This document shows positions 1 through 64,000 of a DNA stretch of 64,000 nucleotides, piece by piece. The notes under the pieces were generated by a model. It made no database searches. It was not told the origin of the DNA and worked only from the letters and a program-made list of their open reading frames with translations. The stretch is from Planctomycetota bacterium (GTDB taxonomy: Bacteria > Planctomycetota > Planctomycetia > Planctomycetales > Planctomycetaceae): contig QQVO01000013.1 in NCBI GenBank assembly GCA_003388505.1, positions 134,896-198,895 on the forward strand, given 5' to 3'. How positions within the stretch are numbered: the first letter of the stretch is position 1; every line of letters starts with the position of its first letter. A program made the translations under genes and the position numbers.

Positions 1-660
1 CGGGATGTACATGTCCCGGTTGAATTCGCGGCCTTCCAGGCTGCCGCCGATGGACGCCGACGGCAAACGCGACTTTGTGACGCCGACCACGGTGAACAGG
101 CCCGAGGTCATGTTGAAGTGCACCTGCACGGCATGACCGAGAGGGTCTTCGTGACCGAACAGCGCCGACGCCGCCTCCGGTCCGAGAACGCAGACATTCT
201 CGGCCCGCTCCATGTCGGCTTCTTCCAGGAAACGTCCGCGGGCGATTTCGAGGTGGTTGATTTCCTGGTAATCCGGCGTCACTCCCAGCAGTTGGATTGC
301 TGATTCGCGGCCTCTGTACCAGGCCGACGTCTTGATCTCCCTCATCGGGACGGCCCGCTTGACCTCACTCACCAACTCCAAAATGTTGGCGTAATCGCGA
401 CGCGTCAATCCGTAGGCGACGACGAAGTCGCTGTCGGACGCGGACATCTGTCGCGGTTTGACGCTCTTGATGATGATGTTCGTAGCGCCCAGATCTTTAA
501 TCTGCTGCTGTGCCTGATAGCTCACCCCTTCGCCCAGCGCCACGAGCCAGATCACAGCCGTCACGCCGATGAGAATGCCCAGCATCGCCAGAGCGGTCCG
601 CAGCTTGTGCAGCAGCAGACTTTTCACGCCCAGCCTGAGAGTGCGCAGCAGATAGGCGAT
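1..660 (-). CDS. ABC transporter permease, MacB/DevC-like (FtsX family), N-terminal part; 3' end lies beyond the window start
   Basis: Minus-strand translation of 660->1 gives ...LRTLRLGVKSLLLHKLRTALAMLGILIGVTAVIWLVALGEGVSYQAQQQIKDLGATNIIIKSVKPRQ...VLGPEAASALFGHEDPLGHAVQVHFNMTSGLFTVVGV... This is the typical MacB N-terminal TM1 motif (NKLRS-like HKLRT, LGIxIGV) followed by the periplasmic domain. There is no in-frame stop as far as position 1. The start codon is ambiguous: an in-frame ATG at 585 lies inside TM1, so a non-ATG start near 650-660 is likely. It overlaps the stop of the HlyD gene. Confidence 0.75.
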   Translation of the reverse strand, partial: MAYLLRTLRLGVKSLLLHKLRTALAMLGILIGVTAVIWLVALGEGVSYQAQQQIKDLGATNIIIKSVKPRQMSASDSDFVVAYGLTRRDYANILELVSEVKRAVPMREIKTSAWYRGRESAIQLLGVTPDYQEINHLEIARGRFLEEADMERAENVCVLGPEAASALFGHEDPLGHAVQVHFNMTSGLFTVVGVTKSRLPSASIGGSLEGREFNRDMYIP

Positions 661-2216
661 CACGGCTCGGTTCCGGACCCTGCTGCGTTGTCTGGCCGGT
701 CTCCTCCGCTCGCGGGGGGCGGTGAGTTTGCCGCGTCCCCCTCCGCCGCCGGATCTTGCGAGTCAGTGCTCGCCGCCGGATCGGCGGATGATTCCTCGGT
801 CGGCGAGGAGGCGAGCGCCTCGGGCACTGCGGCGCGGGGGTTGCGAATCACGACGTCCCCTTCTTTCACGCCGTCCTTGATCTCGATGTAGGTATCGTTC
901 GTTCGGCCGAGGATCAGCGGCCGCTCCTGCGGTCCATCGTCCGTCGCGACATAACAGACGAATCCCGAGCGTTTTTCCACAACCGCTGTGACCGGCAATG
1001 TCACGACGTCTTTGAGTTCACAGATCAGCAACTCCACTTCGGCCGTCATTCCAGGACGCAAATCCGAGAACACCCCCTCGATTGAGACAATGGTCGGATA
1101 CTCCTTCACGTTGGCGGAGAACCAACTGTTCGGTTCGGGCTGATTCGCAATGCTGACAACCGACCCGTCGAACTCCTGCCCCAGCACGATGACGCGCGCC
1201 GGCAGGCCCGGCTGAATCTGGTTCACTTTCGACTCGTGAACGGTGGTCTTCACCTGCATTCGCGAGAGGTCGGGAAGCCGCAGAATGGTCTGCCGCTCCC
1301 GCACGAGCGCTCCCTCCTCGATCGCCGGCTCGCTCGATCGCCCGCGGCCGCTCAGGTCATTCGCGTAGACGACCATTCCCGGCTGTGGGGCGTAGATCAC
1401 GGCGCGCTCGATCTGCTTCTCCAGCGAATTGAGATGGGACAGCTCATTTTCGTAGGTTGCGACGTCGGCGACGACTTGCGCCTTAGCCGCCTCGACCGCC
1501 GCTTCCAGTTCTCCCACCATCTTGTCGTAAGTGAACTCCTCAAGCACCTGCAGCGCCAGTTCGGCCGTCTTGAGATCAAGTTCGGACCGCTTGACCGCGA
1601 ACTCGTCCGCTTCGAGTTGTTTGGGCGTGGCGAATCCCTTCCGCACCATCCGGCGCGTGAACTCCACCGTGCTCTGGGCGGAACTGAGATTCTGCTGGGC
1701 GATCTGAATCTGAGCTTCCGCCGTCTGCTTCTCCTGGATGAACGTGCCCATTTTGTATTCCAGAACCGCCTTCTCGGCGGCTGACTGGTTCTGTTCGGCC
1801 TGGATTTTGGCCGCCAGCGCTTTGGCCGTCACGCTCTTCTGCAGGTTGTACTGGTCGGTGAGCGCCGAGGTGTCGAGTTCGACCAGCTTTTCGCCTTCTT
1901 TGACGACCTTCCCGTCCTCGACCAGCCACAGAATCGTGCCGCCCCCTTCCAGTTCGCACTTGATGTCGACGTTGGCGGCGCTTTCGAGAGTTCCGTCGTC
2001 GGTGACGGTGATCTGCAGGTCGTTCCGCGAGACAGTATGGTACAGCACTCCCTGATCCGCTGCAGAATCGGACCCCATCGCCCGCACGATCCACCATGTC
2101 GCTAACGCCGCGGTCCCGACGACGAACGCCGTAATCAGGAGGCCGGCCGACGACCTTCCAGAACGGGTGGGCGGCGGTGCAGCGAGAGCGGATTGTGGCG
2201 CGTTTGTGAATGGCAT
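660..2216 (-). CDS. HlyD-family efflux periplasmic adaptor (membrane fusion protein)
   Basis: 518 aa starting MPFTNAPQSALAAPPP with an ATG at 2216 and a GGGAGAA RBS. It has an N-terminal TM anchor, a long coiled-coil region (LQKSVTAKALAAKIQAEQNQ...), and C-terminal beta-barrel/lipoyl-like segments (YANDLSGRGRSSEPAIEEGALVRERQTILRLPD). It lies between the OMF and the permease on the same strand. Confidence 0.8.
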   Translation of the reverse strand: MPFTNAPQSALAAPPPTRSGRSSAGLLITAFVVGTAALATWWIVRAMGSDSAADQGVLYHTVSRNDLQITVTDDGTLESAANVDIKCELEGGGTILWLVEDGKVVKEGEKLVELDTSALTDQYNLQKSVTAKALAAKIQAEQNQSAAEKAVLEYKMGTFIQEKQTAEAQIQIAQQNLSSAQSTVEFTRRMVRKGFATPKQLEADEFAVKRSELDLKTAELALQVLEEFTYDKMVGELEAAVEAAKAQVVADVATYENELSHLNSLEKQIERAVIYAPQPGMVVYANDLSGRGRSSEPAIEEGALVRERQTILRLPDLSRMQVKTTVHESKVNQIQPGLPARVIVLGQEFDGSVVSIANQPEPNSWFSANVKEYPTIVSIEGVFSDLRPGMTAEVELLICELKDVVTLPVTAVVEKRSGFVCYVATDDGPQERPLILGRTNDTYIEIKDGVKEGDVVIRNPRAAVPEALASSPTEESSADPAASTDSQDPAAEGDAANSPPPASGGDRPDNAAGSGTEP

Positions 2217-2477
2217 GTTTTCTCCCTTTCGGTCCCTTGGACCGTGTGGTGCGGAGCGAACCCTGTCGGCGGCTGAGCGACAGACACGCACGCAAACCGT
2301 CCTCTCAACTCTCTTCGGACGCCGTGCGGAGTGCTCAGGAAGAATGCCCCCGCTTCCCATTCTAACCGCGTCAATCCGCACGGGCAGCGTGAAAACCCGG
2401 CGAATCTGCGAAAGCGGGCAATCGCTGGGCGCGGCTTGAAGCTCAAACGGCGCGGGCCGACGGGCGGGGAACGCGGC

Positions 2478-5324
2478 TCAGTTGGTCCGCGCCCGCGAAC
2501 GCAGGGCGCCGCCGATGCGGTCGAGCGGCAGAGAGTCGTCCACGTCTGTGCGGCCCTCGAGCCGAGAGTCCTGCCGGGGCAACGGCTCTGCGGACGCCGG
2601 AACCTGGACCTTCCCGGGCGGTCTGTGGGGCTCTTCGATGATCCCGGTCCGGCTCTCTGCGGGGAATCCGTTCAGGAAGACGCGAGATTCCCCGTCTGCC
2701 GAATCCGAGGTTCGAGCGTTCGCCATCGGCGTCAGGGTCGGCCCGTCCTCTTCCAGCCACGCCGGCGGAACGGGCGGTGGCAAGGGGGTGCCTTCAACCG
2801 GGACGGGGTCAGAAATCAACAGGGGAACGTCAATCCACAGACCGTGATCGTCCAGTTGCATCATTCCGAGTTCACGATACAGCAACATCCGGGTGCTGTA
2901 GTGGTTGAGCCACACGCTCATCAGGTTGTTCTGAGCGCTCCGCAGGTCGGACAGAGCGAACAGGAGATTCTGAGCGGCCGTGGGCCCCAGAACGTTCGGC
3001 GGCTCTCCCGGTTGCGGCGGCGCGACCGGTCGATTGAGCGCCTCGCGCGTCTGATCCACGCGCCGGATCGCAATCGCGACAGCGCGTCGCTGAATCTCCA
3101 GATTGATGCTCAGTTGGTCGAGATTCCGCAGCAGATTGCGAAGGGTCTGATGAACGCTGTCCTCGAACTGAATGAGTTGCCGCCGCGACTGCTGATAGTC
3201 GATCAACTGCTGACGAAAGTTGTTTCGCTCGACGAGCCGCGTGAGAGGCGGGTCGAACTCCACCGCAGCCCTGAGAGAGTTGCCGTTTTCGTCGAAACCG
3301 AACGGCCGGTTGACCGTTGTGACCGAATCGCCGTCAACGCGAATCGTGAGGTTCGACTTGAGCGCGTTGGCGTTGAACTCAATCAGCCGCCAGGTGTCGA
3401 CAAGCGACGCCCGGTTGTTCATCCAATCCAGGCGGTTGGCCCGCGCGATCTCGAGTGCGAATTGCGGCGAGAGGTCGATTGGTTCCACGACGATCCGTTC
3501 GACCCGCGCACGGGCCTGTACAAGTCCCACGTCGTTCGCGATCCCCTGCAACTCGGCGATCAGTTCCACAATCTGGTTTGCGGCCGTCTCGTCCGGTTCG
3601 GCCTCGCGCAATGCTTCCACGTCCGGCTTGGTCAGCAGGAAGCGGTTCTCAAGATCCGCCAGCGACTCCCGCAATCGTTCGCGGTCTCGATCAAACAGCG
3701 ATTGTTCTTCCGGTTCCATCGTCCGCTTTCGCTGATCGCTCACAGCGTCCAGCGCGTCGAGTTCGGGCGGCGTGGCGTCCAGAAGCCCTCCGATCTCCTC
3801 GCGAACTGCGATGATTGCGTCGAGAGTGGTTGAGAGATCCTCACTCGACAGTTCCTCCGGCAGGTCGCCGAATTCGCTGAGAATGGCCGCGAGTTCCGAC
3901 TGAATGTCGCTCACGTCCTGTCCCAGCAGCCGAAACGGCTGGATGAAGGAGTCATCCAGTTCGACGGGCAAGTCCGGCGGCAGCCCGAGCGTGCCGCTCT
4001 TGAAGGAATCCAGCGACGACTGCAGGCTGTTTCGCGCCTGGAGCAATGTGGCGCGTTCGGTTTCGATGTTCTGGCGAAACTGGTCGACCTGCGCGATGTC
4101 GATCAGGCCGGCGTCCAGATTGGCTTCCAGCAGCGCGAGCGTGCGCAGTTGCGCCGTCAGGCTTTCTTCGGAGTTGCGAATCTGCTGCAACTGTTGCAGC
4201 AGTCCGATGAATCCACCGACCGTGCCCGCCCCTCCGCCGGCAAACCCCGCGCCTCCTCCTCCTCCGCCGCCACCGCCGAAGAATCCACGGCCGAATCCGG
4301 CCGCCGAACCGACACCGGCGAATCCGCCGCTTCCCAATCCGGTGAAACCGGTGAAGCCGGCGCCGAAGAAGCCGCCGCGCCGCTGCGGTCCGCCGACATT
4401 GCCCTCCCCGATCGCGACATCGGTGTAAAAGCCGTGCCGGTATCTTTCAAACGCGCGGAGGTTGGCCAGCAGCACACGCTCGCTGAGCGTCAGTTGCTCG
4501 AGTCCGACGGCTCGTCCGCCGGCGCGAAGCAGCGGCTGCACAAAACTGAAATTCAGAATCGACGTGGTGATGTGGCTGTCCGTCCCGGTGAACTCCCAAA
4601 TCGTGGTGTTCGCGAACCCGACCAGCAGTTCTGCCGCGCTCGCCAGGCTTCGTCCGGCCGCCGCCGTCGCGCTCGCTGGAGGCGAACCGGCGGTGGCCAA
4701 CCGGTCGTCCAGATTCGCAGACGTGTCCCAGACGAGTCGATTCTGCTCACCTCCCGGCCGCTTGCGCCCCAGGTGCTCATACGCCAGAGTGGTGCCGGCG
4801 AAAAACTGTGTGTCGAAGCGAAAACGTTCCGTGCTCACGTCCAGCGCGGAGAGATAAATCGTCTCGAGTTGTTCCTGGTAGTCCGGCGAATTGATTCGCG
4901 CAATGCGGACGGAGTCTTCGAGGCGCAGCACGAGCTTGCCGTCGGGAGTCACCTCGGCGTAGCGCCCCAGACACTGCCGCCAGAAGGGGCTCTCCAAGTC
5001 GTGTACGTGGCCGTAGTCGTCCCAGCCGGAGTACCCCTTCTTGCCGTCGACCCATCTCATCAACTGGTGCGACGCCGGATCGTCGGGAGGCATCGGCGGG
5101 AAGTCCGGATCGTGGACGTTGGCGTATCGGCTGCGGGGGTCGACCTCGATCGTGAAGTCCCTGAGATCCCAACGCGGGTCGTTCGATTTCTCAAGGACCA
5201 GAACGGCGACTTCTTCATCCGCGCGGCGTCGATAGAACGTGCGGTTGCAGCCGCTGGTTGCCGTCAGCAGAATTGCCGCGACAAGGGGCGCTCCAATCAG
5301 GCAGCGCATCGCGGCAGGTGTCAT
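2478..5324 (-). CDS. TolC-like outer membrane efflux protein (OMF) with a Gly-rich insert; probable lipoprotein
   Basis: 948 aa. It has a signal peptide with a lipobox (LLTATSGC), a GAGGGG RBS before the ATG at 5324, OMF-like helical repeats (LTLSERVLLANLRAFERYRHGF; LLQQLQQIRNSEESLTAQLRTLALLEANL; RATLLQARNSLQSSLDSFK), and a poly-Gly tract. It is co-oriented immediately upstream of the HlyD and MacB-like genes. Confidence 0.55.
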   Translation of the reverse strand: MTPAAMRCLIGAPLVAAILLTATSGCNRTFYRRRADEEVAVLVLEKSNDPRWDLRDFTIEVDPRSRYANVHDPDFPPMPPDDPASHQLMRWVDGKKGYSGWDDYGHVHDLESPFWRQCLGRYAEVTPDGKLVLRLEDSVRIARINSPDYQEQLETIYLSALDVSTERFRFDTQFFAGTTLAYEHLGRKRPGGEQNRLVWDTSANLDDRLATAGSPPASATAAAGRSLASAAELLVGFANTTIWEFTGTDSHITTSILNFSFVQPLLRAGGRAVGLEQLTLSERVLLANLRAFERYRHGFYTDVAIGEGNVGGPQRRGGFFGAGFTGFTGLGSGGFAGVGSAAGFGRGFFGGGGGGGGGAGFAGGGAGTVGGFIGLLQQLQQIRNSEESLTAQLRTLALLEANLDAGLIDIAQVDQFRQNIETERATLLQARNSLQSSLDSFKSGTLGLPPDLPVELDDSFIQPFRLLGQDVSDIQSELAAILSEFGDLPEELSSEDLSTTLDAIIAVREEIGGLLDATPPELDALDAVSDQRKRTMEPEEQSLFDRDRERLRESLADLENRFLLTKPDVEALREAEPDETAANQIVELIAELQGIANDVGLVQARARVERIVVEPIDLSPQFALEIARANRLDWMNNRASLVDTWRLIEFNANALKSNLTIRVDGDSVTTVNRPFGFDENGNSLRAAVEFDPPLTRLVERNNFRQQLIDYQQSRRQLIQFEDSVHQTLRNLLRNLDQLSINLEIQRRAVAIAIRRVDQTREALNRPVAPPQPGEPPNVLGPTAAQNLLFALSDLRSAQNNLMSVWLNHYSTRMLLYRELGMMQLDDHGLWIDVPLLISDPVPVEGTPLPPPVPPAWLEEDGPTLTPMANARTSDSADGESRVFLNGFPAESRTGIIEEPHRPPGKVQVPASAEPLPRQDSRLEGRTDVDDSLPLDRIGGALRSRARTN

Positions 5325-5542
5325 GGAATCGCCCCTCTCGCGGAAACAGAACGCCCCTCCAGGTGCCGGAGAGTTTCACCTCGCGCAGCGTCTCGATCGC
5401 GCGTACGGCCGGCGCGGGGTTCCGACCTCTCTCATTTCGTCGAAACGGGCTGTCAAACTTTAGCGATTGCACCGGTTATGCCGACCAAGTGAAAGACTGC
5501 CGGCGTCGAACGCGATCCCGGTTTCGACGCCCTGGCGCACAT

Positions 5543-5572
5543 TGACAGCGCAAAGACGACGCCGGTAGACTC
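5543..5572 (+). promoter_or_regulatory. candidate sigma70-like promoter for rnc (TTGACA, 18-bp spacer, TAGACT)
   Basis: TTGACA at 5543-5548 and TAGACT at 5567-5572, about 115 nt upstream of the rnc ATG. A 9-bp stem hairpin (GGCGTCGAA...TTCGACGCC) sits just upstream at about 5497-5527. Consensus by eye only; planctomycete promoters are poorly defined. Confidence 0.2.
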
Positions 5573-5688
5573 GATCTGCCGGCAACGCCCGCTCCTTTGC
5601 TGCCCGGAGACTCGTGCGGAAAACCACACCGCCGGCCCGCCATCGTGCATTTCTCGACCGACAATCATCGCGATCGGCCGATTTTCCG

Positions 5689-6426
5689 ATGCCCACCATT
5701 CGTCACTCGCTGCCTACGGAACTCACTGAGGATCTGCTCTCTGCCTGCGAGCAGGCCCTTCAGTACGAGTTCACGAACCGGCAGCTTCTGCGGCGGGCCC
5801 TCACCCACGCCTCGGCCGCCCGCACCCGATTGGAGTCCAACGAGCGGCTCGAGTTTCTGGGCGACTCGCTCCTCGGCGCAATCGTCTGTAACGAACTGTT
5901 CGAGAAATACCCCGGCAGCCCGGAAGGGGAGTTGACGCGGGTCAAGTCGGTCGTCGTCAGCAGAGCGACATGCTGTCGGCTGGCGGATCGTCTTGGACTG
6001 CAGAACTATCTGCTGGCGGGGCGCGGCATCACGATTCAGAACCACGTTCCCGATTCGGTCCTGGCGGCGCAGTTCGAGGCGCTCGTCGCGGCGATTTTTC
6101 TCGATGGCGGTTTCTCCGCAGCGACGGAGTTCGTGTTGCGCGAAGTGCAGGGTGAGATCGAACGCGCTTCGGAGTCGGCGACCGGCGTGAATTACAAGAG
6201 TCTGCTCCAGCACTTCGGACAGCGCGACTCAGGCGAAGCGCCCCGCTACGTCGTGCTCGATGAACAGGGCCCCGACCACTCCAAGTGCTTCAAGATTTCC
6301 GCAGTCGTTGCGGGACGACGGTACTCCGCCGCTTGGGGGCCGAGCAAGAAAGAAGCGGAACAGCGGGCTGCGGAGAATGCACTCGCAGAACTTCAAGGGG
6401 AATCGGCGCCGCACGAAACCGAGTAG
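5689..6426 (+). CDS. rnc: ribonuclease III
   Basis: It carries the RNase III signature [12 protein letters not shown], the catalytic-domain helices, and a C-terminal dsRBD ([66 protein letters not shown]). The start is chosen at MPTIRHSL (ATG 5689); an alternative upstream ATG lies at 5614. Confidence 0.85.
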
Positions 6427-6457
6427 TGGTCCGTCGATTCAGATGGTCGGGGTTGAG

Positions 6458-6540
6458 GGGTTCTCACGGGAGCACGAATCCCGCACGGTTTCGTGCGGAT
6501 CTGCGATCCAGCCAACCCCAGGAAACAGCCCTGACAGGGG
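6458..6540. repeat. short structured intergenic repeat, family 2, copy 1 (hairpin CCGCACGGTTTCGTGCGG plus CCCTGACAGGG box)
   Basis: GGTTCTCACGGGAGCACGAATCCCGCACGGTTTCGTGCGG...GAAACAGCCCTGACAGGGGG recurs at 24496-24563 and 24634-24713 with 1-3 substitutions in the core. Confidence 0.4.
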
Positions 6541-6560
6541 GTCGCGGCCGCGTTCCTGTC

Positions 6561-6600
6561 TGTCAAAACGAAGAAGCGGCCGCTGGGAGGCGACCGCTTC
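6561..6600 (-). terminator. rho-independent terminator after the lysine-rich micro-ORF (also sits 3' of rnc)
   Basis: The hairpin GAAGCGGCCGC-TGGGAG-GCGACCGCTTC spans 6573-6600. On the minus strand it is followed by UUCGUUUUGAC. On the plus strand the tail after it is weak. Confidence 0.5.
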
Positions 6601-6640
6601 TACGCGTTGTTGCAAACCTCTTTGACGAGGTTCAGACCGC

Positions 6641-6717
6641 TACTTCTTCTTCGCGGCCTTCTTCTTGGTGGCTTTCTTTTTGGTTGCCTTCTTTTTGGTT
6701 GCCTTCTTCTTCGCCAT
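6641..6717 (-). CDS. 25-aa lysine-rich micro-protein MAKKKATKKKATKKKATKKKAAKKK
   Basis: AAGGAGA RBS with 7-nt spacing to the ATG at 6717 (an alternative MEM start lies at 6723). The TAG stop at 6643-6641 is followed immediately by the terminator. The coding region has a 12-nt periodic repeat, and the local GC content drops well below the window average. Confidence 0.4.
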
Positions 6718-7125
6718 TTCCATTCTCCTTCCAAGTTGCCCTGTGGTGTCGCGCCGCGGCTACCGGGCTCAAAACGGCATCAGCACCACGAACCTCGATT
6801 CCATTCCGGCTCGCCAACCTTGACGTGCCGCGTGTTGAACCGCGACTTCGTTGATGAGCGGTCTGATTGAAAGCGAACACTCACCTTCAAGGACATCTCA
6901 TTCAACTCACTTCGAGAGTCAACACTCAATTGTGCAACATGTTAGACAAATGGATGACACATGCAAGCGCATTTCGTTCTCTGCAACGCATTTCAGAAAA
7001 GAAGAAATCACGCCCCGAAGTGCCGCGCGCGACGATCAACCGGCAGTCACGGCGAACATCAGAGGCATCGCATCCCAACCGCACCGGCTGGCGGACGCGC
7101 CGATGATTGACGACGTCGCACCACG

Positions 7126-7953
7126 TCACGACTCGGTGATCTCGGCCAGCGTTGCATTGAGATACTGCAGGCTCTCGCGCGCGATGAGTTCGCATCCCGG
7201 TTTGTAGTCGAAGACTTCGACCGAGACCCAACCGTCGTAGTTGACATCGAGCAGCGCTTGGAGGATTGGCTTGTAGTCGGTCTCTCCCATTCCCGGCCCG
7301 AGAAGATTGCTGTCGTTGACGTGGAAGTGCTTCGTCAACGATGCGTACTCGTGAATGAGTTCCGGGATCGATACCGACTCCGTCAGCATCGCCTTCACGT
7401 CCTGGTGCAACGCGAAGTTCGGATGATCCACCCGCTCGATCAACTGCTTCGCTTCCGCACAGGACGTGATGAAGTTCGTCTCGGCAGTCGTCAGCGGCTC
7501 CATGCAGATCGTCGCGCCGCGCTCCGCAATGCGAGGCAGCGCAGCGCGGAAGATTTCGGAAGCGAAATCCAGTCCCTGCTCGAAAGTCACTCCTTCGCCC
7601 AGATTCCGCTGGAACGGCGACCCGAACACCAGCACCGTTCCGCCGAGGTCTCCGCACAGTTCGCCCAGTTCGACGAGATATTCCGCCGTCGCCTTTCGCA
7701 CGGCAGGATCGACCGAAGTCAGGTGCAGGCCTTCGGTTTTGGCGAGCAGCCAGTGCAACCCGATGACCTCCAGACCGCTTTCCTCGGCGGTGCGGCGCAT
7801 CGATTTTCGTTGCTCTGCGGAGATTTCCCGCGGATGACTCGCGAAGGCAAACGGCGCGAGTTCGACGCCGGTGTAGCCGGTCTCGTGAATGAAACGGCAC
7901 TGACGTTCCCAGTCCCAGTCTTCAAAGAGTTCCTGACAGATCGCGAATTTCAT
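7126..7953 (-). CDS. sugar phosphate isomerase/epimerase (xylose isomerase-like TIM barrel)
   Basis: 275 aa starting MKFAICQELFEDWDWERQ. The typical AP-endonuclease-2/xylose-isomerase-like TIM motifs are present (GYTGVELAPF, HWLLAKTEG, ICMEPL, HVNDSN, DGWVSVEVFD). Confidence 0.8.
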   Translation of the reverse strand: MKFAICQELFEDWDWERQCRFIHETGYTGVELAPFAFASHPREISAEQRKSMRRTAEESGLEVIGLHWLLAKTEGLHLTSVDPAVRKATAEYLVELGELCGDLGGTVLVFGSPFQRNLGEGVTFEQGLDFASEIFRAALPRIAERGATICMEPLTTAETNFITSCAEAKQLIERVDHPNFALHQDVKAMLTESVSIPELIHEYASLTKHFHVNDSNLLGPGMGETDYKPILQALLDVNYDGWVSVEVFDYKPGCELIARESLQYLNATLAEITES

Positions 7954-8355
7954 GGATGGCCATTCGGTTAGCGGTGAAAGGTTGCACTCATGGCTTTGCG
8001 GGTGCGGATCTCGTGGCTCTCACAGCGGAAACTTGAACAAAAATCGACAAAGCCGATCAGCTTGCCCAATTTGGCTGCGGAGAGGGGGGTGGTGATGACG
8101 AAACTTTGAGGGATGTTCCAAGGATACCAACCGCGCCCGTCGGGTGGGAGCGCAGCGGTCGCCGCGCGTCCGTTCGGTTGGATGTCGTCCGCATGCTGGT
8201 CCGATGCTGAATGTCAGGCGCATGACAAACGTGCACAACCTGCGAGCGCTGCGAACTGATCCGGTTGTACCGGGGCCTCCCCCTTGAACGGGAAGATAAG
8301 CCAGTGGGCCGCGCGAGCTTGGTTGAAGTAGGCAGACTTTGACGGCCGACCAAAT

Positions 8356-8401
8356 GATCAACGGGTCATTGAATGCCCCGTCACAGTTTGAGCCGTTGAT
8401 C
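8356..8401 (+). promoter_or_regulatory. nested inverted repeat in the leader of the YTV gene (GATCAACGG...CCGTTGATC with inner ACGGG...CCCGT)
   Basis: It ends 17 nt before the ATG and adjoins the GAGGA RBS. It could be an operator, attenuator or leader hairpin. Confidence 0.25.
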
Positions 8402-8417
8402 TCAGAGGACCGAAGCC

Positions 8418-9809
8418 ATGAAACGCAAGATGTGGATGCCGATTCTGGCCGCCATTTTATGGTGGTCGACGCCGGACGCCGCCGACGCCGGCGCGTTCTG
8501 CGGAGTCGGGGGATACGATGACTGTCCCCCCGGTTGTTGTGCGCCCAGCGGCGACTACTGCCAGGCGCGCGTGACCCATTGCCCCAGCTACAAGACGGTG
8601 CATGAAACCGTCTGGGAAACCGAAGAGTACTGCTGCCCACAGACTGTCTATGACACCTGTGTGGAGAAGGTGCCGGTCACCTGCACCCGCACGGTCTACG
8701 ACACCTGCTACCGCGACGAGTGCTACACCGTCTGCAAGCCGTGCTACAAGACCTGCTACCGCACGGAATGCTACACGGTCAAGAAGCCCTGCTACAAGAC
8801 GTGCTACCGCACTGTGTGCTGCAAGGTCCGCAAGCCCTGCTACAAGACGTGCTACCGCGACGTCTGCTTCACGGTCTGCCGGCCGTGCTACAAGACGTGC
8901 TACCGAGACGTCTGCTGCACAGTCCGCAAGCCCTGCTACAAGACCTGCTACCGCGACGTCTGCTGCACCACGTACCGTACCGAGTACGACACCTGCTACC
9001 GGGACGTCTGCTACACAGTGTGCCGGCCTGTGACCGAAACGCGGTGCGTTGACGTCTGCTGCGGCGAGTGGAAGACCGTTTCCCAGTACATCCCCGGACC
9101 GGTCGTCGAGCGCTGCGTGCAGGATCCCGGACACCTGGTGTGGGACCCCAACGGTTGCTGCTGCACCTATGATCCCGGCTGCTGCCGCACGGTCAAAGTG
9201 CAATGCCCCGGCCGCACGGTCTGCCGCAAGGTGTGGTGTCCGAAGATCGTCAAGAAAGAGGTCTGCTGCACGCGTTACGTGCAGGAAGTGAAGCACTGCC
9301 GCGTGCCGTACACCGTCTGCCGGCAGGTTCCCTGCACAACGACCAAGCGGGTGCCCTACACCACCTGCACCTGGACCTGTGAAACCCGCGTCAAGCGCGT
9401 CCCCTACACCACCTGCCACATGGTCCGCGAGACCTGCACCAAGAAGGTTCCCTACACAACCTGCACCTGGCATGAGGAGTGCGTGAGCAAGCGGGTGCCC
9501 TACACGACCTGCACCTGGACCTGCGAAACCCGCACGAAGTGTGTGCCCTACACGACGTGTGAAATGCGGACCGAAACCCGGACCCGCAAGGTTCCCTACT
9601 GCGTGCCGCGCCAGGTCTGCGAAACGCGATACGTGTCCCGCACCAAATGCGTGCCGCGCACCGTGATGGTCAAGAAGACCCGCTGCGTGCCGCGAGTCGT
9701 CTGCCGGCAGGTTCCCGTCGACCCCGGCTGTGCGGCTCCCACGTGCTGTGCACCGACGTGCGTGGCTCCCGCACAGTGCGCTGCACCGACCTGTGAGGCG
9801 CCTCACTAG
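8418..9809 (+). CDS. secreted cysteine-rich repeat protein, YTV-domain family (planctomycete)
   Basis: Signal peptide MKRKMWMPILAAILWWSTPDAADA. About 20% of residues are Cys. There are tandem 21-aa repeats CYTVxKPCYKTCYRxxC and a second repeat type VPYTTCTWTCETRxKR. This matches the YTV repeats described for Rhodopirellula secreted proteins. A GAGGA RBS precedes it and a strong terminator lies downstream. Confidence 0.75.
   Translation: MKRKMWMPILAAILWWSTPDAADAGAFCGVGGYDDCPPGCCAPSGDYCQARVTHCPSYKTVHETVWETEEYCCPQTVYDTCVEKVPVTCTRTVYDTCYRDECYTVCKPCYKTCYRTECYTVKKPCYKTCYRTVCCKVRKPCYKTCYRDVCFTVCRPCYKTCYRDVCCTVRKPCYKTCYRDVCCTTYRTEYDTCYRDVCYTVCRPVTETRCVDVCCGEWKTVSQYIPGPVVERCVQDPGHLVWDPNGCCCTYDPGCCRTVKVQCPGRTVCRKVWCPKIVKKEVCCTRYVQEVKHCRVPYTVCRQVPCTTTKRVPYTTCTWTCETRVKRVPYTTCHMVRETCTKKVPYTTCTWHEECVSKRVPYTTCTWTCETRTKCVPYTTCEMRTETRTRKVPYCVPRQVCETRYVSRTKCVPRTVMVKKTRCVPRVVCRQVPVDPGCAAPTCCAPTCVAPAQCAAPTCEAPH
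8700..9000 (+). repeat. intragenic 63-bp tandem DNA repeats (about 5 copies) encoding the YTV repeat units
   Basis: The unit TGCTACAAGACGTGCTACCGC...CGCAAGCCC recurs with a 63-nt period. A second 60-63-nt periodic block lies at about 9340-9600. Confidence 0.5.
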
Positions 9810-10000
9810 AGCGCTTTGCAAATCAGTATTGGCAATCTGTCTCGCGGATTCTCGTCCTCGACAGTTCAAATGCCGCTCGACGCGGACACATGGTAGAGCA
9901 ATTTGCTCTAAAGACACTCACGACGAGGCATCGCGGTAAGACGCCGTGATGCAACGGGACTCAGCCGGTCGCTGAGTCAACATTCTGGCTTCGGCTCTGA

Positions 10001-10038
10001 GAGAGGCCGGTCCACGACGGACCGGCCTCTTTTTTTTG
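10001..10038 (+). terminator. rho-independent terminator downstream of the YTV gene
   Basis: GAGGCCGGTCC-ACGAC-GGACCGGCCTC followed by TTTTTTTT. Confidence 0.7.
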
Positions 10039-10158
10039 ATGCGCCCCATCAACCCAAGACCCATTGGTGACAGCTTCTCGCTCAAGCCGTATGATCGATC
10101 GCTCGGCGCTCCCAGGTTGCGTCTTCTCGATCAAACCGACTCCCCGGCGGCGTTCACG

Positions 10159-11016
10159 ATGATCCCGCTCCGTGACAACATTCCGTCACGCACCACTCCG
10201 CTGGTCAATTACGCGCTCATCGGGATCACGGCGTTCGCCTTCGTCGTTCAACTCCTGGAACCGGAATCGGAGGGCGGCCTCGTTGAACGACTGGGCATGA
10301 TCCCCGCCCGCGTGGTCGATCCCGATGCCGAGATCGTGATTCCGACGGCGGTCGGGAAACGGATCGTCTACGAAGAGCGATGGACGCGCGACGGCATCGT
10401 GCGAGTTCCGCGGGTGGCCTACGAAGTCGAGGACCGGCCGGCCGAACCGTCCGCGGTGCCGCCCGTCCTCACGCCGCTCACCTGCATCTTCCTGCACGGA
10501 GGCTGGATGCATTTTCTGGGCAACATGTGGTTTCTGTTTATCTTCGGCGACAACGTCGAAGATCGGTTCGGTCGCGGGGGGTATCTGGCCTTTTATCTCG
10601 CCAGCGGCGTTGCAGCGAGCCTTTCGCACCTCGTCACCGACCCGCAGTCGACCGTCCCGACGATCGGGGCCAGCGGCGCGATCGCCGGCGTGATGGGGGC
10701 ATACCTCGTGTCTTACCCGCACGCTCGTGTGATGACGCTCATCCCGATCTTCTACATCATTCGCATCGAGGTACTGCCGGCGCCGATCTTCCTGGGCATC
10801 TGGTTCGTGATCCAGCTCTTTCAGGGCGTGGCGGCGGTGACCTCGGTGCAGACGACCGGCGTGGCCTGGTGGGCGCATATCGGCGGTTTCGCGGTCGGCG
10901 CAGGGATCGCGTGGATGCTCGACAAATGGCACTGGTTGCGGCCCCGTCGGGACAGCGTGCCCCTCAGCAGTCAGAGGCTCCGCCCTGTGCGACGGCGCCA
11001 CCCGCGCTCCTTCTGA
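10159..11016 (+). CDS. rhomboid-family intramembrane serine protease
   Basis: Motifs HGGWMHFLGNMWFLFIFG, the catalytic GASGAIAGVMGAY (GxSG) and AHIGGFAVG (His) are present. The start is taken at MIPLRDN (10159). The ORF-track start at 10036 overlaps the T-run of the upstream terminator and was rejected. Confidence 0.8.
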   Translation: MIPLRDNIPSRTTPLVNYALIGITAFAFVVQLLEPESEGGLVERLGMIPARVVDPDAEIVIPTAVGKRIVYEERWTRDGIVRVPRVAYEVEDRPAEPSAVPPVLTPLTCIFLHGGWMHFLGNMWFLFIFGDNVEDRFGRGGYLAFYLASGVAASLSHLVTDPQSTVPTIGASGAIAGVMGAYLVSYPHARVMTLIPIFYIIRIEVLPAPIFLGIWFVIQLFQGVAAVTSVQTTGVAWWAHIGGFAVGAGIAWMLDKWHWLRPRRDSVPLSSQRLRPVRRRHPRSF

Positions 11017-11299
11017 AAGAGAGTGAGGACGAAGCGGAGTCGGCTCGGCTGGAGCCTCGCCCTCCCGAGATGAGCCGTTCCTTGGGAGTCGCGAATCACC
11101 GCCAATGCAGGCGACTCGCTGTAATGGCAGGACCAGTCAAGTCGCGGGTGGCGAGTTTTTTTGGATTACTTGTTCATCGGTAGTTTGAAGGAAGCGGGGG
11201 TTCACGGCGGGCTGATGGTTCGACGATGGATCATGCTGTAATTCGCGGGTTGGATACCGCAGGACCGGATCCGTCGCGGGGCTGTCTCAGTCTCCGGAC

Positions 11300-13100
11300 G
11301 GGAGTGCCGGCCGGACCATCGCCGCAAGCGGCCCTGGTCTGACCGGTCCCAAGCGAGTTGCGAGGATGCCCCTCATCCCCGGCCCGCCGTGTCACCCCAA
11401 TCTTCCTTTCCTTGTGTGTGTGGTTGGTGGATTGTGTGGAGTGCAGATCGTCGTTGGTGTCCCGTGGTTGTCGCCGTCGAGGGGGGCCTTCGTCGGAGCC
11501 GGTCGTCGGTTGCTCACCCTTGGCTGCGAACGACGGCCGGATTTGACGAAGGCCCCACCGGCCTTTGTGGGTGAGGTTCGAGGTCGGCGATCCGCACTCG
11601 GCGGACGCTTCATCAGGTTAACACCTCAACGGGTCAGGGGGTCTTGTTGTCCAATGGCCCAGACGAAGCCGGCCAGTTCCCGCGCCACCGCGATCACGGC
11701 GATCTGAGACGAGCGACCCCGGTGCTCGGTCAGGTGGCGGAACTTCCGGTGCAGCCGCTTCTGCGCCTTCCAGGCGATCTGCCGCACCGGCTCGGCGACC
11801 GCCTGCTGACGGGCCCGCAGCGCCTTGCCGACCGCCGGACGATGACGGTAATGCCAGGCCGCCTCGACCAGAATCCACCGCAGCCGTCCGTTGCCGGCGC
11901 AGGTAATCGAACCGCGCCGGGTCCGCTCGCCCGAGGAGTTCTCGCTGGGCGTCAGGCCGACGTAGCTCATGAATTGTTTGGCCATACGGAACCGCCGCAG
12001 ATCGCCCACTTCGGCGGCAATCACGGCCGCCGAGAGTTCGGCCACGCCCCGCAGCGCTCCCAGCGCCGTGGCCAGGGGCGAGAGGTCCGTCTGGGCAATC
12101 ACCTCCGCCAGATCCACAGTCAACCGCTCGACCCGTTCGGTGGCGTCCTCGACGGTCTTGATCGCGTCGGCCATCAGCCGCCGATGGCCGTCCTGCTCGA
12201 AACGCAACGTGTGGATCCACTGCAGGTGCGCCTGCGTCCACTTCCGGCCTCCTTCGTAGCGGTCGCCGTGCCGCAGCAGAAACTTGTCGAGCTGCTGACG
12301 GGCGACCCGTTCGGCCCGCTTGGCCGCGTCGCGGGCCCGTTCCAGATCGCGGACCGCCTCGGTCGGCACGTCCGGAACATGGACCGCCGTCAGCGTGTCG
12401 GCCCGCAGCGCCACCGCCAGACCGGCCGCGTCGCGGCGATCGGTCTTCACGCGGTCTCCCGAACGCGTCGGCGTCAGCGACGGCGCGATGACCAGACAGT
12501 GATGCCCTCGGGCCTCAAGCCAGCGGTGCAACTCGTAACCGGTCGGCCCGGCCTCGTAACAGACGCACAGCGTCGCCGCCCCGTCCTGGTCCGGCCGCTG
12601 CAGCCGAGCCAGCTTCCGCTCGAGGCTCGCGTAGTCGTGGGGAATGCGGCCCAGTTCGATCACACGGGCCTCGGGATCGGGTCCGCTGAAGGCCGGCGCC
12701 GCGGCGATCGTGATGCTGTCTTTGTGCACATCCAGACCGACATAGTACGCCGCCCGCGGACGGGTCGAAGCGGTTGTCTGCTTCGAGGCCGCGTGCTTCG
12801 ATGTTGTGTGCTGGGCAGTCGTGTGCATCGTCGAGTTCTGTGTTACGCTGGTCATGGCAGGATCAGTCCTTCGCGTTGTGGCTCTGGCGAGCCGGGTGAG
12901 AAAAACACCCCCGATACTAGCCAACCCACGCCCCCGCGACCCGACTGGTCCTGCCATTCTGTCTCCGCGAGTCGCATGTGCGTTCGATCCTCGCAGAGTC
13001 GAGCGCCTGCGGCCGGCCCGCCATTTCCGACGCTGTGTGGTTTCGATGCGGCATGACGCGCGGACGTGAAATGCTGGCCGACTCGGCGGAGCGAGTCGGC
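11300..13100 (-). mobile_element. IS110-family insertion sequence (boundaries approximate)
   Basis: A single DEDD-type transposase gene sits between a rhomboid gene and a DUF2752 gene. IS110 elements lack terminal inverted repeats, so the ends cannot be fixed without a second copy or an empty site. Confidence 0.4.
11626..12855 (-). CDS. IS110-family transposase
   Basis: N-terminal YVGLDVHKDSITIA (DEDD catalytic Asp) and LCVCYEAGPTGYELHRWLEARGHHCLVIAPS...KTDRRDA are present, with a C-terminal Transposase_20-like segment (FMSYVGLTPSENSSGERTRRGSITCAGNGRLRWILVEAAW). ATG at 12855 (MTSVTQ); an alternative lies at 12828. Confidence 0.85.
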   Translation of the reverse strand: MTSVTQNSTMHTTAQHTTSKHAASKQTTASTRPRAAYYVGLDVHKDSITIAAAPAFSGPDPEARVIELGRIPHDYASLERKLARLQRPDQDGAATLCVCYEAGPTGYELHRWLEARGHHCLVIAPSLTPTRSGDRVKTDRRDAAGLAVALRADTLTAVHVPDVPTEAVRDLERARDAAKRAERVARQQLDKFLLRHGDRYEGGRKWTQAHLQWIHTLRFEQDGHRRLMADAIKTVEDATERVERLTVDLAEVIAQTDLSPLATALGALRGVAELSAAVIAAEVGDLRRFRMAKQFMSYVGLTPSENSSGERTRRGSITCAGNGRLRWILVEAAWHYRHRPAVGKALRARQQAVAEPVRQIAWKAQKRLHRKFRHLTEHRGRSSQIAVIAVARELAGFVWAIGQQDPLTR

Positions 13101-13192
13101 TACATTGTCATTGTCGGTCGCCAATTCGCGGCGGCGCGGCGAATCGACGTCTCGCGCAGCGAGAATTGCCGGAATCCGGCCTCTGCGGCACA

Positions 13193-13711
13193 ATGACCGG
13201 TCCGGATCGACAAGACGCCTTGATTGCCATGGACGAAACGACTATCACGCCCGTCCCTCCTCTCGAAACCCCCGATGACATTCTGTGGGACGGTTATCCT
13301 CTCAGCCGCAGCGGCCGGGTGCTGCTGGCGGTGTGGGGCCTGTTCCTGGTGGCCGGTTTCTGCGTCGCGTTGTCGCTCGAACCGGATCCGCGAGGATACG
13401 GGACTCATCAGAGACTTGGACTCCCCCCCTGCAGTTTCCACGTTTTGTTCGGAATCGGCTGTCCCAGTTGCGGCAGCACGACCTGTTTCGCCCACTTCGT
13501 CCGCGGCCATTGGACCGCCGCGATGAGGTCCAACCCGGGAGCGTTCTGCCTCGCCCTCGCCTGCGCTCTGATGGTGCCCTGGAGCGCGGTGAGCGTCTGG
13601 CGCGGCCGGCTCTGGAAAGTCAATCAACCGGCGACGGTTTGCATGTGGTTGCTGCTCGGTTTATGCGGCATCTCGCTCGTGCAATGGTTGGTCCGAATGC
13701 CATGGAACTAG
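13193..13711 (+). CDS. DUF2752-like small membrane protein (CPxCG motif)
   Basis: It has TM segments and GCPSCGSTTCFAHFVRGHW, which resembles the DUF2752 CxxC motif. The start is uncertain (13166 TTG, 13193 ATG or 13229 ATG). Confidence 0.55.
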   Translation: MTGPDRQDALIAMDETTITPVPPLETPDDILWDGYPLSRSGRVLLAVWGLFLVAGFCVALSLEPDPRGYGTHQRLGLPPCSFHVLFGIGCPSCGSTTCFAHFVRGHWTAAMRSNPGAFCLALACALMVPWSAVSVWRGRLWKVNQPATVCMWLLLGLCGISLVQWLVRMPWN

Positions 13712-13878
13712 GTGACGCGACAGGATCACGCGAAACATGAACCACAGTCACTGACTGCGAAAACGGGTGTCGGACGCGCCTCTCTCCGCATCAGGTCTCC
13801 CGGCCCCTCAGCTTCAGTCATTGAAATCTGCAACTGAGCCAGGACGGCTCATTGCTCTGGACGGCAAAGGACTGCCGA

Positions 13879-14583
13879 ATGGCATTTCCAGAAACTTCTC
13901 CGATTCGACGGCCGGTCCCCAACCGGGCCGCCGCAATTCTTCCATTGGCGCTGGGACTGTTGATCGTGCCGTCGGGATGCGTCAACTTCGGCGCGATGAT
14001 GGGCAAGATGCTCTTCGGCGATCCGCAGGTCACGTCCCACTTTCAAGACAAGACAGGAGTCGCTCTGGAGGAAGGCGAGCATCGAGTCGCCTTTGTCTGT
14101 ACCGCCCCGGCATCCACGAACGACCGGTTCGACACGCTCCAACTCGAACTCCAGGAGGAGGTCAGTCGCAGGCTGCGACGGCGCAACCTCGACGTCGTCC
14201 GGACTGACGACGTCCTCAACGCGATGGATTCCGTCGGCGGCAAGTTCGATCGCAAAGCCATCGCGGACGAATTGGGCGACGTTGACTACATTCTGCACCT
14301 CGATATCGAACAGTTCTCCGTTACGGAACCGGCCAGTCCCGATCTGTATCGCGGCCGCGCCTCGGGAATGATCTACGCCTACGAAGTCGACAATTCCGGG
14401 ACCGGCGACGGCATGGTGGTGCAGATCTTCTTCCGGCAGTTGGAGTCGGAATTTCCGAAGTCGCATCCCGTAACCTCGGACCAGATGTCGGCGCGAGTGT
14501 TCCAGAGACAGTTCATCGACCAACTGGCCGACACCGTAGGCCAGACGTTCTACAGCGTCCGGACGAGTGAACTGTTCCAGTAA
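13879..14583 (+). CDS. lipoprotein of unknown function (paralog 1)
   Basis: Signal peptide with lipobox (LLIVPSGC). It is clearly similar to the next gene (RVAFVCTAP/TVAVVCYAP; DYILHLDIEQF/DYVIEIELATF; RQFIDQLADTVGQTFY/AEYLSQLSQAIGWMFY). Confidence 0.6.
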   Translation: MAFPETSPIRRPVPNRAAAILPLALGLLIVPSGCVNFGAMMGKMLFGDPQVTSHFQDKTGVALEEGEHRVAFVCTAPASTNDRFDTLQLELQEEVSRRLRRRNLDVVRTDDVLNAMDSVGGKFDRKAIADELGDVDYILHLDIEQFSVTEPASPDLYRGRASGMIYAYEVDNSGTGDGMVVQIFFRQLESEFPKSHPVTSDQMSARVFQRQFIDQLADTVGQTFYSVRTSELFQ

Positions 14584-14659
14584 GCGCGACTCTCCGAGAT
14601 CCCGTACCGCGCCCGTCGGACTTTGAATCCTCCCCTTCGCCAACAGCAACGTGACTGCA

Positions 14660-15346
14660 ATGATGCCAGGACAAAATCGGTTGCCAACTCGTCGCCGGGT
14701 CATTGGAGGCTGCTTGAGTGCGCTGGCCGCGACCACGCTCCTGACCGGCTGCAATCAAGTCATGCTGCTGGGATACCTCATCGGCGGCCCGCCGTCGATT
14801 GAGCCCGATTTCGACGCTGAGACCGGTCTTTCGCTCGATCTGCCCGACGTCACCGTCGCCGTTGTCTGTTACGCTCCCTCCGACTTGAAGATGGAGCAAC
14901 CCAAGCTCGACACGGAGGTCGCCACCCACGTCGCCTACCGCCTCGCACAAAACAACATCCAGGTCGTCAATCCGGATCGGATTCACGCCTGGATCGATGA
15001 ACACCCCGACTGGGACCACCCCGAAGAGATCGGAGAGGCGTTCAATGCCGACTACGTGATCGAAATCGAATTGGCCACCTTCGGTCTCTACGAACACAAC
15101 AGTACGGAGTTGCTCCGGGGCCGGACCGAGACGCACGTCAATGTCTTTGAAATGGACGAATTCGGTCGCGGAGACCGGATTTACACCAATGTCATCGACA
15201 ACGAATACCCGACGGAGGTTCCGAGGTCGATTTACGAACAGTCGGTCACGGCCTTCCGCGCCGAGTATCTCTCTCAACTCAGCCAGGCCATCGGCTGGAT
15301 GTTCTACCCCCGCTACAGCGGCGACAAAGTCGGCTGGGCCACCTGA
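14660..15346 (+). CDS. lipoprotein of unknown function (paralog 2, tandem duplicate)
   Basis: Signal peptide with lipobox (LLTGCNQ). It is a paralog of 13879-14583. Confidence 0.6.
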   Translation: MMPGQNRLPTRRRVIGGCLSALAATTLLTGCNQVMLLGYLIGGPPSIEPDFDAETGLSLDLPDVTVAVVCYAPSDLKMEQPKLDTEVATHVAYRLAQNNIQVVNPDRIHAWIDEHPDWDHPEEIGEAFNADYVIEIELATFGLYEHNSTELLRGRTETHVNVFEMDEFGRGDRIYTNVIDNEYPTEVPRSIYEQSVTAFRAEYLSQLSQAIGWMFYPRYSGDKVGWAT

Positions 15347-15355
15347 TTAGCCCGT

Positions 15356-15662
15356 GCAGAACAGGTTTCGAACCCTGTCGTCTGCACACAACTCGAAATC
15401 ATGCTAGCTCCTTCAACGCCGCGCGGTCGCCAATCGTACGCTGAAGGCGTACGACAGCGGAGCCCAGGGTGAGCGGCGCAGCCGCGTCACCCTGGGTTGT
15501 CGTGGGCAAGGATTCCGTGAACTCTGAAAGAGTTCCACAGTGACGCGCCGCAGCCTGTCGAACGCCTTCAGCGTTCCTGCACGCGCGCCAACCTCAAACC
15601 GGGGGTGCGCTCCTGTCGTCGCGACCCCCGGCTTTGCTGTGCGACGTCTTCAACGTCGCTCG
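15356..15662. repeat. about 300-nt structured intergenic element, family 1, copy A
   Basis: Ordered hairpins: GCAGAACAGG-TTTCGAAC-CCTGTCGTCTGC; GTACGC-TGAAG-GCGTAC; CCCAGGGTGA...TCACCCTGGG; GAACTCTGAAAGAGTTC; CCGGGGGT...ACCCCCGG; GCGACG-TCTTCAA-CGTCGC. It is collinear with 51390-51680. Confidence 0.5.
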
Positions 15663-15829
15663 CCGTCAGCGTTTCTGGCCAACGTAATGCGACGGTTTCG
15701 GGAAGAGTTGTGTGTCACTGGCAGGCTGCGAGCGCCCTCCTGTACGAATGTCATGACTTTCCAAACTGGCCCCCGACGCGCTGATCTGGTAACCGTGTGA
15801 GCGGTCAGCAGGCATTCCAGGGGACGGGC

Positions 15830-17578
15830 ATGACGGCACCCGGCAGTCGATCCAGGTCCGGATACGGGTTGCTGCTGCTGGCCGCATTCCTGTGGAGCCT
15901 GAGCGGCCTCTTCACTAAGAACGAGTGGATCGCATCGATCCCCCTCGAATCGCGCGGACCGGTCCTGGCCTGCTGCCGCGCATTCTTCGCCGCCGCCTTT
16001 GTGGCGCCGTTCGTCCGCCGGCGCTCGCTGCGGTTTCGCACGGCCATGATTCCGATGGCGGTGAGCTACGCCTCCATGAACGTTCTGTTCGTCACCGCAC
16101 TGACGCACACCACAGCCGCAGCCGCCATCTTCCTGCAATACACCGCGGCGGCCTGGGCGGCGGTGCTCGGTTGGCTGCTGCTCCGGGAACGGGCCGGGCG
16201 CGCCGACCTGTTCGCGCTGGCGTTCGCGCTCGCAGGCATTGCCGTCATCGTCGGCAGCGAATCCGGGCGCGAGGATCTGTTCGGCAACCTGCTGGGTCTG
16301 GGCAGCGGAGTGACCTACGCCGGCGTGATTATCGGTCTTCGATCTCTGCGCGACGAAAACCCATTCTGGCTGGTGACGATCAACAATGTGACGGCGGGCG
16401 TGGTGCTGCTCCCCTGGGTGGCGGGCGCCGATGTCTCGCTGAGTGCCGCGCAGTGGACCATCGCTGCCGGATTCGGCGTCCTGCAACTTGGCGTGCCCTA
16501 CCTCCTCTTCGCCAGGGCGGTCCGCGAAGTGCCCGCGCATGAGGCAACCCTTCTGGCGATTCTCGAAGCGGTCCTGAATCCGATCTGGGTCTGGATCTTC
16601 ATCGGCGAACGCGCGCCGGTCGCCACCTGGCTCGGCGGAGGACTGATCGTCGCGGGACTTGTGCTCCGTTACACGATCTTCCGTCGCCGTCGAACAGACT
16701 CTCAACCGCAGGTTGCAGCGGAGCAACCGGAAGAGAGTCGGACCGTGGCGCCGAAAATGCGCAGGAACCGCCTCTGCAGAACCGTCGGATGGAGCCTGCT
16801 CTCCGTGGCGGTCGTCCTGCTGCTTTGCCAGGCGGCGCTCAAGACCTGGCAATGGGCGGCCGTTCCCTCCACCGCCCCTCGGATCGGAGTTTCCTACGAC
16901 ACGGCCTGGCACGCGCGGGCCGGCATCAGCACCAAAAACTATGAAGTCTGTCTGACCCGTGCCGGCGCGGCCATCGTCGAACTTCGCCCGGAGGTTGACG
17001 ATCCCGAAACGGTTCTGGACCGTATCGACGCACTCCTGCTCACGGGCGGCGGCGACGTGGATCCGCAACTCTACGGAGGCGACGCCGAGGACGGACTGCT
17101 CGTCGACCGATCCCGCGACGACTTTGAACTGGCTCTCATCGCAGGCGCTCTGCAGCGCGACATGCCGATTCTCGGCGTGTGCCGCGGCATTCAGATTCTG
17201 AACGTGGCCCACGGCGGGACACTACAGAATCTCAGAAGCGACCCCGAGAGCAATGAACGACACGGAATCTCCTCATCCAGCTTTGCCGCGCACATGATCA
17301 CGATCGAGCCTGATTCGCTACTCGCCGACTTGCTTGGTGTGAAAGAGACGGAAGTGAATTCGTTTCACGGGCAGGCAGTCGACGCACCGGGTGCGGGGCT
17401 GCGTGTCGTCGCGGTCGCCGACGACGGAGTCATCGAAGGCATGGAACGCCCGGACAAGACGTTCGTGCTCGTCACACAGTGGCATCCCGAAATCCCTCCG
17501 GCCGACATGCGATATTTTCAGCGACTTGTCGCTGAAGCGATTCGGTTCCGTGAACGAACCGAAGCTGTCAATCACTGA
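15830..17578 (+). CDS. fusion protein: DMT/EamA-family transporter (N-terminal) plus class-I glutamine amidotransferase-like / peptidase C26 gamma-glutamyl hydrolase (C-terminal)
   Basis: N-terminal half: 10 TM helices with EamA-like repeats. C-terminal half: LLTGGGDVDPQLYG, GVCRGIQILNVAHGG (Cys nucleophile), and TQWHPE (His-Pro-Glu), as in PuuD/C26. The first ATG is at 15830 (a GTG lies at 15797). Confidence 0.75.
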   Translation: MTAPGSRSRSGYGLLLLAAFLWSLSGLFTKNEWIASIPLESRGPVLACCRAFFAAAFVAPFVRRRSLRFRTAMIPMAVSYASMNVLFVTALTHTTAAAAIFLQYTAAAWAAVLGWLLLRERAGRADLFALAFALAGIAVIVGSESGREDLFGNLLGLGSGVTYAGVIIGLRSLRDENPFWLVTINNVTAGVVLLPWVAGADVSLSAAQWTIAAGFGVLQLGVPYLLFARAVREVPAHEATLLAILEAVLNPIWVWIFIGERAPVATWLGGGLIVAGLVLRYTIFRRRRTDSQPQVAAEQPEESRTVAPKMRRNRLCRTVGWSLLSVAVVLLLCQAALKTWQWAAVPSTAPRIGVSYDTAWHARAGISTKNYEVCLTRAGAAIVELRPEVDDPETVLDRIDALLLTGGGDVDPQLYGGDAEDGLLVDRSRDDFELALIAGALQRDMPILGVCRGIQILNVAHGGTLQNLRSDPESNERHGISSSSFAAHMITIEPDSLLADLLGVKETEVNSFHGQAVDAPGAGLRVVAVADDGVIEGMERPDKTFVLVTQWHPEIPPADMRYFQRLVAEAIRFRERTEAVNH

Positions 17579-17605
17579 CGCCGCGAGCGGTCGACGCCCC
17601 GTCCG

Positions 17606-19252
17606 TCACGTCCCGGGCGACGTCGACGCGGCTTTCCTGGGCGCTTCGCGCCGAATCATCGCCGCGATCACATACAGCCACGCCAGATTGAGCAGGTGGT
17701 AGCCCGTGTAACGCAGCGCACCGCTGATGCTGCCCTTTTCGGCTGGTTGGACTGAACCGAAAATCAGTTCGGCCAGCTTCATCGGCAGCCCGATGATCCA
17801 GCCGATGTTGTTGCGGGTCACGTCGGCGTTGACCGCAAAGACGCATACCGCATACAGCGCGGCGGTCAGCCAGACGGTCCGCCAACTCGGATGACGCAGA
17901 AGATCGCGGAAACGGCGTCGCGGTCGGTCGCTTCCAAGGTCCGCTTCGCCGGCGAAAGCGGCGACAGAGAACTCTCCCTTCTTCAGCGCCTGCACGACCG
18001 GAAACAGGGCCCCCAGCGCCGGTCGTGGATCGTCGGTCGTGAAGACGTCGTTGATCGTGTCTTCGTGCACCTCGAACATCTTCTGAAGATAGGCTTTGAG
18101 ATCGCGCGGATTGGCCGCTTTCCGCAGTGCGTCGAACAGCGGCCGCAGTTTTCGGGCAGCCTGTTCACTCTCGACATTGTCTTTCTGCTCAGCCCGCGCC
18201 TGTTGAAACCGGGCCCACAATCGCTCGTCGTGGGCGATTTCATCCAGAGTCGCCAGCAGACCGACGACCGGCGCTTCGGTCCGCGTTGAGTAGTCAACCG
18301 TCGGCGGCTCGACTTCCTCACCGGCTGCGATGCGAAAGAGCAGATGCGGGTAATCGACGTTCGCCGCCACAGCCTGCGACAGTCCCCCGAAGAACCGCGG
18401 ATTCAACTCGATCAGGTAAACCTGCCCGTCGTCTCCGACGCGAAAATCGAGTTGCGCGATCCCATGCCAGTTGAGATGCGTCAGCAGTTTCCCGGCCGCC
18501 TCATCCGCTTCCGGCAGATCGACCGTCTCCCTTACCGCCCCGGCGCCCGTTCCGCGCGGAAAGGAACGAATGTTGTGGTAGGTCATGCTGGCGATCGGGC
18601 GTCCCTGGTTGTAGAGGGCGGAGTAGCAGTAATCCTCTCCCGGCACGAAATCCTGCACCAGCGGATACTGGTCCGATTCCAGTCCGTAGCCCTCGACGAA
18701 TCGCTGAAAGTGCGTCGTCAGTTCTTCCGGAGTATTGCACTTCTTGAGCCCGATCCCCGCCGCGGCGGCCCGCATCTTGAGAAACACCGGGAACGTCATG
18801 TCCGGGACGGCTCGATAGACTTCATCGAGACTCCGAAACTGTCGCGTGCCGGGAATCCGAATGCCCAGTTCCTGAGCCAGATCGGCCAGCCGTCCCTTGT
18901 CGTGCGTTCGCTCCATGTTCTCCAGCGAGGTCAGCGCGAGGCTGATATGCGGCTCGAACTTCTCACGGTGCTTCGCGATCAGCCAGGTCTCTTTGTGAAC
19001 GGGGAGGAGGACGTATGGTTCGTCGCCCGGCGGTTTGAGTTCCTTGACCTTCTCGACCAGGAAGTCGATGAAGCCCTCCGGGTCGTCGGAGACGGAGGGA
19101 TATTGAAAGCTGCCGCTGCAGTACCGGGAAAAGAAGCAGGCCGCGAACGGAGCCTCTTCGCCGCAATACACTTCGATGCCCTGCCGGCCGAGGCTGCGGC
19201 AGATCGCCAGTGAATGCCAGGCGCGGCTGTAGGTCAGAATGGCGCGGGCCAT
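17606..19252 (-). CDS. ATP-grasp domain protein with a C-terminal membrane-spanning region
   Basis: ATP-grasp core (LIELNPRFFGG, PVFLKMRAAAAGIGLKK, DYCYSALYNQGRPIASM), then about 100 aa later two predicted TM helices (VWLTAALYAVCVFAV; LLNLAWLYVIAAMI). The start is at MARAILTYS (19252). Confidence 0.7.
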   Translation of the reverse strand: MARAILTYSRAWHSLAICRSLGRQGIEVYCGEEAPFAACFFSRYCSGSFQYPSVSDDPEGFIDFLVEKVKELKPPGDEPYVLLPVHKETWLIAKHREKFEPHISLALTSLENMERTHDKGRLADLAQELGIRIPGTRQFRSLDEVYRAVPDMTFPVFLKMRAAAAGIGLKKCNTPEELTTHFQRFVEGYGLESDQYPLVQDFVPGEDYCYSALYNQGRPIASMTYHNIRSFPRGTGAGAVRETVDLPEADEAAGKLLTHLNWHGIAQLDFRVGDDGQVYLIELNPRFFGGLSQAVAANVDYPHLLFRIAAGEEVEPPTVDYSTRTEAPVVGLLATLDEIAHDERLWARFQQARAEQKDNVESEQAARKLRPLFDALRKAANPRDLKAYLQKMFEVHEDTINDVFTTDDPRPALGALFPVVQALKKGEFSVAAFAGEADLGSDRPRRRFRDLLRHPSWRTVWLTAALYAVCVFAVNADVTRNNIGWIIGLPMKLAELIFGSVQPAEKGSISGALRYTGYHLLNLAWLYVIAAMIRREAPRKAASTSPGT

Positions 19253-19370
19253 GTGCGGCGTCTCCAGGAAAGGATGACTATCATGGACGCGCTGCGTTTG
19301 AGTTTCCACCCGACAGGCGAGCGGCCGGCGACAGCCGGCCGTGGCGACCGAACTATCCCCCACAGACCCC

Positions 19371-20276
19371 ATGCTCCAGAAATTCGACCAGCGCAACAAA
19401 GACCTCGTCATCAACGTCAACGGCGCTCTCGTGCATCGCGACCAGGCCGGGGTCAGTCCGTTCGATTCCGTCGTGCAGGGAGGCGACGCCGTCTGGGAGG
19501 GTCTGCGTCTCTACGACGGGCGGATCTTCAAGCTGGACGAACATCTCGATCGGCTGCGGCATTCCGCCCTGGCGCTGGCCTTCAAGGAGATCCCCTCTCA
19601 CGCGGAGATCATCGAGCAGATCAAACGCACGCTCGCCGCCAACGACATGCACGACGGCGTCCACATTCGGCTGACCCTCACGCGGGGCGTCAAGATCACC
19701 TCCGGTATGGATCCCCGGCTGAACCAGTCGGGGCCGACTCTGATCGTGCTGGCGGAGTTCAAACCGCCGGTCTACGACCAATCCGGGCTGACCTTGATCA
19801 CCTCCAGCGTGCGCCGGTTTCCGCCCGACTGCCTTGATCCGAAGATCCACCACAACAATCTCATTCAGTCGATCCTGGCGAAGATCGAGGCCAACGCAGC
19901 CGGCGCCGACGACGCCGTCATGCTCGACCAGCGCGGCTTCATCGCCGAGACGAACGCCACGCATCTGTTCATCGTGGAGAACGGCCGCGTCAGCACCAGC
20001 CGGCTCCTCGCCTGTCCGGAGGGAATCACCCGGCAGACCGTGCTCGACCTCTGCCGCGTAAACGGTATCGAGTCGGCGGAGCGCGATATCTCTCTGGCCG
20101 AACTCTACCGGGCCGATGAGGCGTTCTGCACAGGCACGATGGGCGAGTTGGCCGCCGTCACCCAGGTCGATGGAAGGACAATCGGCAACGGAGAGCCGGG
20201 ATCGACCACGGGCCGTCTGTCGCAAGAATTTCGCGCGCTGACAGAAGAGCAGGGAGTGCGGGTGGTTGACAGTTGA
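19371..20276 (+). CDS. class IV (D-amino-acid/branched-chain) aminotransferase family protein, or aminodeoxychorismate lyase-like
   Basis: About 300 aa with a fold-type IV pattern (…LDEHLDRLRHSA…, HHNNLIQSILAKIEANAAGADDAVMLDQRGFIAETNATHLFIVENGRVSTS, EAFCTGT). Whether it is IlvE-like or PabC-like cannot be decided by eye. Confidence 0.7.
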   Translation: MLQKFDQRNKDLVINVNGALVHRDQAGVSPFDSVVQGGDAVWEGLRLYDGRIFKLDEHLDRLRHSALALAFKEIPSHAEIIEQIKRTLAANDMHDGVHIRLTLTRGVKITSGMDPRLNQSGPTLIVLAEFKPPVYDQSGLTLITSSVRRFPPDCLDPKIHHNNLIQSILAKIEANAAGADDAVMLDQRGFIAETNATHLFIVENGRVSTSRLLACPEGITRQTVLDLCRVNGIESAERDISLAELYRADEAFCTGTMGELAAVTQVDGRTIGNGEPGSTTGRLSQEFRALTEEQGVRVVDS

Positions 20277-20344
20277 TTTCGACGCGCATCGCGCCAACGA
20301 AAAAGGCGCTTGTGAGATGAAGCGTCAAAAAAACGGCGCTGCCG

Positions 20345-20377
20345 GAGGGCAGCGCCGTTCGAAGATTGTCTTACGTC
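20345..20377 (-). terminator. rho-independent terminator after the YHS-domain gene (hairpin also 3' of the aminotransferase gene)
   Basis: On the minus strand: CGGCGCTGCCC-TCCG-GCAGCGCCG followed by TTTTTTT. Confidence 0.65.
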
Positions 20378-20388
20378 GACAAGCGAAA

Positions 20389-20844
20389 TTACTCCTCGTC
20401 GTCCTTCGACACCTCGAAGCCCTTCTCGAAGGCTTTGTCGTTGAAGAGGAACTCGACCTGCTCGTCGCCTTCCTTCGCCTTCGCTTTGCCCTTGCAGTTA
20501 TTGCAGCAGAAGTTGACGTCGACGCCCGCCACGTCGATCGTGGTGTCCTCGTTCAGCTTGCCGCCGGTCAGCGGGCACTTCTTCTGCTCGGCCTGTTCGG
20601 TGAACACCAACTGATGATTGGCCTTCGCGGCGTACTTGGCAGTGTTGTCCTTGAAGGCGCCGGGGCAGCCGGGGCAGCAGAAGTAGACCTTGGCGTCCTT
20701 GTACTCAACGAACGCCTCTTCGTTAATGTCCTTACCGGAGACAGGGCACTTCGCGACGGCCTTCTCGTCCTTCTTCTCCTCAGCGGCGATCACGCCGACG
20801 GCCAACAGGGCGACGGCACACAATCCGAGACAAGCGTTTTTCAT
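20389..20844 (-). CDS. secreted protein with two YHS-type metal-binding domains
   Basis: Signal peptide MKNACLGLCAVALLAVGVIAAEE. Two repeats: KCPVSGKDINEEAFVEYKDAKVYFCCPGCPGAFKDNTAKY and KCPLTGGKLNEDTTIDVAGVDVNFCCNNCKGKAK (YHS-like CPxxG...YFCxxxC). Confidence 0.65.
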   Translation of the reverse strand: MKNACLGLCAVALLAVGVIAAEEKKDEKAVAKCPVSGKDINEEAFVEYKDAKVYFCCPGCPGAFKDNTAKYAAKANHQLVFTEQAEQKKCPLTGGKLNEDTTIDVAGVDVNFCCNNCKGKAKAKEGDEQVEFLFNDKAFEKGFEVSKDDEE

Positions 20845-21076
20845 TGGGGTTGCTCCTGACGATTCTGGTCGGATTCGGGAGGGTATCCTCACGGGCGGCG
20901 ATCTGGGGAAGACCATCCGCCGACGCGACGCATCAATGTTCACACACCTGATGAGTTTACCCGGTTTTCCCCATCACTGCAATCGGACTCTTGCTTTTCC
21001 CCGTGATATCGGCCGACTACCATGCAACCCGCACCAATTGACCACCTTGATCCTGTCTTCCCGGAGCCGCGACCGC

Positions 21077-22981
21077 ATGCAACCACGACGATTCCCCGAA
21101 CAGATCGCCCTGTGCACAATCTGCATGGTGCTCTCAGGCACCCTGACCGCCGAGGAGCCGAAACTCTCGCCCGCCGAGAAACGGGCCGGCTGGCAATTGC
21201 TCTTCGACGGGGAATCAACCGCAGGCTGGCGGAACTTCAAACAGGAGGGAATCAGCGACGGCTGGGAAGTTCAGGACGGCGCGCTGGTTCGCGCCTCCGA
21301 TGGCGCAGGCGACATTATCACCACCGAACAGTTCGACAACTTCGAACTCTCCATCGAGTACAGGATCTCTCCCGAAAGCAACAGCGGCATCATGTTTCAT
21401 GTGTCGGAAGAGGGAGACGCCCCGTGGCACACCGGACCCGAAATCCAGATCCAGGACAACCTCAATGGGCACGACCCCCAATTGTCCGGTTGGCTCTACC
21501 AGCTCTACAAGCCGCCCGTCGATCCCGGCACCGGGGAAATCGCCGACGCCACCCGGCCCCCCGGTGAATGGAACCACATCCACTTGCGAGTCACCGAGAC
21601 GGAGTGCGAGATCAACCTCAACGGCTACCGCTACGCCCGCTTCCAACTCGGCAGCGACGACTGGAAACAGCGCGTGGCCCAGAGCAAGTTCGCCGACATG
21701 CCCCTCTTCGGAAAGACCGGCAAGGGCCACATCTGCCTGCAGGACCACGGCGATGAGGTCGCCTATCGCAACATCAAGATCCGTGAACTGCCGGCCGACG
21801 GCAGCGTCCCCAACCCGGTCGACGGAGAACTCGCGCTCCAGCCGGAACTCGCATTCCCGAATCTCGAATGGGACGGCTGGGAACCGATCACCGAGCGCGG
21901 CCTGCCGCGCCCGTTCCGTCCGATCGTACTCACGCACGCCGGCGACGGGTCGAACCGCATCTTCGTCGCAGACCAGTGGGGCGCGATCTATGTCTTCGAC
22001 AACGACCCGGAGGTCACCGAATCGACCCTCTTCCTCGATATCCGCGACCGCGTGCAGTACAGCGACAACCAGAACGAGGAAGGTCTGCTCGGGCTCGCGC
22101 TGCATCCCGACTACAAGAACAACGGCGAGTTCTTCGTGTACTACACCACGCGCGACGCCGAGCACACCTCAGTCGTTTCCCGCTTCCACGTCTCAGAGGA
22201 CGACCCGAACCGCGCCGATCCCTCTTCAGAAGAAGAGTTGATGCGCATTCCGCAGCCGTTCTGGAATCATAACGGCGGCACCGTCTGCTTCGGTCCCGAC
22301 GGCTATCTGTACATCGGACTCGGCGACGGCGGCGCGGCGAACGATCCGCTCGAAAACGCGCAGAACCTCAATACCTGGCTCGGGTCGATCCTGCGGATCG
22401 ACGTCGACCGGCAGGAAGACGGCAAAGCGTACGCGATTCCCGACGACAACCCGTTCGTCAACCAGACCGACGCGCAACCTGAGATCTATGCCTACGGCTT
22501 GAGAAACGTCTGGCGGATTTCATTCGACCGCGAGACCGGAGCACTCTGGTGCGGCGACGTCGGACAGAACCTCTGGGAGGAGATCGACCTGATCGTCAGT
22601 GGCGGCAACTACGGATGGGCATTGCGGGAAGGATCGCATCCCTTCGGCCCGGAGGGCGTCGGACCCCGCGACGACCTGATCGAGCCGATCTGGGAATACG
22701 ATCACCAGGTCGGCAAGTCGATCACCGGCGGCGTGGTCTACCGGGGCAAACGCCTGCCCGAACTCCAGGGCAAGTACGTCTACGCCGACTACGTCACCGG
22801 CCGCATCTGGGCCCTCGACTACGACGAAGACGCCGGGGAAGTCGTCTCCAACGAGGCCATCCCCTCGCCGGGCGGAACGGCCATCATCTCCTTCGGCGAA
22901 GACGAACAGGGCGAAGTCTACTACACGATCGTCGCCGCCGACGGACGGGGCATCTATCGTTTCGTTCCGACCGGCGAGTAA
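21077..22981 (+). CDS. DUF1080 (3-keto-disaccharide hydrolase-like) domain fused to a PQQ-dependent sugar dehydrogenase (SGDH beta-propeller)
   Basis: Signal peptide after MQPRRFPEQ. The DUF1080 hallmark ...HICLQDHGDEVAYRNIKIRELP is present. The SGDH motifs are present (GLLGLALHPDY, GGTVCFGPDGYLYIGLGDGG, GLRNVWRISFD, GGNYGW). Confidence 0.8.
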   Translation: MQPRRFPEQIALCTICMVLSGTLTAEEPKLSPAEKRAGWQLLFDGESTAGWRNFKQEGISDGWEVQDGALVRASDGAGDIITTEQFDNFELSIEYRISPESNSGIMFHVSEEGDAPWHTGPEIQIQDNLNGHDPQLSGWLYQLYKPPVDPGTGEIADATRPPGEWNHIHLRVTETECEINLNGYRYARFQLGSDDWKQRVAQSKFADMPLFGKTGKGHICLQDHGDEVAYRNIKIRELPADGSVPNPVDGELALQPELAFPNLEWDGWEPITERGLPRPFRPIVLTHAGDGSNRIFVADQWGAIYVFDNDPEVTESTLFLDIRDRVQYSDNQNEEGLLGLALHPDYKNNGEFFVYYTTRDAEHTSVVSRFHVSEDDPNRADPSSEEELMRIPQPFWNHNGGTVCFGPDGYLYIGLGDGGAANDPLENAQNLNTWLGSILRIDVDRQEDGKAYAIPDDNPFVNQTDAQPEIYAYGLRNVWRISFDRETGALWCGDVGQNLWEEIDLIVSGGNYGWALREGSHPFGPEGVGPRDDLIEPIWEYDHQVGKSITGGVVYRGKRLPELQGKYVYADYVTGRIWALDYDEDAGEVVSNEAIPSPGGTAIISFGEDEQGEVYYTIVAADGRGIYRFVPTGE

Positions 22982-22995
22982 TCGACGCGATGCCG

Positions 22996-24438
22996 TTACC
23001 GGTCATTGGCGGAAGCAGCGGACTCATTCGGCGCGTCAGGCGCCGTTTCCGAAGGTCGGACGGCGCCCGCGTTCCCTCGCGCCGCAGCATCGGTCGAACC
23101 GCGAACGCGACTTGCACCCGAACCTGCGGGAAGCTGTGTGTTCGATTGCGTCTGCGTCGCACCCCGCAGTCGTCCCTGGGCCGAGGCGTCCGGGACGCCT
23201 CCCACTGACGGAAGATTCGTCCTCGCCCCGGCGGCACCGCGGGCTCTCCCAGACGCGTCGAACGCGCCTTCCGGAGCAGAAAACTCGCCGCGGCCTTGCA
23301 CAGCCCCTTCTCCATAGGCGCCCACACCGATCGGCTGCCCGGAGGGGTCGAACTCCTGCGGAACATCAGGCGCAAACCGACCCGTGCCGTAACCGCCGGT
23401 CTCCGTCTGTCCCTGAATGTCTCGGAGATACGTCGACGCGTTCCCCCGCGCGCGGGCGGCGGCCTGGTCAGCGGCGCCTGGTCCGGTCGTCTCCGACTGA
23501 TAACGCGTCATCGACCTGAAGCGGCCTTCTGCGCGGTACGCCTGCCGGGCCGCGCTATCCGCCGCGACGTCTCCCCGCTGAAAGGTGCCGGCGGCCGCAT
23601 CGGTTGCGAACTCCCCGGAGGTCTGTTGAATCGCGTCAACCCGGCCGCGCGCGGACTGAGCCGCCTCCGCTGCCAGTTGCTGCCGGTAGCGCACCCAGGC
23701 CGCGGCGTCTCCGGTGAACTCACTGTTTGCAGACGGACGTTGCGGCACGTCGGCCGAAGTCTCTCCCTGTGGGCCCGTCGACTCAGCCGCGAAGGCGCCC
23801 GCCGCGTCCGCATCGGCCCAGACTCCGGTTCGGTTGCGCGGTCCCCATTCGTCGTCGGCCTGCGAGGCCTCGCCGTCGGTCAACGCCGTCACTTGCTGCT
23901 GGTGCAGCGCACGGGCTTCAGACTCCAGCGAATCAGCCCGGATCAACAACGAGACGTCATTGTGGGCGATGGCATAGTCGCGCAACCTGTCGATCTGTGA
24001 GAGCCGGTTCGCCAGATACAGGTCGAGTTGCAGCAACGCCCGGTTCTCGGGACTCGCACTTTGAGGGTCAGAGGCCGTCGGTCGGTTTTGCGGCGACTCC
24101 TCCCCCGGCGTCCTCTCGTCCGGACGGGACGTGCGACGGAATCGAGCCCGCATCTCGGCGGAGCTTCGAACCGACCCGGAGGCGTTCAGCAATCGAGGAT
24201 TCGTTGAGAGGTTCGCATCAACGCCCGCATTCGCGCCCACATCGAGGCTGGGCCCGATGTCAACGCCCCGGACGCCCGGAAGACCCGGCAGGCCGAGGCC
24301 GGCGCCGCCTTGTGCTCCTCCTCCTCCACCCACAGGTCCGCCGAGAGGATTCAGCCCCCCCAGAGGATCGTCGCCATGGGCCGTCGCAGCCAGGGCCACT
24401 GTGAGCGTGATGACAGCGGGTCGAATCAGATTTCGCAT
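22996..24438 (-). CDS. hypothetical secreted low-complexity (Gly/Ala/Gln-rich) protein
   Basis: GAGGAG RBS before the ATG at 24438. Signal peptide MRNLIRPAVITLTVALAATAHG. No recognisable domain. It is accepted over the antisense ORFs because of the RBS and signal peptide, but the confidence is modest. Confidence 0.45.
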   Translation of the reverse strand: MRNLIRPAVITLTVALAATAHGDDPLGGLNPLGGPVGGGGGAQGGAGLGLPGLPGVRGVDIGPSLDVGANAGVDANLSTNPRLLNASGSVRSSAEMRARFRRTSRPDERTPGEESPQNRPTASDPQSASPENRALLQLDLYLANRLSQIDRLRDYAIAHNDVSLLIRADSLESEARALHQQQVTALTDGEASQADDEWGPRNRTGVWADADAAGAFAAESTGPQGETSADVPQRPSANSEFTGDAAAWVRYRQQLAAEAAQSARGRVDAIQQTSGEFATDAAAGTFQRGDVAADSAARQAYRAEGRFRSMTRYQSETTGPGAADQAAARARGNASTYLRDIQGQTETGGYGTGRFAPDVPQEFDPSGQPIGVGAYGEGAVQGRGEFSAPEGAFDASGRARGAAGARTNLPSVGGVPDASAQGRLRGATQTQSNTQLPAGSGASRVRGSTDAAARGNAGAVRPSETAPDAPNESAASANDR

Positions 24439-24495
24439 CGAAAACTCCTCTGCGGCGTCAACCGGGAACTGATGGAACGGCAAGCAAGTGGGAAC

Positions 24496-24713
24496 ACGAA
24501 TCCGGCACGGTTTCGTGCGGCGTACCACGGTTCACGCATCCCTCGACAGAGCCCGACACAGGGCGCTTCGGATGCGCGGCGCGCCGGTCTGCTTAAAAGG
24601 CAGACGCGGCGACGTGCTTTGATTGGGGAAAGGGAGGTTAGGTGGTTCTCAGGGGAGCGCGAATTCCGCAGGGTCTCGTGCGAATGAGCCGTCCGGCCTT
24701 CCTGAAAACAAAG
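24496..24713. repeat. two tandem copies of the family-2 structured repeat (24496-24563 and 24634-24713) in a divergent promoter region
   Basis: ACGAATCCGGCACGGTTTCGTGCGG...CCCGACACAGGG and GGTTCTCAGGGGAGCGCGAATTCCGCAGGGTCTCGTGCGAA...AGCCCTGACTGGG. Compare 6458-6540. There is also a GTCTGC-TTAAAAG-GCAGAC hairpin at about 24580-24600. Confidence 0.4.
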
Positions 24714-24966
24714 CCCTGACTGGGCATTGAGTGACTTCCGTGAATGGGCCGCGAAGGATAACCAGAAAGGATTGCCGGTCAAGATCAATCCGCACCGATG
24801 TTCACGTTTCCCGTCCACATCCTGATTGACACGTTCAGCGCCTTCGGATAACAGCACGCTCCCACTTCCCCATTTCTCCTCCAGACAGGTCGCTTCACCA
24901 CCCGGACCTGTGCGGTCCCGCCCTGAAGCATCCACAACAGGGCCCGCAAAGACACTCGGAGATCGC

Positions 24967-26364
24967 GTGAGTCGCCGCCCAACCCGCTCGTTCCCCGCTC
25001 GAATTGCCGCCACAGCCCTGCTCCTGGCGGTTGCGCTGGTGCGCCACGTTTACGGCGAACCGGGGGACGAGGCCGGTCCCGAATCCGCAGTGATGATCGC
25101 CTACCTTGAGTCGCGGGTCGCGGCGAATCCAGAAGACGCCGCCACATGGCGCATGCTGGGTCGCGCCGCTTTAGGCGTCGGAGACGACCGGCGGGCGCTG
25201 GACGCACTCAGTCGCGCACTTGAGCTCGATGCACAAAGCGCCGCCGTGCAGTACGACATGGCGTTCCTCCTGCAGAAGCTCGACCGGCCCGCAGAAGCAG
25301 CGGACCATTTCGCCCGTGTGGTCAGGCTGGCGCCGGACAGCGAGTATGCCGCCGAAGCCGCCCGCCGCCTCGAATCACTGCCGGCGCCGGAAGGCGGGTC
25401 TGAAATCGTGCAGGCCGGTTACGAGATCAGGCAGTTCGACGGAACCCAAATCCTCGAGCAGCAGAATCTGCCGCCGTTCGCCGACGTTGTGAAGCGCCCG
25501 CCTCCGCTCCTCCTTCGACTGGAGTTCGGGGCGCTCTATAACTCCAATGTCGCCCTCACACCCACCAGTCGCAACCTGGCGCTCAACCAGGCGGGCAGCG
25601 CCCAGTTCTATTTCGGGCCGCAGATCGAGTACTGGCTCGTGGAGCACGACGCCTGGCGGGCCGGTGCGTTGTTCAATGGACAGTTCACGGTCAACGAGTC
25701 CGATTTCACCGGCCTCAATCTGCAAAGCTATCAGCCGGGGGCGTTCATCGAACGCTCTGTCTTTCTCGAACACACCGTCCTCGTGCCGCGAATTCAGTTC
25801 GTTTACACGCTCGACCAGTTCGACGGGACGACCCTGGCGAATCGCGCCGCAGGGAGCGCGCTGCTCACCAGTTACTGGGACTCCGGGAGTACGAGCAACA
25901 TCTACTGGTCGATTGACAACACAGACTTTTCTGCAAACACCGCCGCACCCGCATTCAACTCACGGGACGGAGTCACCAATGCGATCGGCGCCAGCCACAC
26001 GCACTACATGGGCGTCCGTTATCTGCAATCGGTGACGGCCGGAGTCGATCTTCAGCATGTCGAGACCGACGGCGTCAACTTTTCGTTCAACGGCGTGTCG
26101 CTCTTCGCCGCCGCCAATATCCCGATCCTGGAACGGCTGTCACTGCTGCTCACCGGGGGCTGGGGTTACCGTGACTATTTCGACGCCGTCGCCGCTCCCT
26201 CCCCCAACCAGAACGTCTGGCAGGGGGGAGCCCGCTTGCAGTACCGCATCAACGAATTCTGGTCCCTCGCGGGTGTCTTCAACTACAACCGCTTCTCCTC
26301 CAGGAATGCGATCTTCGACACCGAACGATCCGTCGGCGGCGGTCTTCTGGTCTTCGAGTATTGA
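24967..26364 (+). CDS. TPR-repeat protein with a C-terminal beta-rich (outer-membrane-like) domain
   Basis: Probable GTG start at 24967 with a GGAG RBS and a signal peptide (IAATALLLAVALVRHVYG). TPR-like helices are present (AATWRMLGRAALGVGDDRRALDALSRALELD...). The C-terminal half is beta-strand rich and ends ...GGLLVFEY. The ORF-track TTG start lies at 24826. Confidence 0.5.
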   Translation: MSRRPTRSFPARIAATALLLAVALVRHVYGEPGDEAGPESAVMIAYLESRVAANPEDAATWRMLGRAALGVGDDRRALDALSRALELDAQSAAVQYDMAFLLQKLDRPAEAADHFARVVRLAPDSEYAAEAARRLESLPAPEGGSEIVQAGYEIRQFDGTQILEQQNLPPFADVVKRPPPLLLRLEFGALYNSNVALTPTSRNLALNQAGSAQFYFGPQIEYWLVEHDAWRAGALFNGQFTVNESDFTGLNLQSYQPGAFIERSVFLEHTVLVPRIQFVYTLDQFDGTTLANRAAGSALLTSYWDSGSTSNIYWSIDNTDFSANTAAPAFNSRDGVTNAIGASHTHYMGVRYLQSVTAGVDLQHVETDGVNFSFNGVSLFAAANIPILERLSLLLTGGWGYRDYFDAVAAPSPNQNVWQGGARLQYRINEFWSLAGVFNYNRFSSRNAIFDTERSVGGGLLVFEY

Positions 26365-26398
26365 AACTCATTGAGCGAATCTGCGAATGTCTCTGGCT

Positions 26399-28318
26399 TT
26401 AATCCACATCCGCAAGAATTTTCTCGATCAACCGCTCGATGTAATCCCCCATCCGCCGGGGCACCGCATCCGACTCCCGCGGCAGCGCCGACATCTCATC
26501 GGCGAGCGGCGCGGCCTTCTCGTTGAGGCGGTCGAGCGCATTGAGCGCGTACATCGCCGCGTACAGGCCGTGCTCCTGGACGTTGGCGTACTCCATCAGC
26601 ACCGGCAAGGCGGCCTCGAGGTCCTCGTCATCGCCGTGCGTCGCCAAGGCTTCGGCGGCGACGATCCTGGTCGAGGCGAACGCCGGATTGCAGGCCTCGT
26701 CCGCGATTGAGTCCTTGATGATGTTGTGCAGCGCCCGATGATTCTCGGTGAAGTGGTGGCCGCCCTGCCCCAGAATTCCCGTCACTGCCCAGTACATGGC
26801 CAAGTCCTCGTAGGGGCCGAACCGGGCGCATTCGTTGAGATACGCCTTGATGCGGTCCTGCGGTGAGTCGGGATCGGTGCTGTAGACCGCAACGAAGTGA
26901 AACGTGCGCGGATTGTAGAGGTCGTATTCGCGCACCGCTTCGTACCGCGTGAGCGGCGGTTCCCGGTCGCCTCCGCTGTAGGCGTGCAGGTGGTATTCGG
27001 AGAAGAAACCGAGATCACGAATCCTCACGAGATGCTCGATGAGTGCTTCGATCAACCGCTCTTTGACCTCGCTGTGTTCCGGCGAGTCGGCCAGGTTCAC
27101 GACCTCGTCGGGATCGCTCTCCAGATCGTACAGTTCCTCCGGCGGCTTCCTCTGCCAGAACTGTGATTGAGCCTCGTTCAACTCTCCGTCATCGAACAGC
27201 TCCTTCCAGACCCGTGTCGTCGGCGTCTGGAACATGTAGCTGACGTACTGTCCATACTCGAGGTGCGGCATGTAGTTGCGGATGTAGACATAGCGGCCAT
27301 CGGTCACACTGCGGACCATGTCGTACCGCTCGTCCATCCGACCGCGAAAGCCGTGAATGTACGGCTGCGGCTGGACGGCATGCTCACCGAGAAAAGCGTG
27401 CCCCTGCATGTGATCCGGGGGTTCGATTCCGCACAGACTCAACACGGTCGGCGCGAGGTCGACGAAGCTCACCAACCGATCCGACGCGCCGCCAGTCTCG
27501 AAATCGTCGGTCGCGAGGTCGCGCCACTTGTCCGGGATGTGCACCAGCAGCGGCACGTGCAGGCCGGAGTTGTAAGGCCACCGTTTGTTGCGCGGCATCC
27601 CCGAGCCATGATCGCCGTAGTAGAAGACGATCGTCTCCTCCGCGAGTCCCGCCTCTTCCAGCTCTCTCAGGGTTTCACCGACCTGGGCGTCCATCATCGT
27701 CAGCCGGTCGTAGTATTGAGCCCAATCCTTGCGGACCTCCGGCGTGTCCGGGTGATACGCCGGCACGCGGACTTTCGCGGGGTCGTGAATCCGATCCTTC
27801 TCGTCGATCTCGTTGCGAATCTGGCTCTCGTGGCTGATGGTGTGATTGAAGATTGCAAAGAACGGCTGACCCTCAGCCCGGTTCTTCCAGTGAGCGTTCT
27901 TGCTCGACTCGTCCCACACCTGGCCCGGCTTCACGACGTTGTAGTCTTCCTTGGAGTTGTTCGTGCAGTAGTGGCCGGCTTCACGCAGGTATTGTGGATA
28001 CAGCAGGAACCCTTCCGGCATGCGGACCATCGACCGCATGTGCTCCGCACCGAGCGACGTGGAATACATTCCGGTGATGATCGCGGTTCGCGCCGGCGCA
28101 CACACAGGCGCATTCGACCAGCAGCGCAGATAGCGGCAACTCCTCTCTGCCAGAGCATCCAGATTAGGAGTTGTCGCATACTCATCGCCGTAACAACCGA
28201 GGTGCGGTCCGTTGTCCTCCGAAGTGATCCAGAGAATATTCGGACGATCAGCCGCCGCGACATGTGAACAGCACGCGACGATCAAGAGAAGCAGAAGTGC
28301 TGAGGTGCGCTCGCTCAT
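26399..28318 (-). CDS. sulfatase (S1 family, formylglycine-dependent) with a C-terminal helical-repeat extension
   Basis: Signal peptide. The CxPxR motif is present as NAPVCAPARTAIITG, and the metal-binding residues are present (NILWITSEDNG, YYGDHG). A C-terminal extension of about 170 aa follows. Confidence 0.85.
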   Translation of the reverse strand: MSERTSALLLLLIVACCSHVAAADRPNILWITSEDNGPHLGCYGDEYATTPNLDALAERSCRYLRCWSNAPVCAPARTAIITGMYSTSLGAEHMRSMVRMPEGFLLYPQYLREAGHYCTNNSKEDYNVVKPGQVWDESSKNAHWKNRAEGQPFFAIFNHTISHESQIRNEIDEKDRIHDPAKVRVPAYHPDTPEVRKDWAQYYDRLTMMDAQVGETLRELEEAGLAEETIVFYYGDHGSGMPRNKRWPYNSGLHVPLLVHIPDKWRDLATDDFETGGASDRLVSFVDLAPTVLSLCGIEPPDHMQGHAFLGEHAVQPQPYIHGFRGRMDERYDMVRSVTDGRYVYIRNYMPHLEYGQYVSYMFQTPTTRVWKELFDDGELNEAQSQFWQRKPPEELYDLESDPDEVVNLADSPEHSEVKERLIEALIEHLVRIRDLGFFSEYHLHAYSGGDREPPLTRYEAVREYDLYNPRTFHFVAVYSTDPDSPQDRIKAYLNECARFGPYEDLAMYWAVTGILGQGGHHFTENHRALHNIIKDSIADEACNPAFASTRIVAAEALATHGDDEDLEAALPVLMEYANVQEHGLYAAMYALNALDRLNEKAAPLADEMSALPRESDAVPRRMGDYIERLIEKILADVD

Positions 28319-28427
28319 CGGGTCTTAATGCTCCGTGTTGGTTTCTCGTTTCATCGCATTGATTGGCACGCCAAGACGCAAAGACGCGAAGTCATCAACG
28401 AGCGTCTCCGGGTTTTTTCGGCGGTTG

Positions 28428-30332
28428 TCAGGTTGCGGGCGGTGTCTCGACTGAACCGGATTCCGGAACGACGTCGATCGGTTTCGTCGCGTCCACCAGC
28501 ATGCTACAGAACCCGGAGATCATGAAGGCGATCGCGCAGGTAATGAACGCCGCGTTCCAGTCGCCGCCGTAGTAGTCGTCAACGATCGTCACCAGCAGAA
28601 TCGGTGAGACGGTGGCGCCGAGGTTGCCCCACATGTTTCCCCATCCCAGTACTGAGGCGATGTAACGCCCGCCGACGTCCTGGTTGAAGGCCCAGGTCGC
28701 CGGCGAACCGAGATCGGTCCCGAACGCGACCAGCGCGAACAGCGCCGTCGCCATCCAGGGGGAAGGATCGAACAGAACGAGGATAAACGCTGCCATCGCG
28801 ATGAAGCGCGTCGCGCTCAAGGGCAGCGCACGACCCCAACGCACGCCCAGGCGCGTCGCCAGCGCATCGGTCACCCAGCCGCCCAGAAACATCCCCGCCC
28901 AGCCGACATACAGCGGAATCGAAGCCATCATGTTGCGTTCGACAAACGGCAATCGGTGAACTTCCCACAAGTAGGCCGGCAGCCAGCTGACGAGGAAAAC
29001 CCACCCGATGTTCGTGCCGAACTGCGAGATGCTCAGCAGCCACAAGCTCGGACTCTTCACAATCGCCAACAACGGCACCGCTCCGACCGGGGGCTGTGTC
29101 GCCGTCGAGTGCACCGTCTGCCCGGGCCCGGCGATCAATCGCGCCTCGGCCGGATTGGAGAGCGGGTGGTCGCTCGGCCTGTCCCGCACACACACGAAAT
29201 ACATCGCTGCGACCAGCAACCCCGCTGCACCGAACACGAACATCGCCGGCCGCCAGCCGCCGCCGTACACCTTGCGAATCGCATCGGGAAACACCGCCTC
29301 GATCACCAGCCGGTTGAGAAGTGCCTGAGACCGGCTGTTGAGTTGAACCTGGTCCGCCATGTCTTGCGCAGAGCGGTCCAGCGGCAGCAGTTTGAGTTGC
29401 TCGGGCTCTGCGAGCGGCGGACCGTTCACAACCTGGTTGAGAGCGCCGACCAGCGTCTCCGCTTGTTCAGCAGCGATTGTCGGATCTGTGTATTGAACCT
29501 CGGCCCGGTCTTCGCCGAAGTCACGGTCCGGCGGGACGGTTTCGCGGCCGCCGCTTTCTGAGTCTTCCTCAGCGGCTGACAACCGGTCCAGAGCCGCGCG
29601 ATAATCGTCTGCCAGCGGTGCAAGGAGCGATGCGTCAGCAGCGGCAACGACGTCGTGTACGTTGCGGGCGACCGTCAATCGGGCGCGGGCATCATCGGTC
29701 ATTTCGAGCGAGTTCATGTCGGCGGACTCCGCCAGTTGCAGTTGGTCCGCCAGAAATCGCGCATCAAGCAGATCCCGCTGCTCCAGTGTCACCGTGGCCT
29801 CATTTCCCACGAAGAACAGCACGAGCGCGGCGGCAATCATCGGTACGGTCGCGCCGCCGATTCGGCCTCCCAACGCGATGAGACCGCTGGCGAAGCCGCG
29901 CCGCTGCAACGGCATCCACCTCGCGACGACCGACGCCGCCGTGGGATAAGCGCCCGCCTGGCCAAGCCCCATCGCAAACCGGGCCACAAACAGCATCACA
30001 AAGCCGCCCGCCAGGCCGAGCATCGCGGTGAAACCGGACCAGATCGCGACGTACAAGGCCAGCATCAGCCGCGGCCCGTACCGGTCCGACAACCATCCCG
30101 ACGGCACCTGTCCCAGCGAATATGACAGAAAGAACGCCGAGAGGCACCAGCCGAACTGTTGCTTGCTCAGCCCCAGGTCTTCGCGCACGAACTGCTGCAC
30201 GTAGACCAGGCAGAACCGGTCGGCGTAGAGCACGATCGACGTCAGAAACGTCACGAAGATGACCACATACCGCACCGACGTCGGACGCCCGGAGGACTCG
30301 TATTCCGCGTCGGACGTCAAGTCGTGCGCCAT
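28428..30332 (-). CDS. MFS transporter with a large central hydrophilic loop
   Basis: 12 TM pattern with MFS signatures (GWLSDRYGPR, ARFAMGLGQAG). A central insert of about 200 aa separates the halves. It lies upstream of, and on the same strand as, the sulfatase. Confidence 0.8.
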   Translation of the reverse strand: MAHDLTSDAEYESSGRPTSVRYVVIFVTFLTSIVLYADRFCLVYVQQFVREDLGLSKQQFGWCLSAFFLSYSLGQVPSGWLSDRYGPRLMLALYVAIWSGFTAMLGLAGGFVMLFVARFAMGLGQAGAYPTAASVVARWMPLQRRGFASGLIALGGRIGGATVPMIAAALVLFFVGNEATVTLEQRDLLDARFLADQLQLAESADMNSLEMTDDARARLTVARNVHDVVAAADASLLAPLADDYRAALDRLSAAEEDSESGGRETVPPDRDFGEDRAEVQYTDPTIAAEQAETLVGALNQVVNGPPLAEPEQLKLLPLDRSAQDMADQVQLNSRSQALLNRLVIEAVFPDAIRKVYGGGWRPAMFVFGAAGLLVAAMYFVCVRDRPSDHPLSNPAEARLIAGPGQTVHSTATQPPVGAVPLLAIVKSPSLWLLSISQFGTNIGWVFLVSWLPAYLWEVHRLPFVERNMMASIPLYVGWAGMFLGGWVTDALATRLGVRWGRALPLSATRFIAMAAFILVLFDPSPWMATALFALVAFGTDLGSPATWAFNQDVGGRYIASVLGWGNMWGNLGATVSPILLVTIVDDYYGGDWNAAFITCAIAFMISGFCSMLVDATKPIDVVPESGSVETPPAT

Positions 30333-30478
30333 GAGTTGCTTTCGGACGGAATTCGCGCCGGCAGTTGAAGACCCCAGCCTACACCCGCCTCGTTGACAGA
30401 GCAAATCGGGTCGGCGACGATGGCTGAACCGAGACGTCAGGTCGCCCGATATGTGGCTCTCAACATGAGGAAACATCC

Positions 30479-31450
30479 ATGTTCACTGGCACCAACGGCC
30501 GACGCCTCCGGCTGCTGCGATTCGTTTCGATGGCCCTGCTGGCCTGTGGGATCGATTCAACGGGACACGCCCAGGTCCGGCGCGGGACGACCGACGCGAC
30601 AAGCGACACGGAGGAAGAGTCGACGCCCGCCGAGCAAACCAAGGCGGCCCTCCAGCGGTTGCGAACCGTGATGGAGGAAAAAGACTACGTCGAGTTCGTC
30701 GAGTGGTTCGCACCGGTGGACGATCTCCGGCAGATCCGCGAACAGAACGCCGTCCAGGAAGTGGCTGCGTCTCTCAACGAGTGGCCGCACCGCGCAAAGA
30801 TGATCGCCATGCTCAAGCACCTCGAAGAGCAGTCGCCGGCCTTCGACCCGAGCGGCGGTGTCGCCGCCTATGAGGTCGACCTCCTGCTCGGAGCAGAGCC
30901 CGACGAAGGCAGTGACACCCCCGTTGTGGAACCGGAAGAACTCGACGTCAGCGACGTGCCCGGCATCGACGGCGACCTGCCGGTCGTTCTGGCCGAAGCG
31001 GCCGCGCTCCTGGAAGACGAGAAGATCGAGGAATTCGTCGAGCACATGTTCCCCGTCGAGGAAGTCGCCCGCATGCGAAAGGACGACCGTTTCGCTGGGC
31101 TGCGCGAACGGCTGGAAGAGCATCCTGAAATGGTCGAAACGATGATCGACGATCTTCTCGCGGCGGCCGAACTGGAACCGAAGTTCGACGAGTCGGGCAA
31201 CGTGGGACAGATTACACTTCCGAGTTCCCGCCCTCTCGGCGAAGAACGGAACCTTTACTTCGAAAAGCAGAACGGCCACTGGCGACTCGACAATCAGGCC
31301 GGGAAGATCCGCGACAACATCGCCCGGCAACTCACCAACGATCCGGTCGGCCCGGGAGCAGGTTATGCACTCCGCCTGGAGCGAATCGGCGATCACTGGC
31401 GATTGCTCGAATTCCCCGAGTTCGTCTCGAAGATCGTGCTTCCCGAATAG
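30479..31450 (+). CDS. hypothetical secreted acidic protein
   Basis: GAGGAAA RBS with an ATG at 30479 and a signal peptide (LRLLRFVSMALLACGIDSTGHAQ). The composition is Glu-rich. The antisense ORF 30557-31396 looks like a mirror-composition artefact. Confidence 0.5.
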   Translation: MFTGTNGRRLRLLRFVSMALLACGIDSTGHAQVRRGTTDATSDTEEESTPAEQTKAALQRLRTVMEEKDYVEFVEWFAPVDDLRQIREQNAVQEVAASLNEWPHRAKMIAMLKHLEEQSPAFDPSGGVAAYEVDLLLGAEPDEGSDTPVVEPEELDVSDVPGIDGDLPVVLAEAAALLEDEKIEEFVEHMFPVEEVARMRKDDRFAGLRERLEEHPEMVETMIDDLLAAAELEPKFDESGNVGQITLPSSRPLGEERNLYFEKQNGHWRLDNQAGKIRDNIARQLTNDPVGPGAGYALRLERIGDHWRLLEFPEFVSKIVLPE

Positions 31451-31486
31451 ACGCCTCCGGCATCACGCGCACGAGGAACGCCCGAT

Positions 31487-32371
31487 ATGACCCCGCACAA
31501 CCGAGCAAGACGCGGCTTCACATTGATCGAAGCGACCGTCGTTCTGGCGATCATCACCCTCCTGGCGGCCCTGGCCGCTCCCGCGCTGCAGGGTTCCCGC
31601 GAAGAAGCGAGGCTGACGCAGTGCAAGAATAACCTCAAGCAGTTGGGTCTGGCCCTTCATAACTATCACGATGTCTGGGTGACTTTCCCTCCCGGATGGG
31701 TTCAGCACGACTGGGACGCTCCCTCACCGGCGGGATATTGCTGGAGCGCACAAATTCTCCCGTACGTGGGTCATGCTCAACTCTATAATCAATTCGACTT
31801 TCGAAGGCCGCCGTCGACACAGGACGACTGGCTGCTCGAACCGCTGGACGTGTTTCGCTGTCCGTCCGACACGCTCGAACCGATCAATGAACTCCGGGGC
31901 GGGTTCGCGACTTCAAACTACTCCGGGAACTTCGGTTCAAAGCCGCTCCCACGCTGGTTGCCGTCCGAAATGAGCCAGTTCTGGCCCGGGACGATGCCGA
32001 CTCCGGACGAGTCGGACGGGATCCTCTGGTGCAACAGCAGTGTGCGCATCCGCGATATTACCGATGGGACATCGAACACCATCATGGTGGGCGAACGCTG
32101 CGTCACCAGCGGCGGCGGCATCTGGCCGGCGGTCACCTCAAACCACCACGAAAACGACGCCGTCACCGACGGCAGCCACCAGTCCCGGTTGAATGACAAC
32201 TACGCTTCCTTCTCCAGCCGGCACGCCGACGGCGCCCACTTTCTCAAGTGCGACGGTGCAGTCACTTTCGTCAGCGACGACATCGACAGCCGCCCGGCAT
32301 CGGCCCGCGAGATGGGGACGTACCAGCGCATCGCCGGCCGCAACGACGGCAACGTCGTCCGTGACTTCTAG
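31487..32371 (+). CDS. DUF1559 protein with a prepilin-type N-terminal cleavage/methylation motif (planctomycete H-X9-DG family)
   Basis: [55 protein letters not shown], with the C-terminal ...GDGSHQ...CDGAV pattern. Confidence 0.85.
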
Positions 32372-32434
32372 CCCGTGCGACGAAATTTCTGCCGCTCACG
32401 ATTTTTACCTTCAGTTGACTGTCCAGGATTCCCA

Positions 32435-33808
32435 ATGACCATTGGTTTGAAACGTCGCGTTATTCTGACTCTCTTCGCACTTCTGCCGGCGTCTGTTCTC
32501 GCAACCGCTTGCCATGCCGACGACTGGCAGGCCGGTGCCGCGAAGGTCAATATCACGCCCGAAGAATCGATGTGGATGTCGGGATATGGAGGCCGTGACC
32601 ATCCCTCCGAGGGCAAACTGACCGACCTGTGGGCCAAAACGCTCGTGCTGCAGGACGGCGCAGGCGAGAAGATCGCTATCGTCACCCTCGATCTGGTCGG
32701 ACTCGACCGGGGAACCGAATTGAGCATCCGCGAGCGAATCGCGGACGAGTACGAGATTCCCGTCGCCAACTCGGCGCTCTTCAGTTCTCACACCCACACC
32801 GGCCCGGTTGTCGGGGAGAATCTGAAGGCGATGTTCTCCATCAGCGACCAGCAGTGGGAGCAGATCGACGCCTACACCAGCAAACTGATCGACGACGTCG
32901 TTGCCAGCGTCGGCGAGGCGATCGGCGATCTCGAACCGGCTTCGATCACCTGGGGCAATGGTTTCGCCGCGTTCGCCGTCAATCGCCGCAACAATCGCGA
33001 GCCGGACGTCCCCATGCTCCGCGAACAGGGCCTGCTGCAGGGACCGGTCGATCATTCAGTCCCGGTGCTGGCGGTCCGCTGCGGGGAGGAACTCAAGGCG
33101 GTCGTCTTCGGTTACGCCTGTCATGCCACGGTCCTCAGCTTTTACCAGTGGTCGGGCGACTACCCGGGTTTCGCTCAGATCGCGCTGGAAGAGGCGCATC
33201 CCGGCACGCAGGCAATGTTCTGGGCCGGCTGCGGCGCGGACCAGAATCCGCTGCCTCGCCGGACCGTCGAACTGGCGCAGGAGTACGGCAACCGGCTGGC
33301 GGCGGCCGTCGAAGAAGTGCTCGAAGGGCGGATGTTCAAAATCTCCGGCGACTTGCGGACGGCCTACGACGAGATCGAACTCGAATTCGCCGATCTGCCC
33401 ACCCGCGAGCAGCTTGAGGCGACGACGAAGTCCGACAGCCACTACGAGCGCGGACGCGCCAATCTCCTGCTCGAGCGCTGGGATGCGAATGGCGGCCTGA
33501 GCCGGACCTACCCTTATCCCGTTCAGACCTGGCGCCTCGGCGATGGCCCCACCTGGGTCACGCTCGGCGGAGAGGTGGTGGTCGACTTCTCGATTCGCAT
33601 CAAGTCGGAACTCGGAGTCGACGACACCTGGGTCGCCGGATACGCCAACGACGTCATGGCCTACATCCCCTCGCTCCGGGTGCTCCAGGAAGGAGGATAC
33701 GAAGGAGGCGGATCGATGCTCTACTACGGCCAACCCGCCCACTGGGCCGAAAACGTCGAGGATCTCGTCATGGAGGAAGTTTACCGGCAGGCGGAGTCGC
33801 TGGAGTGA
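32435..33808 (+). CDS. neutral/alkaline ceramidase-like hydrolase (tentative)
   Basis: Signal peptide. It contains AAKVNITPEESMWMSGYGGRD, LVGLD and SSHTHTGP, which are reminiscent of the ceramidase_alk N-terminal domain. The family was assigned by memory only. Confidence 0.45.
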   Translation: MTIGLKRRVILTLFALLPASVLATACHADDWQAGAAKVNITPEESMWMSGYGGRDHPSEGKLTDLWAKTLVLQDGAGEKIAIVTLDLVGLDRGTELSIRERIADEYEIPVANSALFSSHTHTGPVVGENLKAMFSISDQQWEQIDAYTSKLIDDVVASVGEAIGDLEPASITWGNGFAAFAVNRRNNREPDVPMLREQGLLQGPVDHSVPVLAVRCGEELKAVVFGYACHATVLSFYQWSGDYPGFAQIALEEAHPGTQAMFWAGCGADQNPLPRRTVELAQEYGNRLAAAVEEVLEGRMFKISGDLRTAYDEIELEFADLPTREQLEATTKSDSHYERGRANLLLERWDANGGLSRTYPYPVQTWRLGDGPTWVTLGGEVVVDFSIRIKSELGVDDTWVAGYANDVMAYIPSLRVLQEGGYEGGGSMLYYGQPAHWAENVEDLVMEEVYRQAESLE

Positions 33809-33954
33809 GCTGCCGAGAGCGGGTTTCGTCCGCGGAGGCGTCTCCCCGCTTGCGGGTTCGCCGCGGCATTCCTCGAGCGGACGCGGTTCCGACGACGACA
33901 GTCCGACCCACGCGCTGAAGACCTTCCCCGAACGATCTCCCGAACGCCTCCACG

Positions 33955-34665
33955 ATGCCCCGCGCCTGTTTCGTCTCCGACCTGCACCTGTTTGCGAACC
34001 GCTCTCGCGGGGACCGCCATCTGGAAGCGATCCGCAGGGCCGCCGAAGAGGCCCAGCACTGCATCCTCGGGGGAGACATTTTCGACTTCAAATGGTCCAC
34101 ACTGCCGTCGGAGCGGGACACCGTGGAGGCGGCGCTTCACTGGCTGCACGACCTCTCCGTACGCGTGCCGGAATGCCGCGTCGAATTCCTCCTCGGCAAC
34201 CACGACTACCATCCGGAACTCATCGAGCAACTGCCCGCGCTCGCCGCCGACGTGCCCAATTTTGAGTGGGAGCGATTCTTCCTTCGCCGCGGCAACGCGT
34301 TCTTTCTGCACGGCGACGTCGCCGACCGCAAGATGACCGCCGCCCGGCTCGAACGCCGCCGTCACAAGTTCCGGCATCGCAAGCGCAGCAACCTGCACCA
34401 CCGCGCCTACGATCTTCTCGTCCATTCCAACGTCCACGATGTATTGCCGCGGGCCGTCTACCCCAAACGCGTCGTCGCCCGCCGGATCCTCTCCTACCTC
34501 CGCGACGTCGGCCACGGACCGGAAACCGGCGTCGAACACGTCTACTTCGGCCACACCCATCGCGCGGTCAATGGCTACGCCTACGGCGGCATCCAGTTTC
34601 ATAACGGCGGCGCGCCGATCGGTCGCTCCCGCTACCGGATTCTCGAACTGGAAATCTGCGAATAG
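33955..34665 (+). CDS. calcineurin-like metallophosphoesterase (LpxH-like)
   Basis: Metal-binding motifs are present in the canonical order: DLHL, GGDIFD, GNHD, GD...H, GHTH. Confidence 0.75.
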   Translation: MPRACFVSDLHLFANRSRGDRHLEAIRRAAEEAQHCILGGDIFDFKWSTLPSERDTVEAALHWLHDLSVRVPECRVEFLLGNHDYHPELIEQLPALAADVPNFEWERFFLRRGNAFFLHGDVADRKMTAARLERRRHKFRHRKRSNLHHRAYDLLVHSNVHDVLPRAVYPKRVVARRILSYLRDVGHGPETGVEHVYFGHTHRAVNGYAYGGIQFHNGGAPIGRSRYRILELEICE

Positions 34666-34808
34666 CCGGACCGGAGGGAACTGTGCCGGTCGCGACTCCA
34701 TCCGTCGTCTCGTCTGCTTGACCTGACGCTCCGCATCGATCAAGTTGGGCCGATTCTCTCGAATCGCCGGCTCATTCTGGAACTGATTCCCGCCCTGGAG
34801 CGCGCCCT

Positions 34809-36188
34809 GTGAATCAACCTGTCGCACCCTTGCCCCCCGAACCGGACGGCCGCCCCTGGTACAAGCTGCTGAACCGCTACCACTGGTTCGTCCTCACCGT
34901 CGCCGCCCTCGGCTGGCTCTTCGATTGCCTCGATCAGCAACTCTTCATCATGGCGCGTCAGCCCGCGATGAAAGAATTGCTCGCCGAATCTCCCGAGGCG
35001 CCCCCGTCGCAATCGGTCGTCGATGCCTACTCCGGATACGCCACGGCGATTTTCCTCATCGGCTGGGCCAGCGGCGGATTGGTCTTCGGCGTGCTGGGAG
35101 ACCGCATCGGCCGGGCCAAAACGATGTTGATCACGATTCTGATGTACTCGCTCTTTACCGGTCTCAGTTCTTTGAGTGTGAGCTTCTGGGACTTTGCGGC
35201 GTATCGATTCCTGACCGGCCTCGGCGTGGGGGGGGAGTTCGCCGTCGGCGTCGCCCTCGTCGCCGAAGTCATGCCGCATCGGGCGCGGCCCTACGCTTTG
35301 AGTCTGCTGCAAGCCCTTTCCGCCATCGGCAACGTCAGCGCGGCTCTGGTCAACATCGTCGTCGGCGGCCTGTATGAGCAGGGCCTGCTCCCCAGCGTGT
35401 GGCGGCCGCTGTTCATCGTGGGCGCCGTGCCGGCGCTGCTGTGCCTTGTCATTCGCAGACACTTGAAGGAACCGGAACGATGGCAGCAGGTTTCGCATGA
35501 GGGCGCGGTGGAAAAGCAGTTGGGTTCCTACCAGGCCCTGTTCGGAGATCCGGAACTTCGTCGCCGCGCGCTCATCGGACTGACGTTGGCTTTTTCCGGC
35601 GTGGTCGGGCTGTGGGGCATCGTCTTCTTCACGATGGATCTGGTCGGCAACTTTGTTTCCACCAAACTCGCCGCCGAGGGCGTTGCGCCGGAAGCCATCG
35701 CCGGTCAGGCTGCCAAGTGGAAAGGCACCACCGGATTGATGCTCAACATCGGCGCGTTTCTGGGGATGTACTCGTTCGGCGTCGTCACGCAAAGGATCGG
35801 CCGCAAGCCGACGTTTGCCATGGCATTCGTTGCTTCCGCCATCAGCACGGCCGCCGTCTTCATGTACCTCGACCAGACGTCCGAAATCTACTGGATGGTT
35901 CCCGTCATGGGCTTCTGCATCCTGTCGCTCTTCGCCGGGTACGCGATCTACTTCCCGGAACTGTTCCCCACCTATCTGCGCAGCACGGGAACCAGCTTCT
36001 GCTACAACATCGGACGGTTCCTCGCAGCGGCGGGCCCCGCCGTCCTGGGAGTTCTCACGAGCCAGGTTTACGCCGACACGGCAGAACCGCTCCGCAACGC
36101 CGGACTGACGATGTGCGTCATTTTCGTCATCGGCCTGATCGCGTTGCCCTTCGCTCCCGAAACCAAAGACCAACCGCTGCCGGACTGA
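34809..36188 (+). CDS. MFS transporter
   Basis: 12 predicted TM helices. The 2/3-loop motif LGDRIGRAK is present, and the second half is duplicated. The probable start is GTG at 34809. Confidence 0.8.
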   Translation: MNQPVAPLPPEPDGRPWYKLLNRYHWFVLTVAALGWLFDCLDQQLFIMARQPAMKELLAESPEAPPSQSVVDAYSGYATAIFLIGWASGGLVFGVLGDRIGRAKTMLITILMYSLFTGLSSLSVSFWDFAAYRFLTGLGVGGEFAVGVALVAEVMPHRARPYALSLLQALSAIGNVSAALVNIVVGGLYEQGLLPSVWRPLFIVGAVPALLCLVIRRHLKEPERWQQVSHEGAVEKQLGSYQALFGDPELRRRALIGLTLAFSGVVGLWGIVFFTMDLVGNFVSTKLAAEGVAPEAIAGQAAKWKGTTGLMLNIGAFLGMYSFGVVTQRIGRKPTFAMAFVASAISTAAVFMYLDQTSEIYWMVPVMGFCILSLFAGYAIYFPELFPTYLRSTGTSFCYNIGRFLAAAGPAVLGVLTSQVYADTAEPLRNAGLTMCVIFVIGLIALPFAPETKDQPLPD

Positions 36189-36199
36189 CAGACCCGGCG

Positions 36200-38476
36200 T
36201 TACCGGCCGCTCGGCTGCAACTGCGCAATCCAGTCGGCGATCCGCTGCAGGGCGCGTGTGTCGGCGACGGTCGACGCCAGCACCGGCATCTGTCCCGGTC
36301 CGCGCAGTTCCATTCGCAACAGCAATTCCGAGTCGCGGGGCCGTCCCGGCGAGACCAGAAACGAAGCCGGCTCTCTGGACGAACGCGTGCCGCGCGGTGG
36401 CACGCCGATCAACGCCATCCGCTCAAGTGGAGTGTGATACCGCAGGTCGATCGGTGAATTCCCCGGACCTCCCGGCGCGTGGCAGAACGCGCAGTTCACG
36501 TCGAGATAGGCCCGCACCAGGCGTTCGTTCTCATCCGGCGAAGACGCGTCAGCGCTCCACTCCGGGTAAGCCTCCCAGGTCGCGGCATCTTCCGGCAGCG
36601 GTGCGGAGAAGACACCCATCGCCGCGAGTGCGGCGATCTGGTTGACCGGTCCCTCGCCGTAATCGTGATCGCGATTGAGTTGCCGGGTATTCAGACTCAG
36701 TACAAACCCGCCGGCCGCCGTGTGGCACGCCTTGCAGTCCGAGCGGCCGGGGTAATACCAGTGCTGCGTCGTCGCGCCGTCGCCGGTTTCGATCTCGAAC
36801 GACTCGGTCGTCGCCACGTCGCTCAGGAACGCGTCGGTCTGTTCGTCGTTCCACAGGTAGGTGTAACCTTCCCAGCCGTAGGGACTGTTCACCAGCAGCC
36901 GAGTTTCCAGGCGCCTCTGCGTCGAAGGGTCGTCGCGCTTCATGTCCAGCGAAAACGTCTTCACGATGACGCTCCCCTGCGGAAACTCCCACTGCCCCGT
37001 CTCGGAGAACTGCACCTGACCACCGGCCGGGAGCGCCACATAACGCTCCTTGCTCGCATGGTCCGACCACAGCGGCACGTTCACCGAGTACGGAATCATT
37101 CCGGGAACCGGTCGCAGCTCGGCCGTCGATTCGAACAGCCCCGTCTCCGAAAGCCGTGCTGGGAACCGGATCTCACCGCCGAGCAGATAGTCGGCGTTCT
37201 CCCGCAGGCGGTAGATGTTCCCGTCGAAGGCGCACAGATAAACCTCTCCGTCCCGGTCTTCGCCGAAACCGGCGATCTGCGCCTTGCTGCTGCAGATTTG
37301 CGTGTCGCTCGTCACCTGCCTTTCATCGGAGTCGTAACGGAGCGCCCACACGTTCCCCGTCACAAAGTCGGCATAGAGATACGCGCCATGCAGTTCCGGC
37401 AAACGGGAACCGCGGTAGACGCGGCCGCCGACCACGGCCCGCCCCTCGCTGTGAAAATACTCCGTGACCGGCGGATGCGTTCCGTCGTTCTCGGTCGGCG
37501 CGGTCGGAAAGAACCCCCAGTTGTCCGCCTCCTCCAGGGGATGGCGGCCTTCACGCTGGTTCCAGCCGTAATTGCCTCCCTTCACGATCAGGTTGACCTC
37601 TTCGTAGCGATCCTGTCCGACGTCGCCGCCCCAGAGTTGGCCGGTTTCACGATCGAACGCCAGCCGCCACACATTCCGGAAGCCGTATGCCCAGATTTCG
37701 CCCCGCGCTTCGTCCCCTCGACCCACGAACGGATTGTCGCTCGGGATTGCATACGGCAGGTCTCCGTCGACCGAATCGACGTCGATTCGCAAGACCGACC
37801 CGAGCAGCGTAGTCAGATCCTGGCCGTGCCCTTGCGGATCATTGGCCGAACCCCCGTCCCCCAGGCCGATGTACAGATATCCGTCTGGCCCGAACTCCAG
37901 CGATCCGCCGTTCTGCGTGCGAAACGGCTGGTCGATCGTCAGCAGCACTTCTTCGGAGTCTGCGTCGCCGCGAGCGGGGTCGTCGGCCGATACACGAAAC
38001 CGCGAAACCACGGTCTTCGGTCCCTCGGTCGAATAGCAGACGAAGAACTCGCCGTTCTCGGCGTACTCCGGATGAAACGCCAGCCCCAGCAGCCCCTCTT
38101 CGTTTCCGGACCGGGAGACCACGGTGGAGAGATCAAGAAACACATCGGTCGCATGCTCGTCCTCGCGATTCTCGAATGCGTGGACCTTCCCGTTTTGGCA
38201 CAACACAAACACGCGACTCGTCCCGTCCGGTGCATACAGCAGTTGCAGCGGCCGCTGATTCCCGAAGTTGAGTTGCGGAAACGCATTCTCGAGTTGATAG
38301 GCATAAGGCAGAGCCGTCAGCCGCGATGTATCGACCGGAATGAACCGGCTCCGCCCGGCTGCCGGTGCGACATCATCGCGGTCCCTCTCCCGACTGCGAT
38401 CGGAACCGCATGCAGAGGCGACCGTCAGCAGAGCGCAACACGCCAGAAGTCGAAGCCTCCTCACATCAGCACTCAT
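36200..38476 (-). CDS. PQQ-dependent sugar dehydrogenase (SGDH) fused to C-terminal c-type cytochrome domains
   Basis: Lipoprotein signal (LLTVASACGSD). SGDH motifs are present (GLLGLAFHPEY, GGSLEFGPDGYLYIGLGDGG, GFRNVWRLAFD, GGNYGW). Two CxxCH motifs are present (CKACH, CAFCH). Confidence 0.8.
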   Translation of the reverse strand: MSADVRRLRLLACCALLTVASACGSDRSRERDRDDVAPAAGRSRFIPVDTSRLTALPYAYQLENAFPQLNFGNQRPLQLLYAPDGTSRVFVLCQNGKVHAFENREDEHATDVFLDLSTVVSRSGNEEGLLGLAFHPEYAENGEFFVCYSTEGPKTVVSRFRVSADDPARGDADSEEVLLTIDQPFRTQNGGSLEFGPDGYLYIGLGDGGSANDPQGHGQDLTTLLGSVLRIDVDSVDGDLPYAIPSDNPFVGRGDEARGEIWAYGFRNVWRLAFDRETGQLWGGDVGQDRYEEVNLIVKGGNYGWNQREGRHPLEEADNWGFFPTAPTENDGTHPPVTEYFHSEGRAVVGGRVYRGSRLPELHGAYLYADFVTGNVWALRYDSDERQVTSDTQICSSKAQIAGFGEDRDGEVYLCAFDGNIYRLRENADYLLGGEIRFPARLSETGLFESTAELRPVPGMIPYSVNVPLWSDHASKERYVALPAGGQVQFSETGQWEFPQGSVIVKTFSLDMKRDDPSTQRRLETRLLVNSPYGWEGYTYLWNDEQTDAFLSDVATTESFEIETGDGATTQHWYYPGRSDCKACHTAAGGFVLSLNTRQLNRDHDYGEGPVNQIAALAAMGVFSAPLPEDAATWEAYPEWSADASSPDENERLVRAYLDVNCAFCHAPGGPGNSPIDLRYHTPLERMALIGVPPRGTRSSREPASFLVSPGRPRDSELLLRMELRGPGQMPVLASTVADTRALQRIADWIAQLQPSGR

Positions 38477-38614
38477 GAGTTTTGACCTTGTCCATATACC
38501 GGTCCTCGCAGGATCGACAGATCACCCGGACGCCTCGGCGTTTGAATCTTCAACAGTCTCCAAGCGGCGCTTCTGAGGGAAACGGAATCGGGGCGCGCTG
38601 GATGCAATCACGGC

Positions 38615-40525
38615 CTATCGCCGCCCCTGAATCGACGAGACATAGCTCCGCGCCAGCGGTTCGAGGTCGACCCGGTAAACTCTGCGGATCGCGTTTCCGA
38701 TTTCACCCTCGTCCCGCAGCAGAGCAACCAACTCCGCCAGGCGGCGCTGCCGGCCCCGCTTCCAGAGATAATCGATCAGTGTGAAACCAACCGCTCGCGC
38801 CTGGTCGGTCGATACGAAAGTCCCGTCTCGAAATACATCCACAGGCTCATCGATTTCCTCGAGTGCATCCCGCGCCGCGTTGCGCATCGTAAGGACGTAC
38901 TCATCGCGATCATCCGCGTCCAGACTCGCCAGCGCCGGACCCAGCCCGAGAGAGACCCACTCGGGGTACTTGTTCGCCTGAAGCGCAAGCCAGGCTGCGG
39001 TCAATTGTTCCGTCAGACTGAACCTGAGCGTCGGCGACTTGTCCGAAGCTTCGTCTCCCACATCGAGCAGCACGATCAGCGCGTCCCGATGTCCTTCGTC
39101 GACCAGCACGTTGCCGACAATATCAGGCACAATCCGCTGCCGCGTGACCGCGTCATTGAACTGTTCGTAGCCGTCTCGCTCCGCAACGACGAAGACCGCC
39201 AGACGCCCCTTCCACAGCGGCTCGTCATCCGCCACGTCAAACAGCGACCGCAGCCTGCTCAAATGATCGGTCGACCACTCAACCAACGTTTCAAGCCGCT
39301 CCTCCGCGACGTTGCCGTAGACGAGAAGGTCGTTGCTCTCGATCGTGTTCGGAGCGGCGTCGGCGAATGCCGTGTGCCACTGGTCAGCCGTCCGTTCATT
39401 CCGCAGTTCGATGAACTCGTCCGGGCTCAGAGCGGCCAGATCGGCGGCGAGCAGGTCGGAATCCGAAGAGACCAGAGCCCGCAGACTGAGCCGCGGGTCG
39501 CCGCCGTCATACGTCGCCCCCTCCCAGATCCACACGCCAAGATCCTTGTAATTCTCCTCCGTGACGTTTCCCTCCAGCGGCATCCGCATCGCCTCATCAC
39601 CCCCAACCAACTGGTGGACGAGGCTCTCATTCGGCTTGCCCGGCACGACCGCCGGACCGCTGTCGCCCCCGCGCAGCAACGACTCGAAGTCGACCAGCGA
39701 GAGTCCGCCTCCCGGATCCTGCCCTTGATGACATCGCAGGCAATTCTCAACCAGAAACGGCGCGATGTCCTCCTTGAAAGAAACCGTCTCATCCCCGGTC
39801 GGCAGGGCCACTTCGATCGGCGGCAACTCCTCTTGCGGCTGTGTCAGTTCCGCCAGTTCGAGGTCTTCGTCGTCGCCGTCGAACCGCGCCCCCTGTTTGA
39901 TCCACAGCGAAATCGCCGCCAGTTCCGCGTGCGTCAGCGGCTCGCCGCCTTTCGGCATCCGATTCTTGTCCGGCGCCATCAATCGGTACATGAGCAGGCT
40001 GCGATCCGGACGGCCTTTCGTGAGCAAAGGGCCCGATTCTCCGCCGCGCTTGATTCCGGCAAATGTGTTCAGTTGCAGCTTGCCGCGCGGATTCTCCCCG
40101 TGGCACCTCATACAGTGAGCCTCCAGGATCGGGGCCACGTGTCGCACAAAGCTGACGCTGTTTTCGGCCGGACGACCGCTGAGCCGGGCCTCCCGCACCG
40201 CGAGAGCGTGACGTTTGTGGGCGATAGCCGTCCTCACGCCCCGCACTGCGTTGTGCGATTCTTCCAGGCTGGATTCGGCGACCAATTCATCGAGTTGCGC
40301 CTCGGCGGCGTCGACCGCCTGCCGCGCTCCGTCCATGTCGTTTCTCCTCAGCAGCAGCGACACCCCGCTCAGTGACTCGCGAATCTCCATCAGCTTCCGG
40401 GCGTCTGCAGAATCCAGACGCCGCTGCGCTGCAAGCGGGAATGACGCCGTCAGGCAGGCAGCCAGCAGCGCACTCATGCCGATGACGCGTCGACGGGTCA
40501 CTCTTTGGAATACGATTTCACCCAT
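38615..40525 (-). CDS. Planctomycete cytochrome C (PSCyt1) domain protein, two copies, plus a C-terminal domain of unknown function
   Basis: FVRHVAPILEAHCMRCHGENPRGKLQL and IAPFLVENCLRCHQGQDPGGGLSL are typical PSCyt1 repeats. It sits in the same minus-strand gene string as the DUF1549/DUF1553 and DUF1501 genes. Confidence 0.7.
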   Translation of the reverse strand: MGEIVFQRVTRRRVIGMSALLAACLTASFPLAAQRRLDSADARKLMEIRESLSGVSLLLRRNDMDGARQAVDAAEAQLDELVAESSLEESHNAVRGVRTAIAHKRHALAVREARLSGRPAENSVSFVRHVAPILEAHCMRCHGENPRGKLQLNTFAGIKRGGESGPLLTKGRPDRSLLMYRLMAPDKNRMPKGGEPLTHAELAAISLWIKQGARFDGDDEDLELAELTQPQEELPPIEVALPTGDETVSFKEDIAPFLVENCLRCHQGQDPGGGLSLVDFESLLRGGDSGPAVVPGKPNESLVHQLVGGDEAMRMPLEGNVTEENYKDLGVWIWEGATYDGGDPRLSLRALVSSDSDLLAADLAALSPDEFIELRNERTADQWHTAFADAAPNTIESNDLLVYGNVAEERLETLVEWSTDHLSRLRSLFDVADDEPLWKGRLAVFVVAERDGYEQFNDAVTRQRIVPDIVGNVLVDEGHRDALIVLLDVGDEASDKSPTLRFSLTEQLTAAWLALQANKYPEWVSLGLGPALASLDADDRDEYVLTMRNAARDALEEIDEPVDVFRDGTFVSTDQARAVGFTLIDYLWKRGRQRRLAELVALLRDEGEIGNAIRRVYRVDLEPLARSYVSSIQGRR

Positions 40526-40573
40526 GAAGATGCTCTTGGTCTTCCAATCGTCTGGCCCGTCAAGGCAGCCTGT

Positions 40574-42868
40574 TCACTCCGCCATGATTGTTCGATTGGT
40601 CTTCCTCGTTCCGATTTCGACCGGAAAGGCGGGGAGCAATCCGTAATCGGTGCGGACGGGAGTCGGCGCCGGATCGGACTCTGTCGGCGCAGGCAAAGTC
40701 TCCCGATACGCTCGGAGCAGCAGATTCCCGCGCCAACCGCCGGGCGATCCCACTGGGTCCGTCGTAATCTGAACCGCGAACCGTTCCATGTCGTCGGTCA
40801 CGATTTCTGCCGATGTTCCCGCGGGAGGTTCGATCAACTCGACCCGCAATTCCTTCGGTGGAACGTTGCTGTCGAGCAGACGCGCCGGCACGAGCAGACG
40901 CCCTCCCAGCGGAACCTGCTGTGGTTTGTCGAAGTTCGCCGTCTCGAAAGGAGACTGAACCGCCTTTCGTGAATTGACAATGATGTTCCAGTCGTCGACG
41001 GGAACCAGGTGATGCCAGATGAACGCCTGCATCATGTTTTCGGCGGGAATCGCCGGGCGGACGAGCGGTTGAGCGCTGCGCGGGCCGCGGGCCTGCCCTT
41101 CCATGGCGAGCGTGAGCGGACCGTCGCCGGATGTCTCCGGCAGCTTGAGCGTCATCTGCATGCTTTCGGCGTCGCCGGGGATCAACCCGCCGTGCAACTC
41201 GAACCCGTCAGCGGCATCGACCAGGTTGAGACCGATATCTCCTTCGAAACCATCCTTTCGTAATGCGAACACCGTCACCGGCACAGTCGCTCCAGCCGAG
41301 GCGATGATCGTGGAGGGGACCACGCGGAGTTCGTAATCGGGCTCGCGCGCACGGAGGTAGAGCCGGTACACAAAGTCCGTTCCCCCGTTGTTCTGTGCGT
41401 CGGTCAAGAACAGGTAATGCGGAACACCACTCGGAATCACTGCGGTCAGATGCGAGTCCGCATGGTGAGTCGAGAGCGCCTGCGACCGGTCGACGTGGTC
41501 GTCGTTGAATGCAACTTCATTCCCTTCGTCGTCCACCAGCGTCAGCATCGAGTCGAGCGGCGAACCGTGCCGCCGCGCCTGCACTTCCAACACCAGCGGT
41601 CCCGAGGTTTCAATCCGGAACACATCCATGTCGCCGGGGTGATCAATGCGTCCATTGATGACCTGGTGCGCGTCGACGACCTGTGCTGAGGACCGATCAT
41701 CGTTCGGTTCCTGGTCGAATGCTTCCGTCAAGCGGTCGACCTGCAACGGGAACCGAAGTGCGGGCCCAACCTCCTGCGGCAACGAAACCCAATGGACGGG
41801 CCGGTAACGGCGTCCCGACGGAGCACGCAGCTCAACGGATCGCCGGGACAGATTCCAGCCTTCCAGTTCGACCGTAACATCCGAGCCGATCCGCGCCCCC
41901 AACGGAAAGTAACTCGTGATGAACGGAGTTTCCCCGATCGTCATGCGGTAAACGAAGTCTTCCCGGCCGCGAAACAGCGAATCGCGGATTGCGACCGTAT
42001 ACCGGTCGTCGCGAGGCGCCTCGAACAGGATCACCGGGTCCTGATGGAACTGGAACGAATCAGCGCGGGCTACCACGTTTCCATCCGAATCGAAAAGTGT
42101 CAGCACCGCCTGAAACCATCCCGGAACGGCGTCCGCGAGAAACGGTGTGACGGCCCGCGCGCCCGCATTGATCACCAGTCTCGTTCCCTCGGTTGCATGA
42201 AACGTAAAACGGTCGACGTCCCCCGGCATGATCTGCCCGTTCACCAGCACCGGCAGTTCACCTTCAATTTCATCCGGTTCGCCGTCCTCGGGTTCTGTCT
42301 CCCGGAATTCCGGATAAGTCCCCACATGGATCCAGATCGGGTTCGACATCGACCGGTCGGTGAGCAAACGGAACTCGCGCTTGCCCGGCTCCGCGTCCCG
42401 CGCAACCGTCAAATTCAAGGTGAGTTCCTCCTCGAGTTGCTCGTTCGGCTGCCGCCGGGGGTCGCGATCCCGCTTGAGGAAAACCTCCATTTCCTTGATC
42501 TGTTCCGCGGTGACGCCGGCGGCGATCGCCACCTCCACCTGGCTCGGCTGTTTACCCTCCTCGATCAGTGCTTCCCGCGTGTCATTCAGCCGCATCCGAA
42601 GATTGGTGTACATCCCGCGCGACATCGGCCGGTACCAGCCGACGACCTCTGCCGCGACGCCGTCGCCGGCGATGTGGACTCCATTGACGTTCTCCAGGTA
42701 TTGGCCGCCGATGACGACCTGAATCGACGCCCCCTGCTCGCACCCGGCGGGATAGGAGTAGGCCACGTGGGGATCGTTCGTACCGCTTTGCGCCGGCGCC
42801 CCAGCCGCGCCGAACGAGACGATGATCAGAGCGTGAAGCAGACTCCAGTGCGCGCGCTTGCAGCTCAT
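40574..42868 (-). CDS. secreted protein with two bacterial pre-peptidase C-terminal (PPC) domains
   Basis: Signal peptide. The PPC-like segments are VNGQIMPGDVDRFTFHATEGTRLVI and INGRIDHPGDMDVFRIETSGPLVLEV (GDxDxF). Confidence 0.6.
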   Translation of the reverse strand: MSCKRAHWSLLHALIIVSFGAAGAPAQSGTNDPHVAYSYPAGCEQGASIQVVIGGQYLENVNGVHIAGDGVAAEVVGWYRPMSRGMYTNLRMRLNDTREALIEEGKQPSQVEVAIAAGVTAEQIKEMEVFLKRDRDPRRQPNEQLEEELTLNLTVARDAEPGKREFRLLTDRSMSNPIWIHVGTYPEFRETEPEDGEPDEIEGELPVLVNGQIMPGDVDRFTFHATEGTRLVINAGARAVTPFLADAVPGWFQAVLTLFDSDGNVVARADSFQFHQDPVILFEAPRDDRYTVAIRDSLFRGREDFVYRMTIGETPFITSYFPLGARIGSDVTVELEGWNLSRRSVELRAPSGRRYRPVHWVSLPQEVGPALRFPLQVDRLTEAFDQEPNDDRSSAQVVDAHQVINGRIDHPGDMDVFRIETSGPLVLEVQARRHGSPLDSMLTLVDDEGNEVAFNDDHVDRSQALSTHHADSHLTAVIPSGVPHYLFLTDAQNNGGTDFVYRLYLRAREPDYELRVVPSTIIASAGATVPVTVFALRKDGFEGDIGLNLVDAADGFELHGGLIPGDAESMQMTLKLPETSGDGPLTLAMEGQARGPRSAQPLVRPAIPAENMMQAFIWHHLVPVDDWNIIVNSRKAVQSPFETANFDKPQQVPLGGRLLVPARLLDSNVPPKELRVELIEPPAGTSAEIVTDDMERFAVQITTDPVGSPGGWRGNLLLRAYRETLPAPTESDPAPTPVRTDYGLLPAFPVEIGTRKTNRTIMAE

Positions 42869-42881
42869 CGCGATCTCCTCC

Positions 42882-44267
42882 TCAGATAATCTCTGTCAGC
42901 CGCCCGCCCGATTCCATCCCTTCATCCGCTCCCGGAGTGGCGCGAATGAAGTCTCCCCGGGGGTGTGGCAGGCTCGCTTCGGGGTTGATGCCGATCAGTT
43001 CGTACATCGTCCCGATCAAGTCGCCCGGATAAACCGGACGATCCCGCACGGACTCAGCCCGCGCGTCAGACTCGCCGACAATCTGTCCGCCCTGGAATCC
43101 TCCGCCCGCCACCAGCGTCGAGAAGACCTGCCCGAAGTGGTGACGTCCTCCATTCCACGGAGATTCGGTCGCGACCTTCGGCGTCCGGCCGAACTCGCCG
43201 ATGCACCACACAATCGTGCTCTCCAGCAGTCCCCGGTCTGCCAGATCGGACAGCAGGGCCGCGATTCCACGATCGAGATCGGGCAGCAAACGCCGCATCG
43301 CAGTGAAGTGGTCCTTATGCGTGTCCCAACCGCCGTGGTTGATCGTGACGAATTTCGTCCCCGCTTCAACCAGTCGGCGGGCCGCCAGACACGACTGCCC
43401 GAATGTGGTCCGCCCGTACTTCTGCCGCAACCCATCCGGTTCCTCAGAGAGTTTGAACACGTTGCCGGCGTCTCCCAGCATCAGGTCATAGGCGTGCTCA
43501 CGCGAGGCCGCAGCGACGGCCAGACCCGCGTCGCCGGCAAGGGATTGACCGAGCGTGTTGAACTGCTCCAGCAGCCGGCGACGGGCCCGCTGCTGTTCGT
43601 CGGTCAGGTCCGCCGCGACGATCCCCTCCACGGCAAACCGCGCAGCGTTCGGATTGCCCCCGGTCGCAAACGGCTTGTAACGGACCCCCATGAACCCGGC
43701 TTCGGAAAACCGTCCCTGTGGATTCGTCAGAACGACGTAGGGCGGAATCAGGCTTTCCTCCGGATTGAACTCCGATTTCTCGCCCACTCCTTTGAACGCG
43801 TTCACGACCGCCCCGACGGCGGGATAGACGATTCGCCCCGGCATGCGGCCGGTCTGCGTCAGGTACGAAGCCGTCTCGTGACCGTTCTGACCGTGGGTGA
43901 AACTGCGAATCAGCGAGAACTTGTCGGCCACCGTTGCGAGTTCCGGCATCAGTTCGCCGATCTCGATGCCGGACACGTTCGTCGAATTCGTGCTCGAAAG
44001 CGGACCCGTGTATTCCACCCCCGCAGCCGGCTTGGGGTCAAACGTGTCAATGTGCGTCGGACCTCCGGCCAGCCAGATCTGAATCACCGCTTGCGCCTTC
44101 GCCTCCGGCAAGCCGCCCGGAGTTGTCTCGGCTCTCTCCGCCGACTGGTCGTCGGCCAGCAATCGCGAGGCGAGCAGCATGCCGGCCGCATTCATCATGC
44201 CGCCCTGCATCAGCCGTCGCCGCGAGATCGTCCGTTCAAAGTCGATCTGGAATTCGGGAAGTCTCAT
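42882..44267 (-). CDS. DUF1501 protein (sulfatase-like, Tat signal)
   Basis: The Tat-type motif SRRRLMQGGMMNAAGMLLAS is present, with FTHGQNGHETASYLTQTG and a DUF1501 C-terminal pattern. It is the classic partner of DUF1549/DUF1553 proteins. Confidence 0.85.
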   Translation of the reverse strand: MRLPEFQIDFERTISRRRLMQGGMMNAAGMLLASRLLADDQSAERAETTPGGLPEAKAQAVIQIWLAGGPTHIDTFDPKPAAGVEYTGPLSSTNSTNVSGIEIGELMPELATVADKFSLIRSFTHGQNGHETASYLTQTGRMPGRIVYPAVGAVVNAFKGVGEKSEFNPEESLIPPYVVLTNPQGRFSEAGFMGVRYKPFATGGNPNAARFAVEGIVAADLTDEQQRARRRLLEQFNTLGQSLAGDAGLAVAAASREHAYDLMLGDAGNVFKLSEEPDGLRQKYGRTTFGQSCLAARRLVEAGTKFVTINHGGWDTHKDHFTAMRRLLPDLDRGIAALLSDLADRGLLESTIVWCIGEFGRTPKVATESPWNGGRHHFGQVFSTLVAGGGFQGGQIVGESDARAESVRDRPVYPGDLIGTMYELIGINPEASLPHPRGDFIRATPGADEGMESGGRLTEII

Positions 44268-44301
44268 GACGCCTCTCCCTCATCAAGTGCTCTTCACCCG
44301 T

Positions 44302-46110
44302 TCAATGCTGGAACAGAAACTCATCGCTGTTGATCAGCGCCCAGGCCAACTCTTTCGTCGCGCCGTACTTGCCCATCGTCATGGTCCGCGAATACTCCTC
44401 TGCCGTGGGTCGACGCGAAAGAATGGCCAGGTACATGCTTTCCGTGCGGTCGTCCCACCGGAATTCTTCGAGTCCCGGCCCCTCCTGGATCTTCTGGCGG
44501 ATGTGGTTGGAATTCAGCAAATGCAAAGCCTGTGCCGCAGTCAACTGGTCATTGCGTTCAGACGCCAATCCCGTATCGCGCGCCGGACGGCCGAACATCT
44601 CGAGAAAGCTGCTCGTGATGCTCCCGTCGGGTAGTGCAACCGCCCGTTGATCTTCCGGCAAGAACGTGAACGGCTCCGGAATAATGCTCGAGTACACCTC
44701 GGTCGTTCCGGTGATCTTGCAGATCGCGTCGATCAGCACTTCCGCTTCAAGCCGGCGTGCCGGAAAGTACGCGAAATACCGGCCGGCGTGCGGATTGTCA
44801 CTCTTTGGAAGACACGAGAGCTGGAACGTCTCCGAATTGAGAATCAGCCGGTACAGATGTCGCAGGTCGTATCCGGAATCCACCAGTTCCTGCGACAGCA
44901 AGTCGAGCAACTCCGGATGAACCGGCAGATTGTCCGGCCGCATGTCGTCCGGTTCCTCGACAATTCCTCGCCCGTAGACCCAGTACCACACGCGGTTGGC
45001 GATCGCCCGCGAAAACGCGTCGTTCTCGGGACGGGTCAACCAGTCGGCAAACACCACGCGCGGGTCTTCTCCGGGGGGAATCGTCACCGTTTCACCGCCG
45101 GGGAACGTCGCTTGGAGCGGACCGCCTTCCCCGGCCGCTTCCAGGCTCTTGCGGCGATCGAAAAAGACAATCTCCTCTTTCCATTCTCCCGTCGGCTTGA
45201 ATCCCACCTGAGAAAAAAACGCACTCATTCCATCGAGTTGAGTCTCCGGCCAGGCGTCCGTCCGCTGGCCGAGAAACGTCAACGCGACCGCCTGGGCCAG
45301 AGTCACCGGCTCTTTCCCCTGCACAGCCCGATAGAAATTGACTTGCGGCGTGCGGAAGTTGCTGCCCGAGGAGGTCAGCAATTCGCGGGCGAACTGGTCG
45401 TAAGGCATGTTCTGGTCGATCGCCGTCCGAATCCAGTGGTGATACGCCTGTGCGGCGTTCGGCCACAGGTTGATCGGAAACTCCGCTTTGACCCGCAGCG
45501 TGTCGCACCATTTCATCGCCGCGTAGTCCGCAAACTCCGCCCGCTCGAGCAATTCGTCGATCAGCCTGGCCCGCTTGTCGGCGTCTGTGTCGTCCAGGAA
45601 CTGTTTCGCTTCCTCGACGGTCGGAATCGTCCCCAGCGTGGTGATGTAGGCGCGCCTCAGAAACACTCCGTCGGAGCAGACTTCCGCAGGCGCAATTTCG
45701 AGTTCCGCCAGCCTTGAGAAGACGATCTCGTCCACAGCAGTGGCCGCCTCGGGCGGGAGACCGCTTGAGTAGGGATTCTCCGGAACACTCGGAGCCTGCT
45801 CACCGGCCGGCGTCTCCGAATCTGCCGCATCAGCGAGATCCGGTTCCTCGGCCTCGTCGCCTCGGGCGGCATCGAACTGCTCCTGGAGTACGTTCGCCGA
45901 CTCATTGGCGGCGTTTTGCTGCTGATATTCGTACAGCCAGTAGACCGCGCCTCCGGACAGGCCGATCGTAAGCGCGAGGATCAACAGGTTCGCCACCGAG
46001 AAGCGATGTGGACGGCGAATCTCATCGTTCCCGTGAACATCGACTTCGGGGTTGACCGACTCCGCATGCCGATGCCGTTTGCGTCGGGAATGACCGTGAT
46101 TGAAGTCCAT
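44302..46110 (-). CDS. DUF1549/DUF1553 (PSCyt2/PSD1) protein lacking the usual N-terminal cytochrome domain
   Basis: A TM anchor is followed by the DUF1549 region (FSRLAELEIAPAEVCSDGVFLRRAYITTLGTIPTVEEAKQFLDD...) and the DUF1553 region. The start is taken at ATG 46110 (GGAGG RBS) rather than 46128. Confidence 0.8.
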   Translation of the reverse strand: MDFNHGHSRRKRHRHAESVNPEVDVHGNDEIRRPHRFSVANLLILALTIGLSGGAVYWLYEYQQQNAANESANVLQEQFDAARGDEAEEPDLADAADSETPAGEQAPSVPENPYSSGLPPEAATAVDEIVFSRLAELEIAPAEVCSDGVFLRRAYITTLGTIPTVEEAKQFLDDTDADKRARLIDELLERAEFADYAAMKWCDTLRVKAEFPINLWPNAAQAYHHWIRTAIDQNMPYDQFARELLTSSGSNFRTPQVNFYRAVQGKEPVTLAQAVALTFLGQRTDAWPETQLDGMSAFFSQVGFKPTGEWKEEIVFFDRRKSLEAAGEGGPLQATFPGGETVTIPPGEDPRVVFADWLTRPENDAFSRAIANRVWYWVYGRGIVEEPDDMRPDNLPVHPELLDLLSQELVDSGYDLRHLYRLILNSETFQLSCLPKSDNPHAGRYFAYFPARRLEAEVLIDAICKITGTTEVYSSIIPEPFTFLPEDQRAVALPDGSITSSFLEMFGRPARDTGLASERNDQLTAAQALHLLNSNHIRQKIQEGPGLEEFRWDDRTESMYLAILSRRPTAEEYSRTMTMGKYGATKELAWALINSDEFLFQH

Positions 46111-46202
46111 TCGAAGGCCTCCGATCATGACTCAACAACGCATGTCGCTCAATCGCTTCCATACTGCCCAGTCGACCGTCCGTGTGACAAGTAGCCGCTC
46201 CG

Positions 46203-47672
46203 CTATTGTTCGTTCGCTCTCGCTTCGTTCGGGTTGACTCTGGAAAAGGCGACCCCCTCGATTTCAACCAGCAAGTCGGACCGGCAAACATCAGCGACGG
46301 CATAGATCGCCGGAATCGGCCCGAAGCGGCGTTCACACACCGCGCGACACGTTTCGTAGTCTTCTGCCCGTTTGACGTAGACTCGAACCTTCGCAAGATC
46401 TTCGAGCCGGGCGCCCGCATCGGCGACGCCATGCCCCGCGAAGTTCTCCCGGCTGATCAGTCGCTCGATGTTGTCGATCGTTTGTTCCGTTTGACGCTCC
46501 GCGTCCCCCACATGCACGGTTTCCGAATTCACAATGCTCGCCGTGCCGGAAACCCAGGTGGTGATGTAGTCCCCGATGATCACCGCCATCGCCCGCGAAA
46601 ACTTGGGACTCTTGGCGGAAAACGCCTTTGAATAATTGAACGCCGAAGTCTGATTCGGATTCTCCAGCGGCAGCAGCCTCACGTCTTCGCGATCCGTCTG
46701 CAGAGCCATACAACTGACCGTCAAGCCTGGTCCGCGCATGCCAATGCCCGTGCTCGCCGGATAGTAGTCCCGGCCGTCGCGATGAATCTGCAGCAAACCC
46801 TGCGCGGACTGGTCGGCAAAGAAGTCCGTCCTGGCGCGATTCAGTTCGCGGTACCGTTCGACGCCGCTTGCCTCGTCGATCGTCGTGATACTCCCCAGAT
46901 ACAGCCAGACGCGAACCACGTCCTGGAACGTCGCACCCACCGCCTTCAGCCGCCGTGCCACTTCGTCAAACTCGTGCGCCCCCTGGTCATAGGCGGCTGT
47001 ATCCGCCGGCGCCTCGGTGATGCCTCCCGTATGGACCCAGCGCAGACCGTCGTACTCGATCGTGACGACATCCGGTCGCGGAAAGCGAATCTCGACTCCC
47101 GGTCCTCCCAGCGCCCACGCCTCAATCGCCAGCGCCTGTCCCCCGCAGGGAGGCTGCACCACGAAGTTGGTCACAGGCGACCGATCGCCATAGTAGGCCG
47201 CAAACAGCCGGCGGCACGCCTCCGCATCATCCGCCCGCCGCAGAAACACCGTCTGGGCCGTCACCGTCATGGCCACCGGTTGCTGCTTCAACACGGCCCG
47301 AATCGTGGAAACGGCCTCCCACACCTGATCGATCACACTCTCGCTTGCATCCGGCGTGACCATCAGGGCGACCCGGTGTGCGCTCTCCACGTCCACAATG
47401 GTATGCGACTGTTCACACAGCACGCAGGACGCTGCGTCCCCCTGCACCTGATGAGCTGTGCACTGAGTGTGCCCTTGCATCCGGTCGGCGGAGTCAGAAG
47501 ACAACTGCCTCGTCGGGTCCATGTGGTAGTGGGAGACTGCCCCCGATTCTCCTGCCGGTTGTTGGCGAGTCGATTCCGGGTTGCCGGAACCCGCCGTCTC
47601 GCTTGCTGCGTTCTTCGCTTCCATCATGTCGTTCCAACTGCTCGGAGTTTCCGGAACGGATCGTGCCTCCAC
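46203..47672 (-). CDS. protein with tandem RidA/YjgF-like domains (possibly FkbO/Hyg5 chorismatase-like)
   Basis: Two Rid-like segments are present (VRVWLYLGSITTIDEASGVERYRELNRARTDFFA; VRVYVKRAEDYETCRAVCERRFGPIPAIYAVADVCRSDLLVEIEGVAF). The start is uncertain (GTG 47672 overlaps the Rrf2 stop; ATGs at 47627 and 47522). The family assignment is tentative. Confidence 0.5.
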   Translation of the reverse strand: MEARSVPETPSSWNDMMEAKNAASETAGSGNPESTRQQPAGESGAVSHYHMDPTRQLSSDSADRMQGHTQCTAHQVQGDAASCVLCEQSHTIVDVESAHRVALMVTPDASESVIDQVWEAVSTIRAVLKQQPVAMTVTAQTVFLRRADDAEACRRLFAAYYGDRSPVTNFVVQPPCGGQALAIEAWALGGPGVEIRFPRPDVVTIEYDGLRWVHTGGITEAPADTAAYDQGAHEFDEVARRLKAVGATFQDVVRVWLYLGSITTIDEASGVERYRELNRARTDFFADQSAQGLLQIHRDGRDYYPASTGIGMRGPGLTVSCMALQTDREDVRLLPLENPNQTSAFNYSKAFSAKSPKFSRAMAVIIGDYITTWVSGTASIVNSETVHVGDAERQTEQTIDNIERLISRENFAGHGVADAGARLEDLAKVRVYVKRAEDYETCRAVCERRFGPIPAIYAVADVCRSDLLVEIEGVAFSRVNPNEARANEQ

Positions 47673-47674
47673 CG

Positions 47675-48154
47675 CTAAGTGGGACTGAGTTGAATCTCAT
47701 GCGTAGGTAAACAATCGTTCGCCAACAGCTTTTCGCATCCCGGTTCCGGAGACGCTGCCTGACGCAGCACGTCCGCGATCATCAGTTGCCGGAATCCCTC
47801 CTCGAGTTGCGCGACCGCAAGGTCGATATGCCGGTGAACGGGGCACAAACTCGTCGTGTGGTCGGCGAGTGACAACGGGCACTTCCCGATCCGTTCGAAA
47901 CCATCAATCGCGTTGATGACCTCCAGGGCTGACAGTTCCGAAGGCTCCGCCTGCAGTGTGAATCCTCCCTGGCTCCCGCGCCTTGCCGACAGAATCCCGC
48001 TCTTTGCCAGACTTTGCAGAACCTTGATCAGATAACCCGGCGCGGCATCGATGTGAGCCGCCAACTCCTTCACCTTCAACGACTCGCCGGGATGCTGCGC
48101 CAGCCAGATGACCGCCCGAAGTCCGTATTCGTTCGCGTCCGACAGAAGTTTCAT
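47675..48154 (-). CDS. Rrf2-family transcriptional regulator (IscR/NsrR-like)
   Basis: N-terminal wHTH (MKLLSDANEYGLRAVIWLAQHPGESLKVKELAAHIDAAPGYLIKVLQSLAKSGILSARRGSQGGFTL) and a Cys/His cluster (CPLSLADHTTSLCPVHRH). The GGAGGAG RBS has 8-nt spacing. Confidence 0.8.
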   Translation of the reverse strand: MKLLSDANEYGLRAVIWLAQHPGESLKVKELAAHIDAAPGYLIKVLQSLAKSGILSARRGSQGGFTLQAEPSELSALEVINAIDGFERIGKCPLSLADHTTSLCPVHRHIDLAVAQLEEGFRQLMIADVLRQAASPEPGCEKLLANDCLPTHEIQLSPT

Positions 48155-48196
48155 TCGAGCACTCCTCCCTCTTCGTTCAGGCCATCAACAACGCGC

Positions 48197-48242
48197 ATTT
48201 TAGCAGATCGAAACTATTCGTGCAATAATGCACGAATAGTTT
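48197..48242 (-). promoter_or_regulatory. Rrf2 promoter with a perfect 14-bp-arm palindromic operator (AAACTATTCGTGCA-ATAA-TGCACGAATAGTTT)
   Basis: The palindrome spans 48211-48242. On the minus strand, -35 TTGCAC (48225-48220), a 17-bp spacer and -10 TAAAAT (48202-48197) overlap the palindrome. This is the classic autoregulatory layout. Confidence 0.55.
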
Positions 48243-48766
48243 GTTACATCTTGCCGGTTTCTTTTTCTTCATTCTCAGAAACAACTTGCGGCGCAAATGA
48301 TGTCAGCAGCCACCCGAATTCTGTTCCGGTTTTCGGCAACGACGACTGTTGTATTGCGGACCGGAAACTGTGCCAGCAAGCGCAGCGGCAGTGAGAGTTC
48401 GGAGTACGGTCACGTCGCCCTCCGTGCTGCCAACAGAGACGGCGGCGATGCCAGCAAGCTGGTCCGCTCCACGCTGGCGTCGCTCAAGCAATCGCAGACG
48501 CTCGACGCCTGGTCGCGACGTTTGAAAGCTGTCAGTTACACACAACGACTTCCGCCAAGAAATCCGCCCCAGAAATCTCCAGATTTCTCCGATCGGCAGA
48601 TCGACTTGCGAACATGGGTTCGTGGCACGGAAAAAATCCGCAAGAAACGCAAAAAGACGCGAAAAAGGGATGACGTCGCGGCTTCCTCTTTTCTTGTGCT
48701 TCTCGTGGCAATCCTGTTGCATCGTTCGATGAGCACACATCGGCGGGCTGACGCTGCGCCGCTCGC

Positions 48767-51295
48767 CTATTGGGGTTTTGGCCAGTCGAGATGTCTGTGC
48801 AGAAAACCGTACGTACCGACGCCGTTGATCGTGTGCGGGCCGTCGAAGAACTCGATTTCGGTCCGTTCGGAGATGCCGAGCTTGGTGTAATGCCGGCGGA
48901 CCTTGGCGTACTCCCAGGCGACCCACTCGTCCGGCGCGACACCGTCGTCATGGCCGCGCTCGACCATGAAGGGCCGCGGCGTCATGAGATACGACAACTC
49001 TGCATAGTTGGCGACGTGGCCCATGTTCCACTCGAAGATCTCGTACTCGCCGGTGAAGACATACGAATACCGGTCTTCGCTGGAGGCGTTCTTGCGAACC
49101 CATTCGTTGTAGTCGGCCGAGCAGATTGAGAGGCAGTAGCCGGCCTTGTCTTCGCTGGGGACGAGCATCGGCGGGACGCGGACGGCCGTCTTGCCGCCGT
49201 AGGAGAGGCCGTAGAAGCCGATCCGATCGCGATCGACGTAGGGCAGCGAGGCGAGCCATTCGAGCGTGCGGCCGTGCTGCGGGATGATGTAGCTGAACAG
49301 CGACCGCCCCATCGGATTGCTCTTGCGCTGGATGACGCGGAAGGCATCGTGTCCGCGATAGGGGTTCTGCGGTGCATAGACGATGAAGCCCCGCTCCACG
49401 AGCGCCGTGCTGAATCCCTTGTACGGCCCCCACGCCCGATCGGATTGATCGGTCGTGATCGTGTCGATCGGCCGCCCCTCCAACCCGTGCTGGCAGACGA
49501 CGACCGGCCGTTGTTCGCCTTCCTTGAGATCCTTCGGCAACAGCAGAATGCCTCCGGCGATCACGCCCCAGTCCTCACCGACGGCCCAGCCGATCTCGTC
49601 GACCGACCCGGTGTCCGGGATACTTGTGTCAGCTCCTTCGGGAATCGGCCGCTCGGTGTCGCCGGCCGGGTAGCAGTCGAGCACCACTTCGTAACCAACA
49701 TGCGTCGGCTCATCGATCACCTTCCGCGTCCGCGGATTGAGCGGCATCTCCGGCTCGGGCAGCCGGCCGATCATGTTGTCGTAAACGTAGTCCCGATAGA
49801 ACTCGAGCGACTCGACGCACGCCTCGACGCTGGAGAGATCGACGTTGGCCCAGAACTTGTACCGCTCCTTGTCGCTGCGGTGCATGAGGGCCTGTGTGAA
49901 GCGGTCGAGTTCGGCGACTTGGCGCTTTTGGCGGAGTGCAGAACGCTCGGCGATCTCTTGGAGATGTTCCTCTAGCCACTCATTGTCCTCAGTCTCGTCT
50001 TCGAAGATGTTTTCAGGCCCTTCGCATGGAACAAATCCGTCGATCCCGAGCGTCTTGATGAAGGTGGAAAGTGCTTCGAAGGAGCCAGGTGGTCCGACAC
50101 CGTCATCGCTCAACACCAATTGGATGTTGTCAGCTCTATCAAGCTGTTCGTAGTGAGACTTGGCTTCATCGTATTCCGCTCGGACTGACTCAATGGATGG
50201 CGTGGTGATGCGACCTGGCGCAGCACCACTACTTCGACCGGCCGCAGCGGCCGGAGGACCATCGACGAGCGGAGGCGACGCCGCTTCGATGACCAATGGT
50301 GTCGGAGCGATCAAACTGGCAAGATCGGCATCTCCAAACTCCGTCATGCTGTTCCAGACGTTTCGGTAGATCGGCTCCAGCCAGACGTTTTCGCGTTGCT
50401 GGAAGTACCCGCTGACCATGACAGCATCGACCCGTTGATCTAATGCCGCGACATGCATTGCGAGAAGTGCACCTTCTCCAACCCCGACAATCGCAATCGG
50501 GATCTTCTCTCTGCGAACCTCCTCTTCAAACAGATCACGTATTTCCTCAAGTTGATCGAGGAGTGCGATAATCTTCTGCACTTCGTACCCGATCACGTGG
50601 CGGCCCATTTCGAAGGCCATTCGATAAATGAACTCCCGATGCGGTTGATTTGTAAATCGAATGTCCGGTTTCCCCGAGAAAGTGTCGTCGCGATTGATAA
50701 GATACGGGACGTAAACAGCACATTTATTCTTTGCGAGATGTCGCACGAACTGCTGATTCAGAGGTAGGCGGCTTGTGTTCCCGTAAAGGTCATCGGGAGT
50801 CCAGTCGGCGTCCGGGAGGAGTACGACAATCGCACGGTGCCTCGCGTCATGCCAAGATTCATGTTCGAACGCGACGGCTTCGCCTGTGATTCCTTCGTTC
50901 GACAGCCACGATGTCGTCATGGAAAAAAATCCGTCGTCTACGAACCAATCGATGGGACCGGGGATTGTGCTATCACCAAACGTGTAGTTCTTCTCCAGCG
51001 GATCCACCGCCCCAATAATCTCCCGCAACCGCTCCCGATTCGGCTCCACGCTCTGCTCATACGCCTCCACGCTGCTGTAGTCGCGGTTCCACTTGGCCGG
51101 GCGGCGGTTGGGCGAATCGGCGATCTCCCGCTCGGCGAAGTAATTGATCCCACGAACCATCACCACATCGAGCGGCTCGTTCATCACCAGCGGCTCGGTC
51201 CCGGCCAGGTGGTCGGCCGAGAGGTCCGGCTGTGCACGAGCCGGGAGTGTGAGAATGAGGCAGAGCAGGGCGGCGGGGGCGAGCGGAGAGCGCAT
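48767..51295 (-). CDS. secreted tandem alpha/beta-hydrolase-fold protein (esterase/peptidase S9-like)
   Basis: Signal peptide MRSPLAPAALLCLILTLPARAQ (ATG 51295). The C-terminal domain carries the GxSxG nucleophile elbow (IGFYGLSYGGKTAV). The N-terminal domain also looks like an alpha/beta hydrolase. Confidence 0.65.
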   Translation of the reverse strand: MRSPLAPAALLCLILTLPARAQPDLSADHLAGTEPLVMNEPLDVVMVRGINYFAEREIADSPNRRPAKWNRDYSSVEAYEQSVEPNRERLREIIGAVDPLEKNYTFGDSTIPGPIDWFVDDGFFSMTTSWLSNEGITGEAVAFEHESWHDARHRAIVVLLPDADWTPDDLYGNTSRLPLNQQFVRHLAKNKCAVYVPYLINRDDTFSGKPDIRFTNQPHREFIYRMAFEMGRHVIGYEVQKIIALLDQLEEIRDLFEEEVRREKIPIAIVGVGEGALLAMHVAALDQRVDAVMVSGYFQQRENVWLEPIYRNVWNSMTEFGDADLASLIAPTPLVIEAASPPLVDGPPAAAAGRSSGAAPGRITTPSIESVRAEYDEAKSHYEQLDRADNIQLVLSDDGVGPPGSFEALSTFIKTLGIDGFVPCEGPENIFEDETEDNEWLEEHLQEIAERSALRQKRQVAELDRFTQALMHRSDKERYKFWANVDLSSVEACVESLEFYRDYVYDNMIGRLPEPEMPLNPRTRKVIDEPTHVGYEVVLDCYPAGDTERPIPEGADTSIPDTGSVDEIGWAVGEDWGVIAGGILLLPKDLKEGEQRPVVVCQHGLEGRPIDTITTDQSDRAWGPYKGFSTALVERGFIVYAPQNPYRGHDAFRVIQRKSNPMGRSLFSYIIPQHGRTLEWLASLPYVDRDRIGFYGLSYGGKTAVRVPPMLVPSEDKAGYCLSICSADYNEWVRKNASSEDRYSYVFTGEYEIFEWNMGHVANYAELSYLMTPRPFMVERGHDDGVAPDEWVAWEYAKVRRHYTKLGISERTEIEFFDGPHTINGVGTYGFLHRHLDWPKPQ

Positions 51296-51389
51296 GGCGG
51301 GGTCCTTCAAAGCGGTGGGAATCAAGCATCCGGCAGCATACACCCACGCCCCCCACATCGCGAGCGGCGGGCGTGAGCCGCTCTTCGTA

Positions 51390-51680
51390 CGACAGGTTTT
51401 CAACCTGTCGAGTGGGCAAGATGAACCTCTCTCGGCGACACCCAACTCGCATTCAGTTCACCACAGCAGCCCCCGCCGGGGCGGTTTGTACGCTGAAGGC
51501 GTACCACAGCAGAGCCCAGCGTCAGCGGCGGAGCCGCGCCACGCTGGGTCAAGAGACGAGATGACCCCGGCACGAACTCTGAAGGAGTTCCACAGCCCCC
51601 TGTCGAACGCCTTCAGTGGACCGGGGGTGCGCTCCTGATGTCGCGACCCCCGGCTTTGCTGTGCGACGCTTACAGCGTCA
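51390..51680. repeat. about 300-nt structured intergenic element, family 1, copy B
   Basis: Same ordered hairpin set as 15356-15662: CGACAGG-TTTTCAA-CCTGTCG; GTACGC-TGAAG-GCGTAC; CCCAGCGT...ACGCTGGG; GAACTCTGAAGGAGTTC; CCGGGGGT...ACCCCCGG; GACGC-TTACA-GCGTC. Sequence identity is about 70-75%, with paired substitutions inside the stems. Confidence 0.5.
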
Positions 51681-51789
51681 CCCGTAACGAGAGTTCCGCG
51701 TTTTCGCCGCAGGACGAATTCGGGATGACCTGTGTGAATCGGACAGGATGGAATCTTGTCCTGCGCCAGGCGCGACCGCGCTCGCCTCG

Positions 51790-52494
51790 TCAGCGCGTCT
51801 GGCTCTCAACTTCCACAATGTGCCCATGCAGGGTGACGTTGTCGAAGTTCCCCGTGTCGTCGAACGATCCGACTCCCACTTCACCCCACGTGAACGTCTT
51901 GTCGGTCGCCGTCATCGCCGGCTCGTCCATGTCGTCGAAGAAAACGGCAATCTCGCCCGTTTCGACGTTGCGGGTGATCCGCACGTGATGCCACTCGTCG
52001 TCCCACGGCGTGCCGTCGGTGGTCTTCGTCGAGATCTTCGTCCGGGGCGCTTCGTTGACGATGAAGATCTGGTTGGCGTGGTCGTCGGTCTCCTTGCCGA
52101 GGTGCACGTAGTAGAAGTGCGACGGATCCTGGTAGCCGAAGAACAGACACAGATCGCGGTGGCCGTAGTCTCGAATGGTCGACTGCAGATCCACGTCTAA
52201 CTGGAAGTCGCTCACAATCACGCCCCGCCGCACGGCCCGGTTGAACGGCGAACGGACCGGCGTCTGCACCTTGCTCTGTGCATGCTGGCTGAGAACGTGA
52301 TTGTCGTCCTGGCGGTCGATCCGCCAGGCGTCGGGATCGGTGGCCGCCCACTTCGAGAGATCGCCCGATTCAAAGTCTTCGGAGAAAATCAGTGGCAGGT
52401 CGGACTCAGGTTCCTCGGCAGCGAGGGCGGACACGCCGACGGAAACAAACAGCAACAGTCCGGCAGTCGCGATGGAATTCGTAGTGAGCGACAT
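51790..52494 (-). CDS. secreted DUF1080/LamG-like jelly-roll protein
   Basis: Signal peptide. ...HVRITRNVETGEIAVFFDD... and ...FDNVTLHGHIVE resemble the DUF1080 C-terminal beta-sandwich. Confidence 0.55.
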   Translation of the reverse strand: MSLTTNSIATAGLLLFVSVGVSALAAEEPESDLPLIFSEDFESGDLSKWAATDPDAWRIDRQDDNHVLSQHAQSKVQTPVRSPFNRAVRRGVIVSDFQLDVDLQSTIRDYGHRDLCLFFGYQDPSHFYYVHLGKETDDHANQIFIVNEAPRTKISTKTTDGTPWDDEWHHVRITRNVETGEIAVFFDDMDEPAMTATDKTFTWGEVGVGSFDDTGNFDNVTLHGHIVEVESQTR

Positions 52495-52777
52495 GAGACG
52501 CGTCCTTTCAGCGTTGAAAACTCGATCGGTGCGAAGGGGCAGCGTAAGGTGAATCCGTGGTCCGGTTCAACGGTCGTGAAAGATGTTTCAGCAACTTCCC
52601 TCCGCCGGAGCGTCTCGAAATTCAATCCACGAATCAGCGTAGAGCAGGTGAACCTCCAGGAGGCCCACGGAGTCCTTGCTATCGTCCATTGGAGTTGTCC
52701 GTCCAGCGGCGTGCAGGTCACCCGGCAGGGTTCGGCACTGCATGTTCCGCGAATGGGTTCTGACCGGACGACGCCAA

Positions 52778-52853
52778 TTTCGGTTAGCTCAGTGGATAGA
52801 GCACCAGATTCGAGATCTGGAAGTCACGGGTTCAAATCCCGTACCGACCACCA
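52778..52853 (+). tRNA. tRNA-like gene, 76 nt with encoded CCA: Arg-type class-I body but anticodon CGA (Ser, UCG) and two mismatches at the acceptor top (possible pseudo/aberrant or remodelled tRNA)
   Basis: Manual fold: acceptor TTTCGGT/ACCGACC (pairs 1-72 and 2-71 are T-C mismatches); D arm GCTC-AGTGGATA-GAGC with A20; anticodon arm CCAGA-TTCGAGA-TCTGG; 5-nt variable loop; T arm ACGGG-TTCAAAT-CCCGT; A73 followed by CCA. Confidence 0.55.
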
Positions 52854-53239
52854 ACACCGTCGGCTGGTAACCGACACCGACTCCCATGTCGGAGGACGCT
52901 GACTTGCAGCGTCACACAGAGCCCAAAGGAGGCAGACATCCGTTCGATCCGCCAGGATTCGCGATCGAGTGGCGAGCCGGGAGGCGTCAGCCCCCGGATC
53001 ACTCGCGATTTCGGCGCGATCCCGGCAGCACCTGGCGACGCCTTGCAGTGCGTGGATACCGCGCTTGTCGTTCATCGATCAAAGGCAGCCGACGCCGCGA
53101 GCCTGACCAACGCCGCTTCCCCCGGGAAGCCGCCGCGGAAACCTCAACGCCGACGCTGCCCGGCCCCGCTGAAGACGCTCACTCAAGCGCACTCCGCGTT
53201 CGACCGGTGTGATCAACGCATGCTCTGCTTCCGGAGGGT

Positions 53240-53773
53240 TTACTCTTCCTCAACCTCTCGGCGAACCACACCAACAAACACCGGCAGCACCCCCTCCTCG
53301 CGCAGCGACTTGGTCGGAATCGACTGGTAACGCAGCGGGACGGCGACTCTTACGTGGTCATCGGACGAGACCAGAATCCAGAACAGAGACGCGTGTGCGC
53401 ATGACTCGGGGTTCTTGTGAGAAGATCCGGTCGGAATCTCGCACTCGACTGTGGCGAATCCGTCTGCTTGAGTTGTCTCTCCGAACCAACCCTCCTTCAT
53501 CGCCCTCCAGCCCGAGTCGAAGTGGTCCTGATATTCTACGAATCCGAGACGGTCTCCCGGGATTGGTCCACGAATCAACGCGACGTGCGCACCTTCTACT
53601 GGCTCAATCGTCTCCGCATCGAAGACGTACACTCGAACCGGTACCTCGATCGATCCACTCGCCGCCCACTTGGGTTCCGGCAGCAGGAGCGCGACGAGAA
53701 TCGCCGCAATCACCACAACGACGAGCCATTCGATCCAGGTCTTCGGAATCAGGTGATTGCGGATGAGACGCAT
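53240..53773 (-). CDS. hypothetical membrane-anchored protein
   Basis: MRLIRNHLIPKTWIEWLVVVVIAAILVALLL (TM helix), then a roughly 140-aa soluble domain with no recognisable motif. Confidence 0.45.
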   Translation of the reverse strand: MRLIRNHLIPKTWIEWLVVVVIAAILVALLLPEPKWAASGSIEVPVRVYVFDAETIEPVEGAHVALIRGPIPGDRLGFVEYQDHFDSGWRAMKEGWFGETTQADGFATVECEIPTGSSHKNPESCAHASLFWILVSSDDHVRVAVPLRYQSIPTKSLREEGVLPVFVGVVRREVEEE

Positions 53774-53915
53774 CGAATCGCGACCCAAAGGAGCTAAGTG
53801 AGAACCGCTACTCGGTCTTCTATTCTACGCGAGTAGATCACCGTTGGGCGACTCCCGTCTTCAATTGTTCGAACAGACCTGTTGTGACGATCCGCGTGCG
53901 GTCATGCGAACTGCA

Positions 53916-54491
53916 TCACGCATCAATCTCATCCGGCTCGGCCAGCACGTCTTCCAGCAGGTCCGTTAGGCCGAGTTGATCGACGCACGCTCGCGCAACA
54001 GCCTCGTCATCTTCATTCGCGCCGCGCATCAGCAGTTTCACGTCGCGACGGCTCTTGTGGCTCCCCTTGCTGATCCAGACCAGTTTGGAAGCGATCAGAT
54101 CAGGTCGGGACACGATCGGAAATTGGAGGTCCGCTGTGAGATCAATCACGATCGAGCGGTCAAGCTCCCCGGGCACGAGTTCGCGTGGATAGAAGTCGAT
54201 CTTGAGCGCTTCCTGCGGATCGACCACCTGAAACATCCGCTTGCGACTCACCGCCTCTCGAATCGTCGCTGCGTCCGCCAGGCAACCGAGTTGGTGAATC
54301 GCTTCAAGGAACCGGTCCAGATGGGCCTGCAGCTGAACCGGATCGACAACCAGATCGGCGTCCTGGGTCAGCCGCGGCTCGGCGTAGTGAACGGCGACCA
54401 GACCTCCCGTGAGGTGATAACGAACGCCGCAGTCGTCCAGAATCCGGGCGAACCGTTCGAGCAACGGGAAAAACACGTCAGGAGTCAACAT
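53916..54491 (-). CDS. nucleotidyltransferase-fold protein (AbiEii/DUF1814-like minimal NTase, tentative)
   Basis: HLTGGLVAVHYAEPRLTQDADLVVD matches hG[GS]...DxD. Its start overlaps the stop of the upstream small ORF by 14 nt, which suggests translational coupling. Confidence 0.55.
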   Translation of the reverse strand: MLTPDVFFPLLERFARILDDCGVRYHLTGGLVAVHYAEPRLTQDADLVVDPVQLQAHLDRFLEAIHQLGCLADAATIREAVSRKRMFQVVDPQEALKIDFYPRELVPGELDRSIVIDLTADLQFPIVSRPDLIASKLVWISKGSHKSRRDVKLLMRGANEDDEAVARACVDQLGLTDLLEDVLAEPDEIDA

Positions 54492-54717
54492 CCTGCAGCT
54501 TCCTTTGAATCAGCTCTCGCGTCCTGCGATCGGAACCGTACTGCCGCAGGGCGACTTCCCACTTGAGCCGCTCGGCGGAAACGTCCCCCAACTCGTCCCG
54601 CAACTGCCGCGCGTACATGTCGCGCACCCAATGCAGCATCGCATGCATCCGCGCAAACTTCTCAGCGGACGTCATGGAATCGACGGCCTGGCGATAGGCT
54701 TCTTCAACAAGCGACAT
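54478..54717 (-). CDS. small helical protein (79 aa), first gene of a two-gene module with the NTase
   Basis: GAGGAG RBS with 7-nt spacing to the ATG at 54717. The protein is MSLVEEAYRQAVDSMTSAEKFARMHAMLHWVRDMYARQLRDELGD... and overlaps the downstream NTase gene. Confidence 0.45.
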   Translation of the reverse strand: MSLVEEAYRQAVDSMTSAEKFARMHAMLHWVRDMYARQLRDELGDVSAERLKWEVALRQYGSDRRTRELIQRKLQDVDS

Positions 54718-54951
54718 GCGGGGCTCCTCTCGCTGGATCGTACCAGCCAACAATCGCAGCCAAAATGTAAGGGCGAGAGGCGAACTCAGCGAGACGGAAT
54801 GGTGTCTTTCTTGGGGGTGTCGCAACGTCTTGGTTGTCCTCCGCGGGCCCTCGCAGAGGCAGTGTCACAATCTGCCCGGCTGAAGGCTATCCTTGTACCC
54901 CGCTCGCGTTTGACCAGCGCGATCAGCAATAGACTTGATTCCGGCGGGTCT

Positions 54952-55575
54952 TCACGCGACCGCGACTCGATCCAAATCTGAGAAAGGATAGTGTCCATTC
55001 TGCTTGAGCAATTGCAGCAGTTGCTCTCCCCCGTTTTCCCGCGCGTACTCCATTTCCGACCGAAAGATCTCGACCAGCGCCAACAGACCAAAGGTGTCGC
55101 CGTCGTGCAACTTGTGTCTTGCATAATCGGCGAAAACCAGACACCGACCCCCCAGCTTCTCCATGTTGGCTGGAAACTCACATGTTTCACGAGGGTTCAA
55201 CGTTGCCTGCGCACTGTAAGGCGCCATGCAATTCAAAATGGCGTTGATCGATCCGTGTGCGCGACCGAACGCGGTTGATGCATCATGCACCGAATCGAGG
55301 TCGAGAGCGTGGCGGGTAAACATTACGAGTTCGTACCGGTCGTACACGTCGTTCCGCGAGCACTCGTCGAGGTCTTCACTCAATTCCTTCGTGGCGATCG
55401 CTGTCCCTGAAAGTCCGTTCGGAAAGTAATACAGATCAAGGCCGCCGCCGATCGCATAAGGGATGATCGCGTGCATAACAACGTCATGCTCGGGTCCGAG
55501 CGACTTTTCCATGAGCGATGACTTGAGATCGTACCACTGATCGGACAGTCGTTCATCATCATTTGTGGATGCCAT
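54952..55575 (-). CDS. SUFU-like domain protein (an immunity-protein-like family), tentative
   Basis: HDVVMHAIIPYAIGGGLDLYYFPNGLSGTAIATKELSE resembles the bacterial SUFU domain. The start is at MASTNDDERL (55575) with a GAGGA RBS. Confidence 0.45.
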   Translation of the reverse strand: MASTNDDERLSDQWYDLKSSLMEKSLGPEHDVVMHAIIPYAIGGGLDLYYFPNGLSGTAIATKELSEDLDECSRNDVYDRYELVMFTRHALDLDSVHDASTAFGRAHGSINAILNCMAPYSAQATLNPRETCEFPANMEKLGGRCLVFADYARHKLHDGDTFGLLALVEIFRSEMEYARENGGEQLLQLLKQNGHYPFSDLDRVAVA

Positions 55576-55747
55576 AAGAGTCCTCACTTTCCCAGCTTCG
55601 AACGATGTACGAATCACGGTACGCGCGAACATCCTACTACGAATCGTGTCTCCGATTGAATCAAGTGCGGCGTCGATGCCACGTCGATTCGCATTCTCAA
55701 GTCGCAAACGTCGTCGGTCCGGGGCCGGGCCCCGGGAGAGGTCAAAG

Positions 55748-56854
55748 ATGTTCATCCTCAAGCGTTACAAGATCCGCAGCTACGAAATGGGTCTGTCCTT
55801 CCGCGACGGCGAGTTCCGCGGTCTGCTCGGAACGGGTACGCACTGGTTCCTCGACCCGTTGGGCAAGGTCCGCGTGGACGTTGTCAGCCAGCGTGATCCG
55901 TGGCTGGTCCACGAAAAGCTCGACCTGATTGTGAAGTCAGGTGCACTGGCTGAGCGCGCAGTGGTCCTGGACCTCAAGGACCACGAGCGGGCTTTGGTCT
56001 GGATCGAGAACCGGTTCAGCCACATCCTGCCGGCCGGTCTGTACGCCTATTGGACCGGCCAAAAGGACGTCCGCGTCGAGGTGATCGATGCGCGCAACGT
56101 GCGGTTCGAGCACGAGGACCTGAAGGTCATCGCCCGCTCGACGATGGCGCAGCGCGTGCTCGACGTCTGCACGATTGGCCGTGATCACGTCGGCGTACTG
56201 TTCATCGACGGCCGATACGTCGACACGCTGGCGCCGGGTCTATACGCCTTCTGGAAGGGTCAGTCCGAAGCCCGTGTGGTCGAAGTCGACCAGCGCGAGA
56301 CGATGGTCGATATCGGCGGTCAGGACATCATGACGTCGGACAAGGTCTCGCTGCGGCTCAACGCCGTTGTGACCTACCAGGTTGCCGACGCCCGTCGGGC
56401 CGTCACGCAGACCGACGACGTTCGTCAGGCGCTCTACCGCGAAACGCAGCTCGTGCTGCGGGCCGTGGTCGGGGCCCGCGATCTCGACACGTTCCTCACG
56501 GAGAAGGACGCCGTGGCCAAGGAAGTCGAAGAGGACGTTCGGCGTCGGGCCGGCGGATTGGGTCTGGAAATTGCCTCGGTTGGCATCCGCGACGTGATCC
56601 TGCCGGGCGACATGAAGGACTTGATGAACAAGGTCACGGAGGCCAAGAAGGCAGCCGAGGCCAACCTGATCTCGCGGCGTGAGGAAACGGCCGCCATCCG
56701 CAGCCAGGCCAACACGGCCAAGCTGCTGGCGGACAACCCGGTCCTCATGCGACTGCGAGAACTGGAAGTCCTCGAGAAGATCGCCGCCAACGGCAAGCTC
56801 AACATCGTCACCGGCGAGAACGGGCTGGCCGACAAGATCGTCAACCTGCTGTGA
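55748..56854 (+). CDS. SPFH/Band-7 domain protein (stomatin/HflC-like)
   Basis: GGGAGAGG RBS. The SPFH core is present (VSLRLNAVVTYQVADARRAVTQTDDVRQALYRETQLVLRAVVGARDLDTFLTEKDAVAKEVEE) and a C-terminal coiled coil follows. Confidence 0.8.
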   Translation: MFILKRYKIRSYEMGLSFRDGEFRGLLGTGTHWFLDPLGKVRVDVVSQRDPWLVHEKLDLIVKSGALAERAVVLDLKDHERALVWIENRFSHILPAGLYAYWTGQKDVRVEVIDARNVRFEHEDLKVIARSTMAQRVLDVCTIGRDHVGVLFIDGRYVDTLAPGLYAFWKGQSEARVVEVDQRETMVDIGGQDIMTSDKVSLRLNAVVTYQVADARRAVTQTDDVRQALYRETQLVLRAVVGARDLDTFLTEKDAVAKEVEEDVRRRAGGLGLEIASVGIRDVILPGDMKDLMNKVTEAKKAAEANLISRREETAAIRSQANTAKLLADNPVLMRLRELEVLEKIAANGKLNIVTGENGLADKIVNLL

Positions 56855-56925
56855 CGATCGCGGTGACGCAAGTTCGCGCCCCCGATTCGACCGTTCGAAT
56901 CTGGGGCGTTTTGCTATTTCGGGTG

Positions 56926-57021
56926 GCCGGGGCTGGACTGAGCGAAGCGAAGGAAGCCCCGGTCGACCGGCAACTCACGGACACCGGGGCTTCACTCCCC
57001 TTGGTCACTCCAGCCCCGGCC
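56926..57021. other. nested long palindrome between convergent genes (GGCCGGGGCTGGA...TCCAGCCCCGGCC enclosing GAAGCCCCGGT...ACCGGGGCTTC)
   Basis: Outer arms are 13 bp and inner arms about 11 bp. There is no U-run. It could be a bidirectional terminator or a REP-like structure. Confidence 0.4.
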
Positions 57022-57055
57022 ACCCCGTGGAGTCTCGGCGACGTCGCCCGCGGAC

Positions 57056-58447
57056 TCATTCGTCAGCGAGAGCACGCAGCAACCCCGCGGCCTTATGCAA
57101 GGTCTCTGCGTACTCGGCAACCGGATCGGACTGCGCCACAATGCCGCCGCCGACGCCGCAGGAGACCCAGCCGCCGCGCTGGACGAGGGTGCGGATCAGG
57201 ATGTTGCTGTCGGCCTGACCGTCGAAGCCGGCGTAAAACAGGCTTCCGCAATACGGCCCGCGGGCCAGCCGCTCCATTTCGGTGATGATCTCCATCGCCC
57301 GAATCTTCGGCGCCCCAGTGATCGATCCCCCGGGAAACGCCGCCGCCAGCAGGTCGAAGAAATCACGGCCGTCCCGCAATTCGCCGCGCACTTCGGAGAC
57401 GAGATGCTGCACCGTTTCGTAGGTCTCGACGGCGCACAGTTGCGGGACGCGAATCGATCCCGGCTTGCAGACGCGCGAGAGATCGTTGCGGAGCAAGTCG
57501 ACGATCATCACGTTCTCGGCCCGGTCCTTGTCGCTCTCCCGCAGTTCGTCGCGGGTGAAGAGGTCGGCCTCGGGGGCCGGTCGCCGCTGGCGCGTCCCTT
57601 TGATGGGGCGCGTCTCGACCACGCCGTCGTCTAGGCGCATGAACCGCTCGGGAGAAGAACTGAGTACGGTCCAGTCCTCATGCGCGAAGAATCCGGCGAA
57701 GGGGGCCGGGTTGCAGGTTCGCAACCTGCGATAGAGTTCCAGCGGTTCATGTCGCGCACGGGTCGCCAGCCGCTGGGCGAGATTCGCCTGAAAAACATCC
57801 CCCGCCTCGATGTAGCCGATCACGGTCTCAACCGCGTCCAGGTAGCTTTCCCGCGAAAAATTGCTGAACAGACCCGGATGGCCGTCGAGTGCATGCACAG
57901 TTCCACGCGGCGTGAGCCTCTCGCTCATCGCGTCGCGGTTTGGTTTGTGCGAACGATCGCCCAGCATTCGTTTCACCGAAGCGATGCGCTTTCGCGGATC
58001 TCCGTCGAAGTCATGAGCAATCAGCCACGCCCTCCCTTCGGAGTGATCCCAGGCGAGAACCCAGTCGTAGATGCCGACGACCAGCGCGGGGATCCCGAAG
58101 TCGTCCAGTTCCGGCTGCGGAAGTCGCTCCCAGCAGCGGCCGAGTTCATACGAAAGCAGCCCCGCCGCTCCTCCCTGAAACGGCGGCAGACCGGGAATCG
58201 TCGCAGCGTGAAACTCCGCCAGCGCCTCCCGCACGGGCGCGAACGGATCGACCCCGCACTCCGCCTTCTCCAGCACGAACTGCCGCCGCGGCTCGGCGGT
58301 CAGGAACGAAGACCGTCCCAATTCGCCGACTCGCCGCGCGCTTTCCAGCAACACAACTCCCGGACGATCCGCCAGGGCCGAAAGTGACGCGAAGACATCC
58401 GGAGCGGGCGAGACTTCTTCGACAACGGGCGACGAAGTGCCGGGCAT
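57056..58447 (-). CDS. pabB: aminodeoxychorismate synthase component I (chorismate-binding enzyme family)
   Basis: The chorismate-binding core is present (LSSSPERFMRLDDG..., GSITGAPKIRAMEIITEMERLARGPYCGSLFY). PIKGT has Lys, as in PabB (TrpE has Ala). The first ATG is at 58447; a GTG at 58501 is an alternative. Confidence 0.7.
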   Translation of the reverse strand: MPGTSSPVVEEVSPAPDVFASLSALADRPGVVLLESARRVGELGRSSFLTAEPRRQFVLEKAECGVDPFAPVREALAEFHAATIPGLPPFQGGAAGLLSYELGRCWERLPQPELDDFGIPALVVGIYDWVLAWDHSEGRAWLIAHDFDGDPRKRIASVKRMLGDRSHKPNRDAMSERLTPRGTVHALDGHPGLFSNFSRESYLDAVETVIGYIEAGDVFQANLAQRLATRARHEPLELYRRLRTCNPAPFAGFFAHEDWTVLSSSPERFMRLDDGVVETRPIKGTRQRRPAPEADLFTRDELRESDKDRAENVMIVDLLRNDLSRVCKPGSIRVPQLCAVETYETVQHLVSEVRGELRDGRDFFDLLAAAFPGGSITGAPKIRAMEIITEMERLARGPYCGSLFYAGFDGQADSNILIRTLVQRGGWVSCGVGGGIVAQSDPVAEYAETLHKAAGLLRALADE

Positions 58448-58519
58448 CGCTGGAGAATCGCTCTCTACCGGAATCTGCGGCCCATCGATCTGTGTCGTCA
58501 CAGACGATTCGCGGCCATC

Positions 58520-59329
58520 TCAGAACGCCCCCACTTCCTCACCAGCGTCGTACGTGGACAGCGCCTTCAGCACATCCGGATCGATGTCGCCGGAGAGGAA
58601 CTGCACACTGCCGTCCATGAACAGCATGTTCGCGCCCGGTTCCCCGTAATCTCGCCCGAACGTGTCCGGTCCGACCCGGATGCCGCCCGCCGGATCCCGC
58701 ACATTGGTCGGATCTCCCCACGCCTTGTATCCCGCTCCCACTTCGCCGGCCAGCAAGGTGTAAGAAGTCCCGTCCAGGACATCCCGAATTCGAATGTTGC
58801 TGTTCGGGAAGAGGACATTTGAATTTCCCGCATAGTGGCTCGCGGCAAAGCCGTCGGCCGCGTACTGCTGCGATTCGTCCGTCGGATGCAAATACTGCGG
58901 AACGACGGTCCGAAATGCATCCGCATTCACCGGATCGGTCCACGGATAATCGGAATCGATCCGATTGTAGAGCGGAGCCGCGTCGACATAGGGAAGGATC
59001 TGGAACTGCCAACTGTGATATGCGGTTTCGTCTTCACCGTAGATGCCTCCCGGAGGAAACGTCAGATGGGCGTCGTGATAGTTGTGCAGCGCAAGACCGA
59101 TGATCTTGAGGTTGTTCTTAGACTGCGTGCGTCGCGCCGCTTCGCGCGCCTGCTGCACCGCTGGCAGCAGTAGCAGAATGAGGCCACCACAGCCCAGCAG
59201 CAGCGTTCCGCCGACCACCGCCAGGATGATAATCACAACCGTCTTCGTGTCGGTCTCGCCAGACCGCCACTGGGCAAGCGTCCGGCGGATCGCACGCGGA
59301 TGACTCAAGGCAAGACGAAACGGCTTCAT
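58520..59329 (-). CDS. DUF1559-like protein lacking the prepilin cleavage motif (variant paralog a)
   Basis: [86 protein letters not shown]. There is no G-FTLIE, but the central and C-terminal DUF1559 pattern is retained. Confidence 0.7.
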   Translation of the reverse strand: MKPFRLALSHPRAIRRTLAQWRSGETDTKTVVIIILAVVGGTLLLGCGGLILLLLPAVQQAREAARRTQSKNNLKIIGLALHNYHDAHLTFPPGGIYGEDETAYHSWQFQILPYVDAAPLYNRIDSDYPWTDPVNADAFRTVVPQYLHPTDESQQYAADGFAASHYAGNSNVLFPNSNIRIRDVLDGTSYTLLAGEVGAGYKAWGDPTNVRDPAGGIRVGPDTFGRDYGEPGANMLFMDGSVQFLSGDIDPDVLKALSTYDAGEEVGAF

Positions 59330-59377
59330 GGCCCCTCTCCCAACTGTTGTTCTATTCTCGCCGATACAACGAGCCCT

Positions 59378-60205
59378 TCAAAACGCTCCCACCATCTCCC
59401 CGCCGTCCGGCGTGGAGAGCGCTTCGAGCGTGGCGGCGTCGATGTTCTCTGACACGAATCGCACGCTGCCGTCCATCAGCAACATGTTGCATCCGCCCGG
59501 CGACTGGCTGCCGAAACCGGCCGGTCCGGCGTTGATGCCGTTGGCCGGGTCGCGCACGTTGGACGGATCGCCCCAGGGAACATAACCGGACGCCACCTCT
59601 CCGGCCACGATCGTATTCGACGTGCCGTCGGTGACGTCGCGAATCGACAGTTCACTGTCCGGCAACAAGACCTTTTCATTCCCCGCGTAGTGGCTGAGCG
59701 CATAACCCTGTCCGTCGAACTGCTGCGGCTCGGAGGGATGCGTGTACGTTGGAATCAGAGTCTTGAACTGGCCGGAGTTCTCCGCGCTGTCCCACGGACT
59801 TTCCATGTCGATTGAGTTGTACAGCGGACCGTATTCGAGGTACGGCAACAGATGCGTCTGCCAGCTATGCAGCGGAGTGCCGTCGGCGGCGTGCGTGCTA
59901 CCCGAGACCCACATCCCTTCCACATCGTGGAAGTTGTGCATCGCCAGCCCGATCTGCTTCATGTGATTCATCGACTGCGACCGCCGCGCCGCCTCCCGTG
60001 CCTGCTGGACCGCGGGTAATGTCAGTCCGCCTCCCACGAACAATCCCATTACCACGAAAAGTCCGCATCCTAACAACACAAGCCCGCCAACGACTGCCAC
60101 GATAATGATGATCACCGTCTTGCTGTCCGTCTCACCTCGACGGATGTGCGAGACCGATCGTCCGATCGCCTCGGAGAGCTGGAACGAATTGCGATGCGGC
60201 CTCAT
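59378..60205 (-). CDS. DUF1559-like protein lacking the prepilin cleavage motif (variant paralog b)
   Basis: AGGAG RBS with 7 nt to the ATG at 60205. MRPHRNSFQLSEAIGRSVSHIRRGETDSKTVIIIIVAVVGG...LPAVQQAREAARRSQSMNHMKQIGLAMHNFHD. The N-terminus parallels paralog a. Confidence 0.7.
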   Translation of the reverse strand: MRPHRNSFQLSEAIGRSVSHIRRGETDSKTVIIIIVAVVGGLVLLGCGLFVVMGLFVGGGLTLPAVQQAREAARRSQSMNHMKQIGLAMHNFHDVEGMWVSGSTHAADGTPLHSWQTHLLPYLEYGPLYNSIDMESPWDSAENSGQFKTLIPTYTHPSEPQQFDGQGYALSHYAGNEKVLLPDSELSIRDVTDGTSNTIVAGEVASGYVPWGDPSNVRDPANGINAGPAGFGSQSPGGCNMLLMDGSVRFVSENIDAATLEALSTPDGGEMVGAF

Positions 60206-60333
60206 GGCAGTTACTCCTGGGATCGCGGTGCGAGCCTCTCGTTGCGGCAATGTTGATCTGTGCAAGGAAACAAAGCCCGCCGGCTGCGACCGGCGGGAAC
60301 AAGTGACACAGCAGTCACCTCTCTACTGTCCTG

Positions 60334-63099
60334 CTATTCGCCCGCCTCTTCACCGGCCGCTTCCGCCGGTGCAAAATCGCCCGCCACAGCCAGTGTAAAC
60401 TGTTCGGGAACGATCCATTCGCCGAACGCCGCGTTGACATCCTTCGCCGACAGGCCCAGAATCTCGTCCCGCAACACGGCGTAATAGGTCATGTCGCGGT
60501 CCGCCTGCAGCAATCCCGCGAGCGCCAGGGCCAAGTGTGCGTCGTTTGACCAGTTGACTTTCTGCCGTTCGAGATAACCCGTCTGGGCGGCGGCCAGTTC
60601 CTCCGCCGTCACGCCCTGCTCCAGCAGCAGGGCCAGTTCCTCGCTGATGACCGCCTCGACCTTCCCCATGTTGGCGGGGTTGGTAATCGCATAGATCGCG
60701 AAGGTGGTCCGCTCGTCGAGCGACTGCGCCGTCAGGAACGCCCCCACGCCGTACGAGAGGCCCTCGTTCTGCCTCACCCGGTTGCCCAATCGGGACGAAA
60801 GGCCGCTGCCGCCGAAAATGTCGGCCGCGATCACGAGCGCCCCGTAGTCGGGATTCTGATCGTCCATTGGAAAGACGGTCGCCGCAAAGTAAGTGGCGTT
60901 CTCCTTGTCGGGCGTCAGGATCTCGATCCGCTCGCCGTCCTGTTCCACGCGGCCGGTCCGCTCGATCCAGGCGTACTCGTGCGGCGACGTCCAGTCGGCC
61001 AGCATCTCTTCGACGATGGGACGCACTTCGGCCGTGTCAAAGTCCCCCACCACCGCCAGTTCGCCGTGTGTCCCTCCCAGAAACTGCTCGTACAACTCGA
61101 CGACCTCGCTCAACTCGAGCGCCTCGAACCGTGCCACGTTCTCCGGGATCGAATGGACGTACCGCGGATGTTCCGGCGGATACGGATTGATGGCGCGGGA
61201 AATCGCGTTCTGAGCGAGTGCTGTGGGATCGGTCAACTGCTTCGCGTAGGCTGCCGACAACTGCGTCCGCACGATGTCCAGTTCTTCGGCGGGCAGCGTC
61301 GGCTCGCGGAGAATCTGCCTCAAAATGTCGAGCACCGCCGGCAGCGTGTCGCGTCGCGCCTCGACCGTGAAGGTCAACTCCCCGGCGGCGCCGGTCGGGA
61401 GAATCGTCCCCCGGTTGCGGTTGAGCGCGTCCTGAATTTCCGCCCGCGACATCTCTTTCGTCCCGCGCATCATCAGTCCCGGCAGAACCTCACACGCCGT
61501 CAGCCGCCCGCTCAGACTCTCTTCATCCCCGAAGCGGAGCGTCAGCCGCAGCTTCACGGAATCTCCCCGCGTCTCTTTTGGGAGAAAGGCCGCCTTCACG
61601 CCGCTGGGCAACGTAGCCGATTCCGTCCGCGCCTGGATGTTCTCCGCCGAGACGTCAAACGCTTCGCCGGTCGCCAGGCCCTCGCGTCCCTGGTAATCGC
61701 CGATCATCTCGGCCAGATCGGGCGTGGGCGGAACGACCGACCGTTGCGGCTTCTCCGTCGGCAGAAACAACCCGACCGTGCGGTTGTTCCGCTCCAGGTA
61801 TTTCTCGGCGACGGCCTGAACGCTCTCCGGCGTCACCTCCTCCAGCCGGTCCCGGTACAGAAACATCAGCCGCCAGTCTCCCTGGGCGGCCCATTCACTG
61901 AGCTGAATCGCCACCCGGGCTGAGTCATTCAGGGCCTGCTCCCACTGTTTCATCCAGTGCAGCTTCGAGCGTTCGACCTCCTCTTCCGTCACTCCCTCCT
62001 CGGCGACCGTCTCAACCACCTCGGTCATCGTCGAGAGCACGTCGTGCGGATCGTTTCCCGGCGCGACCTCCGCCATCAACCGGAGAATCCCCGGATCGTG
62101 CAGCGCGAACGCCGCACCGGTCACGCTGGACGCCCGCTGCGTCTCAACCAGCGCTTTGTACAGTCGTCCCGACGGCGATCCGGTGAGGATATGTTCCAGC
62201 ACGTCGATCGAGACGTAGTCCGGATGCGGTCCGGACGGGATGTGATACATCAGCCCGGCCATCGCCACGTCCCCCACCCGGCGGAGCGTGACCAGGCGCT
62301 CTCCATCCTGCGGCGGTTCTTCGGTGTAGGTGTCCCGCAGCGGTTCTTCCGGCGCCGGGATCGCCCCGAAATGCTCCTGCACCAACGCCAGCGCCTGCTC
62401 CGGATCGAACTGACCGGCGATGATCAGCATCGCGTTGTCGGGACGGTAATACTTCCGGTAAAACGCCCGCAGGTTCTCGATCGGAACCCGCTCGATGTCG
62501 GCCCGGTTGCCGATCGTCGACTTGCCGTAGTTGTGCCATTCAAAAGCCGCCGCCATCATCCGCTGGGCGAGAATGCTGCTTGGCGAATCCTCGCCCCGTT
62601 CGAACTCGTTGCGGACGACCGTCATCTCCGACTCCAGGTCTTCCGCCTTGATGAAGCTGTTCACCAGCCGGTCCGCTTCCAGGCGGATGGCGAATTCAAG
62701 GTTCTCCTCACTCGCCGGCAGCGTCTCGTAGTAGTTCGTGCGGTCCAGCCAGGTGGTGCCGTTGAACACGGCGCCGTGGTCTTTGAGCGCCTTGGGAATC
62801 GAATTCGGCTCGGGGAACTCGGGCGTTCCCTTGAACAGCATGTGCTCAAGCAGGTGCGCCATGCCGGCTTCGCCGTAGCCTTCATGCCGGGATCCGACAA
62901 ACACGGTCAGGTTGACGGTGACCTGCGGCTTCGACGGATCGACGAAGAGCAGCACCTTCAGCCCGTTATCGAGCCGGAATTCCGCGATCCCCTCCACGGC
63001 GGTCACAAACTGGGGCGGGTCCGCCCGGCCGGTCGACGCGGTCGAAAGCATAGCAATCCCTGCAAGGAGGATGGTCCGAGTCAGGCGCGAAGTGCACAT
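60334..63099 (-). CDS. M16-family (pitrilysin/insulinase-like) zinc metallopeptidase with two M16 units
   Basis: Signal peptide. The inverted zinc motif HLLEHMLFKGT (HxxEH) is present, and a duplicated M16 active/inactive domain pair follows. Confidence 0.85.
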   Translation of the reverse strand: MCTSRLTRTILLAGIAMLSTASTGRADPPQFVTAVEGIAEFRLDNGLKVLLFVDPSKPQVTVNLTVFVGSRHEGYGEAGMAHLLEHMLFKGTPEFPEPNSIPKALKDHGAVFNGTTWLDRTNYYETLPASEENLEFAIRLEADRLVNSFIKAEDLESEMTVVRNEFERGEDSPSSILAQRMMAAAFEWHNYGKSTIGNRADIERVPIENLRAFYRKYYRPDNAMLIIAGQFDPEQALALVQEHFGAIPAPEEPLRDTYTEEPPQDGERLVTLRRVGDVAMAGLMYHIPSGPHPDYVSIDVLEHILTGSPSGRLYKALVETQRASSVTGAAFALHDPGILRLMAEVAPGNDPHDVLSTMTEVVETVAEEGVTEEEVERSKLHWMKQWEQALNDSARVAIQLSEWAAQGDWRLMFLYRDRLEEVTPESVQAVAEKYLERNNRTVGLFLPTEKPQRSVVPPTPDLAEMIGDYQGREGLATGEAFDVSAENIQARTESATLPSGVKAAFLPKETRGDSVKLRLTLRFGDEESLSGRLTACEVLPGLMMRGTKEMSRAEIQDALNRNRGTILPTGAAGELTFTVEARRDTLPAVLDILRQILREPTLPAEELDIVRTQLSAAYAKQLTDPTALAQNAISRAINPYPPEHPRYVHSIPENVARFEALELSEVVELYEQFLGGTHGELAVVGDFDTAEVRPIVEEMLADWTSPHEYAWIERTGRVEQDGERIEILTPDKENATYFAATVFPMDDQNPDYGALVIAADIFGGSGLSSRLGNRVRQNEGLSYGVGAFLTAQSLDERTTFAIYAITNPANMGKVEAVISEELALLLEQGVTAEELAAAQTGYLERQKVNWSNDAHLALALAGLLQADRDMTYYAVLRDEILGLSAKDVNAAFGEWIVPEQFTLAVAGDFAPAEAAGEEAGE

Positions 63100-63297
63100 A
63101 CAGAACAGCCTTGTTCAAAGGTCCAAAGGAAACCCGGCGAAACGCCCCTCCAGGCTCGATGGTCGCGCGAAGCGGCTTCTCAATACGGAAGCTTATGGAG
63201 CGCACGTCCCGCTGCAAAGGGGACCAACGGTGATTTGCGACCGAAAGACACCCCGGTTCCACTCGAAACCGGGTTTCTCAAACGCGGTCAGCGCTGC

Positions 63298-64000
63298 CTA
63301 ACGTGCCCGGCTTTGCAAGACGGGAACCATCCCCAGCAGCAGCCCGACGACCAACCCGGCCGAGTGCGCGTGGTTCGCCACGCCCCCCACGATCCCCAAT
63401 GAACAGATAATCATCCAGATCAGAAAGAACACCGCCGTCTGCGGCGGGATGAAGTAAGGCGACCCGACTTCGTACTTGCTACGAATCCAGGTGTACCCAA
63501 ACAGTCCGAATCCCACGCCTGACATTCCGCCGAACGCTGCGTCTTTTACGAAGTACTGAATGAGATTTGAGATGACGGCGATCATCAATACAAGCAGCAG
63601 CAGTCTCAAACTCCCTTGTGTCCGCTCAATCATGCCCCCAAGGACTGCTGTCCAGTACATATTGAAGACCAGATGCCAGACGCCGAGGTGAAGAAAGATC
63701 GGAGTGACCAACCTCCAGATCTCTCCGGACCTCACCCGATGCAGCGAATTCTCCACGTTCCAGCTATCGTCGCCCGCATTGGATGCGTCGGTAATTGTGA
63801 GCCAGCGACCCACAGGATCCAGTTGCATTCCATAACCGGACAGGAGCGTCACGGCGACACTGATCGCAACTAGCGATATGGTCAGCCGCAACTGCAGAAT
63901 CGGCGGACGCTCCCAGCGGTCCCGCAGCCGGATCTGCCGCTTCTTCGCGGCAATTTCCGCCTGAATCTTCGCCTCGCGCCGTCGTTCGGCCTGCTTCGCC
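63298..64000 (-). CDS. rhomboid-family intramembrane protease, 5'-partial (N-terminus beyond the window end)
   Basis: GMSGVGFGLFGY (GxSG) and ANHAHSAGLVVG (catalytic His) are present. The reading frame stays open upstream of the listed TTG start (…AKQAERRREAKIQAEIAAKKRQIRLRDRWERPPILQ-LRLTISL…) to position 64000, so the true start is outside the window. Confidence 0.7.
   Translation of the reverse strand, partial: AKQAERRREAKIQAEIAAKKRQIRLRDRWERPPILQLRLTISLVAISVAVTLLSGYGMQLDPVGRWLTITDASNAGDDSWNVENSLHRVRSGEIWRLVTPIFLHLGVWHLVFNMYWTAVLGGMIERTQGSLRLLLLVLMIAVISNLIQYFVKDAAFGGMSGVGFGLFGYTWIRSKYEVGSPYFIPPQTAVFFLIWMIICSLGIVGGVANHAHSAGLVVGLLLGMVPVLQSRAR

Follow-up and report, generated by a model that had tools for sequence, protein, structure and literature searches.

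A dispersed palindromic intergenic element of a Planctomycetota bacterium, probably a gene-less derivative of a Y1-transposase element

Two copies of a hairpin-rich intergenic repeat, A and B, are contained in the 64-kb stretch of Planctomycetota DNA analyzed here (the window). Sequence comparisons give us good reason to believe that both are members of a dispersed, nonautonomous, palindromic family of ~390 nt, a gene-less derivative of a Y1-transposase element. As such, A and B belong to an ordinary class, the bacterial interspersed palindromic repeats; what is unusual is their nested form, and the phylum is under-studied. The observations behind this assignment are the dispersal of the element in multiple copies, its intergenic sites, a presence/absence difference, covariation of its hairpins, and linkage of its parts to Y1 genes in relatives. 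A first-pass annotation had proposed either a functional RNA or a mobile DNA of the MITE or REP/RAYT type. Our results support the mobile DNA, and the RNA alternative is not preferred.

Extent and architecture of the element

Copies A and B are homologous over ~300 nt (78% mean column identity; blastn E=1e-29) and have the same order of hairpins, as the first-pass annotation had described. No third copy was found within the 64-kb window. The folds of both copies surpassed those of dinucleotide shuffles (z = -4.4 for A and -5.1 for B). The original extent of ~300 nt was too short, and the full elements comprise ~390 nt. Copy A spans ~15355-15745 (plus strand), as seen in the alignment with B and with the copies L067, L027, and L087 described below. 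Copy B spans ~51386-51765 (plus strand), according to its alignment with A and to terminal arms at 51386-51409 and 51742-51765. Both are longer to the right than first described because a right-end inverted repeat (GAGTTGTGTG followed by a hairpin) mirrors the left end (a hairpin followed by CACACAACTC). These terminal inverted repeats, of which hairpin H1 forms the left outer part, are ~45 nt long. Dyad symmetry is a property of the family: L087, the best-preserved copy, scored 235 against its own reverse complement, versus 133 ± 12 for shuffles. Each copy is thus an imperfect palindrome.

Hairpin H1 had been compared to a tRNA T-arm/acceptor minihelix. ARAGORN and Rfam detected no tRNA-like feature at H1, and its stem sequence is unlike between copies (ACAGG..CCTGT, ACGGCC..GGCCGT, and GGTTC..GAACC). 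H1 instead makes up the left terminal inverted repeat and is matched by a partner at the opposite end of the element; the tRNA comparison was rejected.

From left to right, the element is composed of a terminal hairpin, module(+), hairpin(+), hairpin(-), module(-), and a second terminal hairpin. In each module, a small hairpin with a GAA loop is combined with a SACAG tag and a long GC hairpin (CCCAGGGT..ACCCTGGG type), the small unit often being joined to the GC hairpin via a linker of ~10 nt. Five small hairpins follow one design, with a 6- to 8-bp stem of variable sequence and a GAA-centered loop (TGAAG/TGAAA or the complement). The unpaired tag reads SACAG 3' of the GAA-loop hairpin, which corresponds to CTGTS 5' of the hairpin on the opposite strand. 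H2 and H4 are oriented one way, and H5, H7, and the H1 of B are oriented the opposite way. The H1 of A, which carries an insertion in its loop, falls outside this design. H6 and H7 together are the H2/H3 module in reverse, which gives a core composed, in order, of module(+), H4(+), H5(-), and module(-), with H4/H5 and module(+)/module(-) as inverted pairs.

In copy A, the left terminal hairpin H1 (15355-15386, plus strand) has a TGCAGA/TCTGCA outer stem and an ACAGG/CCTGT inner stem. The left inverted-repeat core CACACAACTC (15385-15394, plus strand), which is conserved in other copies, is the exact reverse complement of 15705-15714. Module(+) (15434-15496, plus strand) consists of H2 (15434-15454), the ACAG tag, the linker CGGAG, and the long GC hairpin H3 (CCCAGGGTGA..TCACCCTGGG, 15463-15496). 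It is followed by H4 (15519-15540, plus strand; GAACTC-TGAAA-GAGTTC with a CACAG tag), a unit that recurs in metagenome contigs, and by H5 (15555-15576, minus strand), in which a CTGTC tag precedes GAACGC-CTTCA-GCGTTC and which is 95% complementary to H2 with its tag. Module(-) (15599-15659, minus strand) contains H6 (15599-15631), the linker CTTTG, the CTGT tag, and H7 (15641-15659). The right end (15705-15742, plus strand) holds the inverted-repeat core GAGTTGTGTG at 15705-15714 and a degenerate terminal hairpin, CAGG..CCTG, at 15722-15742.

Copy B starts with the terminal hairpin CGACAGGTT-TTC-AACCTGTCG (51390-51410, plus strand). Its module(+) (51488-51548, plus strand) is composed of GTACGC-TGAAG-GCGTAC, CACAG, CAGAG, and CCCAGCGT..ACGCTGGG. 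H4 with its CACAG tag (51574-51595, plus strand), a remnant of H5 (51600-51616, minus strand; CTGTC and GAACGC-CTTCA-G), module(-) (51621-51681, minus strand), and the right terminal hairpin GGACAGGAT-GGA-ATCTTGTCC (51741-51761, plus strand) follow. The inner hairpin tags are separated by 14 nt in A and by 4 nt in B.

A covariance model of the module, named R1, was built from 34 sequences. In the window it gave exactly four matches, two per copy: 15437-15496 (46.2 bits, E=2e-8) and 15599-15657 on the minus strand (40.8 bits) in A, and 51489-51548 (36.4 bits, with a G-C to C-G compensatory change relative to A) and 51621-51679 (40.8 bits) in B. Hairpins with TGAAG, TGAAA, or complementary loops and a stem of at least 5 bp were likewise confined to A and B in the 64-kb window. 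With a stem cutoff of at least 4 bp, one site was added, which consists of two overlapping 4-bp CCGG hairpins at 4339-4360. No ORF with a Y1 match was detected inside A or B by tblastn, and consensus scans of the two copies revealed no sigma-70-like promoter, intrinsic terminator, or T-rich tail.

Copies, gene context, and a relative without copy B

The window matches MAG contigs that bear the label Planctomycetota, and the homologues of a flanking gene have names indicative of Planctomycetaceae. A metagenome scan was performed with the pattern GNACNCTGAARGNGTNCSACAG, in which stem positions were left free. It yielded ERZ869936 contigs at 17-21x, the coverage of the contig that carries A. Further copies, for which the first-pass annotation had proposed to search the genome, were thereby found in the same organism: at least three are full copies, 80-90% identical, and at least four are partial. 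The full copies are L067 (90% identical to A over 288 nt), L027 (88.6% over 297 nt), and L087 (80% over 320 nt). Partial copies are present in L091, L093, L037, and at a second site in L087 (L087b). When the five full copies were compared, B was the deviating one, with 12-nt and 23-nt deletions relative to the other four. These two deletions in B had been mistaken for a 27-nt insertion in A. The 23-nt deletion takes out the 3' arm of H5.

Where flanking genes could be called on the basis of GC3, all copies were intergenic. Several of them start no more than ~12 nt after the upstream stop codon, and flanking gene pairs, where both genes were callable, are co-directional or convergent. Analysis of GC3 by frame placed A between two plus-strand genes and B between two minus-strand genes. 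Since both copies are on the plus strand, they have equal absolute orientation and opposite orientation relative to the flanking genes. This agrees with the first-pass annotation, and its argument that the difference speaks against a simple cis 5'-UTR element holds. The intergenic positions close to stop codons, the co-directional or convergent neighbors, and the very stable hairpins could also point to a host cis-acting device (a terminator, an insulator, an mRNA-stabilizing array, or a protein-binding site) that is selected at each site, as in some REP/BIME clusters. We consider such a device unlikely as the primary explanation, because A and B are not oriented alike with respect to their neighbors, the close relative L145 (see below) manages without B at the same locus, T-rich tails were not detected in A or B, and the linkage to Y1 genes would be left unexplained. 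A cis-acting role could be a secondary, acquired property.

The contig L145 (sample ERZ869938) encodes a protein 96% identical to the product of the gene beside B. Its intergenic spacer measures 158 nt, versus 494 nt in the window. Both flanks align, the ~390 nt of B are absent, and ~50 nt of unrelated sequence are found instead; R1 detected no module in L145. Relative to the window, the flanks resume at ~51389 and ~51778. These boundaries fit the extended element and not the coordinates first assigned to it. From the same sample, contig L018, with a coverage similar to that of L145, does carry A. A deletion in L145 would explain the difference equally well as an insertion in the window lineage. 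No target-site duplication was readable at the L145 site or at the copy ends, which are too divergent to place the junctions to the base. Of the two signs of mobility that had been suggested, empty sites and target-site duplications, the first is represented by L145, though not as a clean empty site, and the second was not seen.

Several independent assemblies break within A. Four contigs from different samples, one from SPAdes and three from Logan (L018, L021, L022, and L023), end at window positions 15592 and 15617, inside A at the module(-) boundary, showing that the repeat fragments the assemblies of this organism. Such breaks are the expected effect of a repeat on an assembly graph.

A collection of genomes, in which the source genome did not appear among the matches, was scanned with ACGCTGAAGGCGTWCSACAG. 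Ten of the 11 matches were chance occurrences in coding DNA; the remaining match, L004, comes from Planctomycetota and is a true relative. Scans of viral contigs gave chance matches alone or none. L004 (Planctomycetota MAG MFD09964.bin.2.7) contains a different local repeat, (G)CGCGGCGAAGCGCCGCGACCCCGGGCTTCGGGATG.AACCGCG.CAGCGGTAA, twice in 1.4 kb (320-370 and 1627-1690). This local repeat adjoins a 22-nt unit whose sequence is exactly that of H2 in B.

The gene that follows A has an orthologue (76% identity at the protein level) in L017, a contig that ends 397 nt upstream of the orthologue. The upstream region (1-397) contains a right-end-like piece, GATGTGTGTCAAC .. GGACAGGATGAAATCCTGTCC, and is without core modules, which suggests an old or mosaic occupation of the intergenic site of A.

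Other repeats and structures were noted in the window. Three copies of a 31-nt motif, GGGAGCACGAATCCCGCACGGTTTCGTGCGG, are located at 6468-6498, 24490-24520, and 24653-24683 and are 84-94% identical; the motif contains a GCACGAA..TTCGTGC hairpin, lies in apparently noncoding stretches, and is unrelated to the A/B element. At 56921-57025 there is a large hairpin with 43-nt arms that are 84% complementary (GGGTGGCCGGGGCTGGACTGAGCGAAGCGAAGGAAGCCCCGGT and its partner). Its left arm recurs in L037 at ~1890-1940, beside the partial element copy of the same organism, which suggests a second repeat family co-locating with the first. Long arrays with a 48-nt period (7, 4, and 4 copies, 60-80% identical), rich in TGC and ACC codons, occupy 8648-9600 and probably encode a 16-residue cysteine-containing repeat. 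Two inverted-repeat pairs ~15 kb apart (22073-22642 and 37538-38104; 175 nt with 71% and 71 nt with 77% complementarity) may be diverged paralogous genes on opposite strands. A tRNA-Ser(CGA) at 52778-52853, the sole find of ARAGORN and of Rfam at curated thresholds, is ~1 kb from B and has no evident relation to the element.

Covariation and linkage to Y1 transposase genes

Within the five copies of the same organism, two clean compensatory pairs were found, G-C to C-G in H3 and T-A to C-G in H7. Additional changes in H1 are messy and fall into a poorly aligned region, and B also has unpaired changes. In total, six pairs changed on both sides, versus 3.0 ± 1.3 in shuffles. The compensatory substitutions listed in the first-pass annotation are thus correct as examples but thin, because most stems are invariant and 15 of 500 shuffles reached the observed number. 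The covariation within the genome is weak.

The wider family was addressed with the free-stem pattern and with R1. Among the 133 unit matches listed for the pattern, both free pairs were Watson-Crick in 83 (~8 expected by chance), and all four base pairs occurred at both free positions. R1 detected 147 modules in 489 kb of unit-bearing loci, four of them in the window; in 369 kb of control loci, it detected the known A and B copies and nothing else. In an alignment of 134 distinct modules, fitted to the model, 97.9% of the cells paired, versus 80.7% in shuffles. Eleven of the 14 pairs changed on both sides, a result that none of 500 shuffles reached, and slid controls were far lower. The strong covariation thus stems from relatives in other metagenomes, and the conservation of structure over sequence that had been claimed for A and B is thin within the genome but strong across the wider family. 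A T.G closing pair was present 28 times, on the GAA-loop strand, which agrees with the folding of one particular strand, either as RNA or as single-stranded DNA.

An Rfam search, also proposed previously, aligned RF01687 (Acido-Lenti-1) over its full model length with window positions 15437-15496 on the minus strand, with 18.9 bits at a threshold of 37. Apart from this weak alignment, Rfam showed nothing on A or B, whether the threshold was the gathering one or permissive. RF01687 did not match the right module of A, and the scan of the whole window at the gathering threshold was empty for RF01687, so that B is without a threshold-level match. The threshold was passed by relatives, namely, L086 (54.3 bits), L142 (53.6 bits), L071 (39.1 bits), and L131 (38.9 bits), and modules flanking Y1 genes in L035 and L072 reached 30-34 bits. 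Judged from these alignments, the window module is a divergent relative of Acido-Lenti-1, a motif with 89 representatives that was described as an sRNA of Acidobacteria and Lentisphaerae and rated "probably RNA" (Weinberg et al. 2010, PMC2864571).

The copies could accordingly be paralogous genes of one or more structured trans-acting sRNAs, as which Rfam files Acido-Lenti-1. The full-length match, the hairpin covariation, and the T.G pairs on the GAA-loop strand would be in line with this explanation, which we nonetheless hold to be very improbable. In a palindromic element, modules are found on both strands of a single copy, and neither a sigma-70-like promoter nor an intrinsic terminator was found in A or B. 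Some copies are truncated or partial, B has lost one of its hairpins, and a close relative is without B. Moreover, modules bracket transposase genes, and covariation is equally expected for hairpins that are recognized as single-stranded DNA. Neither the sRNA nor the terminator/insulator explanation accounts for the transposase linkage or the palindromic two-strand layout. Either role may be a secondary property, and stem-loops that are transcribed may additionally serve as a terminator or stabilize RNA.

The derivation from a Y1-transposase element is suggested by the genes near related modules. Y1_Tnp (PF01797) was the joint most frequent Pfam family among 102 coding-like ORFs located within 600 nt of units, and tblastn detected Y1 homologues in eight loci. 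At six of these, units and GC hairpins lie no more than ~100 nt from the gene, on both sides of it in L035, L052, and L094; in L139 and L062, no unit is closer than ~340 nt. As a safeguard against sampling bias, four Y1 loci (L144, L149, L150, and L151) were picked by protein similarity only, and all four had modules on both sides. In L144, a Pirellulales MAG, a complete gene-less composite is present on either side of the Y1 gene. L149 has the order module(-), gene, module(+), and both L150 and L151 have the order module(+), hairpin(+), gene, hairpin(-), module(-). The latter is the layout of the window core with a central gene, and the window elements would therefore be the gene-less, MITE/REPIN-like form. 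Thus, homologs of the element parts, which had been expected in related genomes, are widespread there and flank Y1 genes.

The flanked Y1 proteins have 147-151 residues and contain the motifs DH[VI]H, WQ, and YIxNQxxHH (YIKNQKEHH, exact, in the L094 protein). Their nearest solved relatives are the TnpA proteins of ISDra2 and IS608. With 5,844 database proteins at E <= 1e-10, the family is large, and Pirellulales and Aeoliella are among the names represented; none of the best 120 of the 5,844 could be assigned to the source organism. A tblastn search of ~120 kb of sequence from this organism (the window and loci) revealed no Y1 gene, and a trans-acting partner is therefore assumed there. Neither a tnpB gene (Pfam on ORFs near units) nor an omega-RNA-like match (Rfam scan of the window) was detected.

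In the AT-rich contig L094, a 147-residue Y1 protein is encoded within 1600-2400 and bracketed by GAACCCTGAAAGGGTTC-CACAG and its inverted partner. Hairpins of the type CCCCGGGAT..ATCCCGGGG are present too, and the GC-rich unit is nearly unchanged in this genome, whose base composition is very different.

No counterpart of H1 or of its partner, the outer terminal parts, was seen near the Y1 genes of other taxa. Because of this, and because of the right-end-like piece in L017, the element may be a mosaic that was built stepwise rather than a single transposing unit. It is hardly credible that the element is an ordinary MITE, mobilized by a DDE transposase through recognition of the ~45-nt terminal inverted repeats (H1 and CACACAACTC): the repeats are clear and the DDE families PF01609 and PF13546 occur among ORFs near units in three loci, but these DDE matches are fewer than a specific partner would give, no target-site duplication was found, and the inner architecture, which is conserved, is that seen around Y1 genes.

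Proposed mechanism, implications, and comparison with known systems

The TnpA proteins of IS200/IS605 and the RAYT enzymes bind hairpins in single-stranded DNA and cut adjacent to a tag. By analogy, the hairpins of A and B would form in single-stranded DNA, and a Y1 transposase supplied in trans would bind them and cut beside the tag. The cognate transposase is presumably encoded in the source genome. Cutting would lead to the copying or movement of the element into intergenic DNA.

A by-product of more interest is that an sRNA motif of Rfam can likely be reclassified as a module recognized by a transposase. We see an even chance that, rather than being RNA genes, Acido-Lenti-1 and its longer relatives serve IS200-like Y1 transposases of the subclass 1.2 type as DNA recognition modules. 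They would then constitute one REPtron/REPIN-type system, including the nested gene-less 390-nt derivatives, across Planctomycetota, Acidobacteriota, Lentisphaerota, and an AT-rich, probably Bacteroidota, lineage. If this is true, a Y1 subclass described as being without REP gains its own repeats, and a large, little-characterized Y1 branch (the 5,844 proteins) is paired in a testable manner with a defined hairpin-plus-tag substrate. The assignment of A and B itself accounts for a conspicuous, structured repeat between the genes of a little-studied phylum, which would be selfish or domesticated DNA and not a regulator. Covariation alone is no proof of an RNA gene. Finally, the breaks that the repeats cause in metagenome assemblies bear on the quality of metagenome-assembled genomes.

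Acido-Lenti-1 and the window modules are both multicopy and share a two-hairpin module in which a linker of ~12 nt connects an 8-bp GC hairpin and a 5-bp UUC-loop hairpin. The flanking sequences given by Weinberg et al. show that the Lentisphaera copies lie in palindromic composite repeats. The window modules differ by long insertions in the GC hairpin and by longer small stems, and the Rfam entry is an sRNA without a link to a transposase.

REP, REPIN, and BIME sequences with their RAYTs resemble the element described here in that short extragenic hairpins with an unpaired conserved tag are present in many copies, form inverted doublets and clusters, and flank a small HUH/Y1 gene in a REPtron-like manner (here in relatives; PMC3733652, PMC6006769). 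The tag is CTGTS/SACAG here and GTAG/GTGG in REP/REPIN sequences, and the spreading unit is a nested composite of ~390 nt here and a doublet of ~100 nt in REPINs. Class 2 RAYTs have the signature YIxxNP, whereas the proteins flanked here have the IS200-like YIxNQxxHH. Two further candidates were rejected. The "CnGA" repeat of the class 3 Y1 of Solibacter (CnGAGCCGCGACCGTNAGGGAGCGG) is a different hairpin from the window units. In the CGTC-tagged REP superfamily, TGTC variants exist, but the 8- to 9-bp stems starting with A/T pairs and the reported absence of a transposase link misfit. Searching the literature for the literal unit sequences revealed nothing relevant.

With IS200/IS605 and their gene-less PATE derivatives, the element shares a Y1 HUH transposase of ~150 residues (here in relatives), hairpins at the ends, and the existence of gene-less forms. 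The end hairpins of IS200/IS605 have the same orientation on one strand and there are no terminal inverted repeats, whereas the flanks here are inverted; unlike autonomous members, A and B are without tnpA. TnpA-Y1 subclass 1.2 is defined by the signature DH[IV]H, WQ, and YI(K/E/A)NQxxHH and is listed as "REP: no" and as distributed among Cyanobacteria and Bacteroidetes (Quentin et al. 2018, PMC6006769). The flanked proteins of 147-151 residues have the same motifs; in contrast to that listing, their genes have hairpin modules as neighbors and are found in Planctomycetota (Pirellulales names).

TIRtrons, as described by Di Nocera et al. 2013 (PMC3733652), are tyrosine transposase genes within long, sometimes double-palindromic inverted repeats. 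Their dispersed copies form moderately abundant families, including one in the acidobacterium Koribacter versatilis. Planctomycetota composites of the kind found here are absent from that description. A Y1 gene within long, partly self-complementary inverted repeats, together with dispersed copies, was observed in the relatives L149, L150, L151, and L035, and the layouts of L149, L150, and L151 match the one described for TIRtrons/TIRYTs, to whose families they may belong. Among published accounts, that of the TIRtrons comes closest to the gene-bearing form.

Follow-up and report, generated by a model that had tools for sequence, protein, structure and literature searches.

A conserved tRNA-shaped element of Planctomycetota that probably no longer works as a tRNA

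tRNA-like domains occur within larger RNAs, among them mascRNA at the 3' end of MALAT1, the bacterial Y RNA YrlA, tmRNA and the TLS of plant viruses. What such mimics typically retain is the acceptor/T minihelix; their anticodon arm is usually lost or replaced. A tRNA-like gene may also be retained on its own; tRNAOther of Bacillus cereus, a pseudo-tRNA without a function in translation, has been retained and plays a part in the cell (PMC3399842). Long tRNA arrays associated with an endonuclease have been described, in Planctomycetes as elsewhere (PMC8421152, PMC4758250), and the long arrays of Planctomycetes are reported to contain pseudogenes. In addition, tRNA gene fragments and att-site remnants can be mis-annotated as tRNAs (PMC9897764).

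Here we analysed a tRNA-like element in a 64-kb stretch of planctomycete DNA (the whole stretch is denoted the window) together with its homologues in related genomes. An initial annotation had described the element as an aberrant tRNA gene and had offered three origins for it: a decaying tRNA-Arg copy, a chimera left by the integration of a genomic island, or a mistranslating tRNA. The comparison across genomes points instead to a conserved, non-decoding, tRNA-shaped domain within a larger structured RNA. This domain would be derived from a tRNA and no longer constrained as one, a reading that we consider probable.

The tRNA-like element and its homologues

The element, denoted module T, occupies positions 52778-52853 of the plus strand of the window (TTTCGGTTAGCTCAGTGGATAGAGCACCAGATTCGAGATCTGGAAGTCACGGGTTCAAATCCCGTACCGACCACCA). 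It is a class-I cloverleaf of 76 nt with anticodon CGA, A73 and an encoded CCA. ARAGORN, run on the whole 64-kb window, called a single tRNA with exactly these boundaries and named it tRNA-Ser (cga), a name that derives from the anticodon alone. The element scores 57.8 bits with the Rfam tRNA model RF00005, whose gathering score is 29; the match spans model positions 3-68 only (window 52780-52847), so that the two top acceptor pairs are left out. The minimum free energy (MFE) fold is likewise a cloverleaf (-24.8 kcal/mol, z = -2.65), with positions 1-2 and 71-76 unpaired. At the top of the acceptor there are T·C mismatches at both 1-72 and 2-71 (U1·C72 and U2·C71), and the closing ('acceptor') stem consists only of 52780-52784 paired with 52843-52847. 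The D arm (52787-52802) carries the loop AGTGGATA. The anticodon-type arm (52804-52820) has the loop TTCGAGA at 52809-52815, with CGA at 52811-52813, U33 and G37. The variable loop (52821-52825) is AAGTC, 5 nt, the T arm (52826-52842) has the loop TTCAAAT, and A73 and CCA occupy 52850-52853. Sequence, ARAGORN, Rfam and fold thus confirm the geometry that the initial annotation had read, including the CGA triplet, A73, CCA, the 5-nt variable loop and the mismatches at 1-72 and 2-71. Its statement that this is no ordinary tRNA-Ser also holds, given the short variable arm, A73 and the broken acceptor top.

We found six further distinct homologues of the element, all on other Planctomycetota contigs. 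The homologue L038 was recovered by a metagenome scan with the 3' half of the element. The stems, the 3' half and a 25-nt trailer of its tRNA-like gene are the same as in the window, and the conservation extends over about 85 nt upstream and about 100 nt downstream; the two copies differ in the anticodon-type loop (CTTGGAA, 'UGG', in L038), the D loop and the 5' top. The L038 gene is preceded by an array of unusual tRNAs and by the gene of an HNH endonuclease that is 67-90% identical to counterparts in many Planctomycetota. The HNH homologues lie in long tRNA arrays of 25-38 genes, several of which carry a homologue of the element at their 3' end. ARAGORN names these homologues 'Asn att' in L047 (the same sequence as L048), 'Tyr gta' in L049, although that copy is class I, and 'His gtg' in L067, a contig from a viral collection; in L203 it makes no call. 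A more divergent homologue, L212, was obtained by a search with the slipin protein encoded in the window; it has no tRNA array and, again, no ARAGORN call. Following the HNH protein into viral loci yielded no further members, only distant phage HNH genes. A phage origin of the element was rejected: blastn of phage genomes gave just generic tRNA similarity, and flank pattern scans of viral contigs returned nothing, or one unrelated 18-mer.

The comparison set therefore comprises seven distinct sequences (window, L038, L047, L049, L067/L211, L203 and L212), some of them from error-prone long-read assemblies. The locus is also present, at 99.3-99.9% identity, in the metagenome-assembled genome GCA_003388575.1 (Planctomycetota bacterium) and in an ENA assembly; identical same-species copies are uninformative and were kept outside the seven. 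A covariance model of the element plus the hairpin H1 in its trailer (model R1) gave 99.5 bits for the window, 93-105 bits for the window, L038, L047/L048, L049, L067/L211 and L203 as a group, and 75 bits for L212. All other tRNAs, from roughly two dozen loci and including more than 150 array tRNAs, reached at most 62 bits. R1 thus delimits a discrete, cleanly separated family.

Constraint on the tRNA-like element

Pairing is 100% in the D, anticodon-type and T stems of all seven sequences, with pairs changed on both sides at 27-43, 31-39 and 49-65. The L-shape core is present as well: beside the D and T arms, the elbow and core nucleotides U8, A14, G18G19, G46, C48 and the T-loop TTCRA are invariant (alignment A7). 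The covariation score was reached in 0 of 500 shuffles. A different picture was obtained for the acceptor stem, which is 70% paired over the seven sequences, with 5-68 as its sole invariant pair and its top unpaired in every member. The window and L038 copies retain 5-6 acceptor pairs; in L067, L203 and L212 the acceptor helix is nearly absent, and L212 has essentially no closing helix. CCA is found in two of the seven, the window and L038; it is part of an insertion of 7-8 nt (CCACCAAC or CCACCACA) that is absent from the rest.

The seven 'anticodons' are all different. They read CGA, UGG, AUU, GUA, GUG, GAU and AGG, in the loops TTCGAGA (window), CTTGGAA (L038), CCATTAC (L047), CTGTAAA (L049), CCGTGAA (L067), CCGATAA (L203) and TTAGGGA (L212), and position 33 is C in three of them (L047, L067 and L203). 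Mean pairwise difference per site is 0.585 in this loop and 0.64 in the acceptor top, compared with 0 in the D stem, 0.11 in the anticodon-type stem and 0.09 in the T stem; variable columns number 6 of 28 in the stems versus 7 of 7 in the loop (Fisher p = 2.6e-4). On these alignments the 'anticodon' loop is close to saturation with substitutions. The adjacent tRNA-Cys genes of the same arrays show the opposite pattern, with an invariant GCA anticodon and a covarying anticodon stem. That the stems are kept while the loop, the acceptor top, the discriminator and CCA drift indicates that the tRNA shape has been selected and the adaptor functions have not.

The D stem and most pairs of the anticodon-type and T stems are invariant and not covarying, so that some of the conservation may, in principle, reflect constraint on the DNA.

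Judged by these patterns, CGA, A73 and A20 in the window copy are most likely accidents of its lineage and not identity elements. The initial annotation had taken A20 as an Arg identity element; the window copy does have an A20-type D loop, but this Arg-like loop (GGATAGAGC) is shared by only four of the seven homologues, the window included, and does not define an identity.

Some of these features would also be expected of a plain pseudogene, that is, a dead tRNA (derived from tRNA-Pro or tRNA-Arg, or the last gene of an array) in neutral decay, next to modules that belong elsewhere, for instance to a slipin leader. Erosion of the acceptor top, drift of the anticodon, the lack of CCA in five of the seven copies and the failure of ARAGORN to call L203 and L212 would fit such a relic. 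Moreover, a Pro-like loop context (NGG/NGA with G37 or A38) in three members, the window (TTCGAGA), L212 (TTAGGGA) and L038 (CTTGGAA), suggests a tRNA ancestor, although no single ancestral isotype is favoured. Decay, however, would strike the stems too, and these are fully paired, with compensatory changes, right beside the freely differing loop and acceptor top. The elbow nucleotides are invariant, and the T modules of L067 and L203 are still 93% identical despite upstream hairpins (module U, below) of completely different sequence. Neutral decay is therefore unlikely. The decaying tRNA-Arg copy of the initial annotation is disfavoured for the same pairing and compensation and because C35 is absent, position 35 being G.

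It is very improbable that the element is an unusual decoding tRNA that reads UCG and is charged with Ser, Arg or another amino acid, leading to mistranslation or recoding. Taken alone, the window copy could pass for one, since it has U33, a 7-nt loop, A73 and an encoded CCA and scores well with the Rfam tRNA model, and class-I tRNAs with a CGA anticodon do occur sporadically: our scan of GTDB species genomes found them in 16 of the genomes scanned, as unrelated cases with no planctomycete among them. Yet the window copy has neither the long variable arm of a tRNA-Ser nor G73 on an intact 7-bp acceptor, two acceptor-top pairs being mismatched; it combines the A20-type D loop with G35 in place of the C35 of tRNA-Arg; and its A36-G37 combination is atypical. 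Its orthologues share neither an anticodon nor U33, as those of an elongator tRNA would, and are mostly without the 7-bp acceptor stem and the 3' NCCA. In addition, the relatives own normal class-II tRNA-Ser(CGA) genes; their arrays hold ordinary long-arm tRNA-Ser(CGA) of 86-91 nt. The seven different triplets at the same locus, mostly without CCA and acceptor stem, likewise speak against the mistranslating tRNA that had been considered. The copies of the window and L038 have retained CCA and 5-6 acceptor pairs, and in this lineage the RNA may still be processed or charged to some degree like a tRNA.

Flanking structured modules and genomic context

The gene-free interval around the element spans 52495-53239. 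Its length, 745 bp, is as the initial annotation had given it, but the interval is not empty, being largely filled by conserved structured RNA modules. Modules U, H1 and D flank T in all seven genomes, and each covaries in the alignments. Most likely, as far as the alignments tell, U, T, H1 and D constitute, 5' to 3' in that order, a conserved structured unit of about 550 nt on the plus strand.

Module U (52697-52769) is an irregular hairpin upstream of T that is kept in L038, L047, L049, L067, L203 and L212. Its closing stem pairs GTCCG (52697-52701) with CGGAC (52765-52769) and covaries among the members, reading GTCCG/CGGAC, TCGCT/AGCGA or CAGCC/GGCTG. The conserved strands of the hairpin are CCAGCGGCG and GTTCCGnnnATGG; in the window, the core CCAGCGGCG lies at 52703-52711 and the conserved strand TGTTCCGCGAATGG at 52743-52756, and between them a variable, covarying hairpin forms the apex (52712-52742). 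RNAalifold predicts 14 pairs in U, six of them with compensatory changes.

Directly 3' of T, and immediately after an invariant ACCG, is the hairpin H1 (52859-52875; GTCGG-CTGGTAA-CCGAC), with a 5-bp stem and a 7-nt loop. H1 is present in all seven members, with stems GTCGG/CCGAC, GCGAG/CTCGC, GCAGG/CCTGC, GCAAGC/GCTTGC and GTTGG/CCAAC; 94% of its cells are paired and three pairs are changed on both sides. Sequence and MFE fold place two more hairpins behind it, H2 (52877-52892; CCGAC-TCCCAT-GTCGG) and H3 (52895-52913; GACGCTG-ACTTG-CAGCGTC), in a spacer that varies between lineages: H2 is absent from L038, and H3 has counterparts of other sequence in L038, L047 and L049. The string ACCGACACCGAC at 52870-52881, which had been described as a partial direct repeat of the tRNA 3' end, is indeed present but has no att meaning, as it is composed of the 3' strand of H1 and the 5' strand of H2.

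Module D (52921-53239; alignments A3 and A6, RNAalifold) is a closed structured domain of about 320 nt. Alignment and MFE fold both give a long closing helix of 52927-52949 with 53211-53233. The domain also includes the conserved block GTTCGATCCGCC (52942-52953) and the blocks D2 (53024-53062) and D3 (53182-53200), which pair with each other through a helix of 53045-53056 with 53183-53194; a terminator-like hairpin (53223-53236) overlaps the 3' strand of D. RNAalifold predicts 80 pairs, 31 of them changed on both sides. In total, 86.5% of the cells are paired, versus 30-48% when the partners are slid by 1-3 columns, and 0 of 500 shuffles reach this value. The MFE fold of 52690-53245 is unusually stable (-246.7 kcal/mol, z = -4.2) and recovers the closing helix of D.

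Rfam searches of the window, L038, L048, L047 and L203, at gathering thresholds and at E <= 10, returned tRNA only, plus chance-level matches; in three genomes the E <= 10 search of the unit gave no family other than tRNA. For YrlA and tmRNA there was no significant match in the unit, and mascRNA and Tymo_tRNA-like gave weak, sub-threshold matches only. We rejected a T-box riboswitch for D, which has no RF00230 match at E <= 10; the D2 block GUGGAUACCGC, which bears some likeness to a T-box, reads GCAGAUACCGC in L047 and pairs with D3, and the conserved UGGN is lacking. Protein coding was rejected too. An ORF at 52886-53212 of the plus strand and a minus-strand frame (GIHALQG..CC) cross the conserved blocks, but the frames and their extents are not kept in L047, L049 and L203 and the variable stretches are covarying hairpins. 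A kissing-loop partner was rejected as well: a 7-mer complementary to the anticodon-type loop is present only in the window (52613-52619), and the other five loci have none of at least 6 nt.

The genes around the unit point to a link with slipin. In L047, L203, L067/L211 and L212 no more than about 200 nt separate module D from the start of a slipin gene with the same orientation; L049 has broken gene calls at this position, probably due to assembly errors. The window also has a slipin gene (55748-56854, plus strand; Pfam Band_7, SPFH, E = 2.9e-30; 'slipin family protein' at NCBI), and further genes flanking the locus encode a DUF1080-like protein and DUF1559 proteins. Here D and slipin are separated by an inserted 2.3-kb minus-strand block (53240-55575) with genes for a hypothetical protein, an AbiEii toxin, a small ORF and a SUFU-like protein; the unit of the window is thus cut off from slipin.

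In L038, L047, L049, L067 and L203 the element comes right after a 25-38-gene tRNA array with an embedded HNH gene. It is not itself part of a run of at least 20 co-oriented tRNA genes, and the other homologues merely abut theirs. The unit also occurs where there is no array, namely in the window and in L212: the element is the only tRNA of the window, and L212 has none within 5.6 kb. In contrast, the unit is absent from arrays whose next gene is not slipin (L044 and L207). Taken together, the unit belongs to the slipin locus, and arrays lie upstream of it in some genomes. Its relation to slipin, as far as gene order goes, may be that of a cis-leader or of a stand-alone RNA.

The inserted block bears on a further proposal of the initial annotation, an attL/attR chimera, in which a mobile element would have replaced the 5' part of a tRNA gene and the repeat string would be the leftover att core. 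The mismatches all lie in the 5' top of the acceptor, and the AbiEii toxin-antitoxin block was evidently inserted only about 390 bp downstream of the element. The insertion point, however, is after D and outside the tRNA-like element, and both the upstream and the downstream flanks are orthologous in other genomes. The supposed repeat belongs to H1/H2, of which H1 covaries in seven genomes. A second copy of the tRNA 3' half, for which the initial annotation had suggested a search, was not found in the 64-kb window at up to 3 mismatches, the direct repeats are short and chance-like, none of them meaningful, and there is no integrase among the called neighbouring genes. A chimera is accordingly even less probable than a decoding tRNA. 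MenT toxins modify tRNA 3' ends, and by analogy the tRNA-like RNA might be a decoy or target of the AbiEii/DUF1814 nucleotidyltransferase toxin encoded 1.06 kb downstream (53916-54491, minus strand; Pfam AbiEii, E = 8.5e-9), but this is the least credible of the alternatives, since the adjacency is species-specific and stems from the insertion, no AbiEii gene being adjacent in L047, L049, L203, L067/L211 or L212, where slipin follows directly (with broken gene calls in L049).

Possible roles and relation to known systems

Under the preferred reading, a conserved tRNA-shaped domain within a larger RNA, T would be a tRNA mimic in a longer plus-strand transcript, and the RNA would be neither aminoacylated nor used on the ribosome. 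Both the L-shape core and, at the level of sequence, the co-conservation of T with U, H1 and D agree with such a mimic. The mimic could serve as a handle: enzymes that process or modify tRNAs would recognise its elbow, and a precursor would thereby be marked or cut between the tRNA operon on the upstream side and the structured RNA or slipin mRNA on the downstream side. Alternatively, it could be a rigid scaffold on which the larger RNA folds. Our preference for a processing or recognition handle is slight, since RNase P requires an acceptor helix and some members have almost lost theirs; RNase P recognition would be the most obvious mechanism, and the near absence of this helix from L067, L203 and L212 speaks against it. 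Any specific role is considerably less certain than the general reading. The position of the element is consistent with the processing idea.

A more tentative proposal, which we hold to be possible but short of probable, is that U-T-H1-D is one undescribed large Planctomycetota non-coding RNA of about 550 nt with a built-in tRNA mimic. The 'anticodon' loop of this mimic would be functionally irrelevant, and the RNA would be connected with the expression of slipin, with the 3' end of long tRNA operons, or with both. If so, the locus would represent a new class of tRNA-mimic-containing RNA and not a leader next to an unrelated relic. About 550 nt of covarying structure without an Rfam family is in any case a candidate new RNA in a phylum whose non-coding RNAs are poorly charted. 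If confirmed, it would offer a handle on the termination or processing of long Planctomycetota tRNA arrays and on the regulation of a widespread slipin gene. For annotation, a false lead is removed: the gene should not carry the label tRNA-Ser(CGA), and there is no evidence for a mistranslating Ser or Arg tRNA. In evolutionary terms, the element would be a case of a tRNA body kept for its shape while the anticodon, U33, the acceptor end and CCA drift.

How does the element compare with described systems? Unlike an array tRNA, it occurs without an array, is absent after arrays not followed by slipin, and outscores its array neighbours on the general tRNA model. With att remnants and gene fragments it has in common a non-canonical tRNA call near inserted DNA; it differs from them in its full cloverleaf core, in having no duplicated half and in the conservation of both flanks. 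Like tRNAOther, it is a bacterial tRNA-like gene with non-canonical features that has been retained. tRNAOther, to which we claim no sequence relationship, is a stand-alone gene flanking a pathogenicity island, whereas the element is embedded between conserved structured modules, its anticodon loop varies freely across species and its acceptor stem is missing in most members.

The likeness to mascRNA, YrlA, tmRNA and the plant-virus TLS is that a tRNA-shaped module is kept for its shape (elbow and T arm) and the decoding features are dispensable. In those RNAs the module is a recognition or processing handle in a non-tRNA transcript, a role that for the element we only infer. The element also reverses their pattern: it retains the anticodon arm, in which the stem is conserved and the loop is free to vary, and what erodes is the acceptor helix. 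tRNA mimics and retained pseudo-tRNAs are thus already known, and a form that keeps the anticodon arm and loses the acceptor differs from them.

Genes between the RNA unit and slipin

Downstream of module D, four genes on the minus strand (window 53240-55575) separate the conserved RNA unit from the slipin gene. The block encodes a hypothetical protein of 177-182 amino acids, an AbiEii/DUF1814 nucleotidyltransferase toxin (53916-54491), a small ORF overlapping the toxin gene, and a SUFU-like protein. The small ORF is likely the antitoxin. We found that the four-gene block is missing from the orthologous loci, and it appears to be an insertion between the RNA unit and slipin.

Planctomycete tRNA arrays and their unusual members

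On planctomycete contigs we observed very long tRNA arrays, in which 25-38 tRNA genes lie within about 7 kb (L044 1-7700, L047 3950-10330, L049 4980-9120 and L203 1080-6190, as well as L205, L206 and L207). The arrays carry a strongly conserved gene for an HNH endonuclease of ~194 amino acids, always positioned after tRNA-His; at L045 and L204 the HNH gene is present without an array. In L047 the HNH gene is followed by a gene for a 23S_rRNA_IVP/bAvd-like four-helix-bundle protein (8608-8967), and the array of L207 is followed by a gene whose product has a vWA domain of the Ro60 type (5402-5926).

Many of the array tRNAs receive low scores, 31-52 bits, with the Rfam tRNA model. Some array tRNAs measure 91-98 nt despite being called Arg or Gly (L038 556-653, L067 3049-3142, L203 5648-5839), a length that hints at class-I tRNAs carrying insertions or intron-like segments. 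Another class-I tRNA, inside the L044 array (835-909), has the anticodon TTA ("tRNA-Stop"). Its top two acceptor pairs are mismatched, as in the window element, and at 62 bits it is the highest-scoring sequence outside the family with R1, the covariance model of the tRNA-like module and hairpin H1. The flanking elements U, H1 and D are absent around it.

tRNAs with anticodon CGA at other loci

The anticodon CGA also stands out on tRNAs in two bacterial MAGs. In a Patescibacteria MAG, a class-I tRNA with this anticodon and a short variable arm (L016 313-389) adjoins tRNA-Glu. Its acceptor stem is perfect (GGAGATG/CATCTCC), and both G73 and the CCA are encoded; this may be a true tRNA-Ser with a short arm in a CPR bacterium. 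In a Comamonadaceae MAG (L012 2436-2512), the loop TTCGAGA with anticodon CGA is carried on a tRNA-Pro-type acceptor (CGGGGTG...CACCCCG-A-CCA), with a normal tRNA-Pro(CGG) 0.7 kb away, and this gene resembles a tRNA-Pro mutated in its anticodon (G36A).

Sequence likenesses in and around the RNA unit

The sequence TCTCGAA (window 52613-52619), 171 nt upstream of the element, is an exact 7-nt complement of its "anticodon" loop. This match is probably due to chance, since none of the five further loci tested showed a counterpart. An imperfect direct repeat, CG(G/T)TCGATCCGCCAGG..., is 23/27 identical between 52313-52339 and 52941-52967 and recurs at 58361-58376; one copy lies in the DUF1080-like gene and one in the RNA unit, within its conserved block D1b. 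The repeat is possibly due to chance.

Within module D, conservation is highest in the block AGTGCGTGGATACCGC (53045-53062), which is similar to the T-box consensus, AGGGUGGNACCGCG. A T-box identity was rejected: L047 does not retain the UGG, the pairing partner of the block is D3, and the Rfam T-box model gave no match. The encoded 3' end of the element (52843-52853) reads ...CCACCA, which originates from a 7-8-nt insertion common only to the window and L038. The CCA-adding enzyme places CCACCA on unstable tRNAs as a degradation tag, and the encoded end of the element is identical to this tag in sequence.

Follow-up and report, generated by a model that had tools for sequence, protein, structure and literature searches.

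Toxin-antitoxin systems of the MenAT1 kind have been studied almost solely in mycobacteria, and the literature on MenAT1 reportedly also includes Cai 2020. MenAT1 (Rv0078B-Rv0078A) is a system of Mycobacterium tuberculosis described by Xu 2023 (PMC10435456) and Arrowsmith 2024 (PMC11375011), in which the gene for MenA1, a 68-aa helical antitoxin, lies upstream of menT1. The key residues of MenT1 are T39, D41, D43, K137 and D152 (PMC10435456), and, according to the second paper, MenA1 induces auto-phosphorylation of MenT1 at T39 (PMC11375011). A survey from 2023 counted just 21 menA1 homologues.

We analysed a segment of four genes within the window, the whole 64-kb stretch of DNA presented above. 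The original prediction had tentatively read this segment as an acquired island beside a tRNA-like gene, with defence or addiction cargo of an undescribed type. Our analysis indicates that two of the genes probably constitute a toxin-antitoxin module of the MenAT1 type, located in a small insertion hotspot together with two unrelated genes. The type is thus a described one: the architecture of the pair and its nucleotidyltransferase match MenA1-MenT1 (Rv0078B-Rv0078A) of M. tuberculosis as presented in the two papers (PMC10435456, PMC11375011), and its 79-aa protein appears to match distantly.

Results

Gene organization of the segment

The ORF list of the 64-kb window places four genes at 53240-55575, all on the minus strand, just as had been predicted (Table 1); the other listed ORFs of the segment overlap these four in other frames and are without detectable homologues or family matches. 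The stop codon of the 79-aa gene (54478-54480) lies 14 nt inside the nucleotidyltransferase gene, which starts at 54491, bearing out the proposed overlap. The sequence GAGAGGAG is found 6 nt 5' of the ATG of the 79-aa gene, and AAGGAAG is found 7 nt 5' of the ATG of the nucleotidyltransferase gene. The membrane protein has 182 aa when read from TTG; as publicly annotated for this genome it has 177 aa, corresponding to the ATG at 53773. A promoter scan revealed no sigma-70-like sites, a result that is uninformative for Planctomycetota.

Table 1 Features of the segment and its two flanking anchors (positions within the window).
Feature	Position	Strand	Basis
Left anchor: ~560-nt structured RNA candidate with tRNA-like domain	52679..53238	+	nhmmer, covariation
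tRNA-like domain within structured RNA	52778..52853	+	76 nt
177/182-aa membrane protein gene	53240..53788 from TTG; 53240..53773 from ATG	-	no family assignment
191-aa MenT1-like DUF1814/AbiEii nucleotidyltransferase gene, putative toxin	53916..54491	-	Pfam, fold, residues
Antitoxin stop / toxin start overlap, 14 nt	54478..54491	-	sequence
79-aa antitoxin-like gene, distant MenA1 / Rv0078B-related relative	54478..54717 from ATG	-	
207-aa SUFU-domain protein gene	54952..55575	-	Pfam SUFU
Right anchor: Band_7/SPFH gene, 368 aa	55748..56854	+	Pfam Band_7 E 4e-30

Sequence and structural analysis of the nucleotidyltransferase

The AbiEii-like and SUFU-like assignments of the original prediction both held, with Pfam matches above their thresholds. 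The 191-aa protein matched AbiEii (PF08843) at 36.1 bits, against a gathering cut-off of 22.5, and the same family was present in most of its homologues. Among solved structures, the sole significant sequence match was MenT1 (8AN4/8AN5/8RR5; single-sequence E 7e-5), and the family profile aligned with 8AN4 over residues 7-176, almost the full length of the protein (E 8.4e-13). Foldseek searches of the PDB with the AF2 model (pLDDT 94.5) returned MenT1 as the five best matches (E 2e-8 to 4e-7, TM 0.55-0.71, probability 1.00); MenT3 was matched more weakly, and ANT(2'')-Ia and LnuA were also matched, with E values of 1e-4 to 1e-3.

Residues T42, D44, D46, K136 and D150 aligned with MenT1 T39, D41, D43, K137 and D152, and were invariant across 30 members of the family. 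From this alignment, D44, D46, K136 and D150 are the predicted catalytic residues, and T42 is a putative phospho-acceptor. The hGG and DxD motifs noticed earlier are real: they correspond to T28-G29-G30 and D44/D46, positions that do not vary within the family. We classify the 191-aa protein as a MenT1-like (Rv0078A) DUF1814 nucleotidyltransferase.

Members of this family are 190-191 aa in length and 47-74% identical. The MenT1-like clade comprises at least 956 protein clusters, and a scan of candidate stretches across 185,579 species genomes detected the family in at least 305 of them, which is still far from universal. No member was found in a scan of viral contigs, and plasmid relatives were cyanobacterial only, at 27-29% identity.

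Characterization of the 79-aa partner

The AF2 model of the 79-aa protein is confidently helical (pLDDT 95.8), with four predicted helices (residues 3-13, 17-43, 48-60 and 64-78). Its family counts 282 representatives at 50% identity. Neither Pfam, NCBIfam nor PADLOC gave a significant match for the protein, AbiEi-type families included, and a match to DUF6362 was dropped, being weak (E 0.034) and confined to one family member. We then turned to other family members, among which the only recurring Pfam family was PF18993, "Rv0078B-related antitoxin"; it was matched by 4 of 25 close members and, at E ≤ 0.1, by 12 of 32 distant ones, which had been retrieved with the HMM of the window's 79-aa family (E ≤ 5e-8). 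The best of these matches (P0437) reached 27.3 bits against a gathering cut-off of 27.1 and was the sole one above threshold, most lying below it. The alignments were constant, pairing residues ~14-60 of the members with profile positions 2-48. The window's own protein had no PF18993 match at E ≤ 1; searches of PDB structures with its sequence, the family profile or a sub-clade profile did not find MenA1, and a Foldseek comparison of the AF2 model with PDB entries yielded nothing above noise (E > 3). These results are suggestive of a distant MenA1-family antitoxin, the apparent homology being transitive and weak because MenA1 was recovered from the PDB by neither profile nor model.

Conservation of the gene pair

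A homologue of the 79-aa gene was located directly upstream of the nucleotidyltransferase gene, in the same orientation, in 79 of 80 species loci, nearly all from Planctomycetota. The overlap was exactly 14 nt in 71 of the 79 homologous pairs from different species; chance is not the explanation, since the exact length has been kept in so many of them, and the overlap is consistent with translational coupling of the putative antitoxin and toxin genes. Across the 80 loci there was no third conserved neighbour gene. The genomic contexts of the pair differed among genomes and mostly consisted of ordinary chromosomal genes (recA, lpxB, hisA-like); in one locus (L010) the pair adjoined genes for a DDE transposase and an AAA_15/AAA_21 ATPase. 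Possible disruptions of the toxin or antitoxin gene were seen in four MAGs.

The module is a self-contained unit, mainly on Planctomycetota chromosomes. The evidence for its mobility is indirect, because it rests on the differing contexts and on the occupancy of the hotspot described below. The family is less patchy than many toxin-antitoxin families, with a uniform length and a distribution mostly within one phylum. The earlier view that a small protein and a nucleotidyltransferase form a toxin-antitoxin-type module was upheld, with a partner that is neither AbiEi nor HEPN.

Insertion hotspot and neighbouring genes

A survey of presence and absence in relatives, which the original prediction had called for, revealed that 53240-55575 exactly fills a variable gap between the structured RNA and the Band_7 gene, a conserved membrane-scaffold gene. 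The gap is empty in ten related loci (69-160 nt), where the Band_7 gene, 72-88% identical in relatives, lies that short distance downstream of the RNA; in other loci it measures 948-3706 nt and holds differing cargo. The module occupies the gap alone in three loci, and other combinations occur elsewhere, a mosaic that points to separate gains of cargo. Insertion is into the spacer that follows the RNA's terminal hairpin, ~385 nt beyond the tRNA-like domain. What emerges is a small, cleanly delimited insertion hotspot, empty in some loci and variously filled in others.

The idea of an island next to a tRNA consequently stood only in part: the segment is variable between its anchors, but none of its four genes encodes an integrase or recombinase, and no att-like direct repeats were detected, the 3' end of the tRNA-like domain being unrepeated in 51.5-57.5 kb apart from short chance matches. 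Classical tRNA-targeted island integration is not supported. The GC contents of the SUFU gene (0.54) and the membrane gene (0.585) were lower than that of the long ORFs of the window (0.63 +/- 0.02); the pair did not stand out in GC or codon usage, its composition being native-like and without clear deviation. PADLOC models of known and candidate defence systems recognized none of the four proteins.

The module does not include the SUFU-like protein or the membrane protein, both of which are neighbours functionally unrelated to it. The 182-aa membrane protein has one N-terminal hydrophobic helix and no match in Pfam, NCBIfam or PADLOC; its homologues occur at the hotspot without the module in one locus (L104) and on the other side of the module in L013/L006. 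The 207-aa protein matched Pfam SUFU at 30 bits (cut-off 25) and has at least 960 homologues across Planctomycetota, 204-207 aa in length and 62-78% identical (mostly 63-70%). It stands alone in unrelated contexts, with no conserved neighbour in the loci of three relatives, one of which carries T6SS DotU/IcmF genes ~1 kb away, with two unassigned small ORFs between. Among the fetched loci, matches to the SUFU protein were confined to the three retrieved with its own homologues (L091-L093), and there were none in the loci bearing the RNA element or the nucleotidyltransferase. Pfam revealed no toxin-domain neighbour of the SUFU gene in the window. Ankyrin-repeat matches of this protein in the PDB were discarded as a short repeated-motif artefact (residues 172-198). 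Treating all four genes as one functional set did not survive this comparison: only the pair travels together, the SUFU gene being stand-alone and the membrane gene separable.

Structured RNA with a tRNA-like domain

The "tRNA" reported beside the genes is indeed a tRNA-like element; it proved, however, to be a domain of a ~560-nt structured RNA on the plus strand, convergent with the genes and ending 1 nt before the first of them. The element (76 nt) has the shape of a class-I tRNA and a Ser CGA anticodon; the top pairs of its acceptor do not form. Searches with nhmmer recovered full-length copies of the RNA from 6 genome loci and from the majority of 19 metagenome loci (two partial), and in their alignment 91.4% of cells were paired, compared with 34-41% in slid controls, with 52 pairs showing compensatory changes. 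In the tRNA-like domain the body is conserved and the anticodon loop hypervariable. Rfam 15, searched at a permissive E-value, gave only the tRNA model, for the window as well as for four divergent copies, and tmRNA, RNase P RNA, GOLLD and ROOL were thus rejected as identities. Literature searches turned up no account of an RNA of this kind from Planctomycetes, and a scan of viral contigs found no copy; this large structured RNA is apparently undescribed. It sits at the end of planctomycete tRNA arrays.

MenT toxins target tRNA acceptor ends, and a functional link between toxin and RNA can be conceived, in which the tRNA-like domain would be a substrate, decoy or sensor and the spacer a preferred landing site. 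RNA and module are adjacent in seven distinct loci (the window, L012, L013, L015, L020, L059 and L103/105); 74 of the 80 modules lack an RNA of this kind within 4 kb, and the RNA mostly occurs without the module. We give such a link only the slimmest chance.

Discussion

Homology, fold, residue conservation, conservation of the gene pair and variable occupancy of the hotspot, all directly observed, underlie our preferred reading of the pair as a two-gene module of the MenAT1 type. By analogy with MenT1, we infer that the 191-aa nucleotidyltransferase is toxic, with tRNA as its substrate: it would extend the 3' CCA ends of tRNAs with added nucleotides and in this way block translation. Its 79-aa partner would be translated first from a shared mRNA, with coupling via the 14-nt overlap. 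The partner would neutralize the toxin by covering the active-site face, by triggering auto-phosphorylation at Thr42, which corresponds to MenT1 T39, or by both. The clade supplies natural variation for testing the model of antitoxin-induced auto-phosphorylation, because this Thr is invariant.

The pair may alternatively serve chiefly as an AbiE-kind abortive-infection or phage-defence module that kills or arrests infected cells, and not as a chromosomal addiction or stress module, a reading that leaves the toxin chemistry unchanged and is compatible with ours. The toxin does belong to a Pfam family (AbiEii/DUF1814) whose founding member is an Abi system, the L010 pair lies beside the transposase and ATPase genes, and the present pair shares a variable hotspot with other small cargo. 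However, no PADLOC model, AbiE included, matched either protein at E ≤ 1, the partner is not AbiEi (COG5340), the contexts are mostly ordinary chromosomal ones, and viral contigs yielded no family members; we regard a chiefly defensive role as unlikely. We hold it very unlikely that the 191-aa protein is instead a non-toxic housekeeping or resistance enzyme (ANT(2'')/Lnu-like, or for tRNA repair), with the 79-aa protein as its regulatory or specificity subunit. In sequence and in fold alike, MenT1 clearly ranks first, notwithstanding the Foldseek matches to ANT(2'')-Ia and LnuA, and neither the regulatory Thr nor D150, the MenT-specific residue of motif IV, varies. Uniform length, 47-74% identity, a mostly single-phylum distribution and native-like composition would suit a housekeeping enzyme, but an obligatory, translationally coupled small upstream partner akin to a Pfam antitoxin is a toxin-antitoxin signature. 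Furthermore, the family, detected in at least 305 candidate stretches, is far from universal among the species genomes scanned, the pair is dispensable, since ten close relatives have an empty hotspot, and the possible gene disruptions in four MAGs also speak against such a role.

The original prediction corresponds most closely to a single acquired island at the tRNA, in which all four genes would form a new multi-component defence or addiction system with the SUFU-like protein conferring immunity. The genes are co-oriented and jointly fill the exact gap between conserved anchors, and the GC content of the SUFU and membrane genes is below that of the window's long ORFs. This proposal is nevertheless largely refuted, and we consider it highly improbable: the 80 loci share no third conserved neighbour of the pair, the SUFU protein is elsewhere only stand-alone in unrelated contexts, the membrane protein is present at the hotspot in a locus that lacks the pair, integrase and att-like repeats are missing from the segment, and the mosaic occupancy points to separate gains.

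The MenAT1-type module and its site can be compared with known systems. The hotspot resembles a tRNA-adjacent island in its variable accessory genes beside an RNA gene, its conserved flanks and the empty sites in relatives, but differs in having no integrase, recombinase or direct repeats, and in its small (1-3.7 kb), mosaic cargo. The pair recalls MNT-HEPN (type VII) modules, in which overlapping genes of one operon likewise encode a minimal nucleotidyltransferase and a small helical partner; there, however, the nucleotidyltransferase is the antitoxin and the HEPN RNase the toxin, whereas the present enzyme belongs to DUF1814 and not to the MNT family, the Rx4-6H motif is absent, and Pfam gave no HEPN match in the partner or any neighbour. 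With AbiE (type IV), MenAT3 and MenAT4 the pair shares the toxin superfamily (PF08843/DUF1814) and the antitoxin-then-toxin order, but its partner has 79 aa and is not a COG5340/AbiEi winged-helix protein of ~200-300 aa, and its toxin is ~100 aa shorter than AbiEii or MenT3.

The likeness to MenAT1 extends to a toxin that is a minimal DUF1814 nucleotidyltransferase of ~190 aa with a bi-lobed fold and an Asp/Asp/Lys/Asp catalytic set, with a Thr placed two residues N-terminal to the first Asp; to a short all-helical antitoxin encoded directly upstream in one operon; and to an antitoxin lacking a DNA-binding domain, a partner of the AbiEi or HEPN kind being absent. Some distant members of the 79-aa family match the Pfam Rv0078B family, mostly below its threshold. 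In contrast, the toxins are only ~21-23% identical, and the planctomycete toxin has a clade-conserved acidic C-terminal motif, AEPDEI, outside the MenT1 alignment. The antitoxin here has 79 aa and four predicted helices, compared with 68 aa and one long and one short helix in MenA1, to which it is not detectably similar. The planctomycete pair also has a conserved 14-nt gene overlap and no adjoining Rv0078-like TetR repressor, and its host phylum is Planctomycetota, the clade being known here from sequences and models. The comparison broadens the MenAT1 family by a large, uniform MenT1-like clade with a longer antitoxin variant, mostly in Planctomycetota.

Gene content of the segment

The segment lies in a Planctomycetota metagenome-assembled genome, and its gene order recurs on GCA_003389255.1. 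Pfam assigned AbiEii to the 191-aa protein (PF08843; 36.1 bits, cut-off 22.5) and SUFU to the 207-aa protein (30 bits, cut-off 25), and returned nothing significant for the 182-aa and 79-aa proteins; the gene set and domain assignments of the original prediction are therefore confirmed, together with the 14-nt overlap between the 79-aa and 191-aa genes. Purine-rich Shine-Dalgarno-like boxes lie upstream of both overlapping genes. None of the four proteins was matched in PADLOC or significantly in NCBIfam. The nucleotidyltransferase (NTase) is 100% identical to the NCBI entry "MAG: hypothetical protein DWQ34_08375". The one tRNA that ARAGORN called across all 64 kb was "tRNA-Ser(cga)" at 52778-52853 (plus strand). 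We also observed an inverted repeat (43-nt arms, 84% complementary, 19-nt loop) separating the Band_7 gene from a convergent pabB-like gene, probably a bidirectional terminator or REP-like element.

Coordinates of features in the window and in fetched related loci (L handles; L094–L112 are metagenome loci carrying the RNA element)
Feature	Locus	Position	Strand	Length	Remark
RNA element	window	52679-53238	+	~560 nt	conserved; contains the "tRNA"
tRNA-like domain	window	52778-52853	+	76 nt
Membrane-protein ORF	window	53240-53788	-	182 aa	annotated as 177 aa, ATG at 53773
NTase ORF	window	53916-54491	-	191 aa	Pfam AbiEii
Acidic tail of NTase	window	53916-53945			residues ~182-191
Small-protein ORF	window	54478-54717	-	79 aa	no significant Pfam match
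SUFU-domain ORF	window	54952-55575	-	207 aa	Pfam SUFU
Band_7/SPFH gene	window	55748-56854	same as RNA element		right anchor
Inverted repeat	window	56921-57025
Filled hotspot	window	53238-55748		2509 nt
Hotspot, module alone	L103/105, L012, L015			~950-1060 nt
Hotspot, membrane-protein homologue + DUF6678 protein	L104			1111 nt
Hotspot, different 374-aa membrane protein	L099			1274 nt
Hotspot, module plus further genes	L059, L020, L013			1555-3706 nt
RNA element copies in NTase loci	L012; L013; L015; L020; L059	4628-5174; 5331-5879; 2320-2872; 4592-5136; 2285-2827
Long tRNA arrays ending in RNA element	L102; L110; L111; L104	7555-12495; 2645-6947; 2023-11296; 69-3946
Split antitoxin frame	L011/L005	3703-4011			split in L011
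Split toxin frames	L015; L080	1680-2432; 2520-3110
Tandem antitoxin-like genes	L059	862-1167; 1168-1428			47% and 71% identical to the window's

The small protein and the NTase form one unit

We surveyed the pair in one genome per species (GTDB; 600 candidate stretches), at least 305 of which encoded an NTase relative. The best 80 of these loci were nearly all from Planctomycetota (Planctomycetaceae, Pirellulales, Phycisphaerales and MAGs labelled Kuenenia), with a few from Acidobacteriota and Eisenbacteria. A small-protein homologue lay directly upstream on the same strand in 79 of the 80, the remaining locus beginning at a contig edge, and the exact 14-nt overlap was present in 71 of the 79 pairs. 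All-against-all clustering of flanking ORFs in the 80 loci revealed no third conserved gene, and the wider contexts varied (recA/lpxB; hisA-like; transposase with an AAA ATPase). Clustered at 90% identity, the NTase family comes to 956 clusters or more, nearly all of 190–191 aa, and the small-protein family has 282 representatives at 50% identity; we found no relative of the NTase family on viral contigs, and on plasmids only cyanobacterial relatives at 27–29% identity. The 79-aa and 191-aa genes thus form one unit, with the other two genes outside it.

Toxin or antitoxin reading frames were split in four MAGs, which could reflect gene decay or assembly error. Those in L011, L015 and L080 may be pseudogenes, or may stem from errors in MAG assembly; in L059, where the NTase downstream of tandem antitoxin-like genes is divided over two frames, antitoxin duplication with toxin decay, or again an assembly error, could be involved.

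Neither the SUFU-domain protein nor the membrane protein belongs to the NTase module. We counted at least 960 homologues of the SUFU-domain protein; those listed, which come from Gemmataceae, Pirellulales, Stieleria and others, are 62–78% identical (mostly 63–70%) and mostly 204–207 aa long. The SUFU gene stands alone among unrelated neighbours in three long contigs, and among the fetched loci it adjoined the module only in the window. Membrane-protein homologues occur in two related loci: in L006/L013 the homologue adjoins Band_7, on the opposite side of the module, and in L104 it sits at the hotspot without the module. The proposed single four-gene set accordingly does not hold. In Stieleria sp. 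(L093, 1-5615), T6SS DotU/IcmF-related genes lie ~1 kb upstream of a SUFU homologue, with two small ORFs without assignment in between; this proximity is the sole hint of a secretion/immunity context for a protein that is conserved and otherwise stands alone.

The segment is an accretion hotspot

The Band_7/SPFH gene is 72–88% identical in 17 of 19 distinct related loci bearing the RNA element (a fragment in L059, missing from L112). In ten distinct loci the spacer between these anchors is empty, at 69–160 nt; elsewhere it is variously filled, and every inserted gene is opposite in strand to the anchors. The stretch singled out in the original prediction, 53240-55575, is exactly the insert. 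Cargo across loci includes the MenAT1-like pair, pilin-like-anchored membrane proteins, a 353/374-aa membrane protein, and DUF6678, ADP-ribosylglycohydrolase and SUFU genes. Since occupancy differs between conserved anchors, the segment is an accretion hotspot of mosaic content rather than a single acquired system.

The proposal of an island beside a tRNA thus stands as to a variable site, but we found no integrase in the segment, nor a second copy around it of the 3′ end of the tRNA-like domain. In composition, the pair (GC 0.60, GC3 0.70–0.75) lies inside or near the range seen for long ORFs of the window (GC 0.63 ± 0.02, GC3 0.73 ± 0.09); the SUFU (0.54) and membrane (0.585) genes fall below their GC.

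The left anchor is a structured RNA candidate

The RNA element is full-length in five other NTase loci, and a pattern drawn from it retrieved 19 metagenome loci (17 full-length or nearly, two partial); we found no copies on viral contigs. The consensus fold has 108–109 pairs, with 91.4% of cells paired against 34–41% with slid partners, and double (compensatory) changes at 52 pairs against 21–35 in slid controls; none of 500 shuffles reached the observed values. Rfam 15 matched the tRNA model only, and we found no description of the element in the literature. Conserved and with strong covariation, it appears to be a large bacterial ncRNA not described before.

Its tRNA-like domain has a class-I body despite the Ser anticodon. 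The acceptor stem has only 4–5 pairs, the top pairs never forming, and at one pair a compensatory change has arisen twice independently (G:C to A:U; G:C to U:A). The D arm, anticodon stem and T arm are near-invariant across the window and the L012–L112 orthologues, whereas the anticodon loop is hypervariable, differing in nearly all of them, with 11 "anticodons" (cga, cac, cat, tca, aag, atg, gat, tga, gag, cag, tgg) and 6-nt loops in L012 and L096. The domain is unlikely to act as a decoding tRNA.

In most metagenome loci the element comes after tRNA-Cys, where long tRNA arrays (up to 35 genes) reach their 3′ end. In L102, L110, L111 and L104 it lies ~10 nt past tRNA-Cys(gca), with 21–35 tRNA genes arrayed on a single strand; in the window it occurs without a tRNA array in 64 kb.

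Comparison with MenA1-MenT1

We compared the pair with MenA1-MenT1 (Rv0078B-Rv0078A) of Mycobacterium tuberculosis. Among all PDB sequences, the sole significant match of the NTase was 8AN4/8AN5/8RR5 (E 7e-5 with the single sequence; 8.4e-13 over residues 7–176 with a 30-member family profile), described in the entries as MenT1 alone, with MenA1, and T39-phosphorylated. With the AlphaFold2 model (pLDDT 94.5, pTM 0.89), all five leading Foldseek hits were MenT1 entries (E 2e-8 to 4e-7, TM 0.55–0.71); next came nucleotidyltransferases of the ANT(2'')/Lnu kind, MenT3 and CCA-adding enzymes. In MenT1, mutagenesis showed that toxicity requires D41, K137 and D152, with D43 a metal ligand and T39 a regulatory residue (PMC10435456); these align with D44, K136, D150, D46 and T42 of the NTase, all invariant across the 30 family members. 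By sequence and modelled fold, and with the catalytic residues and the regulatory Thr position shared, the NTase is MenT1-like.

MenA1 is a 68-aa helical antitoxin without a DNA-binding domain; it spans two MenT1 protomers, and according to PMC11375011 it triggers T39 auto-phosphorylation. The 79-aa protein is modelled as four helices (pLDDT 95.8). It did not match Pfam PF18993 ("Rv0078B-related antitoxin") and falls outside that family, and MenA1 was absent from its PDB sequence and fold search results. PF18993 is the sole family recurring among its relatives, matched by 4 of 25 close members and by 12 of 32 distant ones that an exhaustive HMM search had brought in, constantly aligning residues ~14–60 with profile positions 2–48; one member exceeds the gathering cut-off (27.3 vs 27.1 bits). 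These matches suggest a distant homology to MenA1 that is weak and transitive, yet coherent; in architecture and probably in mode of action, the protein matches MenA1. With the NTase matching MenT1 by sequence and fold, and small-protein relatives reaching PF18993, the "undescribed type" first proposed gives way to a known one.

An acidic motif, (A/S)E(P/S)DEI, is conserved at the C-terminus throughout the NTase clade. This tail falls outside the MenT1-alignable region, and its prediction is of low confidence; it may have a regulatory or interaction role specific to the clade.

The core of the segment is a toxin-antitoxin module of the MenAT1 type, which adds a new planctomycete member to a kind already known and shares a small insertion hotspot with unrelated cargo. 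By analogy with its mycobacterial homologue, the module would be toxic, target tRNA and be controlled by Thr42 phosphorylation.
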